A DNA stretch of 34,729 nt from an uncultured Candidatus Saccharibacteria bacterium (GTDB lineage: Bacteria; Patescibacteriota; Minisyncoccia; UBA6257; 2-01-FULL-56-20), in the NCBI GenBank assembly GCA_964363455.1, contig CAYIIM010000003.1, positions 1 through 34,729 on the forward strand, in the 5' to 3' direction. A model generated the notes under the pieces. The model did not search any database. It was not told the origin of the DNA and was given only the letters and a program-made list of their open reading frames with translations. Both the position numbers and the translations under genes were made by a program. Below are positions 1 to 34,729 of this stretch, piece after piece. Each line of letters starts with the position of its first letter. Position 1 is the first letter of the stretch.

Positions 1-890
1 TCTTGGTTTATGTCGCTTACGCCGTGGATGGTTAAAGTAGTGGTGCCAATACCTTCGATTTTGACGCCAAATTTTTCCAAAAAGAAACAAAGATCCTGAA
101 CTTGGTAGTTGGCGGAGGCGAATTTGATTATGGTTTTGCCGGGAATTTTGGCGGCGGCCATTAAAACGTTTTCAGTGACGGTGTCGCCGGATTCGTAGAG
201 GACAATTTCGGCGGGTCTTAACTTTTTGACACTCACTTCGTAATCGGTTTTGGTAGTTTTGATTTTGACGCCAAGTTTTTCAAGGGCGTATAAATGTGGG
301 CGAACGGTGCGTTGGCCTAAATGGCAACCGCCGGCGTGGGGGAGAGTAAATTTTGGGAAAAAATGAACGAGGGGTCCGAGGAGCATTAGAACACTACGGG
401 TTTTGGTAGCAGAGCCGGCGTTGATTTTCGATAAATCAATTTCTTTCGGAGGTGTAATTTCGAGATCACTTTTGTCCCATTTAAGTGAACAGCCGAGACT
501 TTCCAGAACTTCGACGATGCGGTGAACTTCTTCGATTTTTGGCATTCCTTTTAAAGTAGTTTTGCCCTTGTTTAAAAGCGAAGCGCAAAGGAGAGCGACG
601 GCGGAGTTTTTGGAAGTGTTGGTACTAATCGTGCCGGAAAGTTTGTGGCCACCTTCGATTTGGAAGTTAACGGCGCCCGTGCCCAGAGTGATGATTTCGT
701 GATTTAAGACCTCGCTGATTTTGAAGAGCATTTCGGTGGAAAAATTTTGAAGACCTTTTTCCATTCGAGCGACGGCGCTTTGCGAAGTGTTTAAAGCTTT
801 GGCTAGGTCAGCCTGGGTGAGGCCGGCCTGTTCGCGGAGTTCGACGATAAATTGGCTGATTCGTTTTACGTAAGTTGGGTTTTGGGGCAT
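1..890 (-). CDS. murA: UDP-N-acetylglucosamine 1-carboxyvinyltransferase with N-terminal XRE-type HTH; runs off the window's left edge
   Basis: Not in the ORF track. Manual translation from CAT at 888-890 gives MPQNPTYVKRISQFIVELREQAGLTQADLAKALNTSQSAVARMEKG (HTH), then NFQIEGGHKLSGTISTNTSKNSAVALLCASLL and PHAGGCHLGQRTVRPHLYALE (MurA KN motif and active-site Cys loop). Confidence 0.92.
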   Translation of the reverse strand, partial: MPQNPTYVKRISQFIVELREQAGLTQADLAKALNTSQSAVARMEKGLQNFSTEMLFKISEVLNHEIITLGTGAVNFQIEGGHKLSGTISTNTSKNSAVALLCASLLNKGKTTLKGMPKIEEVHRIVEVLESLGCSLKWDKSDLEITPPKEIDLSKINAGSATKTRSVLMLLGPLVHFFPKFTLPHAGGCHLGQRTVRPHLYALEKLGVKIKTTKTDYEVSVKKLRPAEIVLYESGDTVTENVLMAAAKIPGKTIIKFASANYQVQDLCFFLEKFGVKIEGIGTTTLTIHGVSDINQ

Positions 891-896
891 GGGGAG

Positions 897-925
897 ATTA
901 TATCATATATGAGATGAGTTTTCAA
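897..925 (-). promoter_or_regulatory. sigma70-type promoter of murA, probably leaderless
   Basis: Minus strand: TTGAAA (925-920), 17 nt, TATAAT (902-897) with extended TG, then 6 nt to the ATG. Confidence 0.7.
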
Positions 926-958
926 CATGAAACATGGAACTTGAAACGTGGAGCATAA
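924..958. repeat. period-7 degenerate tandem repeat
   Basis: AACATGA AACATGG AACTTGA AACGTGG AGCATAA. Confidence 0.7.
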
Positions 959-989
959 TAGAAGGAAGGGTTGAGGAGTTGGAGAGGGT

Positions 990-1018
990 TTGACTGGGGG
1001 ATGGCTTAAGTTTAAACT
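990..1018 (+). promoter_or_regulatory. putative promoter of mreB
   Basis: TTGACT (990-995), 17 nt, TAAACT (1013-1018), 14 nt before the ATG. Confidence 0.5.
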
Positions 1019-1032
1019 GGATTTACTAATAA

Positions 1033-2046
1033 ATGGCGACTTTTACAAGGAAAATTGGGATTGATTTGGGAACGGCTAATACCATTGTTTTTGTGCCGGG
1101 CCGGGGATTTATTGTGAATGAACCGACAATTGTGGCTTTAACGAAGCCGGATAATGGGGTTTTGGCAGTAGGAATTGAGGCCAAGGAAATGATTGGACGG
1201 ACACCCGAGGAGATTGTGGCTTATAGGCCGCTCAAGGACGGCGTGATCGCGGACTATCACATTACGCGGGCGATGCTGAAGTACTTCATTTCGAAAGCGG
1301 TGAATTGGTACGACATCGTAAAGCCCGACGTGGTGATTTCAGTGCCGGCAGGAATTACGCAGACGGAACGGCGGGCGGTAGTGAATGCTGGACGTGAAGC
1401 GGGAGCGAATAATGTTTACATCGTTAAAGAACCAGTTTTGGCGGCGCTTGGGGCGGGGATTCCGATTAATGCGCGATCGGGTAGCATGATTATTAATATG
1501 GGCGGAGGGACTTCGGAAGTGGCGGTGATTGCGCTTGGTGGAATTGTTTCGTGGGAGAGTTTGCGAGTGGCGGGAAATAAATTTGACCAGGCGATTTCGG
1601 ATTATGTGAAAAAGAAATATGGTCTCGCAATTGGCGAGCAGACAGCGGAAAATGTGAAGATAAAAATTGGAGCGGCGTTGCCGACTAAAGATAAGATGGA
1701 ATACGAAGTTCGTGGGCGGGATTTAGATTCTGGTTTGCCCAGAGACATTGTGATTTCATCCAACGAGATCGCGGAGGCGCTCAATACGCATTTAATGCAG
1801 GTGGCGAAAGCGGTTCAGAAAGTTTTTAACGAAACCCCGCCGGAGCTGGTGGCGGACGTGATGGAGAAAGGAATTATTCTTTCGGGGGGTAGTTCCCAGC
1901 TTCATTATTTGCCACAATTTTTCGAAAGGTTTTTAGGGGTGCAGGCATATTTGGCGGAAGATCCATTTTTTTGCGTGGCGAAAGGAACCGGTTTAATTTT
2001 GAATCACTTGGATACGTACAAGAGGACGTTGCTTAATAAGCGTTAG
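1033..2046 (+). CDS. mreB: rod shape-determining actin-like protein MreB
   Basis: IGIDLGTANT, RPLKDGVIAD, EPVLAALGAG, GGGTSEVAVI and GIILSGG motifs; 337 aa. Confidence 0.96.
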   Translation: MATFTRKIGIDLGTANTIVFVPGRGFIVNEPTIVALTKPDNGVLAVGIEAKEMIGRTPEEIVAYRPLKDGVIADYHITRAMLKYFISKAVNWYDIVKPDVVISVPAGITQTERRAVVNAGREAGANNVYIVKEPVLAALGAGIPINARSGSMIINMGGGTSEVAVIALGGIVSWESLRVAGNKFDQAISDYVKKKYGLAIGEQTAENVKIKIGAALPTKDKMEYEVRGRDLDSGLPRDIVISSNEIAEALNTHLMQVAKAVQKVFNETPPELVADVMEKGIILSGGSSQLHYLPQFFERFLGVQAYLAEDPFFCVAKGTGLILNHLDTYKRTLLNKR

Positions 2047-2092
2047 AATGTTTGAGTGCGCGAGTGAGGCGAATGTTAGAATGCGGGAGTGT
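2042..2092 (+). repeat. approximately period-8 degenerate repeat overlapping the mreB stop
   Basis: GTTAGAAT GTTTGAGT GCGCGAGT GAGGCGAAT GTTAGAAT GCGGGAGT. Confidence 0.55.
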
Positions 2093-2164
2093 GGTTGCGA
2101 AATTTAAAGTGAAAATCTCAAAGTGGAAAATGACAATGCAAAATGTAAAATTTCTTGAGATTCT

Positions 2165-3070
2165 ATGACAGAAAGCTTTGACAAAATTGAGGGGAGTGGT
2201 GAGCAAAAAAGTTCAGAGGGAAATCCGGCGGAGCAGGAGCTTCGTTGGACTTTGGAACAGTTGCTCGAAGAAAGAGAACGACTCGTTCGATTTGTGAGGG
2301 TCGTAGAGGAAGAAGTAGAGAAAAGCGGTTCAATCGACTTTTTGCGACCTGGTTTTCTAGGACAGTTGAATGAGGCGACGAAAACAGCGTTAGATCAATT
2401 TTCGACTTCGCCTAACCGTTTAAATCATCTAGAAGAAAACAACCGCTATCTAGAAGGAAGTCGGATCCTTGGAAATAAAGACGCAGGGGATAAATTTGTA
2501 AAAAAACTTAAAGAGGTGGGGCCGAGTTCGCCAAGCGATGTTGCAGATAGTGGTATGTTATTTGGTACAACTGATTATACACGAGAGATTGCAGCTAGAG
2601 ACTGCTTTAATTATTTAAAAAGTTTAGGAGTCTTACAGGACGGAGATAAAAGTGTTTTTTTAGGTGCTTTCCCGTTGTTCACTACAAACCCTGAAGGCGC
2701 AAAGGGTCTTATGTACGATCACCTGACATTATCGAGAAAGTCGGCAGTTGAGTGGCTTGGGAATAATAGAGACCTAAAAGCAATTGACGAGGGAATTAAG
2801 GATCGCGCTTACCTTTATGATTCAATATATTATGCTTGGCGAGGGGGTGAGTCTAAGCCTTTAGAAAAACTTGATAATCCGCGTCTAGAGCCAATGATTA
2901 GAGATGGAAAACTTACATTCGACGATGTACTACGGACTAGTCGTGATTATGCGAATCCTAATGGGAAAGAAGTTATTATTGATGAACTTGGACACCAATT
3001 TCCTTATTTATTGTCGCGACTTAGTAAGGGATTGAGATTAGGCGAGTTTGAGGAATTTAATAAAAAATGA
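2165..3070 (+). CDS. hypothetical soluble protein (301 aa)
   Basis: Long ORF with charged N-terminus; ATGA overlap with the holB start; no motif recognised. Confidence 0.75.
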   Translation: MTESFDKIEGSGEQKSSEGNPAEQELRWTLEQLLEERERLVRFVRVVEEEVEKSGSIDFLRPGFLGQLNEATKTALDQFSTSPNRLNHLEENNRYLEGSRILGNKDAGDKFVKKLKEVGPSSPSDVADSGMLFGTTDYTREIAARDCFNYLKSLGVLQDGDKSVFLGAFPLFTTNPEGAKGLMYDHLTLSRKSAVEWLGNNRDLKAIDEGIKDRAYLYDSIYYAWRGGESKPLEKLDNPRLEPMIRDGKLTFDDVLRTSRDYANPNGKEVIIDELGHQFPYLLSRLSKGLRLGEFEEFNKK

Positions 3071-3849
3071 TTGGTCATAAGTTATTGGTTAAAAATTTCA
3101 AAAGTTTATTAGACCGAGGGCGGCTGGGGCATGCGTATTTGTTTTTTGGCGCGAATCGGACGGGGGCGAAAAATTTTGCGTTAGCGCTTTCGAGTTTTGT
3201 GGAAACTGGGAATTTTGAGTCCGAATCAGACCCCATTAGAGCCAAAGAAACGCTGCGAGCCCTCGCGACCTCTAACGGGGCAGGTCGGAAAATTTTAAAC
3301 GATAGACTTTTGGTTGAGCCGAACGAGAAAAAGACGATTGGGATTGATGAGGCGCGGAGGATTAAAAGTTTCTTGTTTATGAAACCAAATGCGGGTTTGA
3401 GGAGGGTGGTGATTGTTGATCGGGCAGAGTTTTTGACGACAGAGGCTCAAAATGCGCTTCTAAAGATTACGGAGGAGCCGCCCGAGTCGGCGCTTTTGAT
3501 TTTGATAACACGGGAACCGGAGTTGCTCCGAGAGACGTTGGTGTCGAGGTTTAATAAGATTTTTTTTGCGGGAGTGGAGAGTTTAGGTGAGTCGATACAG
3601 TATTTAGAAGAGGGAAAAAAGTTTTTAGCGCTCAAACCGGGCGAGAGGAAGGATTTTATAAAAAATTTACTAGAGCCAGACGATTTTGAAATTTTAAACT
3701 TTTTGGATGCGGTTATTCTGGCGCTCGCAAGCAGAGAGAAAATTGATTATACTTTGTGGCATAAAGTTTTGAAGTTGCGAGAAAATTTTGCGAATTTTCC
3801 GCTGAATCCGAAGTTGCAACTGACTAGTTTGTTAGCCACTAGCCAATAG
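3067..3849 (+). CDS. holB: DNA polymerase III delta-prime subunit (clamp loader)
   Basis: MIGH start, GRLGHAYLFFG, IGIDEAR, RVVIVDRAEFLTTEAQNALLKITEEPP, LVSR. Confidence 0.88.
   Translation: MIGHKLLVKNFKSLLDRGRLGHAYLFFGANRTGAKNFALALSSFVETGNFESESDPIRAKETLRALATSNGAGRKILNDRLLVEPNEKKTIGIDEARRIKSFLFMKPNAGLRRVVIVDRAEFLTTEAQNALLKITEEPPESALLILITREPELLRETLVSRFNKIFFAGVESLGESIQYLEEGKKFLALKPGERKDFIKNLLEPDDFEILNFLDAVILALASREKIDYTLWHKVLKLRENFANFPLNPKLQLTSLLATSQ
3230..3281. repeat. palindromic element inserted in-frame in holB
   Basis: CCCCATTAGAG...CTCTAACGGGG terminal inverted repeats (1 mismatch) with inner GCGAG-CC-CTCGC; encodes DPIRAKETLRALATSNG. Confidence 0.7.
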
Positions 3850-3860
3850 GGTCTAGGGTA
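3833..3860 (+). repeat. TAG-led heptamer array containing the holB stop
   Basis: TAGCCAC TAGCCAA TAGGGTC TAGGGTA. Confidence 0.85.
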
Positions 3861-3867
3861 TTTTCGT

Positions 3868-3896
3868 TTGACTGCTTAATTAGGATATGTTATAAG
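3868..3896 (+). promoter_or_regulatory. putative promoter of the orphan membrane protein gene
   Basis: TTGACT, 17 nt ending TGT, TATAAG; GGGAGG precedes the start codon. Confidence 0.55.
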
Positions 3897-3932
3897 GTTT
3901 TTAGCGTTTATAAACTGAAAACACGGGAGGTT

Positions 3933-4271
3933 GTGATGAAGAAGGGCCCAGCTTTGTGGTTGTGGCTTCCGGTTTGTGCAATTTCGGCTCGGTCGCTTTT
4001 TGTTTTCTTTGCTGATCTCAAGAGGTGGTCTTTGCCTCATCTAGCGTCTTTTGCCCTCGCTTTGGTGCTTTCCTACGCATTTCGCAGATCAAAGTTATTG
4101 TTGATAAGCGCGGAATGTTTCTTAGCTGTTTACCTCTTTTGGCGCTGCTATCAGAGTCCGGAGGGTTTTTCGGCAGTTGCTTTTTGTGTTGGAGGATTAC
4201 TTATTCTATCCTACAACATACTGGAAATCCGCAAACTTCCAAGGAGTTGGCAAACACCGCTTTGGGGGTAG
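3933..4271 (+). CDS. small hypothetical membrane protein (about 4 hydrophobic segments)
   Basis: 112 aa hydrophobic ORF with promoter, SD-like GGGAGG and a downstream terminator. Confidence 0.6.
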   Translation: MMKKGPALWLWLPVCAISARSLFVFFADLKRWSLPHLASFALALVLSYAFRRSKLLLISAECFLAVYLFWRCYQSPEGFSAVAFCVGGLLILSYNILEIRKLPRSWQTPLWG

Positions 4272-4295
4272 TAAGGCAAGTGTTCAAGCAAATTT

Positions 4296-4325
4296 AGGCT
4301 GTGACCGCGTTCACGGCCTTTTTGT
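4296..4325 (+). terminator. intrinsic terminator
   Basis: AGGCTGTGA-CCGCGT-TCACGGCCT followed by TTTTGT. Confidence 0.65.
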
Positions 4326-4361
4326 TTGAAAAAACCCAATTTTCGTTTATATTTATAACCT

Positions 4362-4922
4362 ATGTTAGAAACAGAAAAATTAATAAAAGAGTTTGAAAGT
4401 GACCTGAAGGCTACGGTGCAGATGCTTGATGGCGAGCTTAAAATGATTCGGAGTAATCGACCGTCGGTGGAGTTGTTGGAGGGTATTAAGGTCAATCTTT
4501 ATGAGCAGTGGATGACGATTCGGGAACTCGGATCAATCAGTTTGCAACCACCACGAGATGTTTTGATTACGGTGTGGGATAAGAATGCGGCGGGGGCGGT
4601 GGCCAAAGCGATTGAGGATGCGAAAATTGGACTTTCGGTTTCGAATGACGGCAATGTGATTAGGGCAAGCTTGCCAGTTTTGACAGACGAACGTAAAGCG
4701 GAGCTTGGTAAGTTGGTGAAGAAAAATGTGGAGGAGGTGAGAATTCAGGTGAGGAATAAGCGGGATGAAGTCATGAAGAAGGTGAAGGCGGCGAAGGATG
4801 CGAAGGAAGTGAATGAAGATCAGGAATTTAAGGCAAAAGAGAAATTACAAAAAATAGTGGAGAGCGCGAATGAGCAGATTGAGAAATTATTAGATAGCAA
4901 GTTAAAAGAGATTTTGGAGTAG
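4362..4922 (+). CDS. frr: ribosome recycling factor
   Basis: IRSNRPSVELLEGIKV, LPVLTDERKAEL, RIQVRNKRDE, KLKEI; 186 aa. Confidence 0.95.
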   Translation: MLETEKLIKEFESDLKATVQMLDGELKMIRSNRPSVELLEGIKVNLYEQWMTIRELGSISLQPPRDVLITVWDKNAAGAVAKAIEDAKIGLSVSNDGNVIRASLPVLTDERKAELGKLVKKNVEEVRIQVRNKRDEVMKKVKAAKDAKEVNEDQEFKAKEKLQKIVESANEQIEKLLDSKLKEILE

Positions 4923-4938
4923 GTTTTTTGTGTGCTTC

Positions 4939-5034
4939 TGTTTTTGTTTTGAGAACCCGCATAATTTTTTGCTGAAAATTTGCCTGCATCTCGACCGCCT
5001 ACGCGGTCTCCGATAGCTTCTCAAAATAAAAACA
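4939..5034. repeat. MITE/REP-like inverted-repeat element
   Basis: TGTTTTTGTTTTGAGAA...TTCTCAAAATAAAAACA (17 bp inverted repeat, 1 mismatch) with inner GACCGC-CTAC-GCGGTC hairpin. Confidence 0.6.
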
Positions 5035-5103
5035 TTTGCGCAGAATGATTTTAAATTTACTTAACCTTCACAATATATAAGTGGGAGGTGGGGGAAATAA
5101 AGG

Positions 5104-5141
5104 TAAACATTCCAACATTCTGCAGAATGTTGGAATGTTTA
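5104..5141. repeat. 38-bp perfect palindrome
   Basis: TAAACATTCCAACATTCTG|CAGAATGTTGGAATGTTTA. Confidence 0.9.
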
Positions 5142-5214
5142 TTATTCTTATTTGACGGGTTTTGGGTTTTGCGATAGGTTGGTTGTAGAAACGGAATTGA
5201 AAACAATTTAACGT

Positions 5215-5520
5215 GTGAGGTGGGTGATGAAGTTTGGAATCCCAGAGGAGCCGAGATCGGAGAAGGTGGTGATGGTGGTTGAAGAAAATTTTGCTGGAGG
5301 CTTGCGTTTGACCCGCGGATTGGATAGCAAGGTTTTTTTTGAGGATGGTGGCAGTGGCGACGAATTAGTTGCTTTTTTTCTCGGATTTCGGAAGGCTTGC
5401 CCCCATCTCGTCGATTTGAGATTTGGTAGTTGCTTTGCCTCTCGGCGCGGTTTTGCGGAGGGTGAGAAATTGGCGCTCCGGCTTTTCCCAAAAACACCAA
5501 CAGAACAAGCCTCAATTTAA
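5215..5520 (+). CDS. small hypothetical protein
   Basis: 101 aa ORF preceded by TTGACG-17-TAGGTT; start uncertain. Confidence 0.4.
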   Translation: MRWVMKFGIPEEPRSEKVVMVVEENFAGGLRLTRGLDSKVFFEDGGSGDELVAFFLGFRKACPHLVDLRFGSCFASRRGFAEGEKLALRLFPKTPTEQASI

Positions 5521-5530
5521 CGGGGTTTTG

Positions 5531-5595
5531 CCGGGTAGTGAAATTAGACTGGTCGCGGAGCGACTAAATCCAAAAGTCTAATTTTTACTGCCCGG
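5531..5595. repeat. inverted-repeat element
   Basis: CCGGGTAGTGAAATTAGACT...AGTCTAATTTTTACTGCCCGG with inner GTCGC-GGA-GCGAC hairpin. Confidence 0.7.
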
Positions 5596-5615
5596 TTTAT
5601 CATTTTTTGGTGTAG

Positions 5616-5645
5616 TATTCTCTAATTCGCGCGAATTAGAGAATA
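5616..5645. repeat. 30-bp perfect palindrome
   Basis: TATTCTCTAATTCGC|GCGAATTAGAGAATA. Confidence 0.9.
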
Positions 5646-5725
5646 GGTGTTGGTTGGGTTGATGATGTTTGGGTTTTGATTTTGTTTGTATATTTGTATA
5701 TAATTTTGTATTCTGTAGCTAAGTT

Positions 5726-6826
5726 ATGACGATTTTGATTGTAGTAATTGGTTTATCTTTATTGATTTTGGGCCACGAATGGGGTCATTTTTTTGCGGCG
5801 AAAAAGTTTGGACTCAAAGTGGATGAGTTTGGTTTTGGTTTTCCGCCAAGAATTTTTGCGTGGAGACCGAAATCAAAATTGAAGAAAAAAGGCGACCCTG
5901 CCTCCGCTTTGGCTACTGCGTGGCAAAGTGAGACGGAGTATAGTTTCAACTGGTTGCCGTTTGGAGGGTTTGTGAAAATCGCGGGAGAAAATGATCGAAT
6001 GACGGGGGATATGGATAAGTTAAATAACTTGACGGCGCCAGAGAAAAAACGAATTTTTTTGTTTCAGCCGGCTTGGAAGCGAAGTGTGATTATTTTGGCG
6101 GGAATTTTTATTAACTTTGTGATTGGATGGGTTTTGTTTTCGGCGGTGGCGATGGTTGGCACGCCGGCAACGATGATAATTTCGAGCGTTCAGGAAAATT
6201 CTCCCGCCGAGTTGGCTGGGATTAAGCCGGGGGATTTAGTTAAAGATTACAAAAATGCGGATGAGTTTATTTCTTTCGTAAATCAAAATCGGGGAAAGGA
6301 AGTTAGTTTTGCGGTTTTGCGGGGATCGGAAGAGGTGACGATAAAAGCGACGCCGCGGGCGAAGATTATTGAAGGAGAAGGCGGTTTGGGAGTGGGTTTG
6401 GATTCGGGTCAAGAAAAGACGAGTTTTTTTAAGGCTTTGGGGGCGGGTTTTAAGCAAACAGTTTTCGTGACTAAGGGAACGTTTGCCGGTTTTTATATGA
6501 TGATTAAGGGATTGGTGACTTCCGGAAAAGTGCCGGAGGATATTGCGGGGCCGGTAGGGATTTTTTCAGTGGCAAACGATATCGGGAAGATCGGCTATAT
6601 TTATTTAGTGAATTTGATTGCTTTGATTTCGGTCAATTTGGCGGTTTTGAATTTGATTCCATTTCCGGCGCTCGATGGCGGGCGGTTTGTGATGATTTTG
6701 GCGGAAAAAATTCGCGGAAAGGCGGTGCCGGTGAAAGTTGAAGGTTGGATTAATGGAGTGGGGTTTGCGTTGCTTCTGCTTTTGATGGTAGTGATTACCG
6801 CGAGAGACGTGGTGAGGCTTTTCTGA
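5726..6826 (+). CDS. rseP: M50 family site-2 intramembrane metalloprotease with PDZ domain
   Basis: HEWGH, EFGFGFPP, LPFGGFVKI, SPAELAGIKPGD (PDZ), NLIPFPALDGG. Confidence 0.95.
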   Translation: MTILIVVIGLSLLILGHEWGHFFAAKKFGLKVDEFGFGFPPRIFAWRPKSKLKKKGDPASALATAWQSETEYSFNWLPFGGFVKIAGENDRMTGDMDKLNNLTAPEKKRIFLFQPAWKRSVIILAGIFINFVIGWVLFSAVAMVGTPATMIISSVQENSPAELAGIKPGDLVKDYKNADEFISFVNQNRGKEVSFAVLRGSEEVTIKATPRAKIIEGEGGLGVGLDSGQEKTSFFKALGAGFKQTVFVTKGTFAGFYMMIKGLVTSGKVPEDIAGPVGIFSVANDIGKIGYIYLVNLIALISVNLAVLNLIPFPALDGGRFVMILAEKIRGKAVPVKVEGWINGVGFALLLLLMVVITARDVVRLF

Positions 6827-6827
6827 T

Positions 6828-6862
6828 TAGGTTTTAGCCACTAGCCAATAGGGTTTAGGCAA
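6828..6862 (+). repeat. TAG-led heptamer array after rseP
   Basis: TAGGTTT TAGCCAC TAGCCAA TAGGGTT TAGGCAA. Confidence 0.85.
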
Positions 6863-6890
6863 GAATAAATAATGAGAATGCTTTGATGCG

Positions 6891-6919
6891 TTGATTTATT
6901 GCGGTTATATTGATATTAT
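6891..6919 (+). promoter_or_regulatory. putative promoter of the tRNA locus
   Basis: TTGATT, 17 nt ending TGA, TATTAT, about 20 nt before the outer tRNA 5' end. Confidence 0.55.
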
Positions 6920-6939
6920 TTGGGAACTAAAAGTTGTAT

Positions 6940-7174
6940 TGCCGGGTCGCCTGCCTGCGCAGGCAGGTCTAATGGTATGGAGTACCATACTGGCGGCACT
7001 CGCTCGGAAATATGTTTTGCTGGGGGATCGTCTAAAGGTAGGACAGCGGCCTTTGAAGCCGTGAATCGGGGTTCGATTCCCTGTCCCCCAGCAAAACATA
7101 TTTCGCTCGCTCATTTGCTAGTAGGACAGCGGCCTTTGAAGCCGTGAATCTTGGTTTGATTCCAGGCCCGGCAG
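6940..7174 (+). pseudogene. outer, interrupted tRNA-Gln(TTG) in three pieces (6940-6949, 6968-6976, 7123-7174)
   Basis: Joined pieces give TGCCGGG TC GTCT AATGGT AGGAC A GCGGC CTTTGAA GCCGT GAAT CTTGG TTTGATT CCAGG CCCGGCA G, a full cloverleaf with paired acceptor stem; the T-loop reads TTT rather than TTC. Confidence 0.8.
7021..7091 (+). tRNA. tRNA-Gln (anticodon TTG), CCA not encoded
   Basis: TGGGGGA/TCCCCCA acceptor stem, GTCT/GGAC D-stem, GCGGC-CTTTGAA-GCCGT anticodon arm, CGGGG-TTCGATT-CCCTG T-arm. Confidence 0.95.
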
Positions 7175-7197
7175 CATTTTGAGTTTTTTAAAAGATT

Positions 7198-7226
7198 GCG
7201 CCCGTTTGGTTTGTCCAAACGGGCGC
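7198..7226. terminator. hairpin between convergent tRNA and orphan gene; likely terminator
   Basis: GCGCCCGTTTGG-TTTGT-CCAAACGGGCGC, 12-bp perfect stem, 5 nt from the minus-strand stop. Confidence 0.7.
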
Positions 7227-7231
7227 TGTGG

Positions 7232-8293
7232 TTATGGCTTTGGGGCGAGTTGCTTGATTTTTTCTGCGGCTTTCTCGCTTTCGATTTCGGCTTGGCGGAT
7301 GGAGGTAAGGCGAGCGTGTTCTTGTGTTACCAGTTCATGCTCCTTTAAAAACCACGCCGCTCTTGGACCAACATAGCAAGCTTCATCGAGGTTCCTGACT
7401 CTCCTATCTTTTTGGACGGGATGGCGATACTGCTGAAGACTGTCTCGGAGCGCGATTTGGCGCAGTTTGGCGAGGCAGGCTTTGTCGAGCGAGAGAATCC
7501 ACTCGCGCAGAACATCAAGACGCTTTATATCGACGAGCACTCCAACCATCCAAGGTTTCGCTGAGTTGAGTCGAGCGCGCATCGTGCGGTTGTGCTCCCT
7601 GATCTCTTTCTGCTGTTCCGCGCCCAGCCAATTCGGTACATTGCTTTCTTTCCAGCCCCAGATAAATCGAGCTAGGTTGACGAGAAATTCATGAGCAAGT
7701 TTCTCGTTGTGTGAGGATTCTTTTCGGCAGGTAAGATTGCGAATTGAACCTTGACTGAAGACGCTAGAACTTTCTTCAGAGCGAAAAAAGTTCTGGATGA
7801 TTGGGAAAAAGCGTTCGGATGTAAAAAGCACCTTCCAGAGATCGTTGAAGTCATCGCCGTTTCGTCCGCCACCTTTCAAGCTTACCTCTTTGAAGACATT
7901 CAGGCATAGCACATCGAAGGCCTTTTGCGCGATGATCCGACGTAAATCCGAGAGGGACTTTTCTGTAATCAGTCCTTCGTTGTCGCTCCATCGATAATAA
8001 CGGTCTCTGTCTTCGGGTTTTCGGAGGATATTGAAGGCGTCGGCCCAGCCATCGGCGATATTGAAGTAGAAAATGAGACGGTCGATTGAGTCATACGTCT
8101 TTTCATCGTGATGGCGGCGACCTAAGGAAACTGTAAAACCTGCGTGGAGAAGACCAAGCATTTCCTCGATAGACTTGGCCGATTCCCAGCGTTCGAGCAG
8201 TTCCGCCCAATTTCGAATAGGGCGGATTTCGCGGGCGAGAAGCGGGTGGGTGGTTTCTTTCGCTTCGGTGACTTCGGTGGTATTTGTGGGCAT
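7232..8293 (-). CDS. hypothetical protein (353 aa, probably helical)
   Basis: Long ORF preceded by AAGAAAGGGG and TTGACA-18-TATAAA (8379-8350); no motif recognised. Confidence 0.8.
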   Translation of the reverse strand: MPTNTTEVTEAKETTHPLLAREIRPIRNWAELLERWESAKSIEEMLGLLHAGFTVSLGRRHHDEKTYDSIDRLIFYFNIADGWADAFNILRKPEDRDRYYRWSDNEGLITEKSLSDLRRIIAQKAFDVLCLNVFKEVSLKGGGRNGDDFNDLWKVLFTSERFFPIIQNFFRSEESSSVFSQGSIRNLTCRKESSHNEKLAHEFLVNLARFIWGWKESNVPNWLGAEQQKEIREHNRTMRARLNSAKPWMVGVLVDIKRLDVLREWILSLDKACLAKLRQIALRDSLQQYRHPVQKDRRVRNLDEACYVGPRAAWFLKEHELVTQEHARLTSIRQAEIESEKAAEKIKQLAPKP

Positions 8294-8512
8294 AAAAGCC
8301 CCCTTTCTTGGGTTATGCCCCGCACTGTGGCGGGACAGGTTCTGAGTAGTTTATATCCTTTTTAATTATTAAATGTCAATTTATTGTGTTTAGGTTTTTT
8401 AAAAGTATTATTGGTTTAAAGGCTTAATTTTAATCCACAGAAATGGGGAGGTTTTGACGTAAAAGGGTGGTAAAATATATAAGGGATTGTTCTAATTTTT
8501 TACCACTTTGAA

Positions 8513-11500
8513 ATGAGCAAAGAAGCAAGGGTTAGTTTAAAAAACTATTTCGGGAGTTGGACTAAAATTGGGATTTTGGTTGGGGTTTTGGTGTTGGCAT
8601 TGATTGCTTTTTTCGTTAGCCAAGAGGCATTTATCACCGCAGAGGTGACGGATTTTTATCCTTCGACATGTTTGGGATCTTGGCAGGATCCAGAGAAAGC
8701 CCAAGGGGAGCCAGAGACGTTTAGGTTTCCGGAGAAGGAATTGAATAATGATAACTCGGCTTACTTGGATAAGGCGGAAGGAGATATTTATTGCGGACAG
8801 TTTTTGCCAGGTGATTATGTCGGCGAAGGCGAGATAAAAGGAGTGGGATTAACACTTGTGTGGAATGTACAAGGCTTGCCAGAATTAGTTTTACCAGAAC
8901 CGACGGTGACGCCGGAGACAACTTCGACGCCGAACGCGGATGAAGATATTCCAACTAGCGAAGGGGCGGTGATCAAAGACGTGATTGAAGCTCCAACCGA
9001 GCGAACTAAAGAAGAGTCGAGTAATGGTGATTCCGCAAAAGAAGAACCAGCGACCCCCCCGAGTTCTTTGAATCGATTTTTAGTTCCGCTGGTTTTGGCG
9101 CAGTCAGAAGAGCCATCTGCGCCGGCATCGACAGTTGAGCCAGCTCCGGTTCAGGCGACTGAGCCGCCAGTGATTTCAAATCCAGAGCCGATAAATGAGC
9201 CGGTAGTTGGGGCGCCAAAAGAAACGGAGGTGGAGAAAAATCCGCCGATAAACGAAGAATTGAAAAATGAAAATGGAGAGGAAATAAAACCGGAAGAGGT
9301 GAAAATCGGCGAGGTGTTAGCGGAGCCGGTGACGGAAATTATCCACGAAGCGCCGAAAGTGGTGGACGAAAGCTTTTTGAGGATTAGTTATAGTTTGGAC
9401 GGACAGGAGTGGAAAGAGATTTCTAAAATAGGCGCGGCAAATTGGTTTCATTACACCATGCCTTTGCCGATTAATTCTTGGGAGGATTTAAGAAAGGCGC
9501 AATTTAGGATTGAGGGGATTGAAAACTCTTTAGAAACTTTTCCAGAAATATATCTAGATGGAATGTTTTTGGAGGTGCAGTATGAGAAACCGCCAATTGT
9601 GGAAATTTTTGAGACGGCGGAGGTTGTGCAAGAGCCGGTGCGGGAGGTGGAGTTGCCGGAGGGAGTACCGCTAATTGTGATTCCAGAGGGTGAGGGATTA
9701 AAGCCAGCGCCGACAGATGAGAAAAATTTTTCACCGAATGAACGCCCTAGTTTTGAATTTGACTTGGAGAATTTGCCGTCGGGAGACGCTAGTGGCGGAA
9801 CTTCGAGGGCGGGACCGAGGGGAAATATTGAGAATAGAGAATTGAGTATAAGAGAAGAAAGCATGGCCGAAAGCGGAATTGCAAATAAAAGAGAAGGGAG
9901 GGGAAAAAATGGAGTTTCAAAAAACTCCAATTTTGGTTTTTTGCGACCCGGTTTTTTATTAGGGAGATTCGTTTTGAGCGTGGGAGATTTTAATTTTTTG
10001 AATCGGGCGCGGGCGCAGAGTGATGCCGGGGTAAAGGTTTTGAACGAAGCCAATCCGGTCATAGCGCAAGTAATTGATTCGGCGGGTGAGCCGACGGCAA
10101 TCGCACCGACGATTTTGACGATTAACAATAAGTTGCGAGTAAACGTGCCGGAGCCGAAGAGATCTTTGAGGCCGGGAATATATAAACTTAGAGTTTGGGT
10201 TTTGCGAGAAGGAAAAGTTTTTTTTAGCGAGACGGAATTTACTTGGGGGGTTTTTGCGATCAATTTTGACAAATCGATTTATACTTTAGGCGATAAGGCA
10301 AATGTTGGAATGGCGGTACTTGATGATGGTGGGCATACGATTTGTGATGCGCAGATAAGTTTGCGAGTGGTTTTGCCTTCTGGAAGTGAAGTGAATTTTT
10401 CGACGCGGGATGGATCCATAATTTACAGCGATACTTGCGGACCGGACAATGTGACACAGGAGGCGGATTATAAAACCAATTTTGCGGTCAACGCGACGGG
10501 GACGTACAAAATTTTTGCGACGACGAGGACGGCGAATGGATTGCGGGACTTTGAAGACAAGTTTGAGGTTCAGGAGAATCCACTTTTTGACGTAGTACGT
10601 TCGGGGCCGACGCGTATTTTTCCACCGGCGGAGTATCGGGTTTCGATGCGAATAACGCCAAAAGAAGATTTTGATGGAATTGTGAAAGAGGTGGTGCCGG
10701 CGGAGTTTCGAGTAGTGGCAAACGAGTCGATTGACGAAAGGGTGGTGGGCGAGGAGAGGATTTTAATTTGGAGTTTGGATTTGAAGGCGGGGGAGAGGCG
10801 GGAGATTAGTTATATTTTCAAAGCGCCGGATATTTCGCCGGAGTTTTATAAACTTGGGCCTTTGGGTTTTTATGAAAATAGTGATGATATTCGGCCAATT
10901 TTTTCGGAGATAAGGAGTTGGCAGATTGCGGCGGATGTGGTGGTAAACGATGGAAGCGCGATGGTTTATGGCGACGCGGCTAATGACAGCACTTCGACGG
11001 TTCGATATATTTCCGCAACTAGCACGACTGGATCGGCAGTGACAACAGTGGCGGTGGGGGCGGGAACAACAAATTTAACGGAGATAAAACATGTGAGTTT
11101 GAAGGCGGCGCCGACGAGAGTAGAGTATGTTTCGGGACAGTTACTCGCTAATGGACGTTTAGACTTTATAAAGGCGAGTGGGACAACTTGGGGGAATTTG
11201 TTTAATGTTTCAAGTAGCGCTGTACAGATTTGTGACAACTCGTTGGGCGCCTGTAATCAAACTTTTGATTTGGCGTATGAACAATTATCGGGTCGGGCGT
11301 TAATGGTTTACGGGAGTTCCAGTAATGATGGAATAATTTATTATCGAACTTGGGATGGAAATGCCACTTCCTCTGAGTCGAGTTTTACTTTCAACAACGG
11401 TTCGTCGAATGATACAAATTGGGTGCGATTGGTGCCAAAAGGAGATCGGCTCACCGATAATCGATCAAATGAGATGATGCTCTTGGTGGCGGATGCCGGA

Positions 11501-14500
11501 GGTGGTCTTTTCGCGGCTTATTGGGACGGGACGCAGTTTTTGACTTCAACGACATTAGACACAATGCCGACGGCTAATGGCCGAGCGTTTGATGGAGCCT
11601 GGGAAACAGTTTCGGGAAATTTTATCGCGGCTTACGCTTCCTCATCAAGTTCTTCGACTTTGGAAATTTTTGCGTACAGAAAATTTAGCGGCGGAGCATG
11701 GAGCGCGCCGAGTTCAACTGGTCCGGGCGATTTTTTCACTGATTTTTCTGGTAATGTTTCTACTGGCATGTGGGTGTCTTTAGCAGCTGATCCATTAAGC
11801 AATAGAATTGCCGGGGGTTTTGAATATCAAATTTCTACAAATATTGGAGCAAGCGAAGCGGAGGGGGTGTGGAAAAGAGATGGAACGAGTGAAGATTGGA
11901 ATGATATTTCTGCCCAAGGCGTTGCCCTTGAATCGGATGAAGTTTTTGGGCAGGTTCAAGCTGGATTTGAAAGGTTTGGGACAAGTGATGGAACTTCGAC
12001 GGCAATCTTTACTATAAATACTGGATCTTTCTCGGATACGGCTGATTATATGACCTGGATACCGAGTACAGGTATGGCGGCGGCGATTGATATTCCAGGT
12101 GGTTGGACGGATGACGGTAATCATCGGAAATTAGTTCCAAGTCCAAATCGAGATGATATGGTTTGGTTAGGTGTTGACTCAGATAATGATTTAAATGATC
12201 AGTATTGGCACGGCACGGGCTGGAACGCTACCGGAGCAGAATTAAGTACGGCGGTGGCCACGACGACGGATGGCAACGCGATTCCAATGGAAAATAACGC
12301 GTTTGATTTTGCTTGGCGACCCTACTCGCCGTGGTCGCTCAACTGGCGATGGTATAACGGTACGTCAACAGCAGATACGCCCCCAGATGCTTTGGCGGCG
12401 GAAAATACTTCAAGCTCGATTTCGAGTTCATCGATGAAGTTGCGATTAAGGTTTAATGTGGCTGAAGAAGGTGGCAACGACCAAACGGACGCGAGAAAAA
12501 AACTGCAATGGACAACAAGTACAACGCCTGAGGCGTCGTCAACGGTTTGGTCGGACGTTGGGAATGTTGGGAGCTCAACGATCTGGCGATATTTTGATCC
12601 GGATACGGGTAGCGCGGTGGGCAATGATGGGACGGTGGTAGCGGCGACCGTACTTTCGAGTTCGACAGCGGCGGGTTGGTGGAATTTAAGCAAAGACGCG
12701 ACTGCGAACGCAAACATGGATCACGCTTCAACTACCATTCGAGAGCTGGAATTTCCAATTGAGGGCAACAACGCGGACACGGGGTATACTTATTATTTTA
12801 GGATGTATGATGTAGATCAAGGATCACCGGTTTATCGTTTTCAGCCGAGTTGGCCGACAACGCCGTGTAATTCGGCGGTAGCTTGCAGTTATCCAAGGAT
12901 ATTTATTTCTCCACCAGTGCCTTCGGTGACATCGGTTAATTTGAATGGGGGGAGCGCGATCACACTACTTCCAAATACTACGACCACGATTTATGTTAAT
13001 TTTACGGTGACGGACGCAAGCGGTTGCAGTGATGTTTTTACCAGCGGGAATGTGACAACCACTATTTACCGCTCAGGAGTTTTGGGGACTTGCTCTTTGG
13101 ATGATCTGAATTGTTATCGGGTGACAACTTCGACTCATAACTGCTCGGGAGGGAGTACTGCCAATGGCACATCGACTTTTGACGTTTATTATTTTGCTCA
13201 AGCGACAGATGGAACTTCTGCTTTTCCATCCCAATATTGGGAAGCGTTGGTGGAAGCAAGAGATGGAAGTAATAATACAACGACGGCAACTTCGACCGGC
13301 GTCGATGTGAATGGACTTTTAGCGATTGAGCTTGTCACTTCAACTATTAATTACGGATCGCTTAATCCAACGAGCACGATGGGGGCGGTCAATCGACTGA
13401 TACCGATTAGGAATGTTGGGAATTCTTCAAACACGATTCAGGTTTATGGATCCGCTCTGAAGAAAGGATCAAATTCAATCGCGACTTCTTCACAGCACTA
13501 TGCTTCATCTTCCTTTGTTTTTGGCGGAAATGAAGGGCAAATTTCAAACACGGCGACGACAATTTCGGGACTGACTGTTTTGCCTCATACCTCGGTTTTA
13601 AATACGATTGGAAGTTGGTCAGGTGTGACGGCGTTGCCGAGTACACTTCTTTATCACGCAGTGGCTGGATTTGGTGATTATATTTATTTGGTTGGGGGGG
13701 CCCCGGGTGGCTCGGGAACGACTACAACTGTAAAGTATGCTGCGGTGGCGGCGGACGGAACTTTAGGGAGTTGGACAAATACGGCGGCCTTACAATCAGG
13801 GATCGTGGAGCATGGAGCCGTTTCTTCAAATGGTTATATGTATGTTGCAGGCGGGGGAACTACAGCTTCTAATTTCGCAACGGCAACAACGACAGTAAAA
13901 TATTCGGCGATTGCGGCTGATGGGACTTTGGGAGCATGGAGTAACACTACGGCTCTCACCAGTCCAATTATGGAGCACGAAATAGTGGTTTATGGAGGAA
14001 GAATTTATTCAATGGGTGGATTGGTGGCTTCTAATACTGGAACCACAACGGTTAAATATGCTTCTATTAGCGCAGATGGAACGGTTGGGTCTTGGAGTGA
14101 CACGACCGCTCTTTCCGCCGCGCTTTATGAATTTGAGGCGGATGAATATAACGGATATATCTACGTGACGGGAGGAGAGGTGGCGGGCAGTGCGGTTTCG
14201 ACCGTTTATTACGCGAAGATTCAAAACGACGGAACGCTTAGTGCTTGGACAACGGGGACGGCTCTGTCAACAAATCTGAATGATCATTCGGCTGTGGCGA
14301 GTAATGGGTATTTGTATCGGATTGGTGGACATACTGCTGCTGACGCTTCAAGAACCAGCACGGTGGCTTACTCAGTGTTGAGCGCAAATGGATCTATGGG
14401 ATCGTGGACTGATACAACAGTTTATCCATTCACAAATGCTTATGGAGAGGAGGTTGTTTCTCGGGGATATGTTTTTGAAGTGAGCGGATTTCCGGGTGGG

Positions 14501-14641
14501 GTGACAACAACGGTTAAGTCTGCCCCAATTCTTAACGGGCTGAGTGAAGCGAATACGTTTTGGGGGTTGGGGCTAAGTGATTACGTACCGACCGGAACTT
14601 ATACGGGTTCGACGACTTTTATTGGCGTCTTTTCACCTTAG
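8513..14641 (+). CDS. giant modular surface protein: N-terminal TM, Pro/Glu linkers, beta-rich domains, shared scaffold with inserted six-blade Kelch propeller
   Basis: 2042 aa; hydrophobic N-terminus; six YxYxxGG-type repeats with G-x-W-x-x-TT-AL turns (~13600-14535); IYRSGV/NCY/SSQHYA/FWGL motifs shared with the 624 and 329 aa ORFs. Confidence 0.85.
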   Translation: MSKEARVSLKNYFGSWTKIGILVGVLVLALIAFFVSQEAFITAEVTDFYPSTCLGSWQDPEKAQGEPETFRFPEKELNNDNSAYLDKAEGDIYCGQFLPGDYVGEGEIKGVGLTLVWNVQGLPELVLPEPTVTPETTSTPNADEDIPTSEGAVIKDVIEAPTERTKEESSNGDSAKEEPATPPSSLNRFLVPLVLAQSEEPSAPASTVEPAPVQATEPPVISNPEPINEPVVGAPKETEVEKNPPINEELKNENGEEIKPEEVKIGEVLAEPVTEIIHEAPKVVDESFLRISYSLDGQEWKEISKIGAANWFHYTMPLPINSWEDLRKAQFRIEGIENSLETFPEIYLDGMFLEVQYEKPPIVEIFETAEVVQEPVREVELPEGVPLIVIPEGEGLKPAPTDEKNFSPNERPSFEFDLENLPSGDASGGTSRAGPRGNIENRELSIREESMAESGIANKREGRGKNGVSKNSNFGFLRPGFLLGRFVLSVGDFNFLNRARAQSDAGVKVLNEANPVIAQVIDSAGEPTAIAPTILTINNKLRVNVPEPKRSLRPGIYKLRVWVLREGKVFFSETEFTWGVFAINFDKSIYTLGDKANVGMAVLDDGGHTICDAQISLRVVLPSGSEVNFSTRDGSIIYSDTCGPDNVTQEADYKTNFAVNATGTYKIFATTRTANGLRDFEDKFEVQENPLFDVVRSGPTRIFPPAEYRVSMRITPKEDFDGIVKEVVPAEFRVVANESIDERVVGEERILIWSLDLKAGERREISYIFKAPDISPEFYKLGPLGFYENSDDIRPIFSEIRSWQIAADVVVNDGSAMVYGDAANDSTSTVRYISATSTTGSAVTTVAVGAGTTNLTEIKHVSLKAAPTRVEYVSGQLLANGRLDFIKASGTTWGNLFNVSSSAVQICDNSLGACNQTFDLAYEQLSGRALMVYGSSSNDGIIYYRTWDGNATSSESSFTFNNGSSNDTNWVRLVPKGDRLTDNRSNEMMLLVADAGGGLFAAYWDGTQFLTSTTLDTMPTANGRAFDGAWETVSGNFIAAYASSSSSSTLEIFAYRKFSGGAWSAPSSTGPGDFFTDFSGNVSTGMWVSLAADPLSNRIAGGFEYQISTNIGASEAEGVWKRDGTSEDWNDISAQGVALESDEVFGQVQAGFERFGTSDGTSTAIFTINTGSFSDTADYMTWIPSTGMAAAIDIPGGWTDDGNHRKLVPSPNRDDMVWLGVDSDNDLNDQYWHGTGWNATGAELSTAVATTTDGNAIPMENNAFDFAWRPYSPWSLNWRWYNGTSTADTPPDALAAENTSSSISSSSMKLRLRFNVAEEGGNDQTDARKKLQWTTSTTPEASSTVWSDVGNVGSSTIWRYFDPDTGSAVGNDGTVVAATVLSSSTAAGWWNLSKDATANANMDHASTTIRELEFPIEGNNADTGYTYYFRMYDVDQGSPVYRFQPSWPTTPCNSAVACSYPRIFISPPVPSVTSVNLNGGSAITLLPNTTTTIYVNFTVTDASGCSDVFTSGNVTTTIYRSGVLGTCSLDDLNCYRVTTSTHNCSGGSTANGTSTFDVYYFAQATDGTSAFPSQYWEALVEARDGSNNTTTATSTGVDVNGLLAIELVTSTINYGSLNPTSTMGAVNRLIPIRNVGNSSNTIQVYGSALKKGSNSIATSSQHYASSSFVFGGNEGQISNTATTISGLTVLPHTSVLNTIGSWSGVTALPSTLLYHAVAGFGDYIYLVGGAPGGSGTTTTVKYAAVAADGTLGSWTNTAALQSGIVEHGAVSSNGYMYVAGGGTTASNFATATTTVKYSAIAADGTLGAWSNTTALTSPIMEHEIVVYGGRIYSMGGLVASNTGTTTVKYASISADGTVGSWSDTTALSAALYEFEADEYNGYIYVTGGEVAGSAVSTVYYAKIQNDGTLSAWTTGTALSTNLNDHSAVASNGYLYRIGGHTAADASRTSTVAYSVLSANGSMGSWTDTTVYPFTNAYGEEVVSRGYVFEVSGFPGGVTTTVKSAPILNGLSEANTFWGLGLSDYVPTGTYTGSTTFIGVFSP

Positions 14642-14645
14642 TAAT

Positions 14646-14683
14646 CACGAATATACGAATTGAGAGTAATATACGAATACGGA
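14646..14683 (+). repeat. TACGAAT/TACTAAT-family short repeat
   Basis: CACGAAT ATACGAAT ... AATATACGAATACGGA. Confidence 0.6.
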
Positions 14684-14725
14684 GAAGATAAGATAGGAAT
14701 TGGAGGATTTTTCATTTTAAAAATT

Positions 14726-14762
14726 TCTGAATTCTAAATACTAGATACTCAATACTAAATCC
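14726..14762. repeat. period-7 repeat (NAG-led on the minus strand)
   Basis: TTCTGAA TTCTAAA TACTAGA TACTCAA TACTAAA. Confidence 0.75.
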
Positions 14763-14778
14763 TGCTATAATTCAGGAG

Positions 14779-16653
14779 ATGAGTTCTCGAGCGCGAGACG
14801 CTTTTTGGCGTTTGAAAAATTATTTTGGATTTTTGCTTTTATTTTTGATTGGGGTTTTGTTTTTCGGGTTAGTTTTGTTTACGATTCAGGAAAATTCGGA
14901 CTTTTTAGGCGGGCTGGATTTTACGGTGGCGGCGACATCGAGTGATGCGACGGCAATCTTGGAGGTTGGAAATACAGCGCCGACGGCGACGGGGGTGAAA
15001 CTGAATAACGATACGGATATTGTTTTGATCGCTGGCACGACGACTTCAGTAGATGTGTCGGTTAATATTACGGATAACAATGGCTGCGCGGATATTCAGA
15101 ATGGAACGACGACAATTTTGGTCTATCGATCAGGAGTGACGTCTTCGACGTGTCTGACCACTCAAAATAACTTAAATTGTTATTTAGCAACCGCTTTTAC
15201 AGCCTCGAGTACATGTTCAGGTTCAGCTAACTCAATCAACGCGACGGCGACTTTTGGAATTTATTATTTTGCCGATCCAACGGACACTTCGAGTTCGTAT
15301 GAGTCGCAAAATTGGCTGGCGACGGTAATTTTCAAAGATCAGACCAACGCCACCGGATCCGGGCAATCGAGCGGGGTGGAACTGCGAGGGTTGACAGGGA
15401 TTGAAGTTGGAACTTCGTCGATTGATTATGGGACACTAAATGCATCGACGACCACTGGGTTTATAAACCAAATAACGCCGATTTCAAACAAAGGAAATAC
15501 GACAACGACTTTGTTGATTAACGGGACGGCGATGACATTGGCCGCGAATAAAATTTCAACCAGCTCTCAACATTACGCGACTTCGACATTTTACTACGGC
15601 GGAACCGAGCAACCACTTCAGGAGAGCGCAACGACGGTTTCGGGCGTGTCGCTTTTACCGAGGATTTCCTTGGTTAATGATGTTGGAAGTTGGGCAGAGA
15701 CGATGGCGTTGCCAAGCTCTCCTCGTTTTGCCGCGTTTGCGAATTCTCCCTACCACGTTTATGCGATGGGCGGTCAAACAACGACGACGGTGCGTTACGC
15801 GGCTTTTAATTCAGACGGAACAATTGGTTCTTGGGCTAATACTACGGCTCTGTCATCGTCAAGATTTTTGGCGGGAGGTTTGGTTTATGGCAATTATGTT
15901 TATGCTGTTGGGGGCAGTGGGCTTTCTCCTGATTCGGAGTACGCGCTACTTAACTCCAATGGTACGGTGGGGACGTGGATTTCTGGCTCCTCAATACCTA
16001 CAGGAGGGGACTACTCAAATTTTTCTTTGACTGCGGAGTACGGATATCTTTTTGCCTTTGGTGGAATCGACGGCGTTAGTGAGGTTGCGGCAGTCTATAA
16101 GGCCCAAATTGGGTCGGATGGAAGCATTGGCACTTGGATCAGCACAACGGCATTACCAAGCGTTTTAACTGATTCGGCCGCGGTTTCATATAATGGATAT
16201 GTTTATGTTTTAGGAGGGGCGATTAGCAGTGTGGATACTTCGACGGTAAGGTTTTCTTCGGTGGCTTCATCAGGAGTACTAGGCACCTGGACTAGCACAA
16301 CGGCCTTGCCGGGAGCAATGTCTTCATTTGGAGCGACGGTTTTAAATGGATATATTTATGTTTTAGGAGAATCGACAACAAGCGTTTTTTACGCTCCGAT
16401 CAATTCGACCGGGAGCCTTGGGTCTTGGACTTTGACAACGGCCATGCCGAGTACTCTTACAAATATTCGAGCGGTAAACAATAATGGATATATTTATGGG
16501 ATGCCGAATAGCGCGGCGACGAGTACGGTGATTTACGCCCAAATTAATAATGGCCGATCGGCCAAGAATCTTTTTTGGGGATTGGAAGTTCCTCAAACGC
16601 CTTCGGGAGCTTACTCAGGAGTAAATACTTTTACAGCCAGTTATTCACCTTAG
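14779..16653 (+). CDS. secreted/anchored scaffold protein with inserted six-blade Kelch propeller
   Basis: 624 aa; N-terminal TM; GNTAPT...DNNGCADI...VYRSGVTSSTC...SSQHYATS; six Kelch repeats; C-terminal FWGLEVP...GAYSGVNTFTASYSP. Confidence 0.85.
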   Translation: MSSRARDAFWRLKNYFGFLLLFLIGVLFFGLVLFTIQENSDFLGGLDFTVAATSSDATAILEVGNTAPTATGVKLNNDTDIVLIAGTTTSVDVSVNITDNNGCADIQNGTTTILVYRSGVTSSTCLTTQNNLNCYLATAFTASSTCSGSANSINATATFGIYYFADPTDTSSSYESQNWLATVIFKDQTNATGSGQSSGVELRGLTGIEVGTSSIDYGTLNASTTTGFINQITPISNKGNTTTTLLINGTAMTLAANKISTSSQHYATSTFYYGGTEQPLQESATTVSGVSLLPRISLVNDVGSWAETMALPSSPRFAAFANSPYHVYAMGGQTTTTVRYAAFNSDGTIGSWANTTALSSSRFLAGGLVYGNYVYAVGGSGLSPDSEYALLNSNGTVGTWISGSSIPTGGDYSNFSLTAEYGYLFAFGGIDGVSEVAAVYKAQIGSDGSIGTWISTTALPSVLTDSAAVSYNGYVYVLGGAISSVDTSTVRFSSVASSGVLGTWTSTTALPGAMSSFGATVLNGYIYVLGESTTSVFYAPINSTGSLGSWTLTTAMPSTLTNIRAVNNNGYIYGMPNSAATSTVIYAQINNGRSAKNLFWGLEVPQTPSGAYSGVNTFTASYSP

Positions 16654-16694
16654 GGTTTGTTTGCGACTACGAAGTTTTGTGGTAGGATTTTGCA

Positions 16695-17780
16695 ATGAAT
16701 AAGAGGTTTTCCGCTATGAGGTTTGGGTTTCTCGGTGCTATTCTTGTGTTTGGGGTTATTGTGATTGGAAGAGCGATCCTTCCTTTAGAAGTCGATTCAG
16801 CAGTGGTTGATGCGAAAAGGATCAAAGCGTTTCTCGAAGCGGAAAACGTTTTTCCGGGAGGAGTGGGGGTGTGGAGTAGTGTCGCTCCTTTACCGGGATC
16901 ATTGAGGAGTCATGTAGTTGTCAGCCAGAATAATTATATTTATGTAATCGGAGGCACGAACTCTAGCGGTGTTGATACTAAGAAAGTTTGGTTTGCTACA
17001 AGTAATTCAAGCGGGACTTTGAGTGTTTGGACAGAAACTACATCACTGCCGAAGGCGATCGCCTGGCATTCGGGAGTGGTGAATAACGGCAAGATTTATG
17101 TGATGGGCGGAAATTTTTCTGGCAGTCCGATTACCGATGTTTTGTTTGCCACGATTAATCCAGATGGAACTTTGGGAGTATGGACTCCAACGACAGCGCT
17201 CCCCGCTGTTTTGTATCGGCATTCTTCGATTGTGAATAACGGTTATGTTTATGTTTTTGCCGGAAATAGTACGGGTGGGTGCTGCACTTCAACTGTGCGC
17301 TACGCGCCGATCAATGCGAGCGGCACAATTGGAACTTGGACAAATACAACCCCTCTTGTTTATGGACATGAAATCCCTGTTGTTTTTTATAACGGTTATG
17401 TTTATGCGGTTGGGGGATCAAATGGATTATCTCCGATGCAAAATGTCCGCTACGCGTCGGTGGATGAGAACGGGAGTATCGGAGCTTGGACAAACACAAC
17501 TGCGTTGCCGCAGGCAGTGGCTGCGCAAGTGGCGGTGGCGCACAATGGATATCTTTATTCGATCGCGGGAGAAGTTTCTATAGGAGGGGAGACAGAAGAT
17601 ACGTATTTTGCGCCGATTAATCCTAATGGATCGATTGGCGCTTGGACAACTTCACCAAACCAACTTTTGCGACCGTTGCGTGATCACGCGGGTTTGGTGA
17701 GTAATGGATTCATGTATATTTTTGGCGGGAAAACGGGGCCATATGCCTTTCCGGATGTTTTTTCGGCGTCCATCCTTTAG
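16695..17780 (+). CDS. Kelch-repeat beta-propeller protein with signal/TM helix
   Basis: Six blades: YIYVIGG, KIYVMGG, YVYVFAG, YVYAVGG, YLYSIAG, FMYIFGG. Confidence 0.88.
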   Translation: MNKRFSAMRFGFLGAILVFGVIVIGRAILPLEVDSAVVDAKRIKAFLEAENVFPGGVGVWSSVAPLPGSLRSHVVVSQNNYIYVIGGTNSSGVDTKKVWFATSNSSGTLSVWTETTSLPKAIAWHSGVVNNGKIYVMGGNFSGSPITDVLFATINPDGTLGVWTPTTALPAVLYRHSSIVNNGYVYVFAGNSTGGCCTSTVRYAPINASGTIGTWTNTTPLVYGHEIPVVFYNGYVYAVGGSNGLSPMQNVRYASVDENGSIGAWTNTTALPQAVAAQVAVAHNGYLYSIAGEVSIGGETEDTYFAPINPNGSIGAWTTSPNQLLRPLRDHAGLVSNGFMYIFGGKTGPYAFPDVFSASIL

Positions 17781-17843
17781 GATTTGTAATAAGTTGAGTT
17801 AGTTTTCCCCATGACTTTTGTCGGGGTGGGTTATGATTAGTTA

Positions 17844-18941
17844 ATGAATACTAAATTGCTTTCGCCGAAGTTTTTGATTTTTTGCGCTTTTTTATTTTTT
17901 GGGCTTTTTATGATTATGCAGGCGGTGATCGGTGATAGCTTTGAAGAAGTTTCAGGTTCGGCTTTACCAAAAAAAGGAAGGAATTTAGAAATTGAACCAA
18001 TTTTACCTCCGGGGAGTTTGGGGGATTGGGCGGCAACCACGCCGTTACCTGGTGGAGCTTTGCCTTATAGTAAATATGTTAGCAATGAAAATTTTGTTTA
18101 TGTCTTAGGGGGGAGTAGCGGAGGTGTAGCGACGAGGACGGTGAGGTTCGCGCCATTTAATTCTAATGGGGCAATTGGTTCTTGGTCCGAAACCACGCCG
18201 CTACCAATCGGTCTTTCTCAACATGGAGCGATTATTTATGGAGAATATTTGTATGTAATGGGTGGTGACAGAGTAGCCCCAGATGTCCGTTTTTCCAAAA
18301 TTGATTCATCTGGAAGTTTAGGTCCATGGATGATCATGGATTCGGATTTTGATTTGGGCGCCCAAAGAGATAACTTCCCAGTAGTTGGTTATAATGGCTA
18401 TCTGTTTGTAATTGGTGGAAATGTGGCTGGGAGAGATGGGGGTTCGGTTTTGCATTCCCAAGTTAATTCTGCTGACGGATCGGTGGGTTTTTGGACTCCA
18501 ACACTTGCCCTACCGAATTCCTTAAGTTTTCACGCCGCAGTTTTGAATAATGATTACGTCTATGTAATTGGTGGAGCGAAAGATTCGGTTGATTCCAGCG
18601 AGGTTTTATATGGCCGTATTAATCAAAGTGGTGAGATTGATTCTTGGACTCAAACAACGCCGTTGCCGACGCCAAGGTCTGGACATGGGGCGGTTGTCTA
18701 TAATAACAGAATCTATGTAATAGGGGGATCCTCGCAGTCAAATGGTACGAATGTGATTTTTGCGCCGATTTTATCCGATGGGGGTATTGGAGCTTGGACA
18801 AACACTACTCAACTACCTTCATCAAGAATTCTCTCAACACCACTAGTGAATAAAGGCCGGATTTATGTTTTAGGAGATAAAAATGGGTTGCCGGATGTGA
18901 TTTATTCAACAGTTTCGGGCTTGGTGCCGGTTTTAAATTAG
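17844..18941 (+). CDS. Kelch-repeat beta-propeller protein with signal/TM helix
   Basis: Six blades: FVYVLGG, YLYVMGG, YLFVIGG, YVYVIGG, RIYVIGG, RIYVLGD; LPTPRSGH is a classic Kelch motif. Confidence 0.88.
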   Translation: MNTKLLSPKFLIFCAFLFFGLFMIMQAVIGDSFEEVSGSALPKKGRNLEIEPILPPGSLGDWAATTPLPGGALPYSKYVSNENFVYVLGGSSGGVATRTVRFAPFNSNGAIGSWSETTPLPIGLSQHGAIIYGEYLYVMGGDRVAPDVRFSKIDSSGSLGPWMIMDSDFDLGAQRDNFPVVGYNGYLFVIGGNVAGRDGGSVLHSQVNSADGSVGFWTPTLALPNSLSFHAAVLNNDYVYVIGGAKDSVDSSEVLYGRINQSGEIDSWTQTTPLPTPRSGHGAVVYNNRIYVIGGSSQSNGTNVIFAPILSDGGIGAWTNTTQLPSSRILSTPLVNKGRIYVLGDKNGLPDVIYSTVSGLVPVLN

Positions 18942-19006
18942 TTTTCTTATCCCCAGTTTTGTAGTTGTGTTGGTTAAAAAGTTGTATAATTAAGTTATAA
19001 AAATAA

Positions 19007-19996
19007 ATGGGGAAGTATTTGAGCGTTAACCGGGAAGCGGGTTTGTTTGTTTTGGGACTTTTAGTGACGGTCGTTGTTTTGTCGATCGTAATTAATGTTT
19101 TTGATTGGAGGACGGGAACTTTGTATGGCGCGGGAACGACCCAGACGGCCTCTTCGACCGTCATAGTTGGGAATGCGGCACCGACGGTGACAAGCGTGAT
19201 TTTGAATATTAACTCAGAGATTGTTTTAACCGCAAACGCCACTACCGCGGTGACTGTGTCGGCTATCATATCTGACAACAATGGTTGCGCTGATATAACT
19301 GGCGCTGGAGCCTCCACTACTATCTTGGTTTATCGTTCGGGTGTTACATCTTCTACTTGTTTGACGACTCAAGATAATCAAAACTGTTATTTAGCGACGG
19401 CATTTACGGCGTCGAGCACTTGTTCTGGTAATTCTGTAAACGCTACCGCAACACTCGGAATTTATTATTTTGCCCAACCGACGGATGCCTCCAGCTCTCT
19501 TTTTACTGCTCAAAACTGGTTGGCAACGGTGATTTTTAAAGATACGAATAATTCTACTGGTTCTGGTGATCCTTCTTTAGGAGTTGACGTGAGGAGTTTG
19601 ACGGCTATTAATGTGACAACTTCTTCAATTAATTATGGTACTTTATCGGCTAGCTCAACCAGCGCGGCTAATGTGGTGACGACGAGCACGAATGCGGGAA
19701 ATACCTCAACTACACTTAGTCTTTCAGCGAATGCAACCTTAACTAAGGGATCTGATTCCATTTCGACGAGCTCTCAGCACTATGCAACATCTTCGTTTAC
19801 ATACGGGGGTGCTGAACAGCCTTTGTTGGTCACCGTGACTCACGTGGCTGGATCGATAATGGTACCACCGACTAGTACGACAAATGTGAATCGGCCAATC
19901 TTCTGGGCTTTGAATGTTCCGGCGGGAACTGCAACGGGTACGTATAACGGGGTGACATTGTTTACTGCGGCTTATACTACTTCCTCTCCTTTGTAG
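19007..19996 (+). CDS. secreted Ser/Thr-rich beta-sandwich protein; bare scaffold, candidate major structural subunit
   Basis: 329 aa; long near-identical blocks with the 624 aa ORF but no Kelch insert; ends FWALNVPAGTATGTYNGVTLFTA. Confidence 0.8.
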   Translation: MGKYLSVNREAGLFVLGLLVTVVVLSIVINVFDWRTGTLYGAGTTQTASSTVIVGNAAPTVTSVILNINSEIVLTANATTAVTVSAIISDNNGCADITGAGASTTILVYRSGVTSSTCLTTQDNQNCYLATAFTASSTCSGNSVNATATLGIYYFAQPTDASSSLFTAQNWLATVIFKDTNNSTGSGDPSLGVDVRSLTAINVTTSSINYGTLSASSTSAANVVTTSTNAGNTSTTLSLSANATLTKGSDSISTSSQHYATSSFTYGGAEQPLLVTVTHVAGSIMVPPTSTTNVNRPIFWALNVPAGTATGTYNGVTLFTAAYTTSSPL

Positions 19997-20128
19997 TGTT
20001 TATTTGATTTTTAAAATATTAGCAATTTGAACTTTTGTGAGCTTTGTTGTATGACTAATCTGTGTATTCCGAGGTCTGGTTTTGTGCGGTTTCTAGAGGT
20101 ATAATTATTGGGTATTTACCAGTATTAA

Positions 20129-21037
20129 TTGATGAAATCACGGCTTCTAAAATTGGGGTTTTTGGGTTTGACTTTTTTTGTTTTTATTTTTTCAACCAAG
20201 ATCGTGTTGGGGGCTTTTGGGGTTTCGCCGCCGTTTTTAGTTAATGATCATTTGGTGAAGGGGTCAAGGTATACCCAAGTGATTTATTTAGTTAGAGACA
20301 ACGCGGAGGATGATTTACCGATCGCGGCGAAACTGGAAGTTAATGACAAGGTGAGGGGCTGGTTTCAAGTTTCTGGCGGTGAGGCATTTACGATTCCCAA
20401 AGGGGTTCGACAGTTTCCGGTTGAGGTGACGATTACAATTCCTCAGGACGCAGGACTTGGGGTTTATACGGGGAAAATGAGCTTCGTGGGCCGGCCGGAT
20501 GCGACGGGGCAGGTGACGATTGCGCTTGGAGTAGAGGTTTCAATTAATTTTACAATCGGTGAAGGAATCTATCGAAGCTCAAGAGTTCAAGGGATTAGTT
20601 TTTTAGATATTGAAGAGGGTTGGTCGCCAAAAGTTTCGGTTAAGTTTGTGAATGAAGGTAATATCCCTGAATCGCTTGAGAGAGCGACGTATGAACTATT
20701 TGATCAATTTGGATCAGTGCGTTTGGGTTTTGTGCAGAAGAATGAAGGCTTTCCAGAGATAGAAGCGTTTACGACCAAGGATTTTGTGGTGGATTTTCCG
20801 ATTGATCTGCATCTCGGTATTGGTTCGTATTGGGGTTCAGTGAATTTTTATAAGGAGGGCAAAGTAGTTGGAAGTCAGAGGACAATTTTTAACGTGGTTG
20901 AAGCCGGATCGCTTTCAGGGACTTGGGCTAGATTTTTGAATCACGTGCAGACGAGTTGGATTTATTATTTGGTTGGTCTGGTAATTGCGGTGGGGGTGGG
21001 AGTTTTTATGATGAAGAGGAAGAATAGCCGGAGGTAG
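20129..21037 (+). CDS. exported two-domain beta protein with C-terminal TM anchor (DUF916/DUF3324-like or chaperone-like)
   Basis: Signal peptide, then FGVSPP; VTITIPQDAGLGVY; VKFVNEGNI; C-terminal TM plus KRKNSRR. Start probably ATG at 20132. Family assignment is inference. Confidence 0.6.
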   Translation: MMKSRLLKLGFLGLTFFVFIFSTKIVLGAFGVSPPFLVNDHLVKGSRYTQVIYLVRDNAEDDLPIAAKLEVNDKVRGWFQVSGGEAFTIPKGVRQFPVEVTITIPQDAGLGVYTGKMSFVGRPDATGQVTIALGVEVSINFTIGEGIYRSSRVQGISFLDIEEGWSPKVSVKFVNEGNIPESLERATYELFDQFGSVRLGFVQKNEGFPEIEAFTTKDFVVDFPIDLHLGIGSYWGSVNFYKEGKVVGSQRTIFNVVEAGSLSGTWARFLNHVQTSWIYYLVGLVIAVGVGVFMMKRKNSRR

Positions 21038-21049
21038 AAAGTTTTGTAG

Positions 21050-22012
21050 ATGAAATGGTATTATTTTTTAATTTTAGGGGTTTTTAGTGTAGTTTTTGTT
21101 TCAAATTTTTACTTTGAACCGATTGTGGTTTTGGGTTTAACCACAACCACTTCGACGGTGGCAGTGACAGGGCAAGCGGTTTTGACGCAATCGGATTATC
21201 GGTGGTATGTAAACGGAGATGTTTTAACACCAACTTCGAGTTTGGCAGGCGAAAATACGGCGACTTCAACTCCGGCGGGCGGTGAGATAATTAGGTTCAG
21301 GATGAATTTGTTGGCTGGGCAGAACGTTGGCTCGGGTTTAATTTTTAAACTTCAGTACTCGAATTCAACCTCGTCTGGTTTTACGGACCTAGGGACAACT
21401 TCGACTTGGGTTTTTTATGACAATACCGGTGTGGCAGACGGACAGATTATTGCTACCACGCTTTTAACGAACTCAAACACCGGCGAATCTTATGGTGAAT
21501 CAAATCCAAGCGCAACTTCACCCAATGCGATTTTGTCTGGTCAGTATTGCGAATGTTACTGGGTGGTTCATAATAATTCTGCGAGCACGAGCACGAGTTG
21601 GTATTTTAGGATGATTTATTCTTCAGGGACAGTATTGGATGCTTATTCTCGATTCCCGACTTTGTCTGCGGTTTCGGCGGCTACAACGACAACGCCAACA
21701 TCAACCAGCCCTGGTGGAGGAGGGGGAAGCCCTGGTGGAGGAGGTGGAGGAAGTTTGATTTTTCCAAAACCAATTTTCCCGGTTTTCGACCCAGAGGGAC
21801 CGACAAAGCCAAGGCCGGATTCACCCTGTGACAATGTTGCGTTACAAAAGGTTGATTTAAGTGGGGATTGCCGAGTAGACCTAATCGATTTGTCGATTTT
21901 GCTTTATTATTATGAAGATGAAGGGTCGACGATTGCGAGGTATGATTTTGACGATAGTGGGGTGGTGGATTTTCCGGATGTTTCGGTTTTGATGTTTTAT
22001 TGGACGAAGTAA
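21050..22012 (+). CDS. secreted protein with C-terminal dockerin-like domain after a Thr/Gly/Pro linker
   Basis: Two EF-hand-like repeats: DLSGDCRVDLIDLSILLYYY and DFDDSGVVDFPDVSVLMFYW. Confidence 0.8.
   Translation: MKWYYFLILGVFSVVFVSNFYFEPIVVLGLTTTTSTVAVTGQAVLTQSDYRWYVNGDVLTPTSSLAGENTATSTPAGGEIIRFRMNLLAGQNVGSGLIFKLQYSNSTSSGFTDLGTTSTWVFYDNTGVADGQIIATTLLTNSNTGESYGESNPSATSPNAILSGQYCECYWVVHNNSASTSTSWYFRMIYSSGTVLDAYSRFPTLSAVSAATTTTPTSTSPGGGGGSPGGGGGGSLIFPKPIFPVFDPEGPTKPRPDSPCDNVALQKVDLSGDCRVDLIDLSILLYYYEDEGSTIARYDFDDSGVVDFPDVSVLMFYWTK
21707..21748 (+). repeat. 21-bp tandem duplication encoding SPGGGGG twice
   Basis: AGCCCTGGTGGAGGAGGGGGA AGCCCTGGTGGAGGAGGTGGA. Confidence 0.85.
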
Positions 22013-22047
22013 TAGTTGATAGAAAGTAGAGAGTAGTAAGTAGAAGG
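22013..22047 (+). repeat. TAG-led heptamer array after the dockerin gene
   Basis: TAGTTGA TAGAAAG TAGAGAG TAGTAAG TAGAAGG. Confidence 0.8.
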
Positions 22048-22074
22048 TTAAGAAATTATTTAAGAATTAAAGAA

Positions 22075-22944
22075 ATGAAAAAAACTTTTAAAGTATTTTT
22101 TGCGATAGTTTTAGGATTGGTTTTGTGCTTAGGAGGAGCGAAGGCTCAAGAACCTCAAATTAAGTTTCATATAATCGGGCCCGAAGAAACTTTGGGGGTT
22201 GGCGCTGAATTTCCTTTGAAAATTGTTTTGGATACTGATAACCCGGTGAATGCTTATCAGGTGGCGCTTGGCTTTAATTCGGAAAATTTGGAAGTTTTAA
22301 ATACGAATGACGCAGGTTCGATTATCGACATTATGCGAGATCAGCCGGAGGTATATGAAGACGGTCGAGTGACTTTTTCTGGAGCGAGTTTGAATTCTTT
22401 TGAAGGGGATGACGGATTGCTTTTAACTTTGAATTTTCGAGTTTTAAAAGAGGGCGTGAGTGAACTTAACTTTCTTGAATCTTTTGTTTATTTGGCGAAT
22501 GGAAAAGGAACGAAAATTCGAGTGTTAAGTGGGGTTGGGACGGTAGTTTCAAAAGAAGGGGTGGCGGTGACGAAGGATGCGATGATCGTCGATGATGCTC
22601 CGCCAAGCGTTTTGAATTTATCAATTGTCGATGATCCAATAAACGAAAAGCAAAAACTTTTAGGTTTTGTGGTGAAGGACAACTCGGCGGGCGTGAAACA
22701 AACCTTTATTCAGTATCGGAAGTGGCTGACTTGGAGCGATGAGGAAATCGCACAAAACCCGATGGCGATCCCGAAAAATGTTTGGGCGGTTAAGTTTAGA
22801 GCGCTCGATAACACAGGAAATATCAGTGAAAAGGTGGTTTATGATTGGAAAGCATTTCTTTACTACGACCTCTTAGTTTTTGTGATTGCGATTTTGACGT
22901 TGGGGGTAGTTATAAACAGAACTTTTAAGCGAAAGAGAGTATAA
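22075..22944 (+). CDS. cohesin-like domain protein with C-terminal TM anchor
   Basis: Signal peptide (AKA-Q); VGAEFPLKIVLDT...VNAYQVALGFNSENLEV...LLTLNFRVLKEG...ANGKGT; TM and basic tail. Confidence 0.72.
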   Translation: MKKTFKVFFAIVLGLVLCLGGAKAQEPQIKFHIIGPEETLGVGAEFPLKIVLDTDNPVNAYQVALGFNSENLEVLNTNDAGSIIDIMRDQPEVYEDGRVTFSGASLNSFEGDDGLLLTLNFRVLKEGVSELNFLESFVYLANGKGTKIRVLSGVGTVVSKEGVAVTKDAMIVDDAPPSVLNLSIVDDPINEKQKLLGFVVKDNSAGVKQTFIQYRKWLTWSDEEIAQNPMAIPKNVWAVKFRALDNTGNISEKVVYDWKAFLYYDLLVFVIAILTLGVVINRTFKRKRV

Positions 22945-22953
22945 TTAATGTAA

Positions 22954-25044
22954 ATGAGGAGAATCTTCCCGATTTTTTTGGTTGTCCTGATTGGAACCAT
23001 TTTATTTTCGCCACTGCTTAAAACTTATGCGGCGCCGGATTTATCGGCGGCTTCGCTTTTCGTGGGACCAGCAACGGGATATTACACAGTTGGGAGTACT
23101 TTTACGATTTCATTGTTTTTAAACACGGGCGGACAATCAGTAAATGCGATCGAGGCGAACTTGAGTTTCCCTCCAGACAAATTGCAAGTAGTGACGCCTT
23201 CGACGGGAAAATCGCTAATCCAAGTTTGGGTAGATCAGCCGTCTTTTTCAAACACGGAAGGAACTTTGCGTTTTCAAGGGGCGATTCCAACACCGGGAAT
23301 TAATACGCAGAGCGGGATGATCGCGACGATGACTTTTCGGGTGAAGCAAACTGGAGTGGCCGCACTGAAAATTTTGGATACATCGAGGGTTTTATTGAAT
23401 GACGGAAAGGGGACGGATATTTTAGGAGAAAGGACGGGAGGGATTTTTGAATTAATTTTGCCGCCGCCGGCGGGGCCGCTCGTTACTTCGCCAACACATC
23501 CAGATCAAACAAAGTGGTATAGTGGAAACAACCCAGCTCTTACTTGGTCAAAGGGAAGCGAAGTTCGAGGCTTTAGTTATGTTTTGAATGATTCGCCGAT
23601 AGATACTCCAGATGACATTACTGAGGGAGTGAAGACCAATGTGGCATACAAGGATTTACCAGATGGAATTCATTATTTTCATATTAAATCTTTAGGGGTG
23701 GATGCTTGGGGCGGGGTGACGCACTACGCGATTAATATCGACAAAACACCGCCGGCAGCTTTCGAATTAGCAATTTCGCCTGGCGAGCGAACTTCAAGGA
23801 AGCAGCCGATTTTTGATTTTGACACAACGGATGAAGCTTCCGGAATTGATCATTATGAATTGAAGCTTATTCCACTCGATCAGAATGCTCGAGAGGTTTT
23901 AGGGAGCGAGGGTGCGACGGAAACGCCGTTTTTTGTGGAGGTGAGTTCGCCTTATTATCGCGAGCTTGATTTGGGACGTTTTGAAGTGGTGGTGCGGGCG
24001 TATGACAAAGCAGGAAACTATTTTCAAACCGAGAAAAAACTGACGATCACAAAGGCTATTTTTGAGTTTATTAAAGGTGAAGGCTTGAGTTTACGCGGCA
24101 ACCTCACGATTTCTTGGATTTGGGTGTGGATTATCGGTTTAATCGCTTTCGGGCTGCTATTTTTGGTGGGAAAAAAAGTTTGGCGATGGCATCGAGAAGT
24201 AGAGCATCACTTGGAAGCGGGGGCCCACAATCATCCGGCGGTTTCGGAAAAGTTCGATGTACTAAAGGAAAAAATGAAAGAATATGGGAAGGATTTCAAT
24301 AACGGAAAGATGCCGCTGATTTTGTTAGCACTTTCGGCGAGTTTGATTTTCGGATTCAGCGATTTGGCTTTGGCGCAGTCAACGCCGCAACCGCTTTCCG
24401 TTGAACCGCCGATCGTGACGCTTTTCCCGGAATCAATTTCCAACGACGAAATTCTTTTCATTGGCGGGCGGGCTGGAGCGCCAGAAGCAGAAGTAATCGT
24501 TTATATTCAAGAAGAGGCGACAGGGGAGTCGATTAGTCAGACAGTTAAGACGGATAAAGACGGCGGGTGGTTTTATTCATTCCCTCAATTTTTTGACGCG
24601 GGTGAGTATGTGGGTTGGACTCAGCTTAAAGTCGGAGAACAGTTGAGCCCGCCAAGCGCAAAGCTGGAACTTTTAGTCGCGCCAACGGCGATTCAATTTG
24701 GCGATGGAAGATTTAGTTACGAGCAGTTTTACTTTATTATACTTTTAATTTTGGCAATTCTGTTTGTCGGCGTATTTGTCTTTATTGGGTACCATCTTTT
24801 CCATCACCGAAAGAAGCAGAAGATTTTGTTTAAGGAGATTCGGGAAGCGGAGGATTCGATTAGGAGGGGTTTCTTGGTTTTGAGACGGGATATCGAGTCG
24901 GAATTGGCGGTCGTTCGGAAGATGAAGGGAGACCGAGAGTTGGGGATGGAGGAGAGAGTCCGAGAGGAAAAACTTCTTAAGGATATTGAGACGGTAAGCA
25001 GTTTTATAAGTAAGGAGGTGTGGGATATTGAGAAAAGTATCTAG
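22954..25044 (+). CDS. cohesin-like domain membrane protein with Ig-like domains, two TM anchors and a cytoplasmic helical tail
   Basis: VGSTFTISLFLNTGGQSVNAIEANLSFPPDKLQVV...IATMTFRVK...NDGKGT; SPTHPDQTKWY; VRAYDKAGN; internal signal-like helix. Confidence 0.78.
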   Translation: MRRIFPIFLVVLIGTILFSPLLKTYAAPDLSAASLFVGPATGYYTVGSTFTISLFLNTGGQSVNAIEANLSFPPDKLQVVTPSTGKSLIQVWVDQPSFSNTEGTLRFQGAIPTPGINTQSGMIATMTFRVKQTGVAALKILDTSRVLLNDGKGTDILGERTGGIFELILPPPAGPLVTSPTHPDQTKWYSGNNPALTWSKGSEVRGFSYVLNDSPIDTPDDITEGVKTNVAYKDLPDGIHYFHIKSLGVDAWGGVTHYAINIDKTPPAAFELAISPGERTSRKQPIFDFDTTDEASGIDHYELKLIPLDQNAREVLGSEGATETPFFVEVSSPYYRELDLGRFEVVVRAYDKAGNYFQTEKKLTITKAIFEFIKGEGLSLRGNLTISWIWVWIIGLIAFGLLFLVGKKVWRWHREVEHHLEAGAHNHPAVSEKFDVLKEKMKEYGKDFNNGKMPLILLALSASLIFGFSDLALAQSTPQPLSVEPPIVTLFPESISNDEILFIGGRAGAPEAEVIVYIQEEATGESISQTVKTDKDGGWFYSFPQFFDAGEYVGWTQLKVGEQLSPPSAKLELLVAPTAIQFGDGRFSYEQFYFIILLILAILFVGVFVFIGYHLFHHRKKQKILFKEIREAEDSIRRGFLVLRRDIESELAVVRKMKGDRELGMEERVREEKLLKDIETVSSFISKEVWDIEKSI

Positions 25045-25338
25045 AATTTAGTATCGAGTATTAAGTAGTAAAAATGTGCATAAGAATTTGGCCAAGACCA
25101 AAAATATTAACCTTGAACCACGAAGTGTTATAGATAGAGCAGTTAATGGAGGGTGAAATCGATGCCGTAATTTAACGGCTTATTAAAGAGCGGACAAGGC
25201 TTGCCAAAGTGTGGGGTTTTTGGTAACTTTTGGGTGAGAAAAGACCTTGTATTTGAGGGTTTAAAGCCCTAAGTTTGATGTTTAGGTGAAAAAAGGTCGG
25301 TTTTATTAGGTTCCTAAGATTTAGGAGCTTTAAGGAAA

Positions 25339-25647
25339 ATGGTTTTTCTCTATGTTACTTGTAAAAACCAAGAGGAGGCGAAGCGGATTGGGCGGCAGTT
25401 AATTCGCCAGAGGGCGGCGGGATGTGTGAATATTTCCCCCATAAACTCAATTTATAGTGAGAAAGACGGGGGATTGCACGAGACTGAAGAGACTTCGATG
25501 ATTATTAAGACGATTGATTCCAAGATTCAGGAAGCGGAAGATATTATTCGAAGCATCCACAGCTATAAAACGCCCTGTATTGCCACTTTTGCGCTTCATC
25601 GTCTCAATCACGAGTATAAAGCTTGGTTAACAAGCTGTGTGGTCTAG
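25339..25647 (+). CDS. cutA: divalent-cation tolerance protein CutA
   Basis: YVTC...EAKRIG...AGCVNI...SIY...IKT...IHSYKTPCI. Confidence 0.9.
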   Translation: MVFLYVTCKNQEEAKRIGRQLIRQRAAGCVNISPINSIYSEKDGGLHETEETSMIIKTIDSKIQEAEDIIRSIHSYKTPCIATFALHRLNHEYKAWLTSCVV

Positions 25648-25684
25648 GATAGGGTTTAGCGACTAGCCAATAGGGTATAGGTTG
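25645..25684 (+). repeat. TAG-led heptamer array after cutA
   Basis: TAGGA TAGGGTT TAGCGAC TAGCCAA TAGGGTA TAGGTTG. Confidence 0.85.
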
Positions 25685-25698
25685 GCTGTTTTAAAATT

Positions 25699-27189
25699 AT
25701 GGAAATAAAATTATCAAAAACTATTTCTAAGGCGACCACGCCGGTTTTTTTGCTTAAAGATGAAGATCATATTGATAAGCATGGTTTTTATAAATTTTTA
25801 TCAGACGATGACAAAAAGTATTTAATCAATTTTCAAAAAAATTTTCCGGTTAAAAAAGAGCATAGTCATCCTTTGGTTTTGCCATCGGGAATAAAAGTTT
25901 TGGTGATTGGGGTGGGTGAAAGATCTCGGTTTACTAATCGAAAAGCAATTTTGGCTGCTCGGAGGGTGGTGGCGGTGGCTCGTCGGGAAAAAGTTCGAGA
26001 TCTAGCGATTAGCTTTGAAGATTTTTTAGCTAAAGATAATCGTGAGAATCAAAAACTCTTAGCTGAGGTTTTGGCGACTCAATTCGAGATGGCGAACTAT
26101 GAATTTGTTAAGTACAAAACCCCGCAACCAGAAGGATGGTTTTTTGTTCAGGAAATTAATGTTTTTTCAGCAACTAACGGAGTTTTGGGGGAGGCGTTTG
26201 CGAACGGGAAGATGGTAGGGGAGGAAGTTAATAATGCTCGCAATCTATCGAATACCCCCGGGGGGGATATGACACCTCAAACTTTGGCGGATGAAGCGAT
26301 GCTTATTGGCGAGAAGTATGGAATTAAGGTTAGTGTGATTGAAGAAAAGGAGATGGAAGCTTTGAAGATGGGCGGAGTCTTAGGTGTCGGAAAAGGATCG
26401 AGTGAACGACCGAAGTTTATAGTGATGGAATATAAAAAAGGCAAAAAACTCGAGAAGCCGGTGGTTTTGATTGGGAAAGGGGTGACGTTTGATACGGGCG
26501 GGTTGAATTTGAAGCCAGACAGCGCGATTTATGAAATGCATATGGATATGTCGGGAGGGTCGGCGGTGATTCACACAATGGCGGCTTTGGCGCGATTGGG
26601 AGTGAAGAAAAACATTGTGGCTTTAATTCCGGCGGTGGAGAATATGCCTTCGGGATCGAGTTATCGACCAGGAGATGTTTTAACCACGATGAATGGAAAA
26701 ACGATTGAAGTTTTAAACACGGACGCCGAAGGGCGGGTGATTATGGCGGATGCTTTGGAGTATTCTAAAAAGTACAAGCCAAGACTAGTGATTGATGTGG
26801 CGACTTTAACCGGTTCGGCAATGTCGGCCTTGGGGCAGAGAGCGTCAGCGATTTTTTCCACAAATGAAAAAGTGCAAGTAAGGCTGATGGAAGCCGGCGA
26901 AGTGGTTGGGGATTTTGTTTGGCCCTTACCACTCTGGGAAGAATACGAAGAGGACGTAAAAGGCACTTTTGGAGATGTGGCCAATAGCTCTAAGACGAGA
27001 TATGGAGGAGTGATTAATGGAGCGATGTTTTTGTGGCAGTTTATTAAGCCGGGTAATGGCGAGACGCAGATACCGTGGGTGCATATTGATATGGCGCCAA
27101 GGATGACGGCGACGGAAAATGAGTATTTAGCTAAAGGTGCGGTGGGGGCGCCGGTGGGACTTTTGACGGAGTTTTTGAAGAAGTTTTAA
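25699..27189 (+). CDS. pepA: leucyl aminopeptidase (M17 family)
   Basis: GKGVTFDTGGLNLK, MHMDMSG, NTDAEGR, DVATLTG. Confidence 0.95.
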   Translation: MEIKLSKTISKATTPVFLLKDEDHIDKHGFYKFLSDDDKKYLINFQKNFPVKKEHSHPLVLPSGIKVLVIGVGERSRFTNRKAILAARRVVAVARREKVRDLAISFEDFLAKDNRENQKLLAEVLATQFEMANYEFVKYKTPQPEGWFFVQEINVFSATNGVLGEAFANGKMVGEEVNNARNLSNTPGGDMTPQTLADEAMLIGEKYGIKVSVIEEKEMEALKMGGVLGVGKGSSERPKFIVMEYKKGKKLEKPVVLIGKGVTFDTGGLNLKPDSAIYEMHMDMSGGSAVIHTMAALARLGVKKNIVALIPAVENMPSGSSYRPGDVLTTMNGKTIEVLNTDAEGRVIMADALEYSKKYKPRLVIDVATLTGSAMSALGQRASAIFSTNEKVQVRLMEAGEVVGDFVWPLPLWEEYEEDVKGTFGDVANSSKTRYGGVINGAMFLWQFIKPGNGETQIPWVHIDMAPRMTATENEYLAKGAVGAPVGLLTEFLKKF

Positions 27190-27191
27190 AC

Positions 27192-27230
27192 AGCGATACC
27201 AATATACTAATGCATACTAATTATACGAAT
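27192..27230 (+). repeat. 39-bp dispersed TACTAAT/TACGAAT element, copy 1
   Basis: AGCGATACCAATATACTAATGCATACTAATTATACGAAT; 33/39 identical to 32383-32421 by manual alignment. Confidence 0.75.
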
Positions 27231-27260
27231 CCAGATAAGAAAATACTGTATAATTAGGTG

Positions 27261-28136
27261 ATGACTTTTGAGGGAGATCCAACACTGGAAGAAGGGGTAA
27301 AATTGTTGGGAAAACTAAAAGAGTTGCTTAGAAATGAGTCGGTTTTGAATAAAGCTTTGGCTGACTTTCAGCACGTTTTTCATGATTTAGGTTTAACCGA
27401 AGAAGACTCTCGACAGCTTTCAAGTGAGATCGTGGAGATACTTGAAAAAGGGGATAATTTGGAAAATGCGGAGGAGTATATTTTTAAACAATTAAGTAAG
27501 ACTAAAACTAAAAACGGCCAAAATCTGGTTAAGAGTTTAAATGAAAAATTATCGGAGCGGTCAAAAATAATAGCTGAACAAATTAGTCCGCACTTAGGGA
27601 GCGTTACAGGAAAAGTTTTGGATTTTGGAGCTGGAGACGGAAGAATAGCCCAAACTATCCATAATGAATTTGGTTTGGACATTGAAGGAGTTGACGTCCG
27701 TGATTATAAGTCGACAGAAGTTAGTATACCGCTGAAAGTTTTTGACGGAGAACATCTAGCAGTGCCGGATAATACTTATCAAGCGGCGATTATGACAAAT
27801 GTTCTCCATCATGAGCTAGACAATGAAAAAATTATTCGAGAGCTAAGTCGGGTGGTAAAAGATCGAATCGTTGTTATCGAAACCATTCCGGCTGGAGATG
27901 ATGAGGATGAAATGAAGGGAGATTACGGACGAACTTTTTTAAATGATTATTTGTATAATCGTCTTTTTCATAACGCTAATATCTCCGTGCCAGGAACTTA
28001 TGAAACGCCAGAAGGATGGGTAGCGCGGTTTGCTCGGCATGGATGGAAGGTGGCTTTCGAGAGGGATTTGGGATTTGATCAGCCAGTTATCAGAGACCGA
28101 CATTACTTGTTTGTTTTTGAAAAAATCCAGAACTAA
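27261..28136 (+). CDS. class I SAM-dependent methyltransferase with helical N-terminal extension
   Basis: VLDFGAGDG, GVD, NVLHH, IRELSRV; ATG at 27261 lies 6 nt after TATAAT. Confidence 0.85.
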   Translation: MTFEGDPTLEEGVKLLGKLKELLRNESVLNKALADFQHVFHDLGLTEEDSRQLSSEIVEILEKGDNLENAEEYIFKQLSKTKTKNGQNLVKSLNEKLSERSKIIAEQISPHLGSVTGKVLDFGAGDGRIAQTIHNEFGLDIEGVDVRDYKSTEVSIPLKVFDGEHLAVPDNTYQAAIMTNVLHHELDNEKIIRELSRVVKDRIVVIETIPAGDDEDEMKGDYGRTFLNDYLYNRLFHNANISVPGTYETPEGWVARFARHGWKVAFERDLGFDQPVIRDRHYLFVFEKIQN

Positions 28137-28152
28137 TAAACTGAACTAAAAT

Positions 28153-29904
28153 ATGGTTTCTGAAACAAAGAGTTGCCAGAATTGTAAACAGGATTTCGTG
28201 ATTGAGCCAGAGGACTTCGGATTCTATGAAAAGATTAAAGTCCCGCCGCCGACTTGGTGTCCGGATTGTCGACAGCGACGACGTTATGCATGGCGGAATG
28301 AACGAACCCTTTACCGGCGGAGTTGTGATTTTTGTAAAAAGAATATAATTTCAATTTATTCTCAAAACAAACCTTTTACGGTTTATTGTACTGAGTGTTG
28401 GTGGTCTGATAAGTGGGATCCTTCTGGATTCGAGAGAGACTTTGATTTTTCAAGAGGTTTTTTTGAACAATTTCGTGAGTTACAATTGGCAGTTCCACGA
28501 ATTGCGTTGATGAATAAAAATAACGTTAATTCAGAATATACTCACCATTCGAGCAATAATAAGAACTGCTATTTTTCGTTTAGCCTCTTTGAGAGCGAGG
28601 ACATACAGTACTCAACTAATGTTTATTTGGGTGGTAAGGACTGCGTTGATTGTTATCACATCGAGGGTGGAAATAATCTTCTTTATGAATGCGTTGACAC
28701 TAGTAATAGTTATCGGTGTCAATTTGGCATCATTCTTAGAGATTGCAATGAGTGCCTATATTCGTACGATTGTAGGGGCTGCACGAATTGTTTTTTGTCA
28801 ACAAACCTAAGAAATAAGTCTTATTACATCGAGAATAAGCCGTACTCTAAAGAAGAGTATTTTAAAAAATTGGCTGAATATAAACTAGACTCTCATTTTG
28901 GAAGGGAACAAGCTTTTAGTCGGTTTCAAGGGATTTTGAAACAACAAGCAATTCATCGTTTTGCTTTTATTGAGAAATCAAATGATGTCTCAGGTAATAT
29001 TATTTTTAACTCGAAGAATTCTCACTTTGTTTTTGATGCCTATGACACTGAGGACTCTAAGTATTCTATGGTTTGTCCAGACATGAAGGACTCGATGGAT
29101 TCTTATCACGTAGGTTTTAAGTGTGAGTTAGATTATGAAACTCACGCATTAATTAGGTGTTATGATACGCAATTTACTCACCTTAGTTATGATAATTCCC
29201 ATCTTTCCTATTGTGATAGCTGTCATAACAGTGAAAATTTGTTTGGATGCGTCGGCTTAAAGAGTAGTAAATATTCAATCTTTAATAAAAAACTTAACAC
29301 TGATGAGTTTAAACTTTTAAAAGACAGAATTATTACTCATATGAAAGAGACGGGGGAGTATGGAGAGTTTTTCCCACGAGAACTTTCTCCTTTCGGGTAT
29401 AACGAAACTCAAGGACAAATTTACATGCCTTTTGAGAGTAGGGAGGAGGCTTTGAAAAATGGTTGGAAGTGGGAGGATGAGGCGGTTACTGGAACTTTCG
29501 GGAAGGAAACGCTGAAACCTGAGGAAGTGCCGGATTTAATCGACAACGTCGAAGATTCAATTCTCAACGAAGTTTTGGTTTGTATCAGCTGTAATCGAAA
29601 TTATCGAATTGTTAATAATGAACTTAATTTCTATAGAAGGGGAAAGATTCCGATCCCTAGAGCCTGCCCGGAATGTAGATACAAAACTCGACTTTCTTTT
29701 CGACCACCCCGTAAACTTTGGCATCGCAAATGTATGTGTAACACGACTGATGACCAGCAATTAATGACCAATGACAAATACAAAAACACAGCCCAACATT
29801 TTCATAGTGAGAGTCCATGTCCTAATGAATTTGAAACTAGTTATGCGCCAGAGCGACCGGAAATTGTTTACTGTGAGCAGTGTTATAACGCGGAAGTGGT
29901 TTGA
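28153..29904 (+). CDS. Cys-rich multi-zinc-ribbon protein, paralog 1
   Basis: CQNC...CPDCR, CDFC-x17-CTEC, central Cys/Ser/Asn short repeats, CISC...CPECR, C-x17-CEQC. Confidence 0.85.
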   Translation: MVSETKSCQNCKQDFVIEPEDFGFYEKIKVPPPTWCPDCRQRRRYAWRNERTLYRRSCDFCKKNIISIYSQNKPFTVYCTECWWSDKWDPSGFERDFDFSRGFFEQFRELQLAVPRIALMNKNNVNSEYTHHSSNNKNCYFSFSLFESEDIQYSTNVYLGGKDCVDCYHIEGGNNLLYECVDTSNSYRCQFGIILRDCNECLYSYDCRGCTNCFLSTNLRNKSYYIENKPYSKEEYFKKLAEYKLDSHFGREQAFSRFQGILKQQAIHRFAFIEKSNDVSGNIIFNSKNSHFVFDAYDTEDSKYSMVCPDMKDSMDSYHVGFKCELDYETHALIRCYDTQFTHLSYDNSHLSYCDSCHNSENLFGCVGLKSSKYSIFNKKLNTDEFKLLKDRIITHMKETGEYGEFFPRELSPFGYNETQGQIYMPFESREEALKNGWKWEDEAVTGTFGKETLKPEEVPDLIDNVEDSILNEVLVCISCNRNYRIVNNELNFYRRGKIPIPRACPECRYKTRLSFRPPRKLWHRKCMCNTTDDQQLMTNDKYKNTAQHFHSESPCPNEFETSYAPERPEIVYCEQCYNAEVV

Positions 29905-29907
29905 AAC

Positions 29908-29942
29908 TAGGAATTAGCCAATAGCCACTAGGGTCTAGGATA
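29908..29942 (+). repeat. TAG-led heptamer array
   Basis: TAGGAAT TAGCCAA TAGCCAC TAGGGTC TAGGATA. Confidence 0.85.
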
Positions 29943-29952
29943 TAATAAAGAA

Positions 29953-31716
29953 ATGAGTGCGGAAACAATAACCTGCCAGAACTGTAAACAGGATTTCGTG
30001 ATTGAAGCTGAAGACTTTGGATTTTACGAAAAGATTAAAGTTCCGCCGCCGACGTTTTGTCCGGAGTGCCGTTTGCAGAGGAGGCTGGCCTGGCGGAATG
30101 AGCGGGCGCTTTATAAAAGAAAGTGCGATTTGTGCGAGAATGGCATTATATCAATGTACACGGACTCGGTTGATTTTCCTGTCTACTGTCATGGTTGTTG
30201 GCTTTCGGATAAATGGGATCCTTTAGTTTATGGTCAAGAATACGATTTTTCTAAGCCGTTTTTTCAACAGTTTTCAGAGTTGTTCAGAAAGGTTCCTCGG
30301 AGTGCTTTGTATCAAAGGAGTTCAACAGATTCTCCTTACGCAAACTTAGTTGGTGAGAGTAAGAATGTTTACTTAGCCTATTCGACGGTTAACACCGAGG
30401 ACATTTTTTATTCTAAAATCGTTGATAAATCCCGATTTATTTATGATTCTTTGAGCGTGGCCGATTCCGAAAATTGCTACGGGAATATATATAGTGATAG
30501 GAATTTTAACTCGCATTTCCTTGAGTATTCTAATAACTGCATGGATTCTTGGTTTTTGTTTGATTGCAGCAATTGCAAAAACTGTGCGTTATCATCTAAT
30601 TTGAGGAATCAGGAATATGTTTTTAGAAATCAACGTTACTCTAAAGAAGATTATTTTTTGAAACTTAAAGAATTGAATTTGAGTAGTTTCGAAAGTCTTG
30701 GAAAAACGCGTAAAGAATTTTTGGACATCAAACTCCAGGCTATTCATAAATATGGTGATATATTGAAGTCAACTAATTCGACTGGTGATAATTTGTATGC
30801 GGCAAAAAACGCCAAAATTTGTTTTGATAGTTATGAAATTGAGGATTGTGCTTATTCTTTTAGGATAATTAAAATGAAAGATAGCATGGATTGCGCTTTT
30901 ACTGGAGTAGGCGCGGAATTGGTTTATGAGTATATTTCTGGCGGGTTAGGCAACTACGATGTTAAGTTTTCTTCTTTTGCTTTTAACTCAGTCAAGAATT
31001 CTTTTTATACCGACTATTGTGGTTCTGCCTCGGATCTTTTTGGTTGCATAGGTTTGCGAAGCAAGAAGTTTTGCATTTTAAATAAGCAATATACCGAAGA
31101 AGAATATCGAAATATTTTGCCTAAAATTTTGGAAAGTGTTCAATCTTTAGAATTTTCCGGAAATATTGGAAGAGAATACAAATATGGAGAGTTTTTCCCA
31201 ATCGAGTTATCGCCGTTTGCTTATAACGAAACAATCGCTCAAGAATATTTTCCCCTAACAAAGGAAAAAGCAGTTGAGATGGGTTATAAGTGGAAAGAAA
31301 CCGAAGAAAGGGAATATCAGTTGGATATTTTACCTGATAACTTGGCTGACAGCATCCAGGAGTTTGATGATAGTATTTTGGATAAAACTTTGGGTTGTGC
31401 TCACAAAGGAGATTGCAATCATCAATGTACTTATAGATTTAGACTAATTCCGGACGAGCTTCAATTTTATAAAAAAACTAATTTGCCAATTCCGCGCCTT
31501 TGTCCAAATTGCCGTCACTATGAAAGATTAAAACTTACAAATCCGCTCAGGCTTTGGAAGAGAAAATGCATGTGCAATTATGAAGTTTATCAGAATTCGG
31601 TTAATCATTCTCATCATCTTGAGGGTGAGTGCTTGAACGAATTTGAAACAAGTTATGCACCGGATCGAAAAGAAGTTGTTTACTGTGAGCAGTGCTATAA
31701 CGCGGAGGTGGTTTGA
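29953..31716 (+). CDS. Cys-rich multi-zinc-ribbon protein, paralog 2
   Basis: Same architecture as paralog 1; ends YCEQCYNAEVV. Confidence 0.85.
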   Translation: MSAETITCQNCKQDFVIEAEDFGFYEKIKVPPPTFCPECRLQRRLAWRNERALYKRKCDLCENGIISMYTDSVDFPVYCHGCWLSDKWDPLVYGQEYDFSKPFFQQFSELFRKVPRSALYQRSSTDSPYANLVGESKNVYLAYSTVNTEDIFYSKIVDKSRFIYDSLSVADSENCYGNIYSDRNFNSHFLEYSNNCMDSWFLFDCSNCKNCALSSNLRNQEYVFRNQRYSKEDYFLKLKELNLSSFESLGKTRKEFLDIKLQAIHKYGDILKSTNSTGDNLYAAKNAKICFDSYEIEDCAYSFRIIKMKDSMDCAFTGVGAELVYEYISGGLGNYDVKFSSFAFNSVKNSFYTDYCGSASDLFGCIGLRSKKFCILNKQYTEEEYRNILPKILESVQSLEFSGNIGREYKYGEFFPIELSPFAYNETIAQEYFPLTKEKAVEMGYKWKETEEREYQLDILPDNLADSIQEFDDSILDKTLGCAHKGDCNHQCTYRFRLIPDELQFYKKTNLPIPRLCPNCRHYERLKLTNPLRLWKRKCMCNYEVYQNSVNHSHHLEGECLNEFETSYAPDRKEVVYCEQCYNAEVV

Positions 31717-31719
31717 GGC

Positions 31720-31754
31720 TAGGGGTTAGCCAATAGCCACTAGGGTCTAGGATG
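31720..31754 (+). repeat. TAG-led heptamer array
   Basis: TAGGGGT TAGCCAA TAGCCAC TAGGGTC TAGGATG. Confidence 0.85.
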
Positions 31755-31775
31755 AAAACTGAAAAGGATTCTGGA

Positions 31776-31810
31776 TTTTCTATTGGCTATTCGCTAGTGG
31801 CTAGATACTA
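31776..31810 (-). repeat. TAG-led heptamer array on the minus strand starting at the stop of the 167 aa gene
   Basis: Reverse complement: TAGTATC TAGCCAC TAGCGAA TAGCCAA TAGAAAA. Confidence 0.85.
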
Positions 31811-32311
31811 ACTCTTAGTGCGTTCCATAAAGTCCCGCAGAGATTTAGGGGAGCTGGCGAAATGAAGCATGGTGCCGAAGGCGGTGCCGAGAGTCAGAGA
31901 TTTTATTAGTTCATTAGATTCGCGAATAAACAGGTAACTGACAATAGCGTAAGTAGCGACGGCCGTGGTTAGTAAGACGGTAAGGCCGATAGATTTATTC
32001 GAAGCAACCACTTTTTTGCTTACGAAAAGAACAAAAACGACAATGCTGGCACCAAAGGTTAAGGCAAGATCAATGCCTTGATCGAGGGGGTTGTGAGGGA
32101 AGCCGTTTTGAATGAAGCCGCCAATTTTATATACCAAAACGATGGCGACGAGGACAACGCCACCCCAGAAGCCGGCGTTGATGGCTTTGACGTCTTTGAT
32201 ATAGTCAGGATCTTTGGCGGTCTTTTTGGCCATAAAAATTACGATAAAAAGGATTAGAGGGATGACCACCCAATTGATGAAATCAAAGATTAGGTTAAGG
32301 GATTTGTTCAT
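31808..32311 (-). CDS. hypothetical integral membrane protein (about 5 TM)
   Basis: 167 aa hydrophobic ORF; TGGTAGAAT lies 6 nt before the ATG. Confidence 0.8.
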   Translation of the reverse strand: MNKSLNLIFDFINWVVIPLILFIVIFMAKKTAKDPDYIKDVKAINAGFWGGVVLVAIVLVYKIGGFIQNGFPHNPLDQGIDLALTFGASIVVFVLFVSKKVVASNKSIGLTVLLTTAVATYAIVSYLFIRESNELIKSLTLGTAFGTMLHFASSPKSLRDFMERTKS

Positions 32312-32382
32312 AGGATTATTCTACCAAGTCTCGGTGATTTTGAAAAGTGGATTTTTGTCGCTATAATTATAGCGTTGGAACG

Positions 32383-32421
32383 AGCGATGCTAATATACGA
32401 ATGCTTACTAATAATACTAAT
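32383..32421 (+). repeat. 39-bp dispersed TACTAAT/TACGAAT element, copy 2
   Basis: AGCGATGCTAATATACGAATGCTTACTAATAATACTAAT. Confidence 0.75.
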
Positions 32422-32435
32422 AACAAAATCTAGGT

Positions 32436-34265
32436 ATGGCATTTAGCGATCATGATGTAGTTTATTTTGGTCGGACTGACTTTCGCAACGCAAAGCGGCT
32501 TTTTGGCGTTAAGCGAAAGGATCGGCGGCAACATATGTATGTGGTCGGAAAGACTGGAACCGGTAAAACGGCGCTTTTACATAATATGGTGGTGCAGGAT
32601 ATTACGAACGGAGAGGGAGTGTGCGTAGTGGATCCGCACGGAGAGTTCGTCGAAAGCCTGCTTTCAATGATTCCTGAAGAGAGGGCGAAGGATGTGATTT
32701 ATTTTAATCCGGCGGACACGGATTATCCGCTGGGTTTTAATCCGCTTGAGTTGCCGGATTCAAAGTATAAACACCTGGCGGCGTCGGGACTGATGGCGAT
32801 TTTTACAAAAATCTGGGCCAACGTTTGGTCGGCGAGAATGGAGTATATTATGAATAACGCCGTTTTGGCCCTTTTGGAAACGCCAGGATCGACGTTACTT
32901 GGAGTGACTAGAATTTTAGTGGATAAAGATTTTCGCCAGAAAATTATTGCGAACGTTAAGGATCCGGTGGTGAAAGCTTTTTGGGTGAATGAATACGAGG
33001 CTTGGAGGGATCAGTTTAGAAACGAAGCGATTGCTCCGATCCAAAACAAAGTGGGACAGTTTTTATCGACAGATTTGATTCGAAACGTGGTGGGTCAGCC
33101 AACGAGTACGATTGATATTTTTGATATTATGAATACCAGGAAAATCTTCTTGGTCAACGTGTCAAAAGGGAGAATCGGAGAAGACAACTCAGCGCTTTTG
33201 GGAGCCATGCTTATTACAAAAATTCAGCTTTCGGCGATGGAAAGGGTCAGAATAGATGAAGAAGCTCGAGCTGATTTTTATTTATACGTCGACGAGTTTC
33301 AAAATTTTGCGACAGATTCTTTTGCGGGGATCCTTTCGGAAGCCAGAAAATATCGTTTGAATTTGATTTTGGCTCACCAATATATTGGGCAGTTGGTGAC
33401 GGATGTATCAACGAAAGTTCGGGACGCGGTTTTTGGTAACTGTGGAACGATGCTGTTTTTTAGGATTGGAGCCACGGACGCGGAGTTTTTAGAAAAGGAA
33501 ATGACGCCGGAGTTTTTGCCGGAAGATATGGTGAATTTGCCGAACTACGCGATTTATTTGAAGCTGATGGTGGGAGGAGTAACATCGAGGCCGTTTTCAG
33601 CAGCGACCTTGCCGCCCTTTAAAGTACCGACTTCGGCGATGACGATCGAGAGTATTATTGCTAATTCTCGGAGGATTTACGCGAAATCTCGAGTTGATGT
33701 TGAGGATGCGATTAATCGATGGAGCGGAATGATGGGAGATATGGGACCGGAAGAACCACAACAAGGGAGTGGAGAGCCGGGGAGTAAATTACCAGAAGGA
33801 CAGAAAATTTCCGCGGTTTGCGCGTCATGTGGAAAGGCAACAACCTTGAACTTTGTGCCGACGGAGGGACGGCCTATTTATTGCAAAGATTGTTTGGCGA
33901 AAATCAAAGCAGGGGAGATGCCAAGAGTGAAGGTGGCGAAATTTAAAGCGCCAAAGATTCAAGACAGAAGTTATTCGGATTTGGCGGGATTGGGGATTGA
34001 ATTTGAAGAGCAAAAAGGGGGGCTGAAACCTGAGCCAAAATTTATACCAAAACCAGAACCACCTTCTTCGCCTAAGCCTCGGGAATTTAGGGGAGCTGGG
34101 GCTGAGGAATCGACTCAGACTTTATCACTTAAAGATTTAAAACCAAGTAACTTTGATCGAACAGTGAAAGAAAAGCAACCATCGACTGTGAGTATTGATG
34201 AGATGCGGAAATCTATTGCTGAGGCGCTTAAATCGCAGATGTCAGGAGGTGAGGGCGGCGAGTAA
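32436..34265 (+). CDS. VirD4/TraG/TrwB-like coupling-protein ATPase with C-terminal CxxC-x17-CxxC zinc ribbon
   Basis: Walker A GKTGTGKT, VDPHGE, Walker B LYVDEFQ, SEARKYRL, AHQYIGQL; CASC-x17-CKDC at 33819-33893. Confidence 0.88.
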   Translation: MAFSDHDVVYFGRTDFRNAKRLFGVKRKDRRQHMYVVGKTGTGKTALLHNMVVQDITNGEGVCVVDPHGEFVESLLSMIPEERAKDVIYFNPADTDYPLGFNPLELPDSKYKHLAASGLMAIFTKIWANVWSARMEYIMNNAVLALLETPGSTLLGVTRILVDKDFRQKIIANVKDPVVKAFWVNEYEAWRDQFRNEAIAPIQNKVGQFLSTDLIRNVVGQPTSTIDIFDIMNTRKIFLVNVSKGRIGEDNSALLGAMLITKIQLSAMERVRIDEEARADFYLYVDEFQNFATDSFAGILSEARKYRLNLILAHQYIGQLVTDVSTKVRDAVFGNCGTMLFFRIGATDAEFLEKEMTPEFLPEDMVNLPNYAIYLKLMVGGVTSRPFSAATLPPFKVPTSAMTIESIIANSRRIYAKSRVDVEDAINRWSGMMGDMGPEEPQQGSGEPGSKLPEGQKISAVCASCGKATTLNFVPTEGRPIYCKDCLAKIKAGEMPRVKVAKFKAPKIQDRSYSDLAGLGIEFEEQKGGLKPEPKFIPKPEPPSSPKPREFRGAGAEESTQTLSLKDLKPSNFDRTVKEKQPSTVSIDEMRKSIAEALKSQMSGGEGGE

Positions 34266-34269
34266 GGAT

Positions 34270-34729
34270 ATGAAAGTTAAGAAAACGAAACCAATTAGAT
34301 TTGATATTTTGACGATTTTTCCGAAAATTTTTGATTCGTATTTTGGCGAATCTCTCTTTAAGCGCGCTGTGATCGCCGGGCTGGTTCAAATTGTTTTTCA
34401 TGACTTGAGGCAGTTTTCTTTAAATAGGCATAAGAAAGTTGATGACACGCCTTTTGGCGGAGGACCAGGAATGGTGATGCAAGTTGAGCCTATCTATGGA
34501 GCCCTCGAAGAGATTAAAAAGAAAAACTCGAAGAAGAAAAAAAGAATTATTCTTTTTAGTACGCGGGGAAAAAAGTTAAATGCTTCAATCGCGAAAAGAT
34601 TAGCAGGTTATGATCAGCTTGTGTTAATTTGTGGCCGTTATGAGGGAATTGATGAGAGAGTGGCGGAAAATTTAGCGGATGAAGAAATTTAAATGGGTGT
34701 TTCCGGGGTTGAGGGGGGAGAGTTGCGGG
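34270..34729 (+). CDS. trmD: tRNA (guanine-N1)-methyltransferase, partial at window end, with apparent premature stop at 34690-34692
   Basis: FDILTIFP, VDDTPFGGGPGMVM, LICGRYEGIDERV; likely start ATG at 34270 (MKVKKTKPIRF). Confidence 0.93.

Follow-up and report, generated by a model that had tools for sequence, protein, structure and literature searches.

Introduction

Genomic islands and prophages use tRNA genes as integration sites and re-create the 3′ end of the gene that they enter; they do so with integrases, are kilobases long and leave the 3′ part of the gene duplicated. Small palindromic repeats that insert into genes are represented by the REP elements, the Rickettsia palindromic elements and the GC-rich or double-hairpin elements of fungal mitochondria. 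Mobile ORFs (mORFs) have been described in fungal mitochondria, in Allomyces atp6 and in Glomus atp6, atp9, cox2 and nad3; an mORF is a free-standing homing-type endonuclease ORF (LAGLIDADG, or GIY-YIG in the case of atp9) which lies in an essential gene, brings a foreign copy of the part that it displaces and leaves the native part unexpressed (PMC3630166). In phage T4, the free-standing GIY-YIG homing endonuclease SegB is encoded in a tRNA gene cluster, and its cleavage of the recipient is reported to favour the inheritance of its own gene together with the flanking tRNA region (PMC2330249). Disrupted tRNA genes are known from Archaea and algae in the form of non-canonical introns, split tRNAs and permuted tRNAs (PMC4390854, PMC3978253, PMC3293823). 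A literature search that covered journals other than subscription journals returned no account of bacterial tRNA genes with nuclease cassettes nested in them, and the word tRNA is absent from a paper on insertions in the rRNA genes of CPR bacteria.

Here, we analyse a locus of an uncultured Candidatus Saccharibacteria bacterium in which one tRNA-Gln gene is nested inside another. The locus lies in a 34,729-nt stretch of DNA, referred to below as the window. The nested design recurs in the genomes of many ultra-small (CPR) bacteria, and its source is apparently a small selfish element that cuts tRNA genes and brings a replacement copy.

Organization of the locus

The inner tRNA-Gln(UUG) occupies a 146-nt insert within the D-loop of the outer tRNA-Gln gene, the two halves of which lie on either side of the insert (Table 1). 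The acceptor strands of the outer gene, TGCCGGG (6940–6946) and CCCGGCA (7167–7173), are perfectly complementary. Because GTA is present at both insert junctions (6975–6977 and 7121–7123), the borders of the insert can be slid by 3 nt. The inner and outer genes have 30 identical nucleotides in common (7038–7067 and 7121–7150) and differ in both their acceptor stems and their T stems. A perfect 14-bp inverted repeat prolongs the 7-bp acceptor stem of the inner tRNA to a 21-bp helix, with base 7092 belonging to the right half of the repeat and doubling as the discriminator of the tRNA, and the 7-nt direct repeat CTCGCTC lies one base outside the inverted repeat on each side. The coordinates of the original prediction all proved correct, the complete inner tRNA-Gln(TTG) that it recognized in the 146-nt D-loop insert is confirmed, and promoter-like matches lie ahead of the outer tRNA, where it had placed a single promoter.

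Table 1. Features of the nested tRNA-Gln locus (positions in the window)
Feature	Position	Strand	Remarks
sigma-70-like promoter matches, two overlapping	6883–6919	+	9/12 hexamer matches each; consensus match only
5′ relic of resident (outer) tRNA-Gln	6940–6976	+	acceptor 5′ strand, positions 8–10, palindrome, D-stem, D-loop to about position 21
18-nt perfect palindrome CCTGCCTGCGCAGGCAGG	6950–6967	.	between D-stem positions 10 and 11 of the 5′ relic
left arm of insert, 44 nt	6977–7020	+	small local hairpin (~6974–6991), CTCGCTC (6999–7005), left half of 14-bp inverted repeat (7007–7020)
inner tRNA-Gln(UUG), complete	7021–7092	+	discriminator G at 7092; ARAGORN; RF00005 61.5 bits
right arm of insert, 30 nt	7093–7122	+	rest of the inverted repeat (right half 7092–7105), CTCGCTC (7107–7113), 3′ end of insert
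3′ relic of resident (outer) tRNA-Gln	7123–7173	+	D-stem 3′ strand, anticodon arm, T-arm (loop TTTGATT), acceptor 3′ strand
12-bp GC-rich hairpin	7198–7226	-	terminator-like for the convergent gene 7232–8293

The whole 235-nt stretch folds with −113.1 kcal/mol (z = −6.87), and none of 200 shuffled sequences folds as well. An 8-bp stem with three G:U pairs (6989–6996 and 7115–7122), which had been proposed as a further stem beyond the CTCGCTC loop, can be drawn but is absent from the minimum-energy fold, where the local hairpin of the left arm takes its place; we regard this stem as weak. Promoter-like sites were found only upstream of the outer gene, with two matches against 0.5 expected in shuffled sequences and no others near the locus, and these matches probably drive the 5′ relic of the outer gene and the inner tRNA as a single transcript. 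The hairpin downstream of the locus may also end the tRNA transcript on the plus strand.

The inner and outer genes

By the RF00005 cut-off of 29 bits, the inner gene qualifies as a bacterial tRNA and the outer gene does not. Among the 33 tRNAs called in the window's genome (G000), the single tRNA-Gln is the inner gene, which ARAGORN calls as tRNA-Gln(ttg). The outer gene is split by the insert, as had been predicted, but rejoining its halves is not sufficient to restore a tRNA: when the 146-nt insert was removed and the palindrome left in place, ARAGORN gave no call even at lowered thresholds, and tRNA-Gln(TTG) was called once both the insert and the 18-nt palindrome had been deleted in silico. 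The 3′ half is the sole outer part that matches RF00005 as it stands, with a score of 21.2 bits that lies under the cut-off. The outer gene also carries a T at the otherwise invariant C56, and a T at this position of the T-loop is found in none of 63 distinct tRNA-Gln genes of relatives. Because of the hairpin in its D-stem and the T at C56, we read the outer tRNA-Gln as a relic and the inner tRNA-Gln as the gene that works. The host gene had been proposed to have decayed by a T-loop change and a second insertion; the change is the T at C56, but the insertion is a recurrent palindromic mini-element rather than random decay. Strikingly much of the 3′ relic is preserved: it has 51 nt, its T-stem is compensated and 30 of its nucleotides are identical to the inner gene. 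This state calls for a recent insertion, gene conversion or some selection.

The 18-nt palindrome has 12 copies or variants in the window's genome, located within tRNA relics and intergenic DNA; the relics concerned include a tRNA-Leu 5′ relic (C30) and a 3′ tRNA relic after tRNA-Arg (C7). It occupies the identical D-stem position in 52 species genomes, namely those that hold TCG–palindrome–TCTAA, and in one locus (L113) it is nested in another copy of itself. The palindrome belongs to a family of small palindromic repeats. It would disrupt both the repeat and the target site within the relic and in this way stabilize the insertion.

GIY-YIG cassettes in related genomes

At the tRNA-Gln genes of the order, a layout recurs in which a 5′ relic with the same palindrome is followed by a complete tRNA and then by a 3′ relic, the acceptor stem of the complete tRNA often being prolonged by inverted repeats. 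In G040 and G038, the 5′ tRNA-Gln fragment with the palindrome at 10/11 is followed by a GIY-YIG ORF and then by a full tRNA-Gln, and in G039 and G049 inverted repeats surround the inner tRNA and the 3′ relic begins with TAGGAC, as in the window. Positions 6937–6977 of the window are 100% identical to the 41-nt stretch that precedes the GIY-YIG ORF in G040. A GIY-YIG ORF of ~82 aa lies between the relic and tRNA-Gln in 33 of the 52 palindrome-bearing loci, two of these ending at a contig edge before any tRNA. Three other loci have the ORF and the tRNA followed by a full-length palindrome-bearing copy, one has the ORF after the tRNA and 15 have no ORF; the window resembles this last group. The ORFs of the relatives match the Pfam GIY-YIG family with 52.9–59.7 bits (cut-off 22.6), and the positions of Tyr..Tyr-(V/I)-Gly..Arg..His-Asn..Glu are conserved in 36 aligned ORFs. 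The idea that the AGGA of the tRNA serves as the ribosome-binding site of the ORF is a weak one, a purine-rich match being present 3–10 nt before the start in just 15 of the 33 loci.

A close homologue of the nuclease ORF is encoded in 50 of the 201 genomes of the order. In a second set of loci, chosen by protein similarity alone, 14 of 30 have the start of a same-strand tRNA at most 200 nt downstream (four Gln, four Ala, three Glu and one each of Leu, Cys and Gly), many carry hairpin-bearing 5′ relics together with 3′ relics, and the palindrome is present in all four Gln loci. Related ORFs immediately precede tRNA genes for Glu, Ala, Cys, Leu and Gly, with relics there too. In the window's genome, GIY-YIG matches were found on contigs C26, C23, C53, C30, C24 and C7, those on C26, C23 and C53 being apparently intact small ORFs; the contig of the window itself (C3) gave no GIY-YIG match. 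On C53, a 5′ relic with a hairpin is followed by the ORF and then by tRNA-Cys, and on C30 the palindrome-bearing tRNA-Leu 5′ relic is followed by a GIY-YIG ORF with two stops and then by tRNA-Leu. Cassettes of this type, targeting tRNA genes, appear to be common in this order of small-genome CPR/Patescibacteria-type bacteria.

Junctions and arms of other nests

Hairpin-armed nests make up five of the 19 tRNA-Gln loci of relatives, and two of them belong to the same genus as the window (G002 and G004). The arms of the window cannot be aligned with the arms of these genus mates, and this points to independent events at one site. The gene rseP adjoins a tRNA-Gln nest in the window's genome and in G002 only, being inverted in the latter, and in G003, G004 and G006 the 1.5 kb on either side of rseP are free of tRNA genes; a syntenic empty site was therefore not found at rseP. 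The junctions lie in the D-arm; among 17 arm-bearing tRNA-Gln nests (16 loci and the window, with the junctions assigned by reading), the 5′ relic ends inside the D-loop in seven, and in the type-A loci it ends at about position 26. The site is thus a defined one in a conserved target, as for a free-standing GIY-YIG element, and uninterrupted tRNA-Gln genes with the outer-type acceptor stem, that is, empty targets, exist in the family (L006 and L014). The outer halves in relatives are truncated or riddled with further hairpins.

The prolongation of the acceptor stem is a discrete feature: of the 71 tRNAs of the loci, 15 continue the stem by 7 or more paired bases, and the remaining 56 by at most 3. 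The sequences of these extensions vary between loci yet stay complementary, and the mismatches in the arms (five G:T versus two A:C, p = 0.45) do not distinguish pairing at the RNA level from pairing at the DNA level. Two ORF-less relatives retain remnants of the ORF in their arms, its start in the left arm of L069 and a middle piece in G002, and as judged from these remnants the ORF-less nests appear to derive from ORF-bearing ones. Local alignment of the arms of the window with the nuclease ORFs of six cassettes gave z values of at most 4.5, which rest on D-loop bases only, and of at most 1.1 for the right arm. A candidate ORF remnant noted by eye in these arms, consisting of a frame that runs into the inner tRNA like the ORF tails of G039 and G049 and a short His-x-Gly stretch that lines up, is rejected as unproven.

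Origin of the nested arrangement

It is likely that the locus is the scar of a resident tRNA-Gln invaded by a tRNA-gene-targeting GIY-YIG cassette. The window, in which the 5′ relic with its palindrome, the left arm, the whole inner tRNA-Gln, the right arm and the almost intact 3′ relic follow one another, would be an ORF-less derivative with the replacement tRNA. As represented in the relatives, the autonomous cassette lies in or beside the D-arm of the target tRNA gene and consists of the minimal GIY-YIG ORF followed by a replacement tRNA. What is supplied is either a 5′ part, which is fused to the 3′ part of the resident gene, or a whole tRNA flanked by an inverted repeat that prolongs the acceptor stem. 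The pieces of the resident gene remain as relics, the 5′ relic, nearly always with the short palindrome in its D-stem, keeping the promoter and becoming the leader of the new transcript. We infer that the nuclease cuts naive tRNA genes and that the cassette spreads by repair-mediated copying (homing), with the functional tRNA cargo rendering the disruption of a single-copy essential gene harmless. In the window, the inner tRNA would be transcribed from the resident promoter at 6883–6919 and freed by RNase P together with a 3′ endonuclease; RNase III, which is encoded in the window's genome, may cleave the 21-bp helix beforehand. The strongest argument against chance and against an assembly artefact is that the same architecture is present in independently assembled genomes. 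The mobile hairpin bringing a replacement tRNA, as originally envisaged, is in essence upheld through the relatives, with the GIY-YIG ORF as the likely agent, but not through this copy itself, the arms of which are single-copy and unlike the nuclease ORFs. The single-copy arms, their lack of significant similarity to the ORFs, the absence of a nuclease ORF in the window and the well-preserved 3′ relic count against the cassette, and the CTCGCTC direct repeat around the 14-bp inverted repeat, which looks like the target duplication of a transposon, counts against homing.

This repeat would find its place in a distinctly unlikely alternative, in which the insert as a whole (146 nt), or the 100-nt core made up of the inverted repeat and the tRNA, is not a dead deletion derivative but a non-autonomous, MITE-like mobile hairpin with tRNA cargo that moved by transposition, perhaps mobilized in trans by one of the small GIY-YIG nucleases of the genome. 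The perfect 14-bp terminal inverted repeat and the flanking 7-nt repeat form the classical signature of such elements, three apparently intact small nuclease ORFs are present elsewhere in the genome, simple hairpins occupy the same D-loop spot in G051 and L070, and palindromes occur within palindromes, as in L113. The flanking stems, for which the original prediction suggested a search around other tRNAs, did not recur: the arms returned only self-matches in the genome, and a 22-nt piece spanning the joint of the left arm and the tRNA had no match in the metagenome contigs. Moreover, a direct repeat of the CTCGCTC type was not seen in the other nests read, and the inverted-repeat sequences differ widely between loci, unlike an end recognized by a transposase. 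The hairpins could also be unrelated repeats at a site that was rearranged with no mobile element, by tandem duplication of tRNA-Gln followed by deletion or slippage, and both the 30 nt common to the inner and outer genes and the nearly identical inner and outer copies in L052, L077 and L090 would fit; this origin is nevertheless quite improbable, as the two genes differ in both acceptor and T stems, a tandem duplication gives no nested order, and the same D-arm junction recurs with a nuclease ORF in many genomes.

The original prediction also allowed for an excisable tRNA-containing intron, where one transcript would give both tRNAs, the inner one being excised, and the outer halves would be joined or paired as a split tRNA. 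One promoter-like region ahead of the whole unit, arms that can pair and would keep the outer halves together, a nearly intact outer 3′ half and perfectly complementary outer acceptor strands are in keeping with it, but several results make it very improbable. No group I signal (RF00028) was found in the window at the gathering score, nor around the locus at E values up to 10, whereas this search did detect a group I intron, at 57.8 bits, in a different tRNA of the window's genome. An excisable intron is also unlikely because neither the splicing endonuclease EndA (PF01974) nor the ligase RtcB (PF01139) was found in the 96.6% complete genome, in searches where the controls gave matches, although such a negative falls short of proof when a genome is incomplete. 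The outer gene is further impaired by the 18-nt hairpin that splits its D-stem and by the T in place of C56, and the outer halves of the relatives are truncated or further interrupted. It is scarcely credible that the nest arose in assembly, as a chimera to which two co-occurring strains contributed their tRNA-Gln loci, even though the metagenome is rich in related tRNA-Gln loci. In the Logan contigs of four runs none extends across the nest, the flanks 6612–6880 and 7127–7500 are present at 3–6×, and the tRNA parts, at 10–100 times the depth of the flanks, are swamped by tRNA-Gln loci of other organisms. A false join through the shared 30-mer would yield a hybrid tRNA, whereas the nest retains the 30-mer twice, and the same nested order is present in many independent assemblies.

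Implications

If the locus is the scar of a GIY-YIG cassette, a selfish element can overwrite the only copy of an essential tRNA gene and compensate the host by delivering one that works. Such an element would be the natural equivalent of engineered 'cleave and rescue' designs and would parallel, at the tRNA genes of bacteria, the mobile ORFs of mitochondria. This would explain the tRNA fragments and odd hairpins that litter CPR genomes, the under-calling or misplacing of genes in these genomes by tRNA finders, and the entry of tRNA genes with foreign acceptor stems into a lineage. With ~82 aa, the nucleases would rank with the smallest of the site-directed DNA endonucleases, and their recognition of tRNA genes, via sequence or DNA structure, would become a directly testable question. 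SegB is larger and has a DNA-binding part. More speculatively, and with considerable doubt, CPR bacteria may harbour undescribed 'cut-and-rescue' selfish elements directed against tRNA genes, in which the GIY-YIG nuclease would break the resident single-copy gene, the palindrome would permanently disable the remnant and the hairpin-armed rescue tRNA would make the host dependent, with the ORF-less tRNA hairpins still movable in trans. If so, whole tRNA genes would be mobile cargo, and the tRNA genes of these lineages would be repeatedly replaced by horizontal transfer.

Comparison with known systems

As with the REP, Rickettsia palindromic and mitochondrial hairpin elements, the 18–20-nt palindrome is scattered and sits within the relics of genes, but it is much shorter and keeps, in 52 species, to a single exact position of the tRNA. 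Like genomic islands and prophages with integration sites in tRNA genes, the proposed element is aimed at a tRNA gene and brings along part of it, by which a functional tRNA stays and a partial duplicate is left; here, however, an integrase is lacking, the length of the insert ranges from 146 nt to ~450 nt, and the 5′ part or the whole of the tRNA is supplied.

The disrupted tRNA genes of Archaea and algae resemble the locus in being interrupted at positions outside the anticodon (here the D-loop) and in having ends that can pair; they are reported to be repaired at the RNA level by a bulge–helix–bulge endonuclease and a ligase, neither of which was found here, whereas in the window the interrupted gene has the look of a dead one and the tRNA comes from the insert (PMC4390854, PMC3978253, PMC3293823). 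SegB is likewise a free-standing GIY-YIG endonuclease associated with tRNA genes, but it lies between intact phage tRNA genes and is not known to leave a nested or fragmented tRNA (PMC2330249).

The closest analogue is the mobile ORF of fungal mitochondria, which supplies the gene that it enters with a replacement end. In both cases the hybrid or replaced gene keeps its function, but the target is a mitochondrial protein gene there and a bacterial tRNA gene here, replacement concerns the 5′ end or the entire gene so that a gene within a gene results, the nuclease is a bare catalytic domain of ~82 aa, and the hairpin arms and the recurrent palindrome are part of the design (PMC3630166).

Architecture of the nested locus

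The locus at 6940-7174 contains a complete inner tRNA-Gln, which scores 61.5 bits with Rfam RF00005 (cut-off 29) and is housed in a 146-nt insert that splits a second, outer tRNA-Gln in its D-loop. The original prediction of a tRNA nested within a tRNA was confirmed, with every coordinate correct, and promoter-like matches lie where it placed a promoter, before the outer gene. Its identification of the outer halves as tRNA-Gln(UUG) held in part: ARAGORN calls the gene when the insert and the palindrome (a member of a small repeat family) are both deleted, and calls nothing when the 146-nt insert alone is deleted. The 235 nt of the locus fold at -113.1 kcal/mol (z = -6.87), with 0/200 shuffles folding as well, and an 8-bp stem with G:U pairs that had been proposed is absent from this computed fold. 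The genome of the window, G000 (0.92 Mb, 81 contigs, 44% G+C, 96.6% complete), has 33 called tRNAs, among which the inner gene is the sole tRNA-Gln. No contig was found across the nest among metagenome contigs. Farther downstream, positions 8513-14641 hold a plus-strand ORF of 2042 aa.

The design of the locus is repeated in the same genome on contigs C30 and C53, and tRNA relics also follow intact genes on contigs C7 and C37. The intron-bearing tRNA on contig C2 receives no ARAGORN call; about 450 nt from it, on the opposite strand, is a 3' tRNA relic with a palindrome of the kind seen in the window (C2:12085-12102).

Features of the nested tRNA-Gln locus and of related loci in the same genome (window coordinates unless a contig or fetched locus is named)
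Feature	Position	Strand	Remarks
Inner tRNA-Gln(UUG), complete	7021-7092		ARAGORN and Rfam RF00005
Outer acceptor strands	6940-6946 and 7167-7173
GTA	both insert junctions
30 identical nt, inner and outer genes	7038-7067 and 7121-7150
Perfect 14-bp inverted repeat	7007-7020 / 7092-7105		lengthens inner acceptor stem to 21 bp
CTCGCTC direct repeat, 7 nt	6999-7005 and 7107-7113		both sides of the inverted repeat, one base off each
Perfect palindrome, 18 nt	6950-6967		between D-stem positions 10 and 11 of outer gene
Promoter-like matches	6883-6919		upstream of outer gene, nowhere else
tRNA-Leu(CAA) 5' relic, GIY-YIG ORF, full tRNA-Leu	C30:4700-5104		relic with 20-nt palindrome variant; ORF broken by two stop codons
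5' tRNA relic, intact GIY-YIG ORF, tRNA-Cys	C53:1-400		relic with different hairpin; tRNA-Cys cut by contig end
3' tRNA relic directly after intact tRNA-Arg(CCG)	C7:26044-26100		palindrome in T-loop after GGTTC
3' tRNA relic directly after intact tRNA-Thr(UGU)	C37:10010-10055		CCGCCAGCTGGCGG-type hairpin in T-loop after GGTTC
tRNA with group I intron in anticodon loop	C2:12520-12815; L140:567-798	minus	RF00028, 57.8 bits against cut-off of 50

Nuclease cassettes and ORF-less nests in related genomes

The key evidence for the reading of the locus comes from its relatives. When 61 related genomes were searched with positions 6900-7200, the tRNA was matched and, in several of them, the outer 5' piece together with its palindrome gave a second match elsewhere, which in G040 has 100% identity across 41 nt. 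In G040 and G038 a 5' tRNA-Gln fragment (positions 1-26, with the identical palindrome at the identical spot) is followed by an 82-aa ORF and then by a complete tRNA-Gln, while in G039 and G049 the ORF runs into a complete tRNA-Gln with an inverted repeat lengthening its acceptor stem, after which comes a 3' tRNA-Gln relic starting with TAGGAC as in the window. The ORFs of the relatives score 52.9-59.7 bits against a cut-off of 22.6 (Pfam GIY-YIG), and aligning 36 ORFs shows conservation of the catalytic positions, namely Tyr, Tyr-(V/I)-Gly, Arg, His-Asn and Glu. At loci L030 (G039) and L032 (G049) no stop codon ends the nuclease ORF ahead of the tRNA, and the reading frame continues through the tRNA; if the tRNA were excised from the transcript, the remaining message would lack a stop codon.

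When 19 tRNA-Gln loci of relatives were read at ±130 nt, five were hairpin-armed nests (G010, G017, G024 and the genus mates G002 and G004), one (G051) had a 5' copy whose D-loop is interrupted by a hairpin at that position, one had the G040-type layout and 12 had no fragments within this distance, although in two of the 12 a remnant of the ORF's C-terminal end persists immediately before the tRNA. In G002, G004, G024 and the window the acceptor stem is of the TGCC type in the outer relic and of the TGGGGGA type in the inner gene, and both types exist as ordinary uninterrupted genes in the family. The arms flanking the inner tRNA are alike in G002 and G004 and are not alignable with those of the window, which suggests that this site was invaded more than once, independently, within a single genus. 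The first ORF codons are retained in the left arm of locus L069 and a middle piece of the ORF in G002, and in at least these two cases the ORF-less nests derive from ORF-bearing ones.

The acceptor-stem extension is a discrete trait, with 7-16 extra pairs in 15 of the 71 tRNAs of the loci and at most three in the other 56. GC adjoins the tRNA on both sides in all arms, and the rest of the arm sequence varies yet stays complementary, so that complementarity is maintained, whether through selection or through the manner in which the element forms. Mismatches within the arms comprise five G:T and two A:C, a symmetric count (p = 0.45) that does not tell RNA-level from DNA-level pairing.

The exact motif TCG-palindrome-TCTAA is present in 52 species genomes spanning many CPR lineages, including, as labelled in the entries, Nomura-, Jorgensen-, Kaiser-, Staskawicz- and Levybacteria and WWE3. 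At 33 of the 52 loci a GIY-YIG ORF separates the palindrome-bearing relic from a tRNA-Gln that lies about 255-353 nt downstream (at two of the 33 the contig stops before the tRNA); three have a full-length copy with the palindrome after the ORF and tRNA, one has the ORF after the tRNA and 15 have no ORF. The window belongs with these ORF-less loci, 14/15 of which have a complete tRNA 45-161 nt past the palindrome (Gln; Glu in three).

A close homologue of the nuclease (E of 1e-12 or better) was found in 50 of 201 genomes of the order. Thirty loci picked by protein similarity alone, and therefore free of palindrome selection, give the same picture: a same-strand tRNA starts within 200 nt downstream of the ORF at 14 (Gln 4, Ala 4, Glu 3, Leu, Cys and Gly) and none is in range at 16, many have 5' relics with hairpins, arms flanking the tRNA, and 3' relics, and all four Gln loci have the palindrome. 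Repeated invasion is suggested by locus L064, where two palindrome-bearing 5' relics in succession precede a single inner tRNA-Gln and a single 3' relic, and at L113 one palindrome sits in the centre of another.

State of the two genes and proposed mechanism

We take the outer gene to be dead and the inner gene to be alive. The outer gene has the 18-nt hairpin within its D-stem and a T at T-loop position 56, which is C in 60 of 63 distinct tRNA-Gln genes of the loci (the remaining three are offset by one base in extraction, with the same TTCGA motif); its 3' half by itself scores 21.2 bits on RF00005, under the cut-off. The outer halves of relatives are truncated or contain additional hairpins, located in the anticodon loop or the T loop. 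The original prediction had also offered an excisable intron with a tRNA inside, which would allow the outer halves to be joined. This is unlikely, since neither the splicing endonuclease family nor RtcB was matched in the 96.6% complete genome (controls worked) and the Rfam search, which does recover a group I intron from a different tRNA gene of G000, gives no such signal at the nest. Disrupted archaeal tRNA genes are reported to be repaired at the RNA level, and this does not fit the locus either. Since RNase III is encoded in the genome, the live inner tRNA might be released by RNase III cutting of the 21-bp helix, RNase P and a 3' nuclease then completing the ends.

The other possibility originally raised, a mobile element bringing a replacement tRNA, is supported and sharpened by the GIY-YIG cassettes of the relatives. 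The anatomy, the recurrence, the nuclease family and the relics are observed; beyond these, the nuclease may cut naive tRNA genes within the D-arm or close to it, and repair would copy the cassette in, with the conserved tRNA halves serving as homology. The cassette would supply the 5' part or the whole of a tRNA, such that an essential single-copy gene is disrupted without cost, and the resident promoter would then drive the relic, ORF and tRNA. The palindrome in the relic may disrupt both the target site and the direct repeat through which the ORF might otherwise be deleted. The window would represent a late stage, in which the ORF has been lost and the inner gene fixed as the tRNA-Gln of the cell. 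Several features count against this mechanism or leave it open: comparison with the nuclease ORFs found no ORF trace in the window's arms, these arms occur once in the genome and were not found in metagenome contigs, the 3' relic is nearly intact, no metagenome contig spans the nest to back the assembly, and the CTCGCTC repeat, the like of which was not seen in the other nests read, resembles a transposon target duplication.

Comparison with known systems

We file the locus as a homing-type endonuclease element carrying a replacement for its target, and assign it to no defined family because the window has no nuclease and the nuclease activity of the relatives is predicted. The searched literature yielded no account of a nuclease cassette nested within a bacterial tRNA gene, and papers outside it could exist. 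A study of CPR rRNA gene insertions reports GIY-YIG proteins in non-intron insertions and never mentions tRNA (PMC11270868). T4 SegB is a GIY-YIG homing endonuclease located in a tRNA gene cluster (PMC2330249). Unlike the window locus, it is not known to leave a nested tRNA. The logic of the tRNA-Gln cassette is matched by mobile endonuclease ORFs of fungal mitochondria, which enter atp6, atp9, cox2 or nad3, bring in a foreign C-terminus as a replacement and leave behind a remnant of the native one (PMC3630166).
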